Shown here piece by piece: positions 1-64,000 of a DNA stretch of 64,000 nt. The position numbers were made by a program, and so were the translations under genes. The notes under the pieces were generated by a model. It did no database searches and was not told where the DNA came from. It saw only the letters and a program-made list of their open reading frames with translations. This DNA comes from Dictyostelium discoideum (taxonomy: Eukaryota). The DNA lies in the NCBI GenBank assembly GCA_000004695.1, contig CM000153.2, positions 1,760,001 through 1,824,000 on the forward strand, in the 5' to 3' direction. How positions within the stretch are numbered: position 1 is the first letter of the stretch; each line of letters opens with the position of its first letter.

Positions 1-137
1 AAAAAAAAAAAAGGAATCAAATAAATTTAATATACCATTACATGAAAAAAGGAAAAAAATTAAAATGACGGATATAAATTTAAATGACATAAAGTCTTCC
101 CTTTCTATTGTTAATGATTCGTATGTATTTTGAATGC

Positions 138-176
<39 letters not shown>

Positions 177-707
177 CTTGCGCTATATTTTTATTTAAGT
201 AGAAAAAAAAAAAAAAAATAAAAATAAAAAAAAAAAGAAAAAAAGAAAGAAATAAGAAGAAAGAATAAATAAAATAAAATAAAATAAAATAAAAAAGAAA
301 AAAGAAAAGAAGAAAAAAAAAAAAAAAAAAAAATATTATAACTTAATGCACACCATTATTTTTCTTTATTTCACTCCCTTTTTCTTTCTCTTTATTCAAA
401 AACTTTTCTCTTTCTCTAACCTCTAACTTCTTATCTATTTTCTACTATTACTATAACTATTACTATAACTATTACTACTATTCCTATTTTCAATACAATA
501 CCTCAAACCAACAAAACCAAAAACACAACAAAACCAAACCAAACACACAAAAAAACCAAACACACAAAAAAAAAAAAAAAAAAAAAAAATTTCCAATTAA
601 AAAAAAAAAAATCAATGTTTGTCCCTTGATCAAATTTTATCCTTTTTTTTTTTTGTAATTGTTTTATTTTTATTTTTATTTTTTAAATTTTTTAAATTTT
701 TTGAAAT

Positions 708-4026
<3,319 letters not shown>

Positions 4027-5295
4027 ATAAAAAAAAAAAAAAAAAAAAAAAAAGAAAAAAACAAAAAAAAAAACAAAAAAAAAAAAAAAATCAACCCATC
4101 GTAAAAATATCAATTAATTACAATAATAGTATAAAATACTTAATGGCGATTATTTAATAAATAACAATTCACTATTTTTTAGAATTAAAAGTGATTTTTT
4201 CAACTTTTAATAAAAAATTAAAATGATTGGTGTGCAGGTTTATTACTTTTTTTTTTTTTTTTTGACGGTGTGTTTTGGATTTTTTTTTTTTTCTTTTTAA
4301 GTTTTGTTTATAAAAAATTGTAAGGTGAAAATATCAATTTCGTTAGGTTTTTTTTTTTTATAGATTTTTCATTGCGCCTTTTTTTTTTTTTTTTAAACTT
4401 TGCCAAATTACAAGATTTTATTTTTTTTTTTTTTTAAAATTTTAGGAAACCCATTAATTATTGAACTCAATGAAACAATCATGATTTTAATCACAAATCA
4501 CTTTAAAATAAAATTTAGATTGAATACCTAACCCCTCATAATTTCATTCATTAATTCATTTTTTTTTTTTTTTTTTTTTTTTGAGGAGCCCGCCTTTTTT
4601 TAAAATTTTTTTTTTTTTTTGGGAGGGAAATTAGCAGTGTTTCAGATCTAAATATTGTATTGTTGGGTTGTTTATAATAATTTTTTTTTTACATCCAATC
4701 AATTCTTTAACTTGAGATCTCGAATGTTTATAATAGTTGTGTTTTTTTTTTTTATTTTAATTTTGTTTTGTTTTTTTTTTATTTTTTTTTTTTTATTTTT
4801 ATTTTGTTTTTTTTTTTTTTTTTTATTAATAATAATAATAAAAATAATAATGGGAGTTAAAGCGTGCAAACACCAAGTAGGGGGGGGTTTAAATTTAATG
4901 TTTTGCTATGTTGTTTATGAATTAATATGTTATGAATATTAGGGGTGATTAAAAATGGTTATAATACAATAAAAAAAAAAAAAAAAATTATAAAAAAATT
5001 AAAAAAAATTAAATTATTAATTTACAACATAATAGTACCCTATATTTGGGCTGTTTGTTGATGTAATGATAGTTTATTTTTTCTTTTCTTTTAATTATTT
5101 TTAATTAATATTTTTTTTTTTTAAAAAATAATTTTTTTTTTTTTTAATTTTTTTTTTTTTAAAAAAATAACATTTATTTTTAAGTTTACTTTAAATTTGT
5201 TTTTTTTTTTTTTAAAAAAAATATTATAAATAATAATCATAATAATATAATAATGGGGTGATTTAATCAATCAAAATACTTATATACTCCTCTCC

Positions 5296-5356
<61 letters not shown>

Positions 5357-6082
5357 CAACCAATGGTACCATTGTACCATATAAAAATAGGGTTTAAAAG
5401 ACTGCTAATTTAAGATGAATGTAGGTTAAACAATTCCCAGCGAATTAAGGTAACAATTTTTAATAATTATTCGAATTGGTTAAAAAAGGTGATTTAATTT
5501 TTTTTTTTTTTTTTTTATTCACTTTTTTTTTTTTTTTTTATTATTAAAAACTATTTTTTATTGATGAGAAAAATCTCCAATAAAGATGTCCTACCTTCAT
5601 ATTAATTTGAAAATGGTTTATCCTTTTTTGATGTTGGTAGATTTTATTTTTATTTTTATTATAATTTTTTTTTTTTTTTTTTTTTTTTCTTATTATTATT
5701 TTTATAAAGGATGGGGGTTTTATATAAGGTAATAATCAGCATGGAATAAAGGGTCCATCACTTATTCACACCCTTTTTCATTTACACATTTTACTTGATT
5801 TTTCACTTGTCAAAAGGCAAAACTATTTTTTTTTTCCAATTAATACACTCCATATAATTATTCTCAACTTTTTGTCAACCAAAAAGTTGACAACCAACTC
5901 AACAATATATAGTTTCATTCAATTTTGTTGATTGAATTAAATTTAATTAAATTAATAAATGTTTTTATAATTTTATTATTTAATTTTTAAAAAAAATTTT
6001 ATTTATTTATTTTTTATAAACAATTAATTCAAACTTTAATAATAATAATAATATCACACACACAACGGGGGTAAATTTGGCT

Positions 6083-6117
<35 letters not shown>

Positions 6118-7241
6118 GTTTTTCTAAACACTTTTTTATGTGCAACTCCTAGCAATTTCAGACAAGTAAATAATAGTTTTAAAACAATTTTTTTATTTTT
6201 TTACATAAAATCGACCATTTTATTTCTTTTATAATATATAAAGTAGCAATGTGAAAAAAAAAAAAAAAAAAAAAAAAAATAAATAAATTAATAAAACAAA
6301 TTAATTTTACCCCTTTTTTTATTTTATACAATTTTTTATTTTTTTACAAAATTTACTTATTTGATTGATGGTTATATAGCAATTTTTTTGTATTTTTAAT
6401 ATATCTGTGGGTTTAACCACTATAAAAAACCCACATTAAACCACTTAATTTCTACAAAAGTTAATTAAAATATTGTTTGTTTTTCAATGCCCATACACAT
6501 TTATCCGTTTTTGTTGAAAGTATGACGAAGCCAATAGATAAATCAAACAATAAGATTAAAAAATAAAATAAAAATAAAAAATAAAAACAAAATATAATAA
6601 AAAAAAAATAAAAAAAAGTAAATTATTAAACCATCAATATTAATTTTATTCCAATACACCACTAGGTGATAATAATTTATGGAAAAATTAATAAATAAAT
6701 AAATATTAAATATATAAATAAATAAATTAATAAGTAAAAATATAAATAATTACAATAAAAGTAAAATAAAAAAAGATTTATCAAATAATATCAATATACC
6801 TTACAAATTTAAATTAATAGTTTACATTATGTTAATTTGGTTTTATTTATATTGTTATTTATTATCCATTCAAAATTATTACATTCCAATTTAATTTTTT
6901 TTTTTTTTTTTTTTTTTTTGGTTTTTTTTTTTTTTTTTTTTTTCCTAAAAAAATAACAAAAATACTATCCAAATGCTCGGCTCTCAGCAATAATGGGTGG
7001 AATGAATGGTTTTTTAATTAAAATAAATTAAATTAAAATTAAAATAAATTAAAATTAAAAAAAAAAAAAAAAAAAAGAAACAATTTCTAATTGGTCGAAA
7101 GTAATTTATTTTAAATATATTTTTTTTAATTTTAATTAAATGGTATGGATATAGACAGTGGTAGTTTATTAAATACCACCATTTTTGTGTTATATATTAA
7201 AGTTTATTCAAATTAATTTTTTATTAAAAAATAAATAATAA

Positions 7242-7274
<33 letters not shown>

Positions 7275-8358
7275 AAATTAAAAATTAAATAAAAGCTACA
7301 GAAAAATAAATAACCAACTAAATTAAATTAAAAAACTTTTTTATTTGTTGTCGACATATTTCATTTCGTTGATGCAATAAAATTAAATTGTATATCTAGG
7401 ATTTGAATAAACTTTTTTTTTTTTTTTTTTTTTTTTTCCCAAAAAAATTTGGTTATAATAATATAGCCCAATAAAAAATAAAAAAAAACTAACCAATTAA
7501 ATTTAACTAAAATTTTAGGTTCATTTTATTATTATTATTATTTTTATTATTTTCTATCTTTAATGAATTGGTGGTAGTGAGTTTTTTTGAGATTTCGTTT
7601 ATATTTAACCAAGGAGATTTAAATTGACCCAATTAGATTTTCCCAAAAAAAAAAAATATTATTGTAATAATTTACCATTCACCACAAATTGTTAAAATGT
7701 AATTGAGAGTGTGAAATTGAAAAGGTGTGATACATTGAGATTTTAATTGTGGAAGTTAAAATCAAACACAAAATGTTAGTTCTTTAACTTTTTATTATAA
7801 TAATAAAATCAAAATCAAAATCAAAATCAAAAAACCAAAAAGAATTTGAAAGATTAATATGATGCAATCTCTTTATTTTTTGAGAATTCTGATTTTGTTT
7901 ACATAAATGGTAAGTTTTTTTTTTTTTTTTTTTTCAATTAACCATCAATTTTTTGTTGTAATTGTTTGTTTTTTTTTTTTTTTAATTATTTTAAGTGTCA
8001 ATTAATGGTGTTTAAATTATTGGTATTATATGTTTTTCTACAATAAATCATTGAAATTATAATAATTGTAGATGGGAATAAATCAATACTATCACTCTAT
8101 AAAAAATTTGAAGAAAAAAAAAATTGTAACACTGGGTGATAAAAAAAATAATTTGAATGAAATGTTGATAATTGCATTGAACTTTATTTTAATAATTTAA
8201 CTATAATAATGATTTTAATTTTTTTTTATGGGTAAAAAATGATTAATAATAATAAAAATAATTATTAAATACAAATTTCCCCAGTATTAGGGGTATTAAA
8301 TTGTATAAATTTGATTATAAGTTTTCTTTACCTTTTTTTTAAATTGCCAAATTCAATC

Positions 8359-8397
<39 letters not shown>

Positions 8398-9698
8398 GTG
8401 GTTGATTTGAATAGGGGTGGGGTAAGTAATTAATTATATTTATATATATTTTTTAGGGGTTTTAATAGATGTTGTCATATGCATCATCAAAAAGAGATAC
8501 TGTTTTAATTTAGTAATACTTGTTTTTTTTTTATGTTAAATTTTTTTTTTTATGTTAAATTTTTTTTTTTTTTTTTTTTCGGAGTGGGTTATTTGATAAT
8601 TTATTAGTAGTTTTAATAAGTTGGATACGTTGTGTGTATTAGTGTTGAATGAATTTGAATTGAAATTATTTTAAAATGATTTTTTTAATGGAGAAGGGGG
8701 TGATTTAAAATTTTTTTTTTTTTTTTCACAAATATTATTGTTGTTTTTTTCATTATTTCGAACAGTTTACAATCTCAATGGAGCACTTTTTGTATTAATT
8801 TATATGGGAAATATGTGATGGTTTTAATATTTATATATATTTATATTCAAAAAACAATTTAATAATTTTTATTTGGAGTAATTGTATTCACAATAAACCC
8901 ACATACACAAAAAAATACTCTTTCAATAATTCTTAATAGGTAGAGTGAGTGTGAATAATCATTTGAAAAACGAACAGGTTTTTTAATTTATTTATTAAAA
9001 CCTATAACCAAACAAGAGACAAAATTAATTTTTTTTTAATACAAGCCCAAATATATTATTGATAATAATTTTTTATTATAATTATATAATTATAAATAAA
9101 TATAAATAATTATATATATATATATATTTATATATATATTGCATATATAATTTTTTTTAGATATATATTAACAATAACCCCTTTTAAAATATTGACCATT
9201 TGAATTTATTTAATATATTTATTGGGTATGTAATTTTCAAATGATTTAACCACAATAAAAGGAAAACTATACTTGTTACTTAAAGAATAAAGTTTTTTTT
9301 TTTTTTTTTTTCTTAAAAAAATTAATAAATTAAAAATAATGGTTTTTCCTAACAACAATAAATTTAAAAATAGTAGTTTTGATAATACTAGTAGTTTATA
9401 ATAGTAAATACATGTAAATATTTAGCATTTTTTAATATAAATGCATTAAATTTTGTTTTTATTTAAATGATACACAATGTGATGATAAAAAATGATGACA
9501 ACATAAATTTTTTAAAATTTTCATTAAAGTATCACTATTTTCATAAATTTATTTCTATAGTTGTTAAAAATATTTTTAAATAAATATTGATATTCAAAGA
9601 ACAACAAAAAATAAAATATAATTTATTATATAAATCTATTAATATTTTTTCCTAAAATATATTTTCATATAAATACAAGTAAAAAAAAAAAATTGTCA

Positions 9699-9699
<1 letters not shown>

Positions 9700-9793
<94 letters not shown>
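9700..9793. repeat. (TAA)n microsatellite, about 31 units
   Basis: Uninterrupted aat/taa trinucleotide repeat in intergenic DNA. It is read as a poly-Ile ORF in the six-frame track. Confidence 0.95.
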
Positions 9794-9794
<1 letters not shown>

Positions 9795-10739
9795 TTAAAT
9801 GAAGATATTGTAATGAATTTTCTGATTTCTATTTTTTTTTTTTTTTCAAAAATTTATTTTAATATTGTTATTTTTGATTGTTACAAATGTATTATTATAA
9901 AAATCATTAAAAATCATATTTATCCATAGATTATTTTTCATTATATTTTTAAAAAATGTACATACAAAAATTATATATATATATATTTTTTTTTTTTATT
10001 CCTATAAATATATATAATTTTAATTATTTTATATTTTTTTTATTTTTTATTCCAATCTAATATTGATTTTATGTTTTATTGTAATTGGTGGTAATTCCAA
10101 AGATATAATTAAAACTCGTATGTGATTTGAAATGAGATATATACTTGAAAATTATTTAAAATGATGGTTTTTTTATTTTTTTTTTTTTTTGATTAAAGGT
10201 ACCTTTTTCTATTTTTTTTTGTGGTTTTTTAAAGTTTGTGGTTGTGGTTTATACATGTTGATATAAGATGTATGTGTTAAATAATAAATCAACCCCCCAA
10301 TCTCACATTTTAACTATTATTTTTGTAAATATTATAATTTTATTTTGATTTTTTAAAATTAACACATACATAGATTAATATAAATGGTTAGTGAGCCAAA
10401 TTAATTTATTTTATAGTAATAATTTATAATGATAATTGCAAAAGGAAATAACATGTGTGTTCTATTTTATTGTATAAAAAAAATTAAAAATAAATTAAAT
10501 ATAATTGTAATGGTGTTATAGTGTAGTGGTGGTAGAAGTAATAGTCAATTACTATAAACCAATAAACACACACAAACTACCACTTATTTTTCACACCACA
10601 CTATTTAACTCACCACTAATACTTCAATTGGTGAATAAAAGGAACAACTACAAAAAAACAATAATAATAACAACCATAAAAAAAAAAAAAAAAAAAAAAA
10701 AATTAAATTGATAAACACCACCACACACTATACATATAT

Positions 10740-10740
<1 letters not shown>

Positions 10741-10808
<68 letters not shown>
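10741..10808. repeat. (TAA)n microsatellite, about 22 units
   Basis: Uninterrupted trinucleotide repeat, seen directly. Confidence 0.95.
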
Positions 10809-10809
<1 letters not shown>

Positions 10810-11659
10810 TAAAAAATGTTTGTTATTACCACAGTTATATAAGCACACAACACAAAACAACACAAACTAAATTATAAAATAAACATTACCACACATTATA
10901 ATTACCTCCGGTACAACTTTAACAATAATATATCTAATATATATAAACTTTCGATAGTATAAATTCCAATAATCACACATATACCAACACTACATATTAC
11001 ACTTTTTTATAAAATCTATTCAATGATTGAAATAAATTAAAGGAATACTTAAATTAAAAAAATTAATAAACCACAAACTACCACATGAATTGTTATTATA
11101 ATGATATTGACAACAAATTTTTACCACTAACTCACTCACTATCTCACTCACTCACACACTCACTCATTATCCATCTATCATCCAAACTTTTTTTTTCTTA
11201 CACTCATATATGTTTATCACCCTTCTTTAAATCAAATGTAAAAATAAAACCAAAAAAAAAATTATAAATAAAAAAAATTAAAATTAAAATTAAATAAAAA
11301 ATAATATTAAAAAAAATAATAATTTATTAAAATCATCACCAAATATACAACAACAAATAATAGAACAACAATAAATTAAAAAAAAAAAAAAAAACACTAC
11401 CAAAAAACAACAGCTGCAATAACAACAGCTACAACTACAACTACAACAACAATAACAACAGCCAATGTTTTTTTTTTCTTTTTTTTTTTTTTTTCTTTTT
11501 TTTTTTTTTTTATTATTATTTTTAATTTAATGATTTAATTAAAAAATTTGTTCTTTTGTCCCAATTCAACTAGAAAATTAAACAAATTATGAATGTTTTT
11601 ATTTTTTTCATTAAAACATTTAAAAAAAACAATAGGTTTTTAAAATTTAATTTATTGGA

Positions 11660-11690
<31 letters not shown>

Positions 11691-12329
11691 CAACTATTCA
11701 AAAAAAAAAAACCAATTATTTTGATATCAAAATAAATCATTTTTTTTTTGTTGCATTCAATCCAGTGAGCAATAATATTTTCTGTAAAAAAAAAAGTAAG
11801 GTAAATAATAAATGGTTAACCTTTTTTTTTTTTTTATTTTGTGGATTTTTTTTTTTTTTTTTTTTTCTAGTCAACCATAACACCTTTTTTTTTTTATTTT
11901 TTATTTTTTTTTAAAAAACTATTTTTTTTAAATTTTTTGCTTTTTTTTTTTTTAAAATTTGATTAGTACTCTATTATTGAATAGCTAATCAAATTGTGGT
12001 TTAATTCTAAATCACCATTCTTCTTTCGATGACTATTTATTTATTATTGGACCTTTTGGTATTAAAATAATATCATAAGATTTAAATGGTTTTTATAAGT
12101 TGAAAATAAAAAAAATTAAAAAATAATTATTATTTTTTTTTTTTTAATTTTAAAAAAAAAAAAAAAAAAAAATTGATTGTTAATATTTTATTTCCACAAT
12201 CACAATCATTTAATTATTTTTTTTGTTCAATACCTAATATTTTTTATTCTTGGTAAATATCTTTTTTTAAAAAAAAATAATCATTATTTTTTTTACATAT
12301 TAATTATAAAAAAAAAAATAATAATAATA

Positions 12330-12372
<43 letters not shown>

Positions 12373-13234
12373 CTATTACCATAGTTTTTGATGTTGTAAT
12401 TTTCGATTCCAATTGATTTTTTTATTTACCTGCCTAATAATATCATAAATAATTTTATTATTATTTTTAAAAAATAAAAAATTAAAAAAAAAAAAATCAC
12501 CAAAAAAACAGATATAATCTCTTTTTTTATTTTCATTTTTTTTTTTTTTTAAATCAAAATAAAAAAAACATTTTAAAACAAATTAATTTATTATAATAAA
12601 AAAAAAACAATCATTTTAAAATGTTTTTCAAACAATATCACATTTGGAATTAAAAATAATTAAAATCACATTAATATCATTAGTGATGAATAAAATAAAA
12701 AAAATAAAATAAATCAATTAACCAATCTATAAATCAATTCCATTTATGTAATTGATTTTAAACCTCAATAATAATAATATTATAAACACCATCTGTTAAT
12801 TACCACTATTTTTGTACAAATATATATAAATGTTTTTTCCTTTTTTTTTATTATTATTCTGATAAAAAATCCTCGTTCTAAGTTAACTGTTTGTTTTGAA
12901 TTCCTAAGAGGATTTTTGTACAGTGATGATCAACCTTTGTATTCATTAAATAATAAATAGACACAATTTATAATAAATTTTAAAATTTATTTGTAGATTA
13001 TTTTTTTTTTTTTTTATTGTAACTTTATGTCATTTTTTTATTATTGTTTTTTTTATTTTGTTGTAGTTTTTGTTGTTGTTATTTTTTTTGTGTTTGTTAT
13101 TTATTTATTTATTAATTAAAAAAAAAAAAAAAAAAAAAAAAAGAGCAAATTTGCATTCTTAATTAATAACCACTTCACACTGCTGCCAATTAATATTTGG
13201 ATCTACATATCAAACGCACTCACACCCCAAATTA

Positions 13235-13237
<3 letters not shown>

Positions 13238-13264
<27 letters not shown>
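13238..13264. repeat. (CA)13 dinucleotide microsatellite
   Basis: acacacac... run; (GT)n runs also occur at 16995-17031 and 41397-41420. Confidence 0.9.
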
Positions 13265-13273
<9 letters not shown>

Positions 13274-13760
13274 CGATAAATGCAACTATCACTACCACTA
13301 CTATGCTTTTCATCACCAACAAATCATTTATTTTTGTTTTAAAAATTTTTCATAAAAAAAAAAAAAAAAATTTAAATAAAAAAAAAAAAAAATCCTGATA
13401 CACCATTAACGCACTCATATCCATTTTCAGTTCTAAAATATGCACAACACATTTGAAATTTTTTTTTTTTTTTTTTTTTCTGTTGTTGGTTTCATAATCT
13501 TTAAAATTGTTACCAACTCACCCCATTTTTAAAATTGCTTGTGTGTGCTTTTTGTCAAAAAATTAAATTTCAATAATTGAATTGTGAATCACTTTCAACT
13601 TTAACCTCAATTTGGTCTCAACAATCTCAATATATGAAAGGGTTTTCCTTTTGATAATCAATAATGATGAAAAAAAAAAACTATTTTACAAACAAAGATT
13701 TTTAAATAACAATTAATTTTTTCATAAAATGATTATTATCAGGTTAGGCAATTTTTCTTT

Positions 13761-13802
<42 letters not shown>

Positions 13803-14300
13803 CAAAATAAAAAAAAAAAAAAGAACACCCAAGATGTATTAAATTAAAAGTTTTTTCAATTATTTTTTTTTTTTATCACTCTTACAAATAATTATTTGTT
13901 TAAAAAAAAAAAAATAATAGATATAAAAAAAAATAAATAATAATATAAATAATAAATAATATAATATATAAATAATTATATAAATATAAATATAAAATTA
14001 ATAATTTTTTTTATTACTTACAAATTTAAAAAAAAAAAAAAATATATACATATTAAAATAAAAAAAAAAAATTAATCAAAAATAACAATAACAACAATAG
14101 AAAAAAAAGTATTTACTTTATAATTATATTTGTACATTATTTTTATACTACAAACTTTAATTATTTTTAATTTATTAAATTTAATATAAATTCAACATAT
14201 ATAACACTTAATCCCCCATTTTTATTTTTTTTAAAAAAAATAAATTATTAAATAAAAAAAACAATTCCAACCAATCATACCCATTCTTTAAACAATTAAG

Positions 14301-14347
<47 letters not shown>

Positions 14348-14789
14348 AACTACAAGTAATACACCTACAATCACATAAAAACCAAAACAACATAAGAAAT
14401 TAATTAATTAAAACCCCTATTTTTTTTTTTAAATCGATTTTTTTATATTTTTATTTTTATTTATTTTTAAATTTATTTTTAAATTTATTTTTGTTTTTCA
14501 AACTTATTTTAAATTTTTTTTTTTAATTTTTTATTTTTTTTTTTTTTTTGAAAACAGATAAAAACATTTGCGCAAGTTTTATTTATTGATACATCACCAA
14601 ACCATTCTCATTCATAAATCTATTGTATTTTTTGTTCATATGAATTTTTTCCACTTACTTAAAAAAAAAAAAAAAAATTATATAAAATAGCTTAGTGCTC
14701 CCTCCTCCTTTATTTTTATTTTTTTTTTTCCCAATTTAGATTATTAAGTAATTAAAATCACAATCTTTAAAAAAGAAAATCTCAAAGGT

Positions 14790-14828
<39 letters not shown>

Positions 14829-15071
14829 TTTTTAATCCCTTTAAAACAAATAATTTTTATCATTATCATAAATACCACATCAATTTTTTTATTTTTTTTT
14901 TTTTTTAATTTTTTTATTTTTTAATTTGTAAATTTAACTTAATAATTTAGTTGTAATTATTTTTTTTTTTTTTTATTTTTTTATTTATTATTTTTTTTTT
15001 GCTCTTTCTACTTTTTTTCCTATCTCACTTTTTATCTCTATTATTTTTTAATTTTTTTTTTTACATCGAAC

Positions 15072-15113
<42 letters not shown>

Positions 15114-15487
15114 AAAACTACAAACCATAACTAGTGTAGTTTATAACGATTATTAAACCCTTAGACTGTTTGGTTTATTTAAAATTTTTTTTTTTTTTTT
15201 TTTTTTCATATCCTCTAAATTTTCCCAAACACAGAAAAACTATTTAACTCCTTCGATTCATTGCATGGTTTTTTTTTTTTTTTTTAATTTTTCAAAATTT
15301 ATTAATCTCGCCCAACCAATCAACAATTCATTGCAAATTCAAAAAAAAAAAAAAAAAAAAAAAACAGATATTTTTAATTTTTAATTTTTTTTGTAAATTT
15401 TGATTATTGGATATTTATAGAAAGATTTTTTTTTTTTTTTCAATTAAAAATCACATTCCAATTGTTGCCAAAATTTATTTTCATTAA

Positions 15488-15528
<41 letters not shown>

Positions 15529-16334
15529 AATTGTTTTTAAAAAAAAAAAATATGTTTTTTTTTATTAAATAGTATCACTCTTTGCATTATTTATTTATTT
15601 ATTTATTTATTTTAATTTTAAAAAATTTGTTAAAAAAAAAAAAAAATTTAATCATACCTTAAAAAATACAAAAGGTATTATTTTTTTTGTTTGAAAATTT
15701 TTATTTTTTCCACACCCACTCATTACACTGGACGAAATCTCACCGATGTGAAATTAGCAAAATTACAAAAAAAAAAAAAAAAAAAAAAAAAAGAAAAGAA
15801 AAAAAAAAAAAATTAAAAAAAAAAATTAAAGTTGCAATGACCTCAATATTGGAATGATTTTTTTTTTTATATATTTTTTTATATTTTTTAATCAAAATTC
15901 AAAAAAGTTCTTATTGAATTTTTTTTTAAAACTTAGATATTGCAATATATGTTGTCATTTACATTGTTGTCTTTTATTCTGTAATTTGGAAGCCCATTAA
16001 CATTTTTATTTTTGGTGTAAATATGCAAACAAATGTTTTTTTTATTTTGACCTTTTTTTTTTTTATTAAAAAAATAAAAATAAAAATTGCATCCAATGCC
16101 AATTTTTCCCATTACCCCTCATCATCAACACCTTCCACTCCCTTTAAATTTTTTTAAATTATCAATACTATTATTATTATTATTATTTTTTTTTTTTTTT
16201 TTTAATTATTGTTAAAAAATTAAAAAAAAAAAAAATCACAATAAAAAAAAAAAAAAAATCAATCAAAAAAAAAAAAATAGTATATATTTATTAATTTATT
16301 TTTCTTTATTTATACAGTGTATCAATTATAGACA

Positions 16335-16386
<52 letters not shown>

Positions 16387-17584
16387 TAAAAAAAAAAAAA
16401 AAAAAAAAATTATTTCAATATTATTGGTCAATTAATTTAAAGGTAATTTAACACATTTTTATTTATTTTTTCCTTTTTCCATTGACATTTTTCACACCAA
16501 AAAATTATTATTAGAATTTTTTCCATTTTTTCCATTGTTTTTTTCCATTGTTTTTTTTTGGATTTTATTTTATTCTATTTTTTTTTTTTTATGGATTACA
16601 ATTTTATGTATAATAATAAAACCCACAAAAAAAAAAAAAAAAAATCTTACCTTTTCAAATTATGAGAAAATTCTATATCCATGCCAACTCGGCTTTTTTA
16701 TCATCGCACACAATAATATCACACACTTTTTTCTGTGTGTGAGTGTGTGTAGCAATATTTATCACATCATTCCACTATCGACCCCTTTAAATTGTGTTTT
16801 TCATTGTTGCGTCAATATTGGCGATGTAAAATTGTGTTTTCTTAGTTTATAAAGTGTGATTAAAAATAACAACATTCTTAAAATTTTAAAACCGTTTGTG
16901 TTTTTTCACAGCTTTATATTTGATTTGTAACTTTAAAATTTAAAAAAAAAAAAAAAAAATTAAAAAATCCACACCCCCACTCACCAACACTCAATCCAAA
17001 TAGTTTTTTTTTTGTGTGTGTGTGTGTGTGTGTTGTATCTCAAACAAGTAGATCGATGAAAGTTTTTTTATTTTTTTTTTAATAAACTGGTGCCAGAATT
17101 CTATTTTTAAATTTATTTTTTTTTAAATATTTTTTTTTTTTTTTTTTTTATTTGATAGAAACCCATTCAAACCATTCATTGTTTTTAATTTTTATTTTTT
17201 TTTTTTTTATTTTTTTTATATTTTAAAAAAAAATACCTATGGTTCCAATTTTTCAAATTAAATTCTCAAAAATAATTATTACCATTGTGTGTGTTTGTGT
17301 GTTTTGAAATTATATCACCATAACAACCCACTTTAAACCCACCCTTTCTTTTTTTATACATTTTTTTTTTTTTTTTTTTTTATTAATAAAAAAAAAAAAA
17401 ACTGTTTTATTAGAAATCATTTCAAAAAAACACCTCACCATTATTTTTAATTTATTTTATTTGTTATTTTTTTTTTTAAAAATTATTTCATCTAATTATT
17501 TCTTTATTTATTGATTTATTTTATATTTTTTTTAATTTCTAAATTCATAAATCTTAATCACATTGTTTTAATCAACTAAATTAT

Positions 17585-17588
17585 CTAT

Positions 17589-17627
<39 letters not shown>

Positions 17628-17632
17628 TTAAT
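17585..17632. repeat. (TTTA)12 tetranucleotide repeat about 270 bp upstream of the zinc-finger gene start
   Basis: atttatttattt... seen directly, followed by (TTAA)-like repeats to about 17660. Confidence 0.9.
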
Positions 17633-17780
17633 TTAATTAATTAATTAATTTATTTATTAATTTATTTTTTATTTTATTTTTATGATTTTAAAAATTATTT
17701 ATTTAAAATAATAGTAATATTACAACAAAAAATTTCTCAATTCAATCATACACACATTATTATTAAAATTCCAAAAAAAA

Positions 17781-17812
<32 letters not shown>

Positions 17813-17901
17813 AGAAAAAAAAAAAATAAATAATAAATATATAAACAAAACCAATTACAAACTAATAAAATTTTAATAATAAAATAAAATTAAATAATAA
17901 A

Positions 17902-20775
<2,874 letters not shown>

Positions 20776-20886
20776 ATTTTGTAAATTTTTTTTTTTCTTT
20801 GGAAAGAAAAAAAAAAAAAAAAAAACAAAAAAATTGTAATAATATAATTAATAATATTAATAACGTTGTATATATGTATATATGTA

Positions 20887-20940
<54 letters not shown>

Positions 20941-21347
20941 GAAAAAAAAAAAGAAAAAAAAAAAAAAAGAAAAAAAGAATATTAAAATGGATTAATTGGT
21001 AAAAAGAAATATTAAAAAGAATTGGAGTAATCAACTTTTCTTTTTTTTTTTTTTTTTTTTTATTCAATTTTACAATGGAAAAAAAAAAAAAAAAAAATAT
21101 CAATTTCCAACCCAAGAATTCAACAATTATATATTTATATATACAATTGTATGAAAATCATTTAAAAATTAGGAAAAAAAAAAAAAAAGAAATATAAAAA
21201 AAGAAAAAAAAAAAAAAGAAAAAAAGAAAATTGTAAATAAAAAAAAAAAAATAAAAATAAAATAAATTATCATTTTTTAAAAAATAAATAAACCACGTTG
21301 TTTTATAAACTTATTATTATTATTATTATTTTAAATTTATTTTGAAT

Positions 21348-22846
21348 TTATTTTGAATAATTTGTCCATTTACCACCTTCTTTTGAATAAAAATCCATTG
21401 GATAAACTGATTGCCAATTGATACCACCTAAACAAACTTCAGCTTCATAAGGATTTAATAAAGGTGTAGTGAAAGCGTAACCCCAGTCAATTGATAAACG
21501 TGGACATGCAATTTGTATCCAAGATTCAATATCAGAGAACATATCTAATTTTGCAGGGAAAATTTCAGAGAGTAAAACTGTGGTATAATGTTTACCATTT
21601 GATTTTAAGAGTTGTTCTAAATGATCCAAAATCTTTGGTGAACCTTGTCTACCTAATGTGCCTAAAATAATACCAAATTTGGTTGCTTTTGATGCAGTTT
21701 CAATTGCATCCCTTCTAATTTTATACATCTCTTGGAAATCATATTTCTCCAATGAGAATACCTTACTGTATGGATCATATCTGTAGGATTTGACATGTGG
21801 ATTTGAAATCATGATGGACTCTAAATGAAATCTACCATCGCCTAAATAAATCACGATTTCATTGTTTTCCTCGTCTCCATCTGGTGAGGTGAATTTAATT
21901 TTTGGGGAAGTGCAACCCAATATTTCACCAGGTGATAGTGGTTTCTCTTGTGGTATGAATATATTTGAAAAGTACTCTGACAAAGGCTCCCTTGATGATT
22001 GAAGCGATGCAGAGAATTGGATAGTTGATACCATGATTAATTTTTGAGTTTGTTTAAAATTGAATTTAAGTGTTTCAATGAAATGTTGAAGATCGAATTG
22101 AATATCAACGAAAACATATAACATTTTAATCTCACTAACGTCGATGGGTATTAAACAAGAGTGACCGTAATGTACCATAAAATCGGCACCCAACGATCTG
22201 GCTGTGTAATCATCGACACAACATGCCCCATAGGTAACATCACCCATTATAATGGTTTCAACCGATGCAAACTTTTCAATGATATCCGATATGATACAAC
22301 TATACATTAATAAACCTTCTGGAAATTGTAATGCCACTCTTTTAGCTGATGCTTGTTTAATTCTCCAAATGGTTTTAAATATTTCAAAATTATAATTACT
22401 TGGTAATATTTTAACTGCTAAATTTAATTCTTTATCATTCATAATCTCATCTGGTATTTGTTGTGCTGCCATTGCTAATCCTCTACCAAATACTTTAACT
22501 TTTTCTATTTTTTTTAAAAATAAAAAAATAATTAATTTATTATTATTTAATTTAAATCGATATACATATACATATAATATTTACTCTCTGTTGTTACTAT
22601 ATCTTTTGTAATAGGTGTTGTTGTTGTTGTTGTTGTTGTTGTTGTCTTTGTTGTTGTTACATTATCAATATTTTCATTTTGTTGTTGTTGTTGTGCTGCT
22701 ATCTTTTTTTTACCAACAAACCTTCTTTTTAAGGTTACTGATGGTGTTGTATTTGTATCTGTAGTTGGTGGTGTTGTATCATTTGTATCTGTATTGGTTA
22801 TAGTATTGATAACTACATTATCTTCAATATTATTACTATCTGACAT
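21348..22846 (-). CDS. dph1: Diphthamide biosynthesis protein 1 (2-(3-amino-3-carboxypropyl)histidine synthase, DPH1), 2 exons: 22846..22585, about 22498..21348
   Basis: The ORF 21348..22472 contains [58 protein letters not shown], typical of DPH1/DPH2. The upstream 99-aa ORF supplies an N-terminus with the RRFVGKK motif. A GTAAAT..AG intron (phase 1) joins it in frame, giving ...[20 protein letters not shown]. The acceptor is ambiguous by 6 nt (22498 or 22492). Confidence 0.85.
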
Positions 22847-23121
22847 TTTTTTTTTATTATTTGTTTATTATGAAATGATATTTCCAAAAATAAATGATGA
22901 TTTTTTTTTTTTTTTTTTTTTTTAATTAAAACGATTATTTCGTTTTTTGGGAAATAAAAAAAAATAAAAATTAAAAAAATAAAAAATAAAAATTAGTTTT
23001 TTTCAATTTTTTTAATTAATTTTTTATTTTTAAACAAAAATTTTTTTTTTTTTTTTTTTTTTTTTAAAATTCAATATACAAATAGATAAAAAAAAAAAAA
23101 GATAATAAATAAAATTTTTTA

Positions 23122-23392
23122 ATGGGTCGAAGTAAATCACATAACAAATTATATATAACTAAAACCGAATGGATTCATGATTTTGGTGGTAAAAAAGATG
23201 GTGAAAAAAAGAATGCATTTAGACCATTACCGTTTTATTGTTGTTCATTATCATTACAACATTTAGATGACCCAATGTCAAATGAAAATGGTAATTTATT
23301 TGATTTAGTGTATGTAAAAATTATATATTTATATAATAGAAATAATAATAATACAAATAAAATAAAAACAATTGTCAAACACTAATAATTAC

Positions 23393-23426
<34 letters not shown>

Positions 23427-23905
23427 TATTTAATGCCATATATAAAAAAACATGGAAAAGATCCTATTACAAATAAACCATCTACAATGAAAGATTATTT
23501 TCCAATCACGTTTTCTAAAAATGAAAATGGTAAATATAAACATAATAAATATAAATACAATTTAATGAAGAAAATAATTTTATTAATTTTTTAATTTTTT
23601 CTATTTATTTTATATTAAAAATAGATGAATATCATTGTCCAATTTTAAATAAAGTATTTACAGATTTCACTCATATAGTTTGTATTAAAACAACAGGAAA
23701 TGTTTATAGTTATGAAGCAGTTAATAAATTAAATATTGAAGCTAAAAATTGGATTGATTTATTAAGTGATAAACCATTTACAAAGAATGATATAATTACA
23801 ATTCAAGATCCTGAAAACAGAGCAAATAAAAATAATATTAGTAATTTTCATTTTGTTAAAGAAGGTATAGATTTTTCAAAAACATATGATCAAAATTCAA
23901 TCTCA

Positions 23906-23995
<90 letters not shown>

Positions 23996-25177
23996 TATAA
24001 TATAAAAAATGAAGATAATGAAAATGTTAATACAAATGAAGCAACATCGAGAATATTTAAAGAGATGAAAGAAAAAGGTATATTATTATCAGATAAAGAG
24101 AAAGAGAAAGCATTAAAAGTGAAATTAGAGAAACAAGAGGAAGAACAAGAAAAGAAATTAATGACAGAGGAAGAGAAAAAAAAGATAATGTTTGAAAAGT
24201 TTAAAAAAGAGAAACAAGAGAAAGAGGATGCAATAAAGAAACATGCTGTACAAGCACCCTCTTTTACGAGTACAGGTTTTACAAAGAAACAATTTGAAGA
24301 GGAACATCCATCATTAACAGCGGGAAAGAAAACCAAGAAGAAGGGTTACCTTCAATTGAAAACCAATCTTGGTGATTTAAACATTCAGTTACATTGTGAT
24401 TTAGCACCAAAGGCATGTGAAAACTTTTTATCATTAAGTGAAAATGGTTATTATAATGGTGTAACATTTCATAGGTTAATAAAGAATTTTATGATCCAAG
24501 GTGGTGATCCATCTGGTACAGGTTCTGGTGGTCAATCAGTTTGGGGAAAACCATTCAAAGATGAGTTCTCACCTCTATTGAAATACAATGAACGTGGTTT
24601 ACTTTGTATGGCAAATTCTGGTACAAATACAAATGGTTCACAATTTTTCATCACCCTCAGATCGGATTTACCACATTTGGAAAGAAAACATACAATATTT
24701 GGTAAAGTGGTTGGTGGTTTAGAGGTTTTGAAAACTATGGAAATGGTTAAAACCAATGAATCTGATGATCGTCCAAATCATACTATCAAAATAAATGCTA
24801 TCAATATCTTTGAAAATCCTTTCAATTCTTTGGATGAAGAACAATTTGAAGATAAATTAAAACAAGAGAAAAAAGAAAGAGAAAAGAAACAATTACCTCA
24901 ACAAATTGATAAAGATATTGAAGGTAATCAAATCTCCTCTTGGTATAGTAATCCAACACCACAACAAAAAGTTTTAAATCCTTCAAAAGATGTTGGTAAA
25001 TATTTACCAACATCCAATACCAATACTACTACCACTGCCACAACTTCATTAGGTAAAAGATTAAATAATTTACCACCTCCAAAAAATAATTCTTTAAAAG
25101 AATCTTTAATTCAAGAACAATTACAAAAAAAATCAAAAACAACTGGTGGTTCATTTGGTAATTTCTCAAATTGGTGA
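23122..25177 (+). CDS. ppil2: Peptidyl-prolyl cis-trans isomerase-like 2 (PPIL2/Cyp60; U-box + cyclophilin), 3 exons: 23122..23309, 23426..23529, 23625..25177
   Basis: Exon 1 (MGRSKSHNKLYITKTEWIHDFGGKK...FRPLPFYCCSLSLQHLDDPMSNENGNLFDLV) matches the PPIL2 N-terminal U-box start. The splice gives DLV-YLMPYIKKHGKDPITNKPSTMKDYFPITFSKNEN-DEYHCPILNKVFTDFTHIVCIKTTGNVYSYEAVNKLNIEAKNWIDLLSDKPFTKNDIITIQDP, colinear with human PPIL2. The C-terminal half is a cyclophilin domain (HRLIKNFMIQGGDPSGTGSGGQSVWGKPFKDEF...LLCMANSGTNTNGSQFFITL). The linker carries an (AAT)n tract encoding about 30 Asn. Confidence 0.85.
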
Positions 25178-25352
25178 GAAAATTTAATAATTTAATTTAA
25201 TTTACTTTTTTTTTTTTTTTTTTTTTAAACAATATTTACAAATAAAAATTGAGGCCAACAAAAAAAAAAAAAAAATTGACCATTTTTTGAAATTTCATTT
25301 TTCATTTTTTTTTATTTTTTTTATTGTGATTTTTTAAAAAAAGGAACTGATC

Positions 25353-27081
25353 ATGACAGAAACAACAACATCATTGAGAGAGATTGGAAATAAATTCTTT
25401 AAAGAAAAAAGATTAAATTTAGCAATTGAAAATTATAATAAAGCAATAGAATTTGACCCATCAGATTATCAATCATATACAAATAGATCATTAGCATATT
25501 TTCAAAAAAAAGAATATGAAAATTCTTTAGAAGACTCTAAAGAAGCAATTAAAATTAACCCACAATGGGATAAAGCTCATTATAGATATTCAATGGCATT
25601 AAAACAATTTAATAGATTAGATGAATCATTAAGATCTTTATATATAATTTATAATAGATTTTATAATTCAACCAACAACAACAATACCACCACTTCTTCA
25701 AATTCAAATAACATTGATATAAATTTAATTACAAAAGAAATTGATAATATTCAAAAACTTTTAATATCCAACAGATATTCAAAAGATATTATTTCCCAAT
25801 CTGAAACATTTTCAAATTCTATCAACGCCAATGTTAAAGTTGATTATATTAATGCAAACCTTGGAAAAAGTGTTTTCTTAATAAAAGATATAACAAATTA
25901 TAATCAACCATTAATATCTGAAAATCCTTTAGTTTCAAATTTATCTTCACTTTATTTTGATGTAAGTAAACTTTTTTTATTATTATTATTATTTTAGTGA
26001 TAATTATACTAAAATTTGTTTTTTTTTTAAAATTAAAAAAGGAAAATTATAAAAGTTGTTTTCATTGTTTAAAATCTATATTTGTAAATGAATCATGTTA
26101 TGGTGAGAAAATGAAAAAACAAAAAGAATTATTTATTGAAAAACCATCATTTACCTGTGATAAGAATTGTAAATTTGAAGTATATTGTTCAGAAAATTGT
26201 AAAAATGAAGCATGGAAACAGTATCATAATTTACTCTGTCCAAACTATGATCTCATTTTGAAACTATATGGATTTTGTCGTATTAAAAATCAAATATTCC
26301 CACTTGTAATTATGAAAATGTTGGCAATTGTTTTAAATGATTTAAAAAATAATAAAAAATCATTAGAAGATTCATTATCACCATTTACATCTTTTCAATA
26401 TGATTTGTCTGATTCAATATTATCAGATGATCAATTAATTGCATATGCTTTTATAATTGATATTTTTAAATCAATTTTAAAAGAAAAAAATGATGAAATT
26501 ATTTTTAATCAATGTAATGTATACATTTTTTTTTAAAACTATTATTTATTTGTTTATTCTATTCAATTCCATTCTATTCTATTCTTTAAATATATTAATT
26601 TGTTTGATTATTTATTTTAGTAATTAATAAAGAAAGATATTACCAATTTAATTCGATTTTAAAATTAAATTCATCAGATGTACAACCATTATCAATTTTA
26701 GAAGAATTAATTGATAATAAAGTTTCAAAAGCAGGAATTAAAGAAACTAATATAAAGATTGGTGATGAGGTGATTGAAATCGATTCCATTGGTGAATTTT
26801 TAGAAAAAAATAAATTACCAACCATTTCAATTAAAGGAGTAGGATTATATAGAGTTATCAATTCAATTAATCACTCTTGCGAACCAAATGTTTTTTGTTC
26901 ATTTAGTAAAAATGATCATTCAATGACAATTTATCCAACACCAAAAATGCAATTGAAAAAAGGTCAAGAAATAAATATTAGTTATATTAATGAAGATTTA
27001 CCATTTAGTCAAAGACAAAAATTATTAAAAGAAAATTATTCATTTAATTGTAATTGTAAAAAATGTAAAAATAAAGAATAG
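25353..27081 (+). CDS. SET and MYND domain lysine methyltransferase (SMYD-like) with N-terminal TPR repeats, 3 exons: 25353..25961, 26042..26513, 26621..27081
   Basis: Exon 1 has TPR-like repeats (AIENYNKAIEFDPSDYQSYTNRSLAYFQKKEYENSLEDSKEAIKINPQWDKAHYRYSMAL) followed by an N-SET-like segment. Exon 2 has a MYND-type finger (CFHCLKS...FTCDKNCKFEVYCSENCKNEAWKQYHNLLC). Exon 3 has the SET C-terminus and post-SET (GVGLYRVINSINHSCEPNVFCSF ... FNCNCKKCKNKE). The splice phases are 0, then 1 joined to 2 nt. Confidence 0.7.
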
Positions 27082-27149
27082 AAAAAAATATTTTAAAACA
27101 AAAATAAATTATTATTTATTATTATTATTTATTATTATTTTTAGATTGT

Positions 27150-29475
27150 TTAATCTAAATTACGATTTGAAGATAAAATTAATCTTTGAATATTTTTACT
27201 GAAATCATGATCGTTAACCAAGGTTTCTAAATTGATATGCATACGATATCTCCAATAATGCATTGGATTTGAAGGTTCATTAATCTTTTCTTCTTTTGGA
27301 TCTCTGCTACCATATTCACTAGAGATACCGAACCAATCTTGAATTGGAAAGATTGAAATCATAGATTGAGAATGTAAATGTTGAGTGATAACGGCCTCAC
27401 TAACATAAGGTTCACAAAAGTAAGGAGCATCACCAAACATTCCCAAGATTTTATTGTAGAAAACTTGAGAACGAGCTCTATCTTCTTCCCACCAACCTCT
27501 CAAGGTACTCATATCATGAGATGAGGTAGTATTTACAGTGAGATAGGAATATTCATTTGGATGATAGAAATCTTTATTTGAATCGGAAGGCATACGTTGA
27601 ATTCTTAAACCAAGGATACCTAAATCGTTGAGTACAGGCTCAACACATTTTGGAACCATACCTAAATCTTCACCACAAACCAACATCTTTGTGCAACCTT
27701 TAATCAAAGGTAAACGTTGAAGAGCAATTTGTGCCCAAAGTTCCTCTTGTCTTTCATAGTAGTAAGAGATGTATAAACGATGGAGAATGGTCTTGATATC
27801 ATCAGAGAGTTCATTGAAATTGCTAGTTTTGGTGATTTCAATTCTTGGATAGAAACGATTTTCATCCTCTGCATCGGCCAAGAGACTTACATTTTGAACC
27901 AATTTAAAGAGACCAGATTTATACATTGCATCCTCTTCATTGAGATTCTTTTCAATGAGACGCTCAGTGGCAAACTCTGGTTTCATATTGAAACAATTGC
28001 TTGAATATTCAACGAGGAATTTAGTTGCGACAGAATCGGCGTATTCACCAAATAACTCTCTAAGAGTATGATAACGAATGTATGGTTGAGTTAAACGATC
28101 GATATCCCAAAGACCATTGTTTTGAAGTTCACTTCTCCACAATGGTAATGATGGATTGAATTTACCCAATAAACCAGTGACACAAGTGGTTGGAATCTCC
28201 CAAATTCTAAAGAAACCCAAGATATGATCGATTCTAAATGCATGGAAATATTTTGACATTTGACCCAAACGTGAACGCCACCAAGCATAGCCATCCTTTT
28301 TCATGACTTCCCAATTGTAAGTTGGGAAACCCCAATTTTGACCATCATCAGCGAAAGCATCAGGTGGTGCACCAGTTGACATATTCATACGGAATAAATG
28401 TGGTGATACCCAAGCATCAACTGATACTCTATTGACACCAATTGGTAAATCACCTTTTAAACCGATTCTTTTAGCTGATGCATATTTTGAAGCGGCTAGC
28501 AATTGATTGTGAAGATGGAATTGAACGAAATAATAATAACGCATATCATCATAGTATTTTGAGTTTGGTTTGGATTCCTTTTCAATGTCTTCAGGAGTGA
28601 TACTACTATAGACTGGCCATTGATCGAAATCTCCACTCTTATAGGTGTCACGTAAGACACTATACAAAGCGTAAGCTTTAATCCAATCTTCACTATCCTT
28701 TACAAATTGTAAAAACTCTTTGTTTCCATCCAATGATGCCTTTTCTTTTGAATAGATTTCACGTAATAATTTTGATTTCAAATTCATAACGGCTTCATAG
28801 TCTACAGTTGTTAATTTATTTAATTTTTCACGATGTTCATTTACTTGAGCCAATATCTTTGGATCCTTGGTTATTGAATCAATGTGAATATAAATTGGAT
28901 GAAGTGCATAAACCGATACAGAACTATATGGATAACTATCTCTCCATGTATAATAGACGGTGGTATCATTGATTGGCAATATTTGAATCATATGAAGTCC
29001 TGATTGATGTGACCAATCCACCAATTGATGTAAATCGTTGAATTCACCAATACCTAAACCTTGTTTACTTCTTAATGAGAAGATTGGTACTGCAACACCT
29101 GCGCTTCTTAATAATTGACTATCCTTAAATTCACCATCGTTAAAGAAGAAATCACGATCCTCATTGGTGGTACTTGAATATTCACTTGCATGAGTGGCAC
29201 TTGCTGTGAACCATCTATCATTACCATATTCCCAATGAACAACTGATTTAATCTTATCGGCAATAATATATTTATAAGAGAATGGTAATTGATCTTTTGA
29301 AAACTCTAAATCAACTTTCCAAATTGGATAACTTTCATCACTTAATTTAACTGCTCTATCTGTTCTCCAATTACCTAATTGTGTATTACTACCAACAATA
29401 TAAATTGAATGATTTGGTGGTACATATGTTGATTTAACTTGGAAATGAATTATAACTTTATCTTTAAAAATTTAA

Positions 29476-29529
<54 letters not shown>

Positions 29530-29744
29530 AATGTTAATATTAATAATTAATTATTTTTTTTAATCAAATTAATTACTACATACCAGCTTGAGTTTGTTTA
29601 ATTAAAGAATATTGAGTTGGATTTTCTCTTCCAAAGAGTACTTCTCTAAAGAATGAAGAATTCAAATAAGTATTTTCAGCTGATGTTGGACTCTATTATT
29701 TTATTATTTAAAGTGAAATTGATTAGTAATAGAGTTTTAATTTA

Positions 29745-29779
<35 letters not shown>

Positions 29780-30086
29780 TTACTTGATAAGTATCTCTAA
29801 ATTCATGAATATAATTTGAATTTAAATCATTTAAATTAAAGGTACGGTTTGAACCACTCTCCCAAATCTTTTCACCATTAGTATCCATAACAAAGTATTT
29901 ATAATCTACTTTATTGTTTGATGCTGGAAATTGAATTAAAGTTTCCCAATCTCCATTATCGCAGTAGGTTAATTTGGTGGCTTTTGATTCATCCCAATTT
30001 CCTAATGGTTCAGTTGATCCTGATACATATAACTCTTGTCCTAATCTTGTGAAATAGTTAACTTTGAATCTAATAAAGTTTGCCAT
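27150..30086 (-). CDS. 4-alpha-glucanotransferase, GH77, DPE2-type (disproportionating enzyme 2-like) with two N-terminal CBM20 starch-binding domains, 3 exons: 30086..29784, 29692..29584, 29461..27150
   Basis: Exon 1 is a CBM20 (RFKVNYFTRLGQELYVSGSTEPLGNWDESKATKLTYCDNGDWETLIQFPASNNKVDYKYFV). Exon 3 begins with a second CBM20 (IHFQVKSTYVPPNHSIYIVGSNTQLGNWRTDRAVKLSDESYPIWKVDLEF...YKYII). It then runs into the GH77 catalytic region (DWSHQSGLHMIQILPINDT ... YAWWRSRLGQMSKYFHAFRIDHILGFFRIWEIP ... MLVCGEDLGMVP). Donors are GTAAGT and GTATGT, and the phases check. Confidence 0.8.
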
Positions 30087-30300
30087 TTTTTTTTTTTTTT
30101 TTTTGTTTCTTTTTCTCTTTTTTTTTTTATTATACCAAATCTTTGCTTTTTTGCTTTTTGCTTTTTTTTTTTAAAAAAATTAAAAAATTATGAAATTATG
30201 AAATAATTAATTAAAAAATAAAAAATAAACAATAAACAATTAAAAAGCAATTAAAAAATTATTATAATAAATAAAATTAAAAAAAGCAAAAAAAAAAAAA

Positions 30301-30347
30301 AATTGTGAAAAAATGCTGATGTTACAAAAAAATTGTGAAAAAATGCT
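30301..30347. promoter_or_regulatory. Two exact copies of a 17-mer (AATTGTGAAAAAATGCT) spaced 30 bp apart, 215-260 bp upstream of the DPE2-like gene start (minus strand)
   Basis: Exact direct repeat at 30301-30317 and 30331-30347, each preceded by an A-run. A candidate paired transcription-factor site. Confidence 0.3.
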
Positions 30348-30780
30348 TTTTTTTTTTATTATTTTTTTGACCAGTCGGATAAAAAATAAAAACACTTCAA
30401 CACTCGGAATTAAAATCAAAAAACGTGACCAATTAAATTTTTTTTTTTTTTCCACAAACTAATCAAATAAAAATTTTATTTTTTTTTTTTTTTGTATTTT
30501 TTTTTTTAAAATACCTTTTGATAGAAATATTCAAATTTGAGTCATACTTAAAAAAAAGAATTTGGTATGAATAGAACACCCAAAAAACAAAATGATATTA
30601 TCAATAAAATTTTTTTTTTTTTTTTTTTATAAAATTAAAATTATTTTTAGTATTTTCTAATATAGAAAATATCCATATGAGGAAATATTCTAAAAATAAC
30701 TTAAAAAAATATCGATATTAAATAAATATTAATAAGATTTTAAATATTAATATTTTTATCAACACCAGAAATTTTAAAAG

Positions 30781-30817
<37 letters not shown>

Positions 30818-31018
30818 AAATCGGAATGGATTTCGATGAAAATTACCACGTAGTTTTTTTTTTTTTTTTTTCTTTTAAAATTTCTGAAATAAAAAATAAT
30901 AAAAAAATTAAAAATATATTTTATATTAATAATAACAAAAAAAAAAAAAACAAATCAAATTCATAACTAAAAAAAAAACAATAATTTATATATAATTAAA
31001 AAAAAAAATTTATATATA

Positions 31019-31714
31019 ATGTCCCAAAATATTGACCCATTTAATTTAATGGAAAAGTCAGTCAGTGAATCGATTATAAATATTAATAAAATTTATAATA
31101 AATGGTATTCATTATTAAATGAAACTAATACATTTTCAAACAAAAAATTTAAATTTTATACTAAAGAAATCAATAGAATGATAAATGATATAGAAATTGA
31201 TTTAAATGATATTTCAAATTCAATGAAAATTATTGAAAATAATAATAATAAAAATGAAAAATTTAAAAATATACCAAAACAAGAAATTCAAAGAAGGAAT
31301 GAATTTTTAAAGGAATCAAAAAATGAAATTAATAATATTAAAATAAAATTATCAAATGAAGAAGTAATTAAAAAAATAAATAGTGATAAATTAAAAAATC
31401 AAGAATTTAATAATTATAATAAAAGTAATAATTATACCAATTATATAAAACATCAAAATGAAATTAAAGATACAGAATTTTTAAATGAGCAAATTGAATA
31501 TAAAAAATCATTAATGGATAAACAAGATAAAGAATTAGATTATTTATTAGGTGATGTTAAAACAATTCACGAAATTAGCCTTGAAATTCAAAAAGAATTG
31601 GAAATTCAAAATAAAATATTAGGAAATCTAAATGATAGAGCAGATCAATCCCTTTTTTCAATTAATAGCGTTATGAGACAATTAGATAGATTCAAAGAAA
31701 GTTGGTTTAAATAA
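31019..31714 (+). CDS. Syntaxin-6/10-like Qc-SNARE (t-SNARE) lacking an annotated TM in this ORF
   Basis: The N-terminal region is similar to the syntaxin-6 N-domain. The C-terminal SNARE motif (LGDVKTIHEISLEIQKELEIQNKILGNLNDRADQSLFSINSVMRQLDRF) has a central Q. The ORF ends WFK-TAA directly after the SNARE motif. Confidence 0.6.
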   Translation: MSQNIDPFNLMEKSVSESIININKIYNKWYSLLNETNTFSNKKFKFYTKEINRMINDIEIDLNDISNSMKIIENNNNKNEKFKNIPKQEIQRRNEFLKESKNEINNIKIKLSNEEVIKKINSDKLKNQEFNNYNKSNNYTNYIKHQNEIKDTEFLNEQIEYKKSLMDKQDKELDYLLGDVKTIHEISLEIQKELEIQNKILGNLNDRADQSLFSINSVMRQLDRFKESWFK

Positions 31715-32426
31715 ATTAATTTTTTGTTTATTTTTGTAATATTACTATTTATTTTTTTTAAAAAAAATTATCAAAAATAAATTATTTATTTTCTAAAAAA
31801 GATGAAATTTTTAATAATATTATATATTATATTATATTACTCAATCAAACTTTAGAATTATCAAATTATAATAACAAAACAAAATAAATAGTATACATAC
31901 ATTAAAGTTAATAATTTAATTTTATAGAATCAATTAATCATTAGATAATTTACCAATAATATTTCTAATTGGAGCAATAAAAAATATTACTTTAAAATAT
32001 TAAAAAATAATTTTTTTATTTTTTTTTTTTATTTTTTTTTTTTTCTAAACATATTAATTTATACAAATATTACAATTAATAATTTTTTAAAAATAATAGT
32101 AAACACACTCATTGTATTTTTTTTTTTTTTTTATTTTATTTTTTTTTTTTTTTTTATTTTATTTAGAAAAAAAAAAAAAAAAAATTTCCTAATTTAAAAG
32201 GTTATTTCACAAAAACCACATATACAAATTATAGCAAACATGTAATTAAGATAATCTATATCAAAAAAAAGGTATTGGGTAAATCATTTTTATTTATTAT
32301 TCCCAAAAAAAAAAAAAAAACCTTTTAAAAAAAAAAAAACTTTTAAAAAAAAAAAGAAAAAAAAGTATTGGTTTATATAAAAAAAAAAATAAAAAAGATA
32401 ATTTTTATTTTTAAATATATCAAAAA

Positions 32427-32983
32427 ATGAGAGTATTAAATTTATTATTACCAATATTATTAATAATAGGAATTGTATCCTGCTCAAGTAATGTTTATTA
32501 TTGTAATTCCAATGACCCAAATAATTGTAAATATAATATTATATATTTTTTTTATTTTTTTTTTTTTCAATAAATGTAAAATTTAAATTTATAAGAAATG
32601 AATATTTATATATTTTTTTTTTCATTATTTTAAAAATAATTATAATAATATTAAATTTAGATTGCAAAGATGTTATTATTACACAAAAGGAAATTGGGAA
32701 TTGGAACCAAGGAAATAGAGGTGGTGCAGAATATACTCAATGGGAAGTAACATTAGAAAATAAATTAGATTTTAGTTTAACACAATTTTACATTTTAAGA
32801 GATTATACACTAAAAATTAGAGATAGAAAATCAATTTGGAATGTACAAGAAATTGAAAGTACCAATAATTTAATTTTACCAACTTATCAAAATTCAATTG
32901 GTTCAAAAAGTAATTGGATTTTTGGTTTCATTTTACAAGATTCTGAACCTGCTAATTTAACATTAGAAGCAATATCATTTTGA
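32427..32983 (+). CDS. Small secreted protein with Dictyostelium-type cellulose-binding (CBM49-like) domain, 2 exons: 32427..32526, 32661..32983
   Basis: Signal peptide MRVLNLLLPILLIIGIVSC. A GTAAAT..AG intron (phase 1) precedes exon 2, which reads DVIITQKEIGNWNQGNRGGAEYTQWEVTLENKLDFSLTQFYIL...SIWNVQEIESTNNLILPTYQNSIGSKSNWIFGFILQDSEP. This pattern is typical of the CBD/CBM49-like domains of Dictyostelium spore-coat and cellulose-binding proteins. It is not in the supplied ORF track because of the intron. Confidence 0.5.
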
Positions 32984-33616
32984 ATGAAGAATATATATAA
33001 AAAATAAAATTCAAATTAAAAGATATATAATCTCATTTTCAAATAATTATTTATTTATTTTTTATTTATTATAATTTAATATTAAATTTATTACTTGCAC
33101 ATAATTAAGAAACAATTCGTATATTGTTATTGTTTCAATATAAATTTTACACTCCCTACTTGGGGTTTTTTTTTTTTTTTTTTTTTTTTCATTTTTCATT
33201 TAATATGATTTTTTTAAATGATTAAAGAATTCGAAAAATATGTATTAAATAGTAAAAACATTAAAAAAATGTTTTTTTTTTTGACGACAACAGTTTTTAA
33301 AATATTAACTTTTAAAACAATTATAAGAATGAGGTCAAAATATCTAATATCTTTTTAAAAATTATATTTTTTTTTTTTTTTTTTTTTCCAAAAATTTTTA
33401 AGACAAATAAAAAAAAAAAAAACAATGAAATAAAATTCTTATAAATATTCAGTATTATTTTATTTCATTTTTCAAGAAAAACAAAAAACCAAAAACAAAT
33501 TAGAAATAAAAACGCACATAAACAAAAAAAATACATATTATAATACTATATTTTATTTATTTAATAATAATTAATTTTTTATAAATTTCAATTTTAATTT
33601 TTAAAAAAAAACAAAA

Positions 33617-33848
33617 ATGGAGTACAAAGAAAAAGAGATCAATACATCATCACCTTCATCACCAAGTAAAACCCAAATTTCAAATATTGAAAATGATTCA
33701 ATTTCTGAAAAAGCACAAGAACCAATTTCTGAAAAAGTACAAGACCCAATTTCCGAAAAAGCACAAGAATCAATTTCTGAAAAAGAACATATTGAATCAA
33801 ATAATGTTAGTGAAATTATTGATTTAATTAAAAGTGGTGATCAGCATC

Positions 33849-33909
<61 letters not shown>

Positions 33910-35080
33910 AGAAGAGAATCAAGAAATCAATTATAATGACAACCAATTATCAAATGAAGAAATAGTTGAAGATGTTAAAAATTCAAATATTAATAATAAT
34001 AATACAATTGAAAAAGGAAATTCAAGTCAAAATAATAATAAAAATAATAATAATAATTATCATACTGAAAAATGTGATTATTGTTTAATTTGTAAATGTT
34101 ATGATTATGGTGAAATTACACATAATATTGTTGAAGATTCAGAAATTTTAAAACAATCAATTAGATACTCATATGTTGATGATACATCAATTAATTCAAT
34201 ATTGGCACATAGAAATTATGCAGAAAAAGAAGCAATAATGAAGAAATTTAATGATAAATATAATAAGAGTTTAGAAACAGAATTAGCAAGTCACACTCAT
34301 CAAAAATATAGACGTACTTTAATTTCAATTTTAACAGAACCAAGTATATATGATACATTAAATATTGAAAATTCAATTAAAACAAAGAATTCAAATACAT
34401 TATTGGAAATTTTATTAACAAGAACCAATGAACAAAAAGAATTAATTAAAAGAATTTATTTAGTTAAGTATGGTAAAAACATTGAACATGATATAATTGC
34501 TAAATTTTCAAATGGTGCAAATGTGAATGGTAACATGATGAAACAATTATTAATTTCAATGTTAAATAATGACCGTGATTCAAATTCAAATCAATCATTG
34601 GATATGAATTTAATAAACACTGATTCCAATAGACTATATCAAGCTGGTGAACATAAAAAAGGAACAGATCATGAAGTTTTCATTGAAATTTTAAGCAAAC
34701 GTTCTTTTTCACATTTAAGTGAACTGGATCGTGTTTATGAAAATTCAAATCCAAAAGGACATTCATTAAGAAAAGCAATTGAATTAGAATTTGGTGTATC
34801 GAAATCAATTAAACAAGTTAAAATTTCGTTATTAGATATATTATTATTTTCAAAAGAACCTTCAAAATATTGGGCTGAACAATTTAATCGTGCATTAACA
34901 AGTGGTTCTTGGGGAATTAATGAAATTGATTTAACTCGTTTAACAATAACTCAACAACATCAAGCTAGTAAAATTAAACAAGCTTATATCTCTCATTATG
35001 ATAATAGTTTAATAAATGAAGTTTCTTCAAAAACTTCATTTAGATATAAGAAAATCATTTTATCAATGTTAACAGTTTGA
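33617..35080 (+). CDS. Annexin (four annexin repeats) with a repetitive N-terminal extension
   Basis: It has annexin endonexin-fold signatures, including KGTDHEVFIEILSKRSFSHLSELDRVYENSNPKGHSLRKAIELEFGVSKSIKQVKISLLDILL, and earlier repeats (ILAHRNYAEKEAIMKKFNDKYNKSLETELASHTHQKYRRTLISIL). The N-terminus has PISEKAQE/PISEKVQD repeats and poly-N. Confidence 0.8.
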
Positions 35081-35280
35081 AATTTCTTCAAATTACTTTA
35101 TAAATAAATTAATTTTTTAACTTTTTATAGAATATTCTATTTTATTTATTTATCATTTTTTAAATTAATAATTATAATAATGTTTTTGAAAAGAATACTT
35201 TAATTGATTTTTTTTTTTTTTTTCATATATATTACTTTTTTTAAAATTGTAATATTACAAACTTTTTTTTTTTTTAAAAT

Positions 35281-37504
<2,224 letters not shown>

Positions 37505-38252
37505 TTTTCTTTGATTTTTATTTGATTATTAATTCATTAATGAATCAATAAATAAAAAAATAAAAAATAAAAAAAATAAAAAAAAAGTGGAAAATGAGAA
37601 ATGAAAATTTAAATATATAAATATAGGTAAATGAATGAAAATGATTTTTTTTTTTTTTTTATGAAAATAAAAAATTAAAAACATTTCAAAAAAAAATTAA
37701 AAAAAAAAAAAAAAAAAATTAAAAAAAAGACCGCCAAAAATACAAGTAAATTATTTTTTTTCTTTTTTATTTTTTACAATATTAAACAGTTTATTTAAAC
37801 AATAAAAAATAAAAAATAAAAAATAAAATTTTACCACCTCTAAAATAATTTGTTTTTTTAAGGATTTTCTTTAAAACAATCTATTAAATAAGGTAATTTT
37901 TATAAAAAAAAAAAAAATGAATAAAAAATAAATAACAAATAAAATAAAACAACCTTTTTAAAAAAAATTATTATTTTATTACTACAATTAATCAAAGAAA
38001 TCAACAATTCTAAAAATAAAATAAACAAATGTTTTTTATTTTTATTTTTATTTTTTTTATAATTTAATTTATTTTTATTTTTTTTTATTTTTATTTTTTT
38101 ACTTTTTTCAAACTACCACCGACTTCATTAAAAAAAAAAAAAAAAAAAAAAAATTTTTCCTTTTTTTTAAAATAAATAAAAAAAAAAAAATGAAAAATTT
38201 TTTTTCATTTTCAAAATTAACACCACATCTTAAAAACATATACCACAGAAAC

Positions 38253-39209
38253 ATGACATACACAACTAAACAAGTAGGAGAAACTGGTTCACTTGAATAC
38301 CGTCTTTTCTTTTGTATGTATAATTTATTATTTTCTTGATCAAAAAAAAAAAAAAAAAAAAAAAAAAATATTTTACTAATCGTTTTTATTTTATTTTTTT
38401 TTTCACATTTTTACACTTTTATTTTTTAATTTTAAAATTTAAAATTTAAAATTTAAAATTTAAAAATATAAAATTTATTTTATAAATATATAGTAAAAGA
38501 TAATAAACCAGTATCATCATTCCATGATGTTCCATTATGGGTTAATAAAGAGAAACAAATTGTTAATATGTTAGTTGAAATTCCAAGAGGTACCAATGCC
38601 AAATTAGAGATTGCCACCAAAGAATATATGAATCCAATTAAACAAGATGTTAAAGATGGTAAATTAAGATTTGTTCACGACAAATACCCATTCAACTATG
38701 GTGCATTACCACAAACTTGGGAAAGTCCAGAACACACTCACCCATCAACCGGTGCTAAAGGTGATAATGATCCATTAGACGCTTGTGAAATTGGTTCTGG
38801 TCAAGGTGTAACTGGTGAATTCAAACAAGTTAAAGTTCTTGGTGTTTTCGCTATGATTGATGCCGGTGAAACCGATTGGAAGATCCTTTGCATTGACGTT
38901 AACGATCCAATTGCTTCACAAATCAACTCTCAAGAAGATATTGAAAAACATTTACCAGGTAAAATTAATGAAGTCTACACCTTTTTAAGAGATTACAAAA
39001 TCCCAGATGGTAAAGGTCCAAATCAATTCGCTTTTGATGGTAAATTACAATCAATTGATTTCTCCATGAAAATCATTGAGGAAACTGAAGCTGAATGGAA
39101 AGATTTAGTTGGTGGTAAAACAAAATCATCACTCTCTGTTGTAAACACAACTTTAAATGATTCAAATACTGTTACCGCTGATGTTGCTGCTCAAAAACTT
39201 AACTTTTGA
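38253..39209 (+). CDS. ppa1: Soluble inorganic pyrophosphatase, 2 exons: 38253..38313, 38494..39209
   Basis: Exon 1 reads MTYTTKQVGETGSLEYRLFF and has a GTATGT donor in phase 1. Exon 2 reads (L)KDNKPVSSFHDVPLWVNKEKQIVNMLVEIPRGTNAKLEI...DKYPFNYGALPQTWESP...DNDPLDACEIG. It is colinear with yeast IPP1 ([36 protein letters not shown]...). Confidence 0.9.
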
Positions 39210-39440
39210 CTCAATAATAATAATAATAAAATAATTTCAAAACTATAGAAAATAAATAATGTTTTGGTTTAATGTAAAAAAAAAAAAAAAAAAAAGATCT
39301 TAATTTGTATTAAGATATTAATATTTTTTAAAATTTTTTTCATTTTTTTTTATTTTTTTTTTTTTTTTTTATATCTTAAAATTATATTTTAATTTAATTT
39401 TAAAATTTTAGATCTTTTTTTTTTTTTTTTAAATATATAT

Positions 39441-39476
<36 letters not shown>

Positions 39477-39492
39477 CTTTTATTATTATTAT

Positions 39493-41319
39493 TTATAATT
39501 CGGATTGAAGTTTTCTTAATTCTTCTAAAAACTTTTGTTCATTATTTATTTTTTCAATTGCAGTTGGTGGAATAAATTCTCCAGAATTTAATTTTTCTTT
39601 TAATACTTCAACCTCTTTGAGTTTTCTTTCAACATTTCTAATTTTCTTTTCAATTGGTGTTAGTTCTCTCTTTGGTTCATCTGCAGCTGGTTTTGTTGTG
39701 GTGGTGGTAGTATTGTTTGTTGTTGTTGTTGATGATGGTTTTTGTTTTGGTTTAAAAGTTGATGATGATTTGGCAGAAGCTAAATAAACTTTAAAACCAC
39801 TTGGAAGTGGAGCACCCATTGCAGGTGGTGAAGTTACAACTGGTGGAGCAGCTTGCATATTTCTAAGTGATGGTGGTGTATATTTTTGTGGTTGTGGTGA
39901 AGATTCTTTTTGTTGTTGTATACTTGGATAGACGATTCTTTCATTTGGGAAGACGAGTGGATTTAAAGGTCTCCAAGAGGCTTGATAAAGTTCAGGTATG
40001 TTTTCTTGATAGACGATAGTGTTATCGTATTTGATGATTTTAACACCATTGTCAACACGAATACGTGGTGAAAGGACAGCGGTCATAAAGTGAACGGAAT
40101 CAGCAGACCATTCAGTGTAAATGGCACAATGAGATTGAGTGCCACAAATTCTCTTGTAACGTGTTAAATCCCAAAAGTCCATATCACCTTGAAGATTACC
40201 AAAACCACCCAAACATAACAATTGACCATTTGGAGAGAAACGAATGGTGTTTCTTGGATTGAGACCAAAATCGACCAATGGTTCACCCTTTAAATTGAAA
40301 AGTGTAGTTTGTGATGGCATATTACCATAGCAAACCATGAATTGATCCAAAGTTGGGCTCCATTGAACGTCGTGAATTGGTCCTTTGATGTTGAGATTGA
40401 AACTACTACCATCTTGTGAGAGGAACCAAAGACCGGTTTCACCATAGTATGATTTACCCGATTTATCAGTGTCGGTGAATGTGTGGACAAGGATTGCGTT
40501 ACCCTTTTTATTCCACAATACCTTTGCTTCTGAAGCCTTGAAAAACTTCAAATGAGAGCAATATTCGTTGACAGTTGGATATGAGTAGATACGTGCTGAA
40601 CCTGGGGTGCTACCTTTCTCTGGTACAAAGGTTGCGATTTTGTATGGACCACCATTGGTAGCTGGTGCAAACTCGAATGAGGAGATGTCTTGTAATTTGA
40701 TCTTCTTTGCCAATACACCAATTGAACGACCATTGAAAAAGTGTACCTCGTTTGAGATCAATTTACCTGCCAATACTTCATCATCGGTCCACTTGATGAG
40801 TGGCCAATTCTCTTGGTTACAATATTTCTGTGAGGTTTTATAGAGGATGGAGGCCTGTTTGATATCCCACACAATGAGGTTGTTTTCATTGTTATTGTAT
40901 TCTGACATTCTCTCCCATGTTAAGAGGAAACTGTTTTGTGGTGAAAATGATATCATTCCAACATTTGGTCTATTGATTACAGAGTGAACTGATCCACCAT
41001 CACTATTGCAAATTACAATCTCATTCAAATTAACATATGCAATCAATGTACCATCCTTACTGTATTCAACATGACGACAATCTCCATTACTATATGATGG
41101 TAAATTTAAATTCTTTCCATATTGTTGCCCAATCTCTTGATATGCATTGGTTTTTGATCTAACTACAAATTGTAATTTTGGTGTAGTTAATGTTTCTGTT
41201 GTTGTTGTTGTTGTACTATTTGATGCTACTGATGTTAATGTTGGTGAGCTTTGTGATGGTGATGGTGATGTTGTAGTTGTAGTAGTAGTATTATTATTAT
41301 TATTATTTGGGGCACTCAT
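39493..41319 (-). CDS. eif2a: Eukaryotic translation initiation factor 2A (eIF2A), WD/beta-propeller protein
   Basis: Single 608-aa ORF. It has eIF2A-type propeller repeats (IRFSPNGQLLCLGGFGNLQGDMDFWDL, LWFLSQDGSSFNLNIKGPIHDVQWSP), a C-terminal charged coiled tail and a poly-T/N N-terminus. Confidence 0.8.
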   Translation of the reverse strand: MSAPNNNNNNTTTTTTTSPSPSQSSPTLTSVASNSTTTTTTETLTTPKLQFVVRSKTNAYQEIGQQYGKNLNLPSYSNGDCRHVEYSKDGTLIAYVNLNEIVICNSDGGSVHSVINRPNVGMISFSPQNSFLLTWERMSEYNNNENNLIVWDIKQASILYKTSQKYCNQENWPLIKWTDDEVLAGKLISNEVHFFNGRSIGVLAKKIKLQDISSFEFAPATNGGPYKIATFVPEKGSTPGSARIYSYPTVNEYCSHLKFFKASEAKVLWNKKGNAILVHTFTDTDKSGKSYYGETGLWFLSQDGSSFNLNIKGPIHDVQWSPTLDQFMVCYGNMPSQTTLFNLKGEPLVDFGLNPRNTIRFSPNGQLLCLGGFGNLQGDMDFWDLTRYKRICGTQSHCAIYTEWSADSVHFMTAVLSPRIRVDNGVKIIKYDNTIVYQENIPELYQASWRPLNPLVFPNERIVYPSIQQQKESSPQPQKYTPPSLRNMQAAPPVVTSPPAMGAPLPSGFKVYLASAKSSSTFKPKQKPSSTTTTNNTTTTTTKPAADEPKRELTPIEKKIRNVERKLKEVEVLKEKLNSGEFIPPTAIEKINNEQKFLEELRKLQSEL

Positions 41320-41382
41320 TTCTTTTTATTATTATTAATTATTAATTATTATTATTTATTATTTAAAAATAGAAAAATTTAT

Positions 41383-41421
<39 letters not shown>

Positions 41422-42328
41422 ATGTTTATTTGTATGTATTTATTTAAAATATAGTATTATTTTAAAATTGTTATTATTGTTGTTATTATTAATATTATTA
41501 TTATAAAATTAATTCTTTTTTTATTTTTCAAATATATGTAGAAATTATTACTATTTAAAATATTATTATTATTTTATTATTAGTTATTTATTATTTTATT
41601 ATTAGTTATTTATTATTTATTAATACTATGTGCGCTCTTACTACTCTCTCTCCTGTCTCACTCTTTATCGTTTTTCTATAACTGTGATCCCCTTTTGTGG
41701 TTTGCGATTTCACATATAAAAATTTAAAAAAAACTTTTTTTTTCAAAAAAAAAAATTTAAAAAAAAAAAAAAAAATAAAAAAAAATAAAAAAAATTTCAC
41801 AAAAAAAAAAAAATAAAAATAAAAATAAATAAATAAAAATAAAATAAATTAAAAAAAATTAAAATAAAATAATAAATTTAATTAAAATCACAGTGCTAAA
41901 ATAAAAACAATAAAGTGACGAATAGATTTGTCAAATAAAAATTTAATTTAATTAAAAATAATTTCCAAAAAAAAAAAAAAAAAAAAAATATTCAAGTGAT
42001 CGGTATTAAACAAGAAAAAAAAAAAAAATAAAAAAAAAATAATAATATTAAATTTAAATCTTGTTTTCTTTTAATTTTTTTTTTTTAGAAATCATAAAAA
42101 ATCCAATGTTTCTATTAATATTGAGATTGAAAATCATAATATATTCCAAGAGTGTCCAGTTTGTACCATTTGTTAAAGAGAATCAAATAGGAAAGTTTTT
42201 CATCTTCAGACAGTTCTTCATTGATCCAACAAATATTATGAATTTTTGATGTCATTATGTTCTATATGCGCATAATGGCATTTAAAGTTCTGAATAGTCA
42301 TATTTTCACATTTGATTAGAGACTGAAT

Positions 42329-42340
42329 GAGAATCGAACC
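42329..42340 (-). promoter_or_regulatory. External B box (exB), a downstream extra pol III B-box-like element typical of Dictyostelium tRNA genes
   Basis: The minus strand reads GGTTCGATTCTC, about 33 nt downstream of the tRNA 3' end. This matches the GGTTCGANTCC consensus. Dictyostelium tRNA genes commonly carry such an exB box (established knowledge). Confidence 0.5.
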
Positions 42341-42372
42341 TCCGACGATATATGGGTAGGCGAAAAAAATTT

Positions 42373-42445
42373 CGCCCAAAGGGGGGCTCGAACCCCCGAC
42401 CACAAGGTTAAAAGCCTTGCGCTCTACCGACTGAGCTATCTGGGC
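42373..42445 (-). tRNA. tRNA-Lys (anticodon UUU), 73 nt, no intron
   Basis: The minus strand reads GCCCAGATAGCTCAGTCGGTAGAGCGCAAGGCTTTTAACCTTGTGGTCGGGGGTTCGAGCCCCCCTTTGGGCG. It has a 7-bp acceptor stem with one G-U pair, D-loop AGCTCAGTCGGTAGAGC (A box), anticodon loop CTTTTAA (TTT) and T-loop GGTTCGAGCC (B box). An oligo-T terminator follows. Confidence 0.9.
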
Positions 42446-42478
42446 ATTTTTGAATTTTAAATTAAAAATAAACCCAAT

Positions 42479-42499
42479 AAAGAATAATTTTAACCAATT

Positions 42500-42533
<34 letters not shown>

Positions 42534-42581
42534 AAGAATAATTTTAAAAATTATAACAATAATAATAATAATAATAATAAT

Positions 42582-42614
<33 letters not shown>

Positions 42615-42627
42615 TAAGAATAACAAG

Positions 42628-42666
<39 letters not shown>

Positions 42667-43120
42667 AAACTCTCCTAGAACACACTCAAATTGAGTGATG
42701 TTATTAAAAAAAAAAAAAAAAGAATAATTTTAAACTACACTCTAACTTAGTGTGGACACACTTGGAATGTGGAGATTTTAAACCATCTACAAATTGCACT
42801 AATATCCAATTTAATAGCTATCATATTCGAAAAAATATGGCAAAAAAGAAACAAACTGATTCACGATGAAAAAGAAATAATAATTCATCATACGTGAACT
42901 AATTAAAACACAAAGAGCTGCATGGGACAGGACACAAGCGGTGATAAACAAAACATTAAGAATCAAATCAAAGCAACGACCAGAAGAATTAGACTCATTA
43001 ATCTCGCTAAAGCTATTACAATTTAGCAGACAATGGAACTCACCTCTTCACGCAATAGCACTTCCTAAACATCTCAAAAAATACAACAATTCACTCAGTA
43101 CTTTCTATAAATAAAAAAAA

Positions 43121-43171
<51 letters not shown>

Positions 43172-43625
43172 AAAAAAAAAAAAACCTGGGGACCCAAGTT
43201 AATCAGAAAATTTCCAGATTTATAACTTTTTAAAGTAAAATAAAAAAAATAGAAAGAAAACAAGTTGAAAATTACAAACAACACCACAAATATTAAGCAA
43301 CATAAATGCCTACATAAAATAAGCGAAATTGTGGATAAAACTCATATAAAAAAAAAACAATTCAAATATGTCATCAACATCAATCACGAACCAGACGATA
43401 AAATAAAAAAAGATTTAGAAAAATGTTTGGACAAAAAATATGTTTTAATCAAAAGTTATAATACAATTCAAAATTCGAAACAAAAAAAAAAAAAAAAAAA
43501 AAAAGTAAACTAACCCCTCTTTTAGAGACCCTGTAAAAAAACTAAAATAAAATGAGATCTAGCATCTCAAGGAGAAGCAACCAATAATTGCGTTATCCAA
43601 TTCAAAAAAAAAAGAATAATTTTAA
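42479..43625 (+). mobile_element. Cluster of 5'-truncated, poly(A)-terminated non-LTR retroelement fragments (TRE-type, tRNA-gene-targeted) flanked by four copies of the same 15-17-bp direct repeat
   Basis: (A)TAAAGAATAATTTTAA occurs at 42479-42493, 42533-42547, 42719-42733 and 43611-43625. Each interval between copies ends in an oligo(A) tract. The third interval (42736-43195) is a distinctly GC-richer, non-genomic-looking sequence ending in a roughly 80-nt A tract. The first copy lies about 35-50 bp upstream of the tRNA-Lys 5' end, which is the known TRE5 target distance. I did not verify the family (TRE5-A/B/C) by alignment. Confidence 0.5.
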
Positions 43626-43928
43626 AAAGAAAATGAATTTTTTATTTTAAAAAAACATTTTAAAAAACAAACTTTAATAAATTTAAGAATTTTCTTTACA
43701 AATTTTAATTTTAATGGAAAATTCTAAAAGACATTTTTTGGATTGGTTTCACCAAAAAAAAAACTGTTTTTGTTAGAGTTATCCTATTTTTAAATGGTCC
43801 GACTTATTCAAGAGAATACATTAGTCGAAATTAAGATATTTTTATTATATAAAAATAAAATAATTTTTTTTTTTTTTTTCCCATTCACTTTTTTATTTTT
43901 AATTTTTACTTTTATTATTTTCCTATAA

Positions 43929-44736
43929 ATGAATAAATTCTATAATTGTATTATATTTTTAATTATATATAAATTTATTTTTATAAGGTGTGTAGATGCA
44001 CAAACATCTACTTTGAAACAAACAGAATTTGATTGTATGGTTGCATTCCTAAATGTTTTTTCAAATGGAGTAACACCAGATTTAAATAGTACTGGTTTTT
44101 ATAATTTAAATAGAACTTCTACAATGGGTGTAAGAGCAAGTGAAATAAGGAATTTTGGAGTTTATCAATTGTAAGAAAATTATAATAAATATATATATTT
44201 AAATTTATAATTTTAATTAATTTCTTTCTCAAATTAATTTTAGGTTCATTAATCAAAACAACTACCCCAATTGATCTATCAATTTTCTCATGTTTAAAAT
44301 CTGCTATTTCAGTTTCATTTTATAATCTACACCTAGATTCAATTGGATCTGTGATTTCTTCATCTTCATTACCATCAACATTAATAATTCATTCTAATTC
44401 TGAATATGGTGTAACATTTGGAAAGATTAAACCTGGAATTTAAACTTTTTCTTTATATATAAGCAACAACCAACAGATCTTAATATTAATTTTTCGATGA
44501 TAAATACCACAACTACTTTGTAAGTTTTTTTTTTTTTTTTTTTTCATTTTTTTTTTTTTCTTTATTAATTATAGAAATCCCACTTTTGATTAATGATAAT
44601 AATTTTAAAATACACTTGTATAATGATCTTGGAAAAAATTGGTCACCAACTACTTGACAAATAGATACTTTTACTTCCCAAGGTTTAAAATGGTTAATAA
44701 ATTCTCCAAATCTTGAAATTAATTTGGTAAACCAGT

Positions 44737-44772
<36 letters not shown>

Positions 44773-46260
44773 ATTTATTATTATTCAAACTATTTTTTTA
44801 TTTTTCTTTTAAATAGGTAATTCCATCAATTCAATATTTAATGATAACATGGTTCACTTAAATGATTTTTTAAATTTTAATAATCCGCCCCCATGTAGTA
44901 AGTTAAAATTAAAAATAATAATTATTGTAATTTAATTATTTTTTACTAATTTTAAAAATTTTTTTAATTAATAGAAACGGTTGTTGCAAATATTATTAGA
45001 GAAGAAATAGATGCAAATAATTGGATGTTTTATATTTTTGGAGAAGATTTAGGTGGATCATTTGGCGGTGCAAGGATTTTACCAGATATAAATTATCCAA
45101 GTTTTTCAGTATCACTATCAATAAAAAATTTTAGTCTATATTCATTTAGAGTTTCTAAAACTGTAGATGTACCAGATATATTAATTTTAAATTATCCATA
45201 TAATAGCATTGGTAACTTTTCATTGTCATGGGAGACTATTAATCCACAAATTAATATTGTTGATTGGGTTGGTGATAATTTGGTATTTAGTGGTAGTTAT
45301 TTTGGATATAATACTACAATTATTGATATTGAAATTGATGGTAAGAAATGTTTAATTTCAAAATCAACATTTTATCAAATCAATTGTACAATAGCAAAAA
45401 ATTCATTACCATCAAATTCAGGTCATGTAACTCTTGTAACAGTTGGTGATTTATCAACTCAAATCACTTTAGTTTATTATCAAGTTAATGCAATTATTGA
45501 ATGTCCAAATGGTAGTAGTTGTAACTAAGAATATGGTAATGGTTATTGTGATACTAGTAAAGGTGTATGTTTATGTAATTTAGATTGGCAATCAAGTGAT
45601 TGTAGTATTCCATATAGAATTTGCCCATTAGGTTCAAGTGTAGATTCTTCAATAATCAAAAAACAAGTTATCAAATTTTAATTTATTCATTAGTTGAAAT
45701 TGATTATTATGGCAATCTAGTAATTAATTATTCATTAGAAAGTAATTGGGAAAAACCAATTGAAATAAATCAATCAATTTATCAATTCACTCAAACTATT
45801 CAAAATCAACAATGTACTATAAAATATACAATAGAAGAAGTTAAAGATTGGTTGTAATGATGAAAATACAGAAATTGATACAATTGGTGATGATGATAAC
45901 TCTTTAAATTATATTTCAATTAAAAAAGATTCAAAAGTTTTATATGGTAGATTCATTGATAGATTAATTCAGATGATAGATCCACATATATGTCATCAAT
46001 AATTAAATCAAAAAATAATGAATCAATAATTGTGGCTATGAATTTACCACATTTCATTAGATTATGTAAGATTGATCCTGATTTCTCTGTATTATTATCA
46101 ACAAACTTCAAATCATCATGTCCATCTGATAATGATGGTGATAAAAGATCTTAGTTAATTTCAGTGGCTGTAACTGTTCCAATTGTTTCTTGTAGTGCTT
46201 TAGCTGGTCTTTCAATTTTTATTTATAGAAAAAAAATGATTGAAGCACCTTTTTTAAAAA
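43929..46260 (+). pseudogene. Disrupted gene for a signal-peptide / IPT-TIG / EGF-like / single-TM cell-surface protein (tgr-family-like), probable pseudogene
   Basis: The N-terminal exon has a signal peptide (MNKFYNCIIFLIIYKFIFIRCVDAQ). There are several AT-rich introns between 44172 and 45000. An IPT/TIG-like region follows (IIDIEIDGKKCLISKSTFYQINCTIAKNSLPSNSGHVTLVTVGDLSTQITLVYYQ), then a Cys-rich EGF-like stretch (ECPNGSSCN*EYGNGYCDTSKGVCLCNLDWQSSDCS). The C-terminal TM plus basic tail (VAVTVPIVSCSALAGLSIFIYRKKMIEAPFLKKMKKLSKQ) is in another frame. In-frame stops (TAA at 45526-45528, others near 44450, 45680, 45995, 46155) and at least 3 frame changes lie in non-AT-rich sequence, so they are not introns. 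Confidence 0.4.
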
Positions 46261-46366
46261 AAATGAAAAAACTTTCCAAACAATAAATCATTTTTTTTTT
46301 TTTTTTTTTTTTTTTCTAAAATCTTGATAGAAATAATTTTTAGTTTACTTTTTTTTTAAAAATAAT

Positions 46367-46398
<32 letters not shown>

Positions 46399-46644
46399 TT
46401 TTTATTTTTAGAATTTAATTAATTATCATTCATTTTTTATATATAAAAAAAAAAAAAAAAATTTTTTTTGATTGGGTTGTGCAATTTTTTTCTAATAATA
46501 AAATTGAATTATAAAAAAAAAACTAATAAAAAATAAAGAATAAAAAAAAAAAAAGGAAAATCTTTATTGCTTTTTTTTTTTTTATATTTTTTTTTATATT
46601 TTTTTTTTTTTAATATTTTTTTTTCATTCGTCCCACAAAAACAA

Positions 46645-46676
<32 letters not shown>

Positions 46677-46776
46677 CATTATAGCATTTATTATAAAATA
46701 TAAATTATATATATTTATATATTATATATTTGTATAATATATATATATTTATATATTTATATATTTATTATATAAA

Positions 46777-47566
46777 ATGTTTTTTAATAAACTCTTTGGT
46801 GGTAATAGTACACCAACAGAAAACACCAACACACAAACAACAACAACAACAAATGTAAATAATGGTAATAATAACAATAACAACAATAGTGGTGAAAGTA
46901 GTAGATTCTCTTCATTTGGGTTTAATAAAATAACAGTGTCTGCTGAATCATTTAAAAAATTTGGATGTAAGTATACTTTATAGTTTTCAAAATAAAAAAA
47001 AAAATAAAAAAATAAAATAAAATAAAAGATTTTTAATTATATGATTGATTTATTTAGCATCAGTTCAATCATTTGCAAGTAACGTTTATCAAAAGATTGA
47101 AGAAGAAACCAAAAAACTTGTTGAAGAAGGACCAAATACATATTCAGATTGTTCAATGATGCCACCATGGATGGATTTTCAATTAGAGGATAAATCAAAA
47201 CAAACTGAGATTAGAGAGAAACTATTAGATGTAAAAATGAGTAGATCAACATTTTTACAATCACCACCAATTGATGCTGATTATTTTCAAGAGTTTGATG
47301 ATTATTTGGTTAAAATTGCAACTGTTTCTTTAAAATATGATCCAATTTTACAAAAGATTAGATTTCATTTCGTACCTAAATTGTATGTTTCAAAAAAAAA
47401 TACAAAAAAATACACTTAAAATACTAATTTATTAAATTTATTAAATTTAGGATATCAGAAGAACAATTCTGGAAGAATTGGTATTACAGGATTACTTTAC
47501 TTAAAAAACAATATAATATAACAACAAGTACAAATGATATAAAACCAAATAAAGATGAAAAAGAAG

Positions 47567-47614
<48 letters not shown>

Positions 47615-48148
47615 GTAACAACAGCAGCAATAATAATAATAGTAATAATAGTACTAATAAAGAATCATCACCATCACAAGATGAAACTGATATTGGTAAA
47701 TGGGAAAAAGAATTACAATCTGAATTAGACAATTTCGATATAAATGATGTTGTTGATGATGAAGGTAATATTGACTTCTCTTTAAATAATCATTTATTAA
47801 ATGATAATGATGATGATGAAGATTGGGAATCAAAAATAAATTTAGAATTACAACAACAACAGCAACAACAACCATCATCATTAATACAAAAACAAATATC
47901 AAAACAATCATCAACTACATTTTCATCACCAACGATTTCAACAACATTTTCATCACCAGTAACTGATAGTGATGTAGATTTAGAAATTGAAAAAGAATTA
48001 CAAAGAATGTCACAATCAAATATCGTTGATAAAAGTACAACTGATGAATTAATTGAAGAGATTGAAAGTGAAATTCAATTAGCTCAAAAAGATGGTTTAA
48101 TTTTAAATAATATTTTAGATGAAAATTATAGTAACAATAATAATAATG

Positions 48149-48187
<39 letters not shown>

Positions 48188-48384
48188 TTCAGGTATCTGA
48201 AAATGTTTTAGATGATGATGATATAAACAATTGTAGTAATATTGAAATTAATAATAGTAGTATAGAAATTAATGATGATTATAATAACCAAAATAAAATA
48301 ATTAACAATAATGGTGAAGGTGATATTGGTGGTTTAGAGGAAGAAATGGATCAAGTGAGTGGAAATAATTACGAATCTATCTAA
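46777..48384 (+). CDS. BSD-domain protein (SYAP1-like), 3 exons: 46777..46966, 47058..47382, 47451..48384
   Basis: Splicing (GTAAGT phase 1; GTATGT phase 2) gives ...ILQKIRFHFVPKL|ISEEQFWKNWYYRITLLKKQ. This contains the BSD-domain signature hydrophobic-FW-x-YF motif. Poly-N, poly-D and poly-Q low-complexity sequence follows in one continuous frame to 48384. Confidence 0.55.
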
Positions 48385-49448
48385 TAAGAGATTTTAAAAC
48401 CATCTTAATTGGTAATCATAAAAAAAAAAATCATGATGATAATAATAACACCAACAATATAAATAGTAATTAAATGTATAAATAAAACAAAAAGGGGTCA
48501 TTTTTGGCCTTAAAGTGCTAAGAAGAAGGGGGTGTGTTGTTCTTTTTTTAGATCAAATGTTATTTTTAAAAAAAAAAAAAATAAAAAATAAAAAATAAAA
48601 AATAAAAAATAAAAAAAAAAAATAATAATCACACACATACACACACACATTCATTTTTTTTAATTTTTTAATTTTTTTATTTTTTTATTTTTTTATTTTT
48701 TTATTTTTTTATTTTATTTTTTATTTTTTTCTATTTTTAAATATACATTATCAAAATATTAATAAAATTATAATTTTTTTTTTTTTTTTTCTTTTCTTGA
48801 TCGTTTAACAAAATAATCTTTTTTTTTTTTTTTTTACCCTAATTAATATTATTTCTTTTTATTCAATTCTAGTTTATATTATTATTATTATTTTTTTTTT
48901 CAATTCTTTATCTAAATATAAAATTAATGTTATTTTGTGTTAATTCATCTGTGTGTTTTTTGTGTACGTGTGTTAATAAAAGATTTAATACATACCTTTT
49001 TTAATTAAATTTTTTCAATTAATTATTTTTTAAAAAAATATTTTATATAAAAAGAATTGTGCAGTTATTTTACTTTTTAAAATTATTTTAATTACATTTT
49101 TACATATATAAACATATTTATACATTTTCATACATTTTTTGGTTTTTTAATATAAAAATAAAATAAATTAAAAAAAAAAAAAATAAAAAAAATAAAAAAA
49201 AAAAAAAAAAAAAAAGTTTAACAAATAATTATTTTAAATATAAATTTTTTTTTTTTTTTTTAATAGTAATATTTCACCCATAATCAAAAATTATTTATCA
49301 ACATATTTTAAAAAAATAATTATATCTTATATAAATATTTAAAACATATAAAATAAATAAATAAATAAATTTGAATATATATATATACATATATATAAAA
49401 CTATATAAATATATATTTATATAGTTGACATATCTTAATATATAAATA

Positions 49449-50192
49449 ATGGGGGAATTTTCAAAATCAATTAATAATGGTAGTTCTTGGATAAGTTTCT
49501 TAAATGAAATTAAACCTGAAGATGATGAAAAATCAATTCAAAATCAAAATATAATTGATGAAAATGAAAACTATAATTATTATTTAAAAAATACAAATAG
49601 TAATCATAGTAATGGTTATAGAGATATTAGAAATAGTTTTATTTTTAAAGATTTCCCAGATTCAACAATATTTAATGAAGAAGAAAGATGTACTATATTA
49701 AAGTCTATTCAAGCTAATCAAACCAATACACCAACACTTGAAGGAATAAAGAGTGCAGAGAATAATTATGTTCGTAGACTAGCTTTAAAAAAGAATAGAT
49801 TCAGTTTAGATAATCAAGATTATAAAGGTTCTTTAAAATTAAAAATGGCTTCTGAAGAAATTGATAAATTAATATTTTCTTTAAATACTCCAAGAGTTAA
49901 TAATAGTGATGATAATGATAATAAAAATAATAGTGAAAATAATGAAAATAATGATAGTATTTTAGAACTTCAAAAACCAACAATAAATTCAATTTTGGAA
50001 GAGGAGGAGGAAGAAGAAGGAGGAGTAGAATTAGAACCTATATTTATCAAACCAAATGAAATTGAAACAATTCCAAAGAAAAGTTTATCATTTATGGAAG
50101 ATGATTTTCTTAAAAATCTTGATTTAATAAATTGTAGAATGTTAATGAATAATACATTTAAAGAGGATATAAAACATGATGAAGATGATTTA

Positions 50193-50252
<60 letters not shown>

Positions 50253-50664
50253 GAGAAATTAGATAAAATCATTGAAGAAGAAGAAGAGGTAGAATTAGAG
50301 AATGTTAAAGAATTTGTATTAAATAATCAAAAAGAGGATAAAAAAGAAGAAACTGAAGAGTTTCTTGAAATTAAAGAGACTTTTATGAAATTAGGAGAAA
50401 TAATACCAGCAAAAAATGAAATAAAGATGGATCATCTCATTGAATTATCAATAGAATGTGAAATGTTGGAAGAATGTCCAATATGTTTAAATGAAATCGA
50501 TTCAATAAATGTATTCAAATTTAGTCCTTGTTCACATAGATATTGTGTGGACTGTGTAAGAAAATATTTCACTGATTTAATTTTTAGACAAACTGAAATC
50601 GTCTGTCCACATCCGAAATGTGATAGTGTTGTCCATGATTTTAAAATTGTAATTATAATTATTA

Positions 50665-50758
<94 letters not shown>

Positions 50759-51827
50759 ATTATTATTATTATTATATACCCTTTATTAATTTTTTTTTTT
50801 TTTATAAATTTAAAATTTTCTAGAAAGAAGTAGTTGGATTAACAATATTTAAAAAGTTTGAAATGTATAAACATTTGAAAAATTTAAAGAGTGATAATAT
50901 AATATATTGTAGAAGTTGTCAAAATCCAATTCCATATAAAGCAGTAGTGGCTCTTAATTGTAGCATTAGTGCAAATGGAGGTACAAGTAGTAGTAGTGGA
51001 AGTAGTGGTATTAATAGTAATGATGGAGCAACGGATAATAAAAATGGTAGTATTAATGGAATGAGTGTAGTTGTATGCGATTCAAATGGATGTGGTACAA
51101 AACATTGTATTGAATGTTTATCACTTGAACATCCAGATAGAACTTGTAAAGAGAATCAAAAAATTATTCACGATGCATTATCACCAGAGGAATTGAAAAC
51201 TTTGAAATATTTAGAATTAAATCAAATTAAACAATGTCCAAAATGTGGTGTATTATGTTCAAAAGCTGATGGTTGTGAATACGTTATGTGTTTAACTTGT
51301 AATTATCAATTGTAAGTAAAAAAAAAAAAAAACATTTAAATATATCTATTCTTATTTTTTTTATTTTATTTTTAATTAACTTTTTTTTTTTTTTTAATAA
51401 TAATAATTAAAGTTGTTTTTTATGTTTAGAAGTACATGATCATAATCTTGCAAATCATGTTCATGGTCCGAAATATCAAGAAGAGATTATTACATCAGAC
51501 AATCTTTATGGAAATTATTATAATAGAGGTTATCAAAATGGTAATAAACATAAGAAATTGAAAAAGATTTGTAAAAATATTTTAATTGGTGCTGGAATTG
51601 TAATCGCAACTCCAATTGCCGTATCAGTAGTTGCTGTGGCTGCAATACCTTATGGGGTCTATTATCTCGCTAAAAAGAATGAAGAAAGAAAAAAGAAAAA
51701 GAAAACTAAAAAATTTGAGAGATGGGCCAATGGTGAATATAAAAGAAGAAAAGAAATGGGTGTTGATGTTAGTCCATATATCGAATTTGCTGCCAATAAC
51801 TATGCTGTAAATCACAAAGCAAAATAA
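49449..51827 (+). CDS. RBR-type (RING1-IBR-RING2) E3 ubiquitin ligase with C-terminal transmembrane anchor (RNF144/RNF19-like), 3 exons: 49449..50648, 50824..51311, 51413..51827
   Basis: RING1 reads ECPICLNEIDSINVFKFSPCSHRYCVDCVRKYFTDLIFRQTEIVCPHPKCD. The IBR reads CRSCQNPIPYK...CDSNGCGTKHCIECLSLEHPDRTC. RING2 is split by an intron in phase 2: QCPKCGVLCSKADGCEYVMCLTCNYQ|FCFLCLEVHDHNLANH. A hydrophobic helix (ILIGAGIVIATPIAVSVVAVAAIPYGVYYL) is followed by a K-rich tail. Intron 1 (50649..50823) is essentially a pure (TTA)n microsatellite. Confidence 0.7.
50652..50790. repeat. (TTA)n microsatellite, about 45 units, forming most of intron 1 of the RBR ligase gene
   Basis: Pure attatt... repeat between a GTAATT donor (50649) and an AG acceptor (50823). 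Confidence 0.9.
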
Positions 51828-52015
51828 ATAAAAAGAATTATTTTTTAAATTTAAAAAAAAAAAAAAAACAAAAAAAAAACATATATATATAAATAAAATA
51901 AAAAGAAATTAAAAATTGTTAAGATAATTAATTTAAAAAAATGAGAAAAAAAAAAGGAATAATAATAATAATTATTATAATTATATACTATATGTAAATA
52001 TTATTACTATTATTA

Positions 52016-52050
<35 letters not shown>

Positions 52051-52051
52051 T

Positions 52052-52089
<38 letters not shown>

Positions 52090-52259
52090 CATTCCACAAA
52101 AAAAATACAAAAAATAATAACAACACACCAATTTGTTTTTAATAATTTGATAGGAAAAGTGGGTGAGGGGTACTGAAAAAAGAAATTTTTGCTGTTTGCC
52201 TATCATTTTTTTATATTTCAAAAAGTAATCTTGTGGTAGAACAAAATACTTTATCAAAT

Positions 52260-52300
<41 letters not shown>

Positions 52301-52404
52301 TAATGTTATTTTCAAAAATTATTTATGTAAATTACAAACATATAATTTTTTTTTTTTTTTTTTATTATTATTATTATTTTTTTATTTATTAACTGATCAT
52401 CAAA

Positions 52405-53706
52405 ATGTTGAGCCATATAAACATTATTTATATTATTTGGATTTTGTTATTTTTTTTTACATGTTTAATTAGCTTTTTTTTAGTAAATAGACATTTAGTT
52501 AATTACTCCTCTCCAAATGTTCAAAAAAATGTTGTAAGAATTGTAATGTTTCTCCCATTAAATTCCGGTCTCAGTATTTTATCATCTATCTTCCCAGGAA
52601 TAGCTATTTTCAATAGCCTTGTTAGAAATTGGTATGATAAAAATGAAAATTTTAATTTTTTGGTAAATTAAAATTGAAATTAATTTTTTTTTTATTTTTC
52701 AAGCTACATGGCTTTTACAGCTCATTGCTTTTTCTCAATGATGACAAATTCAATTGGAGAAAAAAATATGCTAGATTTGTTTGAATCCCAAGGAAAAATG
52801 AAATTTTTGTGTTGCAAAGTAATGAAGCTAAATAGGTTAGTAAAAAAAATTTTAATTATTATCACTATATTTATTTTTATTTTTTAAATACCTAAAACTA
52901 ATATAATGTTTTTTTTATTTAATTTTTAAAAGAAAATTATTTAATACTTTAAGATTTGGATCAATCCAATTTTTTATTGTAAAAATTTTTTGCTCCATTG
53001 CAACAATTACCTGCATTTCAATCAGTGAAGAAGTTCATTCTATTTTAAATGTTCAATCCTTTGCTCCATATGAATTTTTAATTTCTTTGGTTGCCTCAAT
53101 TTTCTGTACTATCTCATTATCAATATTCCTTGCCATTAGTAAAGAAAAATTAAGTCAGTATTGGCCAATGACCAAGTATAGAATTATGATATTCATTTTC
53201 TTTATTGAACAATTTGAATATCTTTTCTTTGCACTTATTTTCTTGAGAGGTCCTTTTTTTTTAGGTTTTAAAAACTCCTTTGATCAAACTATTTTTATAC
53301 TTGTAAGTATTATTAAATATATAAACCAAATATTATTTGTATTAATATTTTTCTTTTTTTTATTGAAAAAAAAAAAAAAAAAAAAAAGCACTTTACAGTT
53401 GTTGTTACAATGTTTTTGTTCTCAATTGTTTATCTTTTCATTTACTCTTATAAAAACTATAGAAATAAAGCTTCAAATGAACCTTTAGTTGGAAGAAATT
53501 TTAAAGACTCCTTTGGTTTATTAAATTATTTGGATGTATTAAATCCAAAAGATTTGTTTATTGACTTTGCTAGCATTTTCAAAACAAATAATAACAAATT
53601 TAAAGAGTTGGTTGAAGAAAATGGTGATAAAAAACCAAAGAAAAATATTGAAGATCAAAACCAAGAAAATAGTAATGACCAACCACTATCAATCCAAATG
53701 GCTTAG
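52405..53706 (+). CDS. Multi-pass membrane protein, TMEM184/OST-alpha-like (Solute_trans_a family), about 4 exons (first 52405..52662, last about 53395..53706; internal boundaries uncertain)
   Basis: Hydrophobic exons are separated by AT-rich introns: MLSHINIIYIIWILLFFFTCLISFF...VVRIVMFLPLNSGLSILSSIF; YMAFTAHCFFSMM...; IATITCISISEEVHSILNVQSFAPYEFLISLVASIFCTISLSIFLAI...IMIFIFFIEQFEYLFFALIFLRGPFFLGF. The charged C-terminal tail reads RNFKDSFGLLNYLDVLNPKDLF. The family assignment is from overall pattern only. Confidence 0.35.
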
Positions 53707-53904
53707 TTGGATTTCAAAGGAATCAAAAATTTTGAATCTTCAAATTGAAACCAAATATTTTTATTGGTTATATAAAAAATGGAAATAAATAAATAAATAA
53801 ATTAATAAATAAATAAATAAATAAATAAAAAAAAAAAAAAAAAAAGAATTAATTTTTTTAATAAATACAAATTATCAATTTATTTAAACCTTTTTATTGA
53901 ACTT

Positions 53905-59443
<5,539 letters not shown>

Positions 59444-59487
59444 TTATATATTATATATATTTGACCCCTCTCCTTATGAGTGGATGG

Positions 59488-59530
<43 letters not shown>

Positions 59531-60135
59531 CAAAAATAGAATTTATTATTATAGGTATGTATATATATTTATTAGGTTTTTTTTTTTTTGTTTTTTTAAT
59601 TACTATTATTATTATTATTTAAAAAAAGATATAGTTTTTTATTTTATTTTATTAATACAATGAAAATAAATAATTATGGTACAATAATGTGACTGAATAA
59701 ATATTTTTTTTATATAAAAAAAAAAATTGTCACGAGATAAAATGTTTGTCAAAAAATAAAAATAAAAAAAAAATAAAAGACTATTATTTCATAAGGTAAT
59801 TATGAATGTGTTTGTGAGTTTATGAATAACAAAACAAAAAACCACAAATATCAAAAAAAAAAAAAAAGAAAAAAAATAAAAAAAAGTGTTTGTTGTGTGT
59901 ATATGTGTGTACACAAAAGATCGAAATATAAAAAAAAAAAGAGAGTTAAAAGGATAAATAGCGTGTTTTTTAGTTTTTTTTTTTCTGTGCACGATTTGAA
60001 TTTTTTTTTTTTTTTTTTATTTTTTCAGTTTTTTTTTTTTTTTTATTTTTTTTTAAAATTTTGTGAAACATTTGGATGGATTTGCACTCGCATTTGCAAA
60101 TATTGAAATTATACCAAAAAAAAAAAAAAAAAAAT

Positions 60136-60166
<31 letters not shown>

Positions 60167-60422
60167 TTGGTTTCAAACAATTATTATAATAATTTTATAT
60201 ACAATTAAAATATGGACCAACCTAACACTTTTTTTTTTTTTGTTCAGATTCAATTATTTTTTTTATTTTTAATTTAATTTTTAATTTTTAATTTTTAATT
60301 TTTAATTTTTTTTTTTTTTTTTTTTTTATATTCAAATTAAAAACCGTTTACAATTGGATTAAAAAAAGTTGTATGGGTTCAAATCTCAAGATTAAAAAAA
60401 ATAATAAAAAAATAAAAAAACA

Positions 60423-60530
60423 ATGTCAGATATCGATGATTTTGAGTCAGATGGTGAGGGTGGAAAAATTTACAAAAAGTTTGTTATTGACCATAAAAAA
60501 AGAAAACAACACCAGTTAAAAACAAAATTA

Positions 60531-60594
<64 letters not shown>

Positions 60595-61487
60595 TTAATA
60601 ACAATTCATCATCTTTAAAAGCCAAACAATTAAAATCTACGATTACCACAACTACAACAACAACATCAAAAAAAAAGCAGCGACCAATTATCTCACTCGA
60701 GAGTGATAGTGATGAAACAGAAGATGAAATTGGCTATATAAAAAAAAAAACCACCACAACCACTTTAAAACCCAAATACCCAACAACAACCACTTCAACA
60801 TCAACATCAACAAGTAATAGACCTAAAAATGACCTAATATTTGATGATGAGGTTGATGAAGATAATAATAATAATAATAATTTAGATGAAGATAGGCCAA
60901 TTTTCAAACCCAATAAAAAGAAAAGAGCATCTATTAATGATGAAATTGAAAATGATGATAATGATGAAGATAATAGTACTGTTAGCAATTATGATAAATA
61001 TAAAACATTTGATGAATTGGATGGAAATGACAAATTCAATAATAATAATAATAGTAATAAACCAACAAAAAAGAAAACAACAACAACAACAACAACAACA
61101 AATAAAATTGATAAATTTGATAGTAATACAATTGATAAAATTAAACAATCACTTCATTATTCAGTAATTAAAGTATCAGAAGAACAAGCAAATAAATTTA
61201 ATGTTGGTATTACAAAGGAAACAATGTCATCTTTGTCGGAATTAATTTTCAACGTTACAAAAGATTTAGTTTCAAAAGATTTAGTTTCGTTCGCTCAACA
61301 TGCAAAAAGACCAACAAAGATAACTGTCGATGATGTTAAACTTTTAGCTCGTAGAAATGATTCCCTTTTAAATTCTTTACTTTTAAAAGAAACTGAAAGA
61401 GAAAGAGAATTAGAACTACAAGAAGTAGTAAATAAATCAAGTAAAAAGAAAGACAATAATAATAATATTATTCAATTTGATGATTAA
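60423..61487 (+). CDS. CENP-S / MHF1 (FANCM-associated histone-fold protein 1) homolog with about 250-aa low-complexity N-terminal extension
   Basis: The C-terminal histone-fold reads IDKIKQSLHYSVIKVSEEQANKFNVGITKETMSSLSELIFNVTKDLVSKDLVSFAQHAKRPTKITVDDVKLLARRNDSLLNSLL. It is colinear with human CENP-S (LKAAVHYTVGCLCEEVALDKEMQFSKQTIAAISELTFRQCENFAKDLEMFASHAKRTTINTEDVKLLARRSNSLLKYI). Confidence 0.75.
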
Positions 61488-61555
61488 AAACAAATAAAGA
61501 TATAATTTATATTTATTTTATTTTATTTTAATTTTAATTTTAATTTTGTTTTATC

Positions 61556-62490
61556 TTATTTTTCTAAAACAACATTTGAATTAAATTCTCTTTGAGAAGT
61601 AACTTGATCTTGTAAATCTTTAATTTTACGATCAACACCAATGAATGTTTCTTTTGGACCAATGAATAAATTATATGGGAGTTCTTGTTGATTAGCATAA
61701 TGATTTACAACTAAATCTGCTAATTTTTTAACATCACCTTGAGTTAATATTTTCATGAATGGGGTAATCATTTTGGACCAGAAATTTTGAGTATCATATT
61801 CTGGAATCATGTTGGAAACTAAAGCATTTTCAGAAACTACATGGTTTTGGAAATTGGTCATAAAATGACCTAGAACAAGACATGTTACTTTAATATTGAA
61901 TGGTTTAACATCAGCACCCAAACCTTGACTAATACTATTAAGTGCTGATTTAGCACTTGCATAAGCACCATAACGAGGGTGAGCATTAATACCAGCAATT
62001 GAACCTACATTAAAAATGTATCCAAATTTTTTTGAACGCATATGTGGGAGAACTGATCTAATGACTCGAAGTGGATAGAAAACTAAGGATTCAAAGAGAT
62101 CTTGGTAATCTTGTTCAGTACCTTCTTCAATTGCACCAACGACAGCATATCCGGCACAATTCACAACATGAGTTAGGTCACCAAAATGTTTAATTGTTTT
62201 TTCAACAGAATCCTTAATGTTTTGTTCATTCTTAATATCAATTTCCAAACCAAGGAAATTTGGGTTATTGGCAAAACTTAATTTTTCAATTTTTTTAATA
62301 TCACGTGATGTACCTGCAACTTTACAATTTGGATTTGCAAAAATCTTTTCAATTAATGCTTGTGCAACCCCACTAGTACATCCTAAATAATATATAAATA
62401 TTAATATTAATTTTTAAAAACTTTTTTTTTTTTTTTTCAATACTTACCTGTTATATACCAAACACGATTATCTTGAGTTCCTGAATCCAT
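61556..62490 (-). CDS. Short-chain dehydrogenase/reductase (SDR family), 2 exons: 62490..62448, 62382..61556
   Basis: Exon 1 reads MDSGTQDNRVWYIT and has a GTAAGT donor in phase 1. Exon 2 reads GCTSGVAQALIEKIF (TGxxxGxG Rossmann motif) ... VNCAG ... YGAYASAKSA (YxxxK catalytic motif). Confidence 0.75.
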
Positions 62491-62785
62491 AGTTTTATTT
62501 ACTTATAGTTTTTAAAATGAATCAAAAAAAAAAAAAAAAAAAAAATTTTCTATTTGTATAAATTTTTTTTCTTTTGTTTTTCTTTTTTTTTTTTTTTTTT
62601 TTGTATGAAATCATATTACTATAATTATGATGTTATTTTCATTGACTCCTTTTCCAAAAATAATTATTTGCTGTAAATAAAAATTTTTGGTATAAAGGAT
62701 AGTTTCTGAGATTTTTCACAAAAATCCGGTAAAAGTTTTATTTTATTGGTTAAATGAGAAACTGAAAAATCTTAAAAATTAAAAA

Positions 62786-62821
<36 letters not shown>

Positions 62822-63078
62822 ATTATTAACTAAATTATTTTATTTAACTTTTTTGGAAATGTTTTAACAAAACATTTAATTTTTAGATTATTAACCTTTT
62901 GAAATTTCAACAATAGAATAAACATTAATAATTATTTTAGCAGATCTTTTTACAATAACCAATCGATTGTTTCTTTATCTTTAATTGTAACAATCATATC
63001 ATTATCAATTAGATTTGAGGTAATTTCTTTCCATTTCTATGATGATTCATTACGTAAAATTGAATGTAATTGTTTTAG

Positions 63079-64000
63079 TTACAGATCAATATTTTTTGGT
63101 TTTGATTTATAGAACATTATAAATGGTTCCAATTGGTGTTTATATTTTTTAAATAAGTAATCTATAATATCTTGCTTATCTGAAAAATTTTTGTATATAA
63201 TTATACCAAACCATTCAACCATATTAGATGATAATGGTTTATCCGAATAACAATTCTCTAATTCGTTTAAAACCCTGTTGTTATTCGAACCCTCTTGTTC
63301 ATCATTACCATTATGACTCTCAAATAAAGTATCTAATATAATAAATGATTCTAAATCAAATGTTTTAATTATTAATTTCAATACATTATATTCTAAAAAT
63401 GGTTTTTTTAAACGATTTTCCTTTCTGAATTTTAATTCATTTTCGAAATAATGTAAAAATAAATTAATTCTTGGATTATTATGATCCAAAAGTATTTTAG
63501 AAAATGTTTTTATATTAAGTCTAACTTTACCAATATCAATCACTGTTGAAATTATAAATTGGTATAAATCGTTATTATTTCTACTTGTAAATATGTATTC
63601 GAACGTATATACTGATGTATTTAAATTATAATAAAGTAATGGTCTTTTATCATCGCCACTCTTAGGATCTCTAAAAATGGTAATATATGATGCAATAATT
63701 GGAGATAATATTTTTAAATAATAGTATGAAATGTGAGCTGAACGATCTATTTCAATATAGTTTGATATTAATTGATGAGCTGTTTTGATTTGATCAATTG
63801 TTAAATTATTGACTCTAATTAACTTTAAATATAAGAAATTTAATATTAATGATAGATTTGGTAATGATAATTGACAATCTTTAAATTTATTAATTAAAAA
63901 TAGAATCATATCAATTAAATCTTTATATAAATATTTGGATGTATAGATTCTATCATGATTATGATCTTTAAATGCTTTTTCATTTAATATTAAATCTTTA
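63079..64000 (-). CDS. Hypothetical protein (partial; ORF continues to or near the window edge), no recognisable domain
   Basis: The 276-aa ORF has normal (non-repeat) amino-acid composition and a codon-like look. No motif was recognised. The 5' end is probably outside the window or in a further upstream exon. Confidence 0.35.
   Translation of the reverse strand, partial: KDLILNEKAFKDHNHDRIYTSKYLYKDLIDMILFLINKFKDCQLSLPNLSLILNFLYLKLIRVNNLTIDQIKTAHQLISNYIEIDRSAHISYYYLKILSPIIASYITIFRDPKSGDDKRPLLYYNLNTSVYTFEYIFTSRNNNDLYQFIISTVIDIGKVRLNIKTFSKILLDHNNPRINLFLHYFENELKFRKENRLKKPFLEYNVLKLIIKTFDLESFIILDTLFESHNGNDEQEGSNNNRVLNELENCYSDKPLSSNMVEWFGIIIYKNFSDKQDIIDYLFKKYKHQLEPFIMFYKSKPKNIDL

What the first reader, a model, noticed from the sequence alone, without database searches (positions are those of the whole stretch)
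4030..17900. About 13.9-kb stretch without coding potential in an otherwise gene-dense genome
Between the PTB-like gene stop (4026) and the C2H2 zinc-finger gene start (17902) the six-frame track contains only repeat-derived or very short ORFs. I could not find a single codon-like exon by eye. Dictyostelium intergenic regions are typically 1 kb or less. A desert this size suggests an extended regulatory domain for the downstream poly-Q C2H2 factor, one or more non-coding RNA genes, or a decayed repeat.
Basis: seen in the sequence. Interest (0 to 1): 0.5.

Follow-up and report, generated by a model that had tools for sequence, protein, structure and literature searches.

The report
Conserved, transcribed gene desert beside transcription factor
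A 13.9-kb stretch with no protein-coding genes in the gene-dense Dictyostelium discoideum genome is real, is copied into catalogued non-coding RNAs, and has been kept next to the same transcription-factor gene throughout social-amoeba evolution, so it is most likely a long regulatory region and not junk.

Summary
Window 4028-17901 (AX4 chr4:1764028-1777901) has no coding signal. Every other non-coding gap in the window is 1.5 kb or less.

Part of it is already known. Rosengarten et al. 2017 list five minus-strand lncRNA models in the interval, and no annotated gene lies between DDB_G0284321 (PTB-like) and DDB_G0284255 (C2H2 factor).

New here:
- A large gene-free spacer lies upstream of the C2H2 orthologue in all eight other dictyostelid genomes sampled. 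It is at least 12 kb in D. purpureum, at least 7.2 kb in P. violaceum and 4.6-7.3 kb in H. album. Neighbouring spacers there are 0.07-1.6 kb.
- The right half is more conserved than ordinary spacers: four-species identity 0.54 against 0.27-0.39. A core at 11.0-13.9 kb reaches 0.64, and a 275-bp block (13510-13784) is 90% or more identical.
- A 91-nt element (10992-11081) is conserved in D. purpureum and P. violaceum.
- Substitutions show no codon periodicity, no ORF is conserved, Rfam gives no match, and there are no complex repeats.

Best reading: a conserved, transcribed cis-regulatory domain for the C2H2 gene. Function is inferred. The left half was compared only with D. purpureum.

The parts
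4028..17901 (.). The whole non-coding interval (13,874 bp; AX4 chr4:1764028-1777901) between the PTB-like gene and the C2H2 gene
   Evidence: No coding signal. No annotated gene between the two neighbours in the published tables. No gene call in L004 for window 11273-17901.
65..4027 (+). Left flank: DDB_G0284321, a multi-exon PTB/hnRNP-L-like RRM protein
   Evidence: Coordinates from PMC5295588 File S6. Pfam RRM_1 and a weak RRM_8 match. The orthologue lies in the same position and orientation in H. album and D. purpureum.
17902..20775 (+). Right flank and presumed regulatory target: DDB_G0284255, a 957-aa poly-N/Q protein with two C2H2-type fingers
   Evidence: Coordinates. Listed as a C2H2 factor with orthologues in D. 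purpureum, D. lacteum, P. pallidum and D. fasciculatum (PMC6873476 supplement). The finger region is 81-99% identical in five other species. No Pfam hit at E<=0.01.
5345..6471 (-). Published lncRNA model CUFF_3346 / DDB_G3973221
   Evidence: PMC5295588 File S4/S6, chr4:1765345-1766471. Expression correlation is 0.43 with the C2H2 gene and 0.24 with the PTB-like gene.
9796..11464 (-). Published lncRNA model CUFF_3348 / DDB_G3972683; it contains the deeply conserved element
   Evidence: correlations 0.36/0.19. Its ends abut the (AAT)n repeat and a T56 run.
11919..13753 (-). Published lncRNA model CUFF_3349 / DDB_G3972629; it covers most of the conserved core
   Evidence: correlations 0.13/0.04. 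Its high-coordinate end abuts the T51 run at 13752-13802.
15514..16225 (-). Published lncRNA model CUFF_3350 / DDB_G3969999
   Evidence: correlations -0.32/-0.51. Separated from the next model only by an A-rich run at 16214-16277.
16288..17510 (-). Published lncRNA model CUFF_3351 / DDB_G3970029; it starts 392 nt upstream of the C2H2 ATG and runs divergently from it
   Evidence: correlations 0.31/0.08.
10992..11081 (.). Deeply conserved non-coding element. Its core ATCTATTCAATGATTGAA contains the palindrome TTCAAT-G-ATTGAA.
   Evidence: Near-identical (one or two substitutions) in D. dimigraforme, and in D. firmibasis over the part its locus reaches (from window 11008). 80% identical over 91 nt in D. 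purpureum, 7.7 kb downstream of its PTB-like gene. 84% over 51 nt in P. violaceum, 2.9 kb upstream of its C2H2 gene. With a complexity filter both hits exceed all 120 shuffles. Single copy in the window.
10992..13902 (.). Conserved core of the desert, 4.0-6.9 kb upstream of the C2H2 ATG
   Evidence: Four-species identity is 0.64 for 11000-14000, against 0.27-0.39 for other spacers and 0.57-0.65 for third codon positions. Mann-Whitney p=1.7e-5. It overlaps the 0 h Hi-C loop-anchor bin chr4:1772000-1774000.
11327..11488 (.). Conserved block (CAA/AAC-rich)
   Evidence: Four-way identity 0.88.
12023..12093 (.). Conserved block
   Evidence: 90% or more four-way identity in 40-nt windows.
13143..13336 (.). 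Conserved C-rich blocks flanking a variable (CA)16 repeat at 13238-13269
   Evidence: Four-way identity 0.77 for 13143-13232 and 0.91 for 13270-13336. (CA)16.
13510..13784 (.). Near-invariant 275-bp block; the wider block 13480-13755 has four-way identity 0.92
   Evidence: Second-longest block of 90% or more identity in the 22-kb four-species alignment, exceeded only by one inside the GH77 coding region. Alignment. No codon periodicity. RNA folding z-scores are about 0 on both strands.
13823..13902 (.). Conserved block just beyond the T51 run
   Evidence: Four-way identity 0.86.
16755..17060 (.). Cluster of short conserved footprints 0.85-1.15 kb upstream of the C2H2 ATG (for example 16783-16828 and ATCTCAAACAAGTAGATCG at 17037-17055)

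Best explanation
The interval is a conserved, non-coding and transcribed cis-regulatory domain (a gene desert) belonging to the C2H2 transcription-factor gene DDB_G0284255.

Shown:
- It contains no protein-coding sequence.
- It yields five catalogued low-abundance minus-strand lncRNA fragments. One of them starts about 390 bp upstream of the C2H2 ATG and runs divergently from it.
- A large gene-free spacer occupies the same place, upstream of the C2H2 orthologue, in every dictyostelid sampled.
- Its right half evolves more slowly than ordinary spacers and contains discrete near-invariant blocks.
- One 91-nt element is conserved as far as D. purpureum and P. violaceum.

Inferred:
- The conserved blocks are distal enhancer, silencer or promoter modules bound by sequence-specific factors. 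They include a palindrome (TTCAATGATTGAA) and conserved CACCC/GTGTG boxes.
- These modules control the time and place of C2H2 gene expression, probably by looping to its promoter.
- The lncRNAs are by-products of, or contributors to, that activity (enhancer-type or divergent-promoter transcription) and are not independent RNA genes.
For: Non-coding:
- Codon scan negative.
- None of 34 ATG-ORFs of 20 codons or more in 11000-17901 is intact in all four species.
- Substitutions are spread evenly over the three phases (p=0.16-0.87), against p<1e-23 in three coding controls.

Transcribed:
- Five minus-strand lncRNA models lie in the interval (PMC5295588).
- GC is 18.5% inside the models and 14.9% outside. 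This matches the paper's genome-wide contrast of 17% against 13%.

Conserved architecture:
- The order cyclophilin, DPH1, C2H2, spacer is kept in eight other genomes.
- The spacer is at least 6.5-6.7 kb in D. citrinum and D. firmibasis, at least 12 kb in D. purpureum, and at least 7.2 kb in P. violaceum.
- It is 5.1 kb in C. fasciculata and 4.6-7.3 kb in H. album, where the next gene is again the PTB-like gene in the same orientation.
- Other spacers in those loci are 70-1642 bp.

Constraint:
- Four-way identity is 0.54 for the desert and 0.64 for the core, against 0.27-0.39 for other spacers and an intron and 0.57-0.65 for third codon positions.
- Mann-Whitney p=1.3e-4 for the desert and 1.7e-5 for the core.
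- A 275-bp block is 90% or more identical in four species.
- The distance from the 11019 palindrome to the ATG is 6.7-6.9 kb in D. discoideum, D. firmibasis and D. dimigraforme.
- The deep element at 10992-11081 is significant once low-complexity hits are excluded: 0 of 120 shuffles reach it, in two species.

Target:
- The C2H2 factor is deeply conserved.
- The desert lies upstream of it but downstream of the other neighbour.

DNA-level rather than RNA-level function:
- No excess RNA folding and no Rfam match.
- Conservation is only slightly higher inside the lncRNA models than outside (0.575 against 0.48), and is high in the untranscribed gap 11465-11918 (0.65).
- A 0 h Hi-C loop anchor falls in the bin holding the conserved core.
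Against: - No functional data exist: no reporter, deletion, chromatin-accessibility or transcription-start evidence was available for this locus.
- Expression correlations between the lncRNA models and the C2H2 gene are weak and mixed (-0.32 to 0.43).
- The 400 bp immediately upstream of the ATG are poorly conserved (0.31).
- Close-relative conservation could be measured only for window 10980-17901. The left half (4028-10990) was compared only with D. purpureum and showed no complex similarity.
- No sequence element is detectably shared with H. album or C. fasciculata. At that depth only the architecture is conserved.
- One annotation (D. dimigraforme) places part of an 884-aa gene model over DNA orthologous to 10986-12100. 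Only short junk ORFs are there.
- Assignment of the target gene rests on position alone.
Confidence: 0.55

Rival explanations
1. One or several functional lncRNA genes. The selected product is the minus-strand RNA itself, possibly one transcription unit of about 12 kb that read-mapping broke at homopolymer tracts. It would act in cis or trans independently of any enhancer function of the DNA.
For: - All five catalogued models are on the minus strand.
- Several model ends sit exactly at homopolymer or microsatellite tracts, as expected if unmappable sequence fragments one transcript. The 16225/16288 gap is just an A-rich run.
- By my tally of the blocks against the model coordinates, about 77% of conserved-block bases lie inside models that cover about 61% of the right half.
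- The 275-bp block ends close to the 5' end of model 11919-13753.
- lncRNA loci are enriched at large-scale loop anchors in D. discoideum (PMC11754127).
Against: - No thermodynamic structure signal in the most conserved block (z = -0.03 and +0.54). Only a weak hairpin (-3 kcal/mol) is predicted in the deep element.
- No Rfam match even at E<=5.
- Conservation is nearly as high outside the models (0.48-0.65) as inside (0.48-0.65).
- The 3.3-kb gap 6471-9796 has ordinary GC, so it is not a mappability artefact.
- Adjacent models have opposite expression correlations.
- lncRNAs of this catalogue are typically of low abundance.
Confidence: 0.2
2. A chromosome-architecture element whose large size and conserved blocks serve chromatin organisation, not one gene's transcription. 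Examples are a loop anchor, an insulator or boundary, or a replication origin.
For: - A 0 h Hi-C loop (chr4:1752000-1754000 with 1772000-1774000) has one anchor in the 2-kb bin that holds the conserved core.
- The + strand GC skew changes sign near 10.3-10.6 kb, next to the deeply conserved element.
Against: - The loop score is low (12.7, against about 20-48 for neighbouring loops).
- That paper attributes anchors chiefly to convergent, highly transcribed gene pairs.
- I examined only the 0 h rows shown.
- A skew switch has several possible causes, and origins are not mapped in this organism.
Confidence: 0.1
3. Neutral AT-rich spacer, or a relic of old insertions (decayed transposon or repeat expansion) with no function; the transcription is noise.
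For: - Very low GC (down to 7-8% in places) and dense homopolymers.
- Against D. purpureum the left half shows only low-complexity similarity.
- The spacer is two to three times larger in group 4 than in groups 1-2, so part of it may be expansion.
Against: - The right half is significantly more conserved than ordinary spacers, with near-invariant blocks.
- The spacer is retained in every lineage sampled, although neighbouring spacers are under 1.7 kb.
- There are no complex direct or inverted repeats.
- The deep element is single-copy.
Confidence: 0.07
4. Hidden protein-coding content: micro-exons of an unannotated gene, or conserved small peptides.
For: - D. dimigraforme's annotation extends an 884-aa model into DNA orthologous to 10986-12100.
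- Block 12023-12093 can be read as a short ORF tail in some species.
- One 21-aa ORF (12727-12792, minus strand) is intact in three of four species.
Against: - No codon periodicity of substitutions anywhere in the desert.
- None of 34 ORFs is intact in all four species.
- A 1-nt deletion in D. dimigraforme breaks the 12023-12093 reading frame.
- Three other annotations call nothing there.
- The codon scan is negative.
Confidence: 0.03
5. Assembly artefact (collapsed or chimeric repeat region).
For: - D. purpureum scaffolds break inside the orthologous region, and one carries an N-gap. The region is therefore hard to assemble.
Against: - An independent D. discoideum assembly matches window 11273-32884 in one alignment at 99.3%.
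- Three other species are collinear over the right half.
- Published RNA-seq models and Hi-C bins map onto it normally.
Confidence: 0.02

Closest known systems
Intergenic lncRNA loci of the D. discoideum developmental transcriptome (Rosengarten et al. 2017, G3; PMC5295588)
   Same: Five entries of that catalogue are these very sequences. They are transcripts of at least 200 nt, lie entirely between annotated genes, are single-exon, and have GC (18.5%) above that of untranscribed spacer.
   Different: The catalogue treats them as five unrelated entries and does not discuss the locus. Typical lncRNAs there are limited by spacers of about 700 bp. Here five same-strand models sit in one 13.9-kb spacer that is conserved in position across Dictyostelia and contains near-invariant blocks.
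Gene deserts / genomic regulatory blocks with conserved non-coding elements around developmental transcription-factor genes in animals (established knowledge; not tested against any database here)
   Same: - A gene-free interval many times the genomic norm lies next to a deeply conserved transcription-factor gene.
- Gene order around it is conserved over long evolutionary distance.
- Discrete non-coding blocks are conserved as strongly as coding sequence.
- The interval is transcribed into low-level non-coding RNA.
   Different: - The scale is about 14 kb rather than hundreds of kb.
- Sequence conservation fades beyond group 4 and P. violaceum.
- Enhancer activity is untested.
- The lineage evolved multicellularity independently, and I found no description of such blocks in Dictyostelia in the searched library.
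Divergent promoter-upstream and enhancer-associated transcripts (uaRNA/PROMPT, eRNA; established knowledge)
   Same: Model 16288-17510 starts 392 nt upstream of the C2H2 ATG on the opposite strand. Transcripts are of low abundance (a catalogue-wide property), unspliced, and overlap conserved putative regulatory blocks.
   Different: The models are 0.7-1.8 kb each and span 12 kb in total, far longer than typical PROMPTs. Start sites are not mapped, because model ends coincide with unmappable homopolymers. Instability was not tested.
Dictyostelium developmental promoters with CA-rich / G-box elements recognised by G-box binding factor (recalled from the literature; a lead, not a test)
   Same: Conserved CACCC-type and GTGTGTG boxes occur in the conserved blocks, for example 13213-13232, 13517-13528, 13539-13552 and 13825-13835. 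YCACCC occurs 25 times in the window against 11.6 expected, and 9 of the 25 are in the desert.
   Different: Known examples lie within a few hundred bp to about 1-2 kb of their genes. Here the boxes lie 4-13 kb from the ATG. Binding was not tested, and I scored no curated motif model.

Membership tests
Intergenic lncRNA locus (Rosengarten 2017 criteria) | Transcript model of at least 200 bp lying entirely within an intergenic region, with no tiling path to a neighbouring gene | tested here: met
   Five models of 711-1834 bp have published coordinates that map to window 5345-17510. The offset was fixed by three gene coordinates that match window ORFs exactly.
Intergenic lncRNA locus (Rosengarten 2017 criteria) | Lack of coding potential | tested here: met
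   Codon scan, ORF conservation and substitution periodicity are all negative.
Intergenic lncRNA locus (Rosengarten 2017 criteria) | Measured expression during growth or development | not testable with these tools
   Taken from the paper. The expression table rows for these ids were not in the stored supplement. Only correlation coefficients were readable.
Regulatory gene desert with conserved non-coding elements | Gene-free interval far larger than the genomic norm, adjacent to a conserved transcription-factor gene | tested here: met
   13.9 kb, against 1.5 kb or less elsewhere in the window and a genome mean of about 0.7 kb. The neighbour is a C2H2 factor conserved in all taxon groups.
Regulatory gene desert with conserved non-coding elements | Conserved synteny of the desert with its flanking genes across species | tested here: met
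   Eight other genomes keep DPH1, C2H2 and the spacer in order. H. album and D. purpureum also keep the PTB-like gene on the far side.
Regulatory gene desert with conserved non-coding elements | Non-coding elements conserved above the neutral level | tested here: met
   For 10980-17901: four-way identity 0.54-0.92, against 0.27-0.39 for spacers and 0.57-0.65 for third codon positions. The deep element is conserved in D. purpureum and P. violaceum. Not measured with close relatives for 4028-10979.
Regulatory gene desert with conserved non-coding elements | Elements act as enhancers or silencers of the neighbouring gene | not testable with these tools
   Needs reporter or deletion experiments and chromatin data.
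Known structured RNA families (Rfam 15, including snoRNAs, snRNAs, SRP, RNase P/MRP) | Covariance-model match | tested here: not met
   No hit at gathering thresholds in the window apart from one tRNA at 42373-42445. No hit at E<=5 in 3500-18500. No tRNA in the interval.
Dictyostelium small ncRNA genes with the upstream DUSE element | [A/T]CCCA[C/T]AA about 60 nt upstream of a conserved small RNA (motif recalled from the literature) | tested here: not met
   Eight matches in the window against 10.4 expected. Two lie in the desert (8226, 16621). The 16621 copy is absent from D. firmibasis and altered in D. citrinum, and no conserved RNA-like block follows at the expected distance.
Transposon relic or complex repeat | Terminal or internal complex repeats, multiple copies, or residual transposon ORFs | tested here: not met
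   Only homopolymer or microsatellite 'repeats'. No ORF with coding character. Orthologous and collinear in four species. I had no Dictyostelium transposon library to search directly.
Protein-coding gene | Conserved ORF with codon-position-dependent substitution | tested here: not met
   with strongly positive coding controls.
Divergent promoter-upstream transcript | Antisense transcription start within a few hundred bp of the gene's own promoter | tested here: inconclusive
   Model 16288-17510 (minus strand) begins 392 nt upstream of the ATG. Model ends track mappability limits, and no start-site data were available.

The most novel reading that the evidence does not exclude
Social amoebae, an independent origin of multicellularity with a very compact genome, have animal-style genomic regulatory blocks. 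In this reading a deeply conserved transcription-factor gene is held in synteny with its neighbours (PTB-like, DPH1, cyclophilin) across the whole of Dictyostelia by a large regulatory desert. That desert carries near-invariant non-coding elements, including a palindrome-bearing element conserved from D. discoideum to P. violaceum, and it is transcribed into lncRNAs. Long-range cis-regulation of developmental regulators would then have arisen convergently with multicellularity.
Probability: 0.35. Interest if true: 0.7.

Novelty: new member of a known kind. Interest (0 to 1): 0.55.

Why it matters
D. discoideum regulation is usually pictured as short promoters in spacers of about 0.7 kb. A 14-kb non-coding domain that has stayed next to one orphan C2H2 factor since the dictyostelid ancestor suggests that this factor needs unusually complex control. 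Its blocks are as conserved as coding sequence.

The work gives concrete, small targets for CRISPR deletion and reporter tests in a tractable organism: the 91-nt element at 10992-11081 and the 275-bp block at 13510-13784.

It also gives five anonymous catalogue lncRNAs a genomic context. And it offers a test case for whether gene deserts with conserved non-coding elements arise wherever developmental gene regulation evolves.

Tried and rejected
- **Rfam.** Gathering thresholds on the whole window and E<=5 on 3500-18500 gave nothing in the interval. ARAGORN found no tRNA there.
- **DUSE motif scan.** Not enriched and not conserved.
- **RNA folding.** The most conserved block folds no better than shuffles on either strand. 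My first fold_alignment used wrongly guessed orthologous coordinates and is meaningless. RNAalifold on the deep element gives only a -3 kcal/mol hairpin.
- **Repeat search.** Only A/T homopolymers and microsatellites.
- **Protein searches.** Exact look-up of the 957-aa C2H2 ORF failed, although the second assembly's annotation also calls a 957-aa product at that place. The two sequences probably differ in a repeat.
- **Offset test.** Fitting lncRNA ends to homopolymers was not decisive alone, because another offset scored equally. The offset was then fixed by published gene coordinates.
- **Raw BLAST significance of the deep element.** It failed against shuffles (16/150 and 12/150 reach it), because shuffles produce poly-A/T matches. 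It passed only after a complexity filter, chosen after the fact.
- **Deeper sequence conservation.** Shared 11-mers and fuzzy footprint searches in D. purpureum, P. violaceum, H. album and C. fasciculata found nothing beyond chance.
- **Second palindrome.** TTCAATAATTGAA at 13569 is not conserved in D. citrinum or D. dimigraforme, so I do not claim a motif family.
- **Literature.** No paper text mentions DDB_G0284255. None on conserved non-coding elements or gene deserts in Dictyostelium turned up in the searched library.
- **Not obtained.** Expression profiles of the five lncRNAs were not in the stored supplements. The ncRNA dutA was considered as a candidate occupant but could not be checked, because no sequence or coordinates were found.

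Full report
**1. Where the window comes from.**
- The 608-aa ORF at 39493-41319 (minus strand) is identical to D. discoideum AX4 eIF2A, XP_638688.
- Published AX4 coordinates match window ORFs exactly if 1,760,000 is added. DDB_G0284255 is chr4:1777902-1780775 (+) and the window ORF is 17902-20775. DDB_G0284321 is chr4:1760065-1764027 (+). DDB_G0284267 is chr4:1799493-1801319 (-) and eIF2A is 39493-41319 (PMC5295588 Files S6/S7).
- The window is therefore AX4 chr4:1760001-1824000, plus strand.

**2.
- Between the PTB-like stop (4025-4027) and the C2H2 ATG (17902) lie 13,874 bp. The longest ORFs are low-complexity strings of 105 and 95 aa.
- A codon-usage log-likelihood scan trained on 15 long ORFs of the window scores +30 to +60 per 150 nt in the flanking genes and stays negative through 4050-17850.
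- The only exceptions are (AAT)n at 9698-9798 and (TAA)n at 10742-10809, which mimic Asn codons.
- By the same scan the next-largest non-coding gap in the window is 1.5 kb. The genome mean is quoted as about 700 bp.
- GC is 16.6%.
- A second D. discoideum assembly aligns to 11273-32884 in one piece at 99.3% and carries no gene call upstream of the C2H2 gene.
- Repeat searches return only A/T homopolymers and microsatellites.

**3. What was already known.**
- Rosengarten et al. 2017 list five lncRNA models between these two genes, all on the minus strand. In window coordinates they are 5345-6471, 9796-11464, 11919-13753, 15514-16225 and 16288-17510.
- They cover 47% of the interval and have GC 18.5%, against 14.9% for the rest. 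This matches the paper's genome-wide contrast of 17% against 13%.
- Many model ends abut homopolymers or the AAT repeat, and the gap between the last two models is just an A-rich run. The ends therefore reflect mappability and are not mapped termini.
- Their developmental correlations with the C2H2 gene are weak and mixed: 0.43, 0.36, 0.13, -0.32 and 0.31.
- The paper does not discuss the locus.
- A Hi-C study lists a weak 0 h loop with one anchor in chr4:1772000-1774000, which is window 12000-14000. It also reports that lncRNA loci are enriched at large-scale loop anchors.
- Forbes et al. 2019 list DDB_G0284255 as a C2H2 factor with orthologues in all four taxon groups.

**3a. How related loci were fetched.** I reached them through the neighbouring DPH1 gene and, at the end, through the D. 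purpureum PTB-like protein.

**4. Comparative architecture.** The order cyclophilin, DPH1, C2H2, gene-free spacer is kept in every genome sampled. The C2H2 identity of the neighbouring gene was confirmed by 81-99% identity of the finger region in the five species tested.

| Species | Gene-free spacer upstream of the C2H2 orthologue |
|---|---|
| D. firmibasis | at least 6.7 kb |
| D. citrinum | at least 6.5 kb |
| D. dimigraforme | 5.7 kb, then a doubtful 884-aa model lying on DNA that aligns to non-coding window 10986-12100 and holds only junk ORFs |
| D. purpureum | 1.76 kb on the C2H2 scaffold plus 10.2 kb on the PTB-like scaffold, so at least 12 kb, interrupted by a scaffold break |
| P. 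violaceum | at least 7.2 kb |
| C. fasciculata | 5.1 kb |
| H. album | 4.6 kb to the annotated end of the PTB-like model, 7.3 kb to its last homologous exon; same orientation as in D. discoideum |

All other spacers in the P. violaceum, C. fasciculata and H. album loci are 70-1642 bp.

**5. Sequence constraint.** I aligned window 10980-32900 with D. firmibasis, D. citrinum and D. dimigraforme using MAFFT. The fraction of D. discoideum positions identical in all four species is:

| Class | Four-way identity |
|---|---|
| First and second codon positions (two best-conserved coding controls) | 0.94-0.97 |
| Third codon positions | 0.57-0.65 |
| Four ordinary spacers and an intron | 0.27-0.39 |
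| Desert 10980-17901 | 0.54 |
| Core 11000-14000 | 0.64 |
| Block 13480-13755 | 0.92 |

- In 100-nt bins the desert exceeds other non-coding DNA: median 0.53 against 0.325, Mann-Whitney p=1.3e-4. For the core p=1.7e-5, and for 14000-17899 p=0.004.
- The block 13510-13784 is the second-longest stretch of 90% or more four-way identity in the 22 kb. Only one stretch inside the GH77 coding region is longer.
- Further blocks lie at 11327-11488, 12023-12093, 13143-13336 and 13823-13902. Short footprints lie 0.85-1.15 kb upstream of the ATG.
- The 400 bp next to the ATG are poorly conserved (0.31).
- The constraint is not coding. Variable sites are evenly spread over the three phases (p=0.16-0.87), against p<1e-23 in three coding controls. 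None of 34 ATG-ORFs of 20 codons or more is intact in all four species.
- It does not look like structured RNA. Folding z-scores are -0.03 and +0.54, and Rfam gives nothing.
- Conservation tracks the lncRNA models only weakly: 0.575 inside, 0.48 outside, and 0.65 in the gap 11465-11918.

**6. A deeply conserved element.**
- The best match between the D. discoideum desert and the 10 kb downstream of the D. purpureum PTB-like gene is window 10992-11081, at 80% over 91 nt.
- It lies 7.7 kb from the PTB-like stop in D. purpureum and 7.0 kb in D. discoideum.
- The same element is the best match to the P. violaceum upstream region: 84% over 51 nt, 2.9 kb upstream of its C2H2 gene.
- It is near-identical (one or two substitutions) in D. 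dimigraforme, and in D. firmibasis over the part its locus reaches (from window 11008).
- Raw bit scores are reached by 8-11% of block shuffles, because shuffles create poly-A/T matches.
- With a filter of GC at least 0.15 and homopolymers of 8 or fewer, no shuffle out of 120 approaches either hit: maximum 41-42 bits against 77.9 and 50.0. I chose the filter after seeing the data.
- That the same 90 nt is the top hit in two independent comparisons, at a collinear position, is the stronger argument.
- The core ATCTATTCAATGATTGAA contains the palindrome TTCAAT-G-ATTGAA and is single-copy in the window.
- I found no convincing copy in H. album or C. fasciculata.

**7. Interpretation.**
- The facts point to a conserved, non-coding, transcribed regulatory domain serving the C2H2 gene. 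The desert lies upstream of that gene and downstream of the other neighbour. The factor is ancient. The spacer is retained everywhere. The conserved blocks look like clustered binding sites: a palindrome and conserved CACCC and GTGTGTG boxes.
- Which gene is regulated, and whether the DNA or the RNA is the selected entity, are inferences.
- The main rival is a functional lncRNA, at about 0.2.
- An architectural element is possible. Neutral spacer, hidden coding sequence and assembly artefact are each unlikely for the right half.

**8. Limits.**
- Close-relative conservation was measured only for 10980-17901. The left half was compared only with D. purpureum, which is too distant to detect even most right-half blocks.
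- No expression profiles, start sites or chromatin data were available for the locus.
- Strand assignments come from one study.
- Four-way identity counts gaps as differences and depends on one MAFFT alignment of low-complexity DNA.

**9. Verdict.** The finding is real. Part of it is already in the literature, as five anonymous lncRNA entries. With its conservation added, it is a new example of a known kind of feature, a regulatory gene desert with conserved non-coding elements, in a lineage where I found none described. Interest is moderate: 0.55.

Noticed in passing
window 7000-17900: The + strand GC skew changes sign near 10.3-10.6 kb. G exceeds C at about 7.0-10.5 kb, most strongly at 8000-8900, and C exceeds G from 10.6 kb to the C2H2 ATG. 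YCACCC boxes switch strand with it: six on the minus strand at 4943-8703 and three on the plus strand at 11217, 13518 and 17339. The window has 25 against 11.6 expected. The switch lies next to the deeply conserved element.
   Followed up: partly
L008 20485-21537 (D. dimigraforme), orthologous to window 10986-12100: The public annotation places part of an 884-aa gene model over DNA that is non-coding in D. discoideum and holds only short junk ORFs. Three other annotations call nothing there. It is probably a mis-prediction.
   Followed up: partly
L006 and L012 (D. purpureum scaffolds GL871013 and GL871257): Both scaffolds end inside the orthologous desert, 1.76 kb upstream of the C2H2 gene and 10.2 kb downstream of the PTB-like gene. 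L012 also carries a gap of about 480 N. The region evidently resisted assembly, and the two scaffolds are probably adjacent.
   Followed up: partly
window 12000-14000 (chr4:1772000-1774000): A 0 h Hi-C loop anchor listed in the PMC11754127 supplement falls in the bin holding the conserved core. It pairs with chr4:1752000-1754000, and the score is low (12.7). I did not examine other stages.
   Followed up: partly
window 258-800 (-): The published antisense RNA CUFF_3345 (chr4:1760258-1760800) overlaps the 5' part of the PTB-like gene.
   Followed up: no
window 17902-20775: The C2H2 protein has no Pfam match at E<=0.01, although two CX4-5CX12HX4H fingers are visible. Its finger region is 92% identical in P. 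violaceum, and even the DNA is 78% identical over 493 nt, which is unusually strong for this distance.
   Followed up: partly
window 13569-13581: A second copy of the palindrome type (TTCAATAATTGAA) lies inside the near-invariant block. These are the only two TTCAATNATTGAA matches in 64 kb (0.18 expected). This copy is altered in D. citrinum and D. dimigraforme.
   Followed up: yes
PMC5295588 supplementary Files S4 and S6: The CUFF identifiers in File S4 do not agree with those given for the same coordinates in File S6. For example, chr4:1765345-1766471 is CUFF_1436_1 in S4 and CUFF_3346_1 in S6. The S4 name column appears scrambled.
   Followed up: no
window 59521-60003 (+): Another published lncRNA model (DDB_G3970957, chr4:1819521-1820003) sits in the 1.1-kb spacer between the 1771-aa minus-strand gene and the gene starting at 60423. 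Both of its ends abut T runs.
   Followed up: no
L011 1076-5078 (H. album): The annotated GH77/CBM20 gene model also carries RT_RNaseH domains, which suggests a retroelement fragment fused into the model.
   Followed up: no
window 708-2948 and 35281-36516: Several long mechanical ORFs read through AT-rich introns in frame. An example is the string ...[15 protein letters not shown]... inside the PTB-like ORF. ORF lengths in this genome therefore overstate exon lengths.
   Followed up: no

Follow-up and report, generated by a model that had tools for sequence, protein, structure and literature searches.

The tRNA-Lys(UUU) gene and the repeat upstream of it

The window analysed here is a 64-kb stretch of Dictyostelium discoideum DNA with a G+C content of 22%, in which ARAGORN called a single tRNA gene, tRNA-Lys(UUU), on the minus strand at 42372-42446. 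Its position +1 (42446) serves as the pol III landmark. The gene contains two published primer sequences for D. discoideum Lys(UUU), CCAAAGGGGGGCTCGAACCC (PMC3159450) and CCGACCACAAGGTTAAAAGCCTTG (PMC5391098 supplement), both as exact matches. Table S2 of Spaller et al. 2017 (PMC5391098) lists 23 LysUUU genes; by position, the gene described here is possibly LysUUU-14 or LysUUU-15 (chromosome 4, both with modest read counts), an assignment for which the mapping is insecure.

An exact-match search of the window with the 15-mer AAAGAATAATTTTAA returned four copies, at 42479, 42533, 42719 and 43611, all on the plus strand, all upstream of tRNA-Lys(UUU) and all at junctions between an element and its flank. 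The mean number expected by chance was 0.07 (dinucleotide shuffles), with a maximum of one copy in any shuffle. This search confirmed the four positions named in the first-pass annotation. The 17-mer given there as the repeat, ATAAAGAATAATTTTAA, was exact in copies 1 and 2 only; an A tail adjoins each of copies 3 and 4, which for this reason read AAAAAGAATAATTTTAA and have unassignable first bases, and the 15-mer is the part common to all four. Sub-words of the repeat of 10-13 nt occurred nowhere else within the 64 kb. The repeat is therefore not a common low-complexity motif, an objection that had been raised beforehand.

Copy 1 of the target-site duplication, the tRNA-proximal one, spans 42477-42493 on the plus strand as ATAAAGAATAATTTTAA, 31-47 nt upstream of tRNA +1. 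Its 15-mer lies 33-47 nt upstream, in line with the earlier estimate of about 35-50 bp. Copy 2 (42532-42547, plus strand) consists of a T followed by AAAGAATAATTTTAA, copy 3 occupies 42719-42733 (plus strand), and the distal copy 4 (43611-43625, plus strand) is followed by the native flank AAAGAAAATG. The three intervals bounded by these copies, here called units 1, 2 and 3 from the tRNA gene outward, end in runs of A31 (42501-42531), A16 (42706-42721) and A10 (43604-43613). The description of the region as a series of oligo(A)-ended units was correct for these three intervals, but not for 42736-43195 and 43196-43606, which had been listed as two such units and are not separately bounded; no repeat copy was present between them in the exact search of the 64-kb window.

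The duplication that flanks unit 1 measures 16-18 nt, and those of the other two events 12-16 nt each. With the T at 42532, this putatively youngest duplication reaches further left than is demonstrable for the other two, and it slightly exceeds the 10-16 bp reported for TRE5 elements (PMC9012585). The differing extents argue for separate nicking events.

On the other side of the tRNA gene, a second B-box-like motif, GGTTCGATTCT, was observed on the minus strand at 42330-42340, approximately 30 nt beyond the T7 terminator (42363-42369). It looks like the external B box that has been described for Dictyostelium tRNA genes, a landmark available to TRE3 elements. Also downstream of tRNA-Lys, at 42087-42330, is a block of higher G+C content (28-38%), with a T run at 42075-42086 on the plus strand, so that the block, read on the tRNA strand, has an A12 at its end. 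Position and orientation of this block would suit a 5'-truncated TRE3. No target-site duplication was seen around it, it matched neither the TRE5 loci nor any of 126 ORF2-type proteins, and its sole match in a representative protein library was a spurious repeat protein.

Identity of the three bounded units

Reference copies for the distal unit were found indirectly, through an 81-codon open frame (43268-43510) that matched small D. discoideum proteins labelled "hypothetical". One of these proteins is encoded at a locus (L002) that contains a complete element with ORF1 (444 aa), ORF2 (1047 aa, with a reverse-transcriptase domain), B-modules and C-modules, and window positions 42735-43603 aligned with L002 7472-8347 colinearly and without rearrangement. 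The published structure of TRE5-A.1 is AB-ORF1/ORF2-BC, with a B-module of 290 bp duplicated from the 5' UTR and a C-module of 134-137 bp (PMC3159450). Unit 3 (42734-43613) comprises the last ~870 nt of one 5'-truncated TRE5-A.1 copy. On the plus strand, it starts with the 3' ~380-400 nt of ORF2 (42734-43114, colinear with L002 7472-7881), and continues with an internal A tract that links the ORF2 stop to the 3' B-module (43115-43184), a B-module of 292 nt (43185-43476, aligned with L002 7922-8212), a C-module of 127 nt that ends in CCAATTC (43477-43603, delimited by alignment to the reference copies) and an oligo(A) tail (43604-43610; the last three A of the A10 run may belong to the duplication).

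The ORF2 part of unit 3 carries three small deletions (9, 11 and 9 nt) and retains its stop codon TAA at 43112-43114. Translation of the ORF2 tail (48 aa) gave a match to the C-terminus of the ORF2 protein P0007, with the peptides NLIAIIFEKIW and IHDEKEIIIH in common. The B-module of unit 3 also aligned with the 5' B-module running into ORF1 (L002 3034-3323; L003 6212-6498); the TRE5-A copy at L003 has a deletion of ~70 nt in the BC region, as reported for TRE5-A.2. Mutagenesis of the TRE5-A.1 C-module has addressed T15, C26, A35 and C38, numbered from the 3' end and located in stems I and III (PMC3159450). With the final C of CCAATTC taken as position 1, all four bases were present in the C-module of unit 3, a combination satisfied at only 0.18% of the offsets in the window. 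Of the three stems in the predicted fold of this module (z-score -2.6), the first contains A35 and C38 and the third T15 and C26. Unit 3 differs from the reference copies by ~3.9% private substitutions.

The first-pass annotation had treated 42736-43195 as a unit of its own with an A tail of about 80 nt. The A run in question (43113-43184, 72 nt with two C interruptions) is instead the internal tract of TRE5-A; its counterpart in L002 measures ~40 nt, and an A run occupies the same ORF2/B-module junction in both copies at L002, in L003 and in L006. The stretches on its two sides belong to a single TRE5-A.1 copy. Given this internal tract, and with no repeat copy between the two stretches, three events are therefore counted at the locus and not four.

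The middle unit (unit 2, 42548-42718, plus strand) corresponds to ~165 nt from the 3' end of a TRE5-B-like element, with 92% identity over 172 columns to L006 10245-10416. It consists of an (AAT)n stretch, AAAAAAATAAGAATAACAAG, A32, a unique end of 46 nt with a hairpin, and the A tail. The terminal 46 unique nt are 100% identical to those of the L006 element, including the 6-bp hairpin (z-score -3.3), and unit 2 gave no match in TRE5-A. A search with the ORF2 of TRE5-A yielded four D. discoideum ORF2 groups, and loci were taken for three of them. P0020, the ORF2 protein of the L006 element, has 44% identity to TRE5-A ORF2 and falls into a cluster of 39 members. The 5' end of the element is placed head-to-head with a minus-strand tRNA-Ala(AGC) gene, 46 nt upstream of it. 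The element is without a C-module and shows no relation to that module at its 3' end, and BLASTP revealed no significant similarity of its ORF1 to TRE5-A ORF1.

For TRE5-B, the absence of a C-module and of a 3' B-module has been published, together with an ORF1 that is ~25% identical to that of TRE5-A (PMC3159450). The element at a further locus, L004, ends in a C-module-like sequence from which 3 nt are deleted (51 versus 54 nt), and is without a B-module, as published for TRE5-C (PMC3159450). By this published description, and by elimination among the three TRE5 families named in the literature (PMC5911963), unit 2 and the L006 element fit TRE5-B.

The proximal unit (unit 1, 42494-42531, plus strand) consists of CCAATTC followed by A31; these 7 nt equal the terminus of the TRE5-A C-module, and the A run would be the tail. 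CCAATTC also ends the C-module of unit 3 (43597-43603) and those in L002, L003 and L006. The match comprises 7 nt only, and CCAATTC equally terminates the L005 element of a related family; on this basis, unit 1 probably represents an extremely 5'-truncated insertion of the TRE5-A type. Self-BLAST detected no further copies of the units within the 64-kb window, and no verbatim match of the unit sequence strings was found in literature text.

Integration geometry and probable order of the insertions

The first inserted base (42494) is located 48 nt from tRNA +1. All three units read 5' to 3' on the plus strand with their A tails distal, i.e. head-to-head with the minus-strand tRNA-Lys gene, and 5' truncation has left 7, ~165 and ~870 nt of units 1, 2 and 3, respectively. 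The hallmarks of target-primed reverse transcription are present at the locus: 3' oligo(A), variable 5' truncation and flanking duplications of variable length. TRE5 elements integrate 47 ± 3 bp upstream of tRNA genes (PMC5391098), in an orientation opposite to the tRNA gene with the element 5' end facing the tRNA 5' end (PMC5911963), and generate target-site duplications of 10-16 bp (PMC9012585). Their targeting depends on TFIIIC/TFIIIB, and insertion proceeds via target-primed reverse transcription (PMC5391098, PMC9012585, PMC5911963). All three bounded units match TRE5 3' ends, and orientation, distance, tails and duplications fit as well, in agreement with the initial proposal of repeated TRE5-type target-primed insertions at one pol III-defined site. 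TRE3 and DGLT-A were ruled out as sources of units 1-3, which lie upstream of the tRNA gene at 48 nt, are A-tailed and lack LTRs; DGLT-A is an LTR element that inserts 13-33 bp upstream of tRNA genes (PMC5911963).

We consider it very probable that the locus comprises three independent 5'-truncated TRE5 insertions stacked upstream of one tRNA-Lys(UUU) gene in opposite orientation to it. Unit identities, geometry and repeats are read directly from the DNA; the order of the insertions and their mechanism we infer from published TRE5 biology. TFIIIB and TFIIIC on the tRNA gene would guide a TRE5 element to a site ~47 ± 3 bp upstream, where staggered nicks and target-primed reverse transcription would duplicate 10-16 bp of the target. 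A later element would nick the tRNA-proximal copy of the earlier duplication, duplicate it again and displace the older elements outward. The same repeat would recur because the integration site is measured from the tRNA gene. The first event would have been a TRE5-A.1 truncated within ORF2 (42734-43613), the second a TRE5-B-like element truncated in its 3' UTR (42548-42718), and the third a TRE5-A-type RNA of which only 7 nt plus poly(A) were copied (42494-42531). The empty site before these events can be reconstructed as AAACCCAATAAAGAATAATTTTAAAAAGAAAATG.

Stacking measured from the tRNA gene predicts that age rises with distance from it. In agreement with this order, the tails shorten outward from A31 via A16 to A10. 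Unit 3 has also diverged, by its three deletions and ~3.9% private substitutions, while unit 2 shows full identity to the reference over its unique end. An independent stack was found at the tRNA-Ala(AGC) gene of L006. Outward from this gene, (A)CAATATTAAT precedes the full-length TRE5-B-like element, which has a tail of A15. Then come CAATATTAAT, 15 nt of filler and a 5'-truncated TRE5-A (A13), and CAATATTA borders the native flank. The duplication CAATATTA(AT) occurs three times (4163-4173, 10421-10430 and 10773-10780), and the filler is located at the TRE5-A 5' junction. The inner duplication holds the AT that was created by the earlier, outer insertion, which directly supports the stacking order. 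Reuse of a shared duplication was seen in both stacks examined (tRNA-Lys and tRNA-Ala).

A 21.8-kb stretch around tRNA-Lys is 99.6% identical to chromosome CM142510.1 of a second D. discoideum assembly (GCA_054883475.1), which has the same array at this gene. Between 42000 and 43930, the sole differences are the lengths of three A runs, those at 42501, 42628 and 43122, which are 4, 7 and 19 nt shorter in the second assembly (L001); they represent either true length polymorphism or homopolymer assembly error. No empty or partly filled site was found in this one other assembly, in which the locus was identified via the neighbouring eIF2A-like gene and a 487-aa single-exon open reading frame.

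Four other explanations were weighed against three stacked insertions. The one that retains some weight, though it is improbable, concerns unit 1, which could be the residue of a longer TRE5-A after internal deletion or recombination. An insert of 7 nt is unusually short, and recombinant TRE5-A structures do exist, e.g. at L002, where an ORF2-B arrangement runs straight into ORF1. Such a deletion would, however, have had to start exactly at the junction between duplication and element, where no repeat is present that could have driven it, and the long pure A31 together with the intact duplication of 16-18 nt is what a young, aborted reverse transcription would be expected to leave. Four or more separate insertions, with 42736-43195 as a poly(A) fragment of its own beside 43196-43606, would explain why the 72-nt A run divides the two stretches and why the B-module starts directly after it. 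This is very unlikely; both stretches align without rearrangement to single TRE5-A.1 copies, an A run marks this junction also in L002 (twice), L003 and L006, and no duplication copy lies between the stretches.

The two remaining explanations dispense with retrotransposition as the source of the repeat. Local tandem duplication, unequal crossing-over or replication slippage might be thought of in a region that is AT-rich, has many A runs and contains an (AAT)n microsatellite, but these processes would give homologous units, whereas the three intervals are mutually unrelated and each corresponds to the 3' end of a different retrotransposon copy present elsewhere in the genome; we regard such an origin as hardly credible. 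Still less can be said for a chance low-complexity coincidence, the probability of which is close to nil: a window with 22% G+C does contain four additional loose matches to the 15-mer at ≤2 mismatches, but the four exact copies contrast with an expectation of 0.07, no shuffle reached two, and all four are placed at element/flank junctions.

Relation to known TRE insertions and to other TRE5 elements

The locus is an instance of an already known phenomenon and displays the ordinary, described behaviour of TRE5 elements. A TRE is carried by 61% of D. discoideum tRNA genes, and 91 of 98 tRNA genes occupied by TRE5-A were targeted again experimentally (PMC5391098). The term retroelement hotspot used in the first-pass annotation is overstated, as D. 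discoideum tRNA genes are generally TRE5 targets (61% with a TRE, as above). TRE-TRE tandems at occupied tRNA genes have been published (PMC5391098; Fig. 1D of PMC9012585). In these, a new TRE5-A copy is found ~46-50 bp upstream of the A/B-box motif or tRNA gene, between that landmark and the resident element, and tandems and not nested insertions result (PMC5391098, PMC9012585); Nanopore reads showed this for a new copy at a site where the resident was a TRE5-A.2, with the duplications drawn (PMC9012585). With these reports, and with the second example at tRNA-Ala, the statement that reuse of one target-site duplication is not commonly documented had to be abandoned.

Compared with TRE5-A (formerly DRE, a non-LTR element of the L1 type), the locus agrees in the upstream site at 48 nt, the opposite orientation, oligo(A), 5' truncation and duplications of 12-18 nt. 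Nothing differs in kind; the distal copy is degenerate (three deletions, ~4% private substitutions), and the proximal copy comprises 7 nt plus A31. The architecture is the same as that of the TRE-TRE tandems, but the published cases mostly involve two elements, one of them tagged, whereas three natural generations from two families, preserved as short remnants, are found here. The locus is mildly unusual only in its 7-nt stump and in that, within 1.15 kb, two families have left three generations of insertions. In yeast, clusters of Ty3 and Ty1 with solo LTRs upstream of tRNA genes likewise reflect a recurrent site defined by pol III factors. Such clusters also accumulate remnants of several events at one tRNA gene, but Ty3 and Ty1 are LTR elements that use an integrase, generate 5-bp duplications and have neither poly(A) nor target-primed reverse transcription.

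Knowledge of TRE5 targeting is unchanged by this locus, which is a clean natural example of position-specific retrotransposons recording their own history: with the tRNA gene fixing the integration point, each further insertion would copy the one target sequence again and push its predecessors outward, so that the succession of events can be recovered from the DNA. In annotation work, a long A run inside TRE5-A should not be taken for an insertion boundary, very short stumps such as 7 nt plus poly(A) should be counted as real insertion events, and the lengths of A runs at such loci should be expected to be polymorphic between assemblies.

The comparison of reference loci gave several further observations on TRE5 elements. 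Besides the group at 44% identity, two D. discoideum ORF2 groups (P0013-P0017; L004, L005) were found at 53-62% identity to TRE5-A, and the full-length representatives L004 and L005 (D. cf. discoideum) both end in C-module-like sequence. Only three TRE5 families are named in the literature (PMC5911963), and one of the groups at 53-62% identity may accordingly be a subfamily or an undescribed TRE5 relative.

At L002 (1-8347), an ORF2 copy ending at 2996 is followed by an A run and by a B-module that leads straight into ORF1 (3113-4447), ORF2, B and C. Two TRE5-A copies are apparently joined here via the B-module, with no C-module, tail or duplication between them. This arrangement points to a recombination event that involved one 3' and one 5' B-module.

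An A run directly follows the ORF2 stop in TRE5-A (~40 nt, L002 7882-7921), in the TRE5-C-like element (55 nt, L004 9243-9297) and in the TRE5-B-like element (22 nt, L006 9436-9457). Beyond it lie B and C in TRE5-A, C in the TRE5-C-like element and a UTR of ~950 nt in the TRE5-B-like element. The A run might be a fossil poly(A) tail, with the 3' modules captured from a downstream neighbour via read-through transcription or template switching across stacks; we regard this as unlikely on balance. If true, it would make tRNA-gene stacks the birthplace of composite TRE5 variants. In the 3' UTR of the TRE5-B-like element (L006 9470-10240), where ARAGORN made no tRNA call, tandem tacctttaaaat-type repeats were observed together with tRNA-like pieces that include the B-box-like motif GGATTCGATCCCCC.

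Follow-up and report, generated by a model that had tools for sequence, protein, structure and literature searches.

Between positions 43929 and 46260 on the forward strand of the Dictyostelium discoideum AX4 DNA that we analyzed (a stretch of 64,000 nucleotides, the window), the pieces of a cell-surface protein gene appear in several reading frames, and the locus raises the question of which family this gene belonged to and whether it can still make its protein. The original prediction took it for a frameshifted, IPT/TIG-containing member of the tgr kin-recognition family, possibly lost in a strain-specific manner. Our analysis points to another family: positions 43929–46286 very probably hold a non-processed pseudogene of the ComC-like family, left by an ancestral gene that is dead in the AX4/AX2 lineage.

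The orthologous gene of Dictyostelium citrinum

The closest relative by far is the D. citrinum gene ACTFIU_001218 (also ACTFIV_003822), with 73–89% amino acid identity depending on the block. It occupies the same position: counted by locus tags it lies two from the D. citrinum eIF2A gene (ACTFIU_001216), and it adjoins eIF2A and a tRNA-Lys gene, as in AX4. In the window, the eIF2A ORF is found at 39496–41319 (100% identical to AX4 XP_638688.1), and a tRNA-Lys(UUU) gene, identified with ARAGORN at 42372–42446 on the minus strand, is the landmark between it and the pseudogene. The same tRNA gene recurs at the corresponding place in each of the seven related loci. The ComC-like pseudogene is present in a single copy, flanked by tRNA-Lys and a BSD-domain gene, and its upstream spacer is conserved in D. 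citrinum as well. This gene already stood between tRNA-Lys(UUU) and the BSD-domain gene in the common ancestor of D. citrinum and the D. discoideum clade.

In D. citrinum the gene, which encodes about 1270 amino acids, appears to be intact. Its large exon (locus L006) is open except for one intron and has its own stop, while for the small 5′ exons we relied on the public gene model. It is the first of a tandem pair, followed, unlike the AX4 copy, by a paralogous second gene; in the public annotation the pair is fused, as a single 2443- or 2476-aa model, and each of these models should be read as two genes. The encoded domains are an LRR region (a generic LRR_1 match only), several EGF modules (matching EGF_2, EGF_TEN and EGF_Teneurin), one TIG and ComC_SSD (4.7e-72, profile positions 3–222 of 222). 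We also considered that the AX4 copy might be a chimera of D. citrinum genes 1 and 2 formed by unequal crossover, and rejected this origin, as its supersandwich and its tail both match gene 1 rather than gene 2.

Lesions of the AX4 copy

The signal peptide, beta-sandwich, EGF-like module and TM segment with basic tail named in the original prediction were all found where it had placed them on the plus strand, and their spread over at least three frames was confirmed, all three forward frames being used. The signal peptide, the single C-terminal TM segment and the short basic tail were judged by eye on the translation. Exon 1 (43929–44170, plus strand, like all parts that follow) is intact and free of stops; it opens with the ATG at 43929 and a hydrophobic, signal-like N-terminus (MNKFYNCIIFLIIYKFIFIRCVDAQ), contains the start of the N-terminal domain and shares 77% amino acid identity with residues 1–80 of the ortholog. 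Removal of intron 1 (44171–44243; GTAAG...TTTTAG, 73 bp, 8% GC) joins VYQL to FINQ, exactly as in D. citrinum. Exon 2 (44244–44519) carries three lesions, according to a DNA alignment with the cf. discoideum copy (L001) and tblastn against the ortholog: two bases are deleted after 44256, a TAA stands at 44441–44443 where D. citrinum has Thr and L001 has Ser, and one base is deleted near 44463. In the tblastn comparison the frame changes from 2 to 1. Intron 2 (44520–44574; GTAAGT...TATAG, 55 bp, 9% GC) is retained, and canonical splicing to the homologous block that follows is off frame by one base; from the coordinates we infer that its length equals 1 modulo 3, where the frame change needs 2 modulo 3. 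The exon 3 remnant (44574–44726) covers ortholog residues 181–231 at 73% amino acid identity and contains an in-frame TGA at 44655–44657, which makes SPTT*QID of the ortholog's SPTSFKID (asterisks denote stops). After an AT-rich intron-like segment (44727–44816; GTAAAC...AAATAG, 90 bp, 9% GC) comes the junction of the first deletion (44817–44897), where a SIQYLMI remnant is joined to ...NFNNPPPC in another frame. Approximately residues 236–442 of the ortholog are gone here, including the LRR_ComC region, whose LRR part is kept in L001.

Downstream, an intron at 44898–44974 (GTAAGT...TAATAG, 77 bp), whose join is in frame and agrees with the ortholog on both sides, leads into the longest preserved block (44975–45554). 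This block holds the region of the first and second ComC beta-sandwiches and the first EGF-like module, with 80% amino acid identity to ortholog residues 443–666 and 93% DNA identity to L001. The beta-sandwich ORF spans 44977–45525, and a TAA at 45526–45528, in place of Tyr, interrupts the six-Cys EGF-like module, which reads CPNGSSCN*EYGNGYCDTSKGVCLCNLDWQSSDC. The remainder of the module (45555–45650) ends at the junction of the second deletion, at about 45647. This deletion removed residues 667–1010, that is, five EGF modules, the canonical TIG domain of the family and one more EGF; it shifts the frame and shows a 3-bp AAT microhomology at the junction. The first part of the ComC supersandwich (45651–45848; ortholog residues 1011–1076, 89% amino acid identity, Pfam ComC_SSD) runs up to the third junction (45849–45852), where a 173-bp stretch corresponding to residues 1077–1132, the core of the supersandwich, is gone and the frame is shifted. 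The rest of the supersandwich, the TM segment and the basic tail (45853–46286, 78–86% amino acid identity) are damaged twice: one base is deleted at about 45967, and a TAG at 46152–46154 takes the place of Trp. The TM segment and tail read LISVAVTVPIVSCSALAGLSIFIYRKKMIEAPFLKKMKKLSKQ, and the tail itself, IYRKKMIEAPFLKKMKKLSKQ, is identical in the AX4 copy and D. citrinum gene 1. The gene ends at the TAA at 46284–46286, not at 46260, and the damage had been under-counted, as the three large internal deletions were missed.

In total, we counted four premature stops (TAA 44441, TGA 44655, TAA 45526 and TAG 46152), at least three small frameshifts, one out-of-frame intron join and three large, frame-shifting deletions of about 200, 344 and 56 codons, with a loss of about 600 codons. 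When aligned with the D. citrinum ortholog, all four stops stand in place of conserved codons and are flanked on both sides by conserved residues. The stops lie within sequence of 20–27% GC, compared with 8–9% GC for the real introns, in agreement with the original prediction that the breaks are not introns. Removing the AT-rich GT-AG introns at 44171–44243 and 44898–44974 keeps the frame, as it does in the ortholog. Exhaustive enumeration of GT-AG splicing, with introns of up to 22% GC, yielded no ORF connecting the ATG with the terminal stop; spliced read-through stopped at 44274–44443 when introns of up to 18% GC were allowed, and at 45528 with up to 22% GC. The stops, frameshifts and deletions bear out the view of the locus as a pseudogene of a cell-surface protein.

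Could the gene be functional all the same, with its breaks due to sequencing or assembly errors or to unusual introns? Homopolymer runs in Dictyostelium are error-prone, and an annotation pipeline called products of 136 and 358 aa on a second, independent D. discoideum assembly (GCA_054883475.1). When compared with positions 42000–47500 of the window, however, this assembly showed no mismatches and only five length differences, none of them within the coding blocks and all in long A/T homopolymers, so the lesions are not sequencing errors. In addition, four nonsense codons occupy conserved positions, about 600 codons are gone, supersandwich core included, and no ORF path with AT-rich GT-AG introns exists. 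The pipeline managed two fragments only, and these "hypothetical proteins" are pieces of the pseudogene. We therefore consider a functional gene extremely unlikely. As judged from its sequence, the AX4 copy would not be able to encode a receptor and could yield at most a short N-terminal peptide.

Assignment to the ComC-like family

The strongest domain match of the AX4 copy is ComC_SSD (PF22933), located before the TM segment (Pfam E 1.4e-31, 110 bits against a cutoff of 24) and matched in two stretches because of the 56 deleted codons. Beta-sand_ComC_2nd (PF24143) also scored above its cutoff (31.9 bits against 27, E 1.9e-7, profile positions 1–78 of 87). The IPT/TIG part of the original prediction is this beta-sandwich region, where the Pfam TIG match reached 20.9 bits, a value equal to its cutoff, over the same residues as the better ComC beta-sandwich match. 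No Pfam match to LRR_ComC (PF24141) was obtained in the AX4 copy; the L001 copy and the family members P0002 and P0162 do have this domain, and its loss is a lesion, not a family difference. One six-Cys EGF module is visible by eye, and no Pfam EGF family matched the repaired AX4 sequence at E≤1. The domain order of ComC-like proteins (LRR_ComC, Beta-sand_ComC_1st and 2nd, PF24142 and PF24143, and ComC_SSD) is the same in the intact ortholog. In the AX4 remnant ComC_SSD, the second beta-sandwich, an EGF module, the C-terminal TM segment and the basic tail are still recognizable; unlike the living proteins, it is without the LRR region, most EGF modules, the TIG domain and the supersandwich core.

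When the full-length homolog P0002 served as phmmer query, 663 representatives of clusters at 50% identity were retrieved (E≤1e-3). The top relatives all carry ComC_SSD, and in the 20 clusters that we looked up every named relative is an "EGF-like domain-containing protein" and none is a tgr. The family members of AX4 itself that were seen, for example DDB_G0280511 (Q54V92), DDB_G0280117 (Q54VV3) and Q54ID8, are distant, AX4 paralogs reaching only about 30–35% identity: after the D. citrinum ortholog, the next relatives are about 30–36% identical, and AX4 members appeared only in such clusters among the best 150 of the 663 representatives. A closer AX4 paralog among the rest is unlikely. Given this distance, the gene represents an orthogroup that AX4 has lost. 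Within the 64-kb window, tblastn with two family proteins revealed no further member, only weak matches of 21–29% identity, which we judged to be composition-driven. Other searches were less informative. A word-indexed protein search with the repaired translation, swamped by AT-rich low-complexity words, gave two relevant matches, and the same search with the D. citrinum ortholog gave two further ones among plant LRR kinases; with the 184-aa intact ORF it gave none. A structure model of the 184-aa intact ORF, built on a five-sequence alignment, had a mean pLDDT of 40.6 and is too poor for reading the fold.

It is understandable that the locus was at first ascribed to the TgrB1/TgrC1 family. 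The pseudogene comes from a surface protein with a signal peptide, a TM segment and an Ig-like beta-sandwich, and tgr proteins are likewise type-I surface proteins of Dictyostelium with Ig-like beta-sandwiches, encoded by a large family with birth-and-death turnover and many pseudogenes (38 genes and 26 pseudogenes in AX4; PMC12745789). That family's ectodomains are described as TIG/E-set repeats (PMC12745789), whereas ComC-like proteins combine LRR, EGF modules and a supersandwich with a single TIG, the layout of the intact ortholog. The threshold TIG score, overlapped by a better match, is thus outweighed by ComC_SSD and by the names of the relatives. The original prediction had itself set best hits to a non-tgr family as evidence against tgr membership, and such hits are what we obtained. 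The genomic setting agrees: tgr genes are often, not always, arranged in clusters or head-to-head pairs. Neither a tgr cluster nor a head-to-head tgr pair occurs at the pseudogene locus, and no nearby family member forms such a pair. We regard a tgr origin as highly improbable. On its Pfam domains, the layout of its ortholog and the names of its relatives, the predicted gene is very probably a member of the ComC-like family and not of tgr.

The ancestral product was most likely a ComC-like adhesion or signaling surface protein used in development. It would have had the type-I membrane layout of the family, with a signal peptide, an N-terminal and LRR_ComC region, ComC beta-sandwiches, EGF modules, one TIG, the supersandwich, a TM segment and a basic tail.

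Fate of the locus and turnover of the family

All five discoideum-clade assemblies lack an intact allele. In "D. cf. discoideum" GCA_054859205.1, the syntenic copy is broken by other stops (LII*FY, SSS*LPS, YP*NN, DTF*M and DDR*T) and by deletions that also differ from those of AX4. The wild D. discoideum GCA_054859385.1 retains a 145-bp remnant adjoining an LTR retrotransposon, and in GCA_054859355.1, GCA_054859235.1 and D. firmibasis no trace of the gene was detected at the locus. The suggestion of strain-specific pseudogenization is borne out only in part, as the intact copy is that of D. citrinum. Because this sister species keeps the gene apparently intact, and all D. discoideum-clade genomes examined have it either broken or deleted, we consider this an ordinary pseudogene. 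It resembles unitary (non-processed, orthologous) pseudogenes, of which GULO in primates is an example, in its retained introns, in the intact syntenic ortholog of a sister species, in the independent lesions of related lineages and in that no close functional AX4 copy was seen among the best 150 of 663 representatives. Compared with them it shows nothing unusual, apart from its complete deletion in some isolates.

Pairwise dN/dS values (Nei-Gojobori) were 0.31 for AX4 and D. citrinum, 0.28 for L001 and D. citrinum, and 0.51 for AX4 and L001. A rough three-taxon arithmetic over about 500 codons assigned about 0.86 to the AX4 branch and about 0.2 to D. citrinum plus stem; the former, being near 1, suggests relaxed constraint on the AX4 branch. 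These values also bear on whether a locus dead as a receptor might still make and use a small secreted N-terminal peptide or a regulatory transcript. The promoter-proximal region, ATG, signal peptide, exon 1 and intron 1 show no damage, and the 5′ flank (43755–43921) is conserved in L001 and D. citrinum. Against such a product, the frame that follows the splicing of intron 1 runs only about 13 codons further because of the 2-bp deletion, the rough AX4-branch ratio does not indicate constraint, and the whole segment is dispensable, since two wild D. discoideum assemblies and one cf. discoideum assembly have lost it. We find this use of the remnant very unlikely. The stops, frameshifts, the out-of-frame join and the three deletions have accumulated in the AX4/AX2 lineage since the ancestral gene, and the present sequence would do nothing beyond recording the death of the gene.

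On its own, an ordinary pseudogene matters little. It corrects a family name, from tgr to ComC-like, and offers a clean case of independent decay in which one orthologous surface-protein gene is found intact, differently broken, reduced to a stump or absent. These states across social amoebae imply that a second large family of surface receptors may turn over as fast as tgr, which would matter for studies of gene content in recognition and adhesion in Dictyostelium. Birth-and-death, gene conversion and presence/absence dynamics were recently described for tgr genes, and the ComC-like family is not known to have been studied in this respect; it appears to turn over too, with duplication and gene conversion as well as decay and deletion at work. 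A more specific proposal, which we hold only tentatively and think somewhat less probable than its opposite, is that the 4 kb from tRNA-Lys(UUU) to the BSD-domain gene form a small hotspot of gene turnover, in which retroelements drawn by the tRNA gene promote deletion of ComC-like genes, within a family that shares the tgr-like dynamics.

The original prediction had also set the gene beside a tRNA/retroelement locus. The tRNA-Lys gene, 1.5 kb away, is certain; the retroelement is only probable. Upstream of tRNA-Lys, between it and the pseudogene, lies an insertion of about 500 bp on the plus strand (42670–43185) that ends in a long poly(A) tract (43107–43185). It was found only in the window and in L003, with no counterpart in the related loci L001, L004, L005, L006 and L008, and it is probably a fragment of a 5′-truncated non-LTR retroelement of the TRE type. 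The probable retroelement traces in the tRNA-Lys interval are of two kinds, this AX4/AX2-specific poly(A) insert and, in another isolate, the LTR retrotransposon situated exactly at the 145-bp stump.

A reading frame broken many times

Three-frame translation of 43900-46320 recovered all the pieces that the original prediction had described: an ATG at 43929 with a hydrophobic signal-like segment after it, an open block of 184 codons (44974-45525), a six-cysteine EGF-like module and, at the C-terminal end, a hydrophobic TM-like segment, to which RKKMIEAPFLKKMKKLSKQ and the stop codon TAA at 46284-46286 are attached. Only the predicted end, 46260, proved slightly short. The pieces are spread over all three forward frames. 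As had been proposed, the breaks between them are not introns, because the GC content of the coding blocks is 20-27%, in a window of ~20% GC, vs. 8-9% in the recognisable GT...AG introns of the same gene. Moreover, an exhaustive search with introns of ≤13%, ≤15%, ≤18% or ≤22% GC found no GT-AG spliced frame that connects the ATG with the terminal stop, and a spliced path was obtained only via absurd back-to-back "introns" that left 60 coding bases.

The lesions were catalogued by aligning the first of two tandem D. citrinum genes (gene 1) to the window and by aligning the AX4 DNA with that of L001, the related locus of "D. cf. discoideum" GCA_054859205.1. From the 5′ end, the AX4 copy carries a 2-bp deletion after 44256, an in-frame TAA at 44441, a 1-bp deletion near 44463, an intron-2 join that, judging from frames and coordinates, is one base out of frame, an in-frame TGA at 44655, and a deletion of ortholog residues ~236-442, with the LRR region included. 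Further downstream we found an in-frame TAA in place of Tyr at 45526, a deletion of ortholog residues 667-1010 (five EGF modules, the TIG and another EGF) with a 3-bp microhomology at its junction, a 173-bp deletion covering the supersandwich core (ortholog residues 1077-1132), a 1-bp deletion at ~45967 and an in-frame TAG in place of Trp at 46152. The TIG lost with residues 667-1010 is the only canonical TIG domain of the family. The frame ends ~13 codons after intron 1, so the intact promoter-proximal exon could yield a very short secreted peptide at most. With its frame destroyed many times and essential domain cores gone, in a segment that is dispensable in nature, the AX4 copy is nonfunctional, and calling it a pseudogene was correct.

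Sequencing error as the source of these breaks is ruled out by a separate D. discoideum assembly, GCA_054883475.1 (L003), probably the AX2-214 assembly of PMC12745789. Its eIF2A gene is identical to that of the window, and over window positions 42000-47500 it shows 0 mismatches and five gaps, each of them at a site in intergenic or intronic sequence where a long run of A or T differs in length. The automatic annotation of L003 calls only two fragments from the pseudogene region, "hypothetical proteins" of 358 aa and 136 aa (L003 5070-6507 and 6907-7421), which are likely annotation artefacts; the 358-aa product carries Beta-sand_ComC_2nd and ComC_SSD.

Family assignment

The gene had been assigned to the tgr kin-recognition family. 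Tgr proteins are composed of a signal peptide, TIG/E-set repeats and a TM segment, according to two recent papers (one of them PMC12745789), and AX4 has 38 genes of the tgr family plus 26 pseudogenes (PMC12745789), or ~63 members. A Pfam run on the conceptually repaired 694-aa translation identified ComC_SSD (E 1.4e-31, 110 bits) and Beta-sand_ComC_2nd (E 1.9e-7, 31.9 bits, cutoff 27). A TIG match, at 20.9 bits exactly its cutoff, coincides with the residues of the ComC beta-sandwich, and therefore the region read as "IPT/TIG" is the ComC second beta-sandwich. The family is large: when P0002, a full-length D. citrinum homolog of 1048 aa, was used in a full HMMER search, 663 cluster representatives were returned at E≤1e-3, and 168 still at the stricter E≤1e-30. 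In the 20 clusters examined, every named member is an "EGF-like domain-containing protein" and none is a tgr or "tiger" protein; the named relatives come from D. discoideum AX4 (DDB_G0280511, DDB_G0280117, Q54ID8), D. purpureum or D. firmibasis. Full-length members carry LRR_ComC, two ComC beta-sandwiches, EGF modules, one TIG, ComC_SSD and a TM segment, in contrast to the TIG/E-set repeats of tgr proteins. By domain architecture and best matches, compared with tgr proteins as described, the gene is ComC-like and not a tgr gene; best hits to a non-tgr family were the very outcome that the original prediction had named as refuting it. As a non-processed pseudogene it is ordinary, and the best 150 of the 663 relatives include no close AX4 paralog. 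The ancestral gene presumably encoded a ComC-like type-I surface protein. ComC acts in developmental cell communication.

The locus across isolates and species

The neighbourhood made up of eIF2A, tRNA-Lys(UUU), the site of the ComC-like gene and the BSD-domain gene is kept, with the tRNA found at each locus examined. In the window, the intronless eIF2A ORF (39496-41319, minus strand) matches AX4 XP_638688.1/Q54PV7 with full identity over 608 residues, so the window comes from AX4 or from a laboratory genome that cannot be told apart from it. In D. firmibasis (L007 8683-8757) the orientation of the tRNA relative to eIF2A is reversed with respect to all other loci.

Among the best 150 of the 663 relatives, D. 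citrinum ACTFIU_001218 (P0014) ranks far ahead of the rest, and its locus tag is two away from that of the D. citrinum eIF2A gene, ACTFIU_001216. The blocks that survive in AX4 share 73-89% identity with the D. citrinum protein, and the tRNA-to-gene spacer is also conserved. The public model merges two tandem genes, gene 1 being residues 1 to ~1256. One AT-rich intron is all that interrupts the large exon of gene 1 in another D. citrinum assembly (L006), and this exon ends in its own stop, after a tail, IYRKKMIEAPFLKKMKKLSKQ, that is the same as in AX4. The merged models (P0014/P0160, 2443 or 2476 aa, L006 1-8282) comprise two ComC-like genes, of which the first has a TM segment, tail and stop of its own. 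The two genes do not differ over long stretches, e.g., FYGWFGNIHVNL...GGADCSSITNNN and the supersandwich part at the C-terminal end, suggesting that gene conversion took place between them recently.

In L001 the orthologous gene is dead via entirely different lesions: stops at LII*FY, SSS*LPS, YP*NN, DTF*M and DDR*T, losses of ortholog residues ~176-232, 412-472 and 640-770, and a frameshift in the tail. Its LRR, EGF-TIG-EGF and supersandwich parts, missing in AX4, are retained. As the two copies have no lesion in common, the gene was probably intact in their common ancestor, with several independent deaths or deletions since. In L005 (D. discoideum GCA_054859385.1) all that is left of the gene is ~145 bp of degenerate sequence derived from its 3′ part. 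L004 (D. discoideum GCA_054859355.1) has no trace of it at the syntenic locus, with ~150 bp in place of window 42475-46586, and no remnant was found there in "cf. discoideum" GCA_054859235.1 (L008) or D. firmibasis. The cross-isolate comparison that had been proposed gives a tidy, unsurprising series: intact, differently broken, stump, absent.

Nei-Gojobori dN/dS was 0.31 for AX4 vs. D. citrinum, 0.28 for L001 vs. D. citrinum and 0.51 for AX4 vs. L001. Three-taxon arithmetic on 498 shared codons gave rough branch values, without confidence intervals, of ~0.86 (AX4), 0.32 (L001) and 0.20 (the rest). These estimates fit repeated independent gene death. The one mildly novel point is that a second large family of surface proteins appears subject to birth-and-death turnover beside a retroelement-attracting tRNA gene.

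Surroundings of the pseudogene

The tRNA-Lys(UUU) gene (42372-42446, minus strand) lies 1.5 kb upstream of the ATG. Between it and the pseudogene, upstream of the tRNA, is an insert of ~500 bp with a terminal poly(A) of ~80 nt (42670-43185), found only in the AX4 window and GCA_054883475.1 and missing from five related loci; it is plausibly a 5′-truncated fragment of a tRNA-targeted non-LTR retroelement. Placing the gene next to a tRNA/retroelement locus was fair. In L005 a 1499-aa gag-pol LTR retrotransposon (zf-CCHC, protease, RT, RNase H and integrase; L005 3076-8385) sits beside the tRNA-Lys, exactly where the ComC-like gene shrank to its remnant (L005 2607-2750).

Weak tblastn matches to family proteins elsewhere in the window (840-1508, 17995-18699, 47569-48204 and 54694-56361; 21-29% identity) look driven by the composition of Asn/Ser/Thr/Gln-rich coding repeats and not like further family members. 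Finally, between tRNA and pseudogene there is another short A-run, together with a Lys/Asn-rich ORF of 82 codons (43265-43513, 43480-43505). Positions 43150-43619 are common to the window and L001 (89% identity) and 43536-43633 are conserved with D. citrinum (82%); the region may be old spacer or the remnant of an older element.
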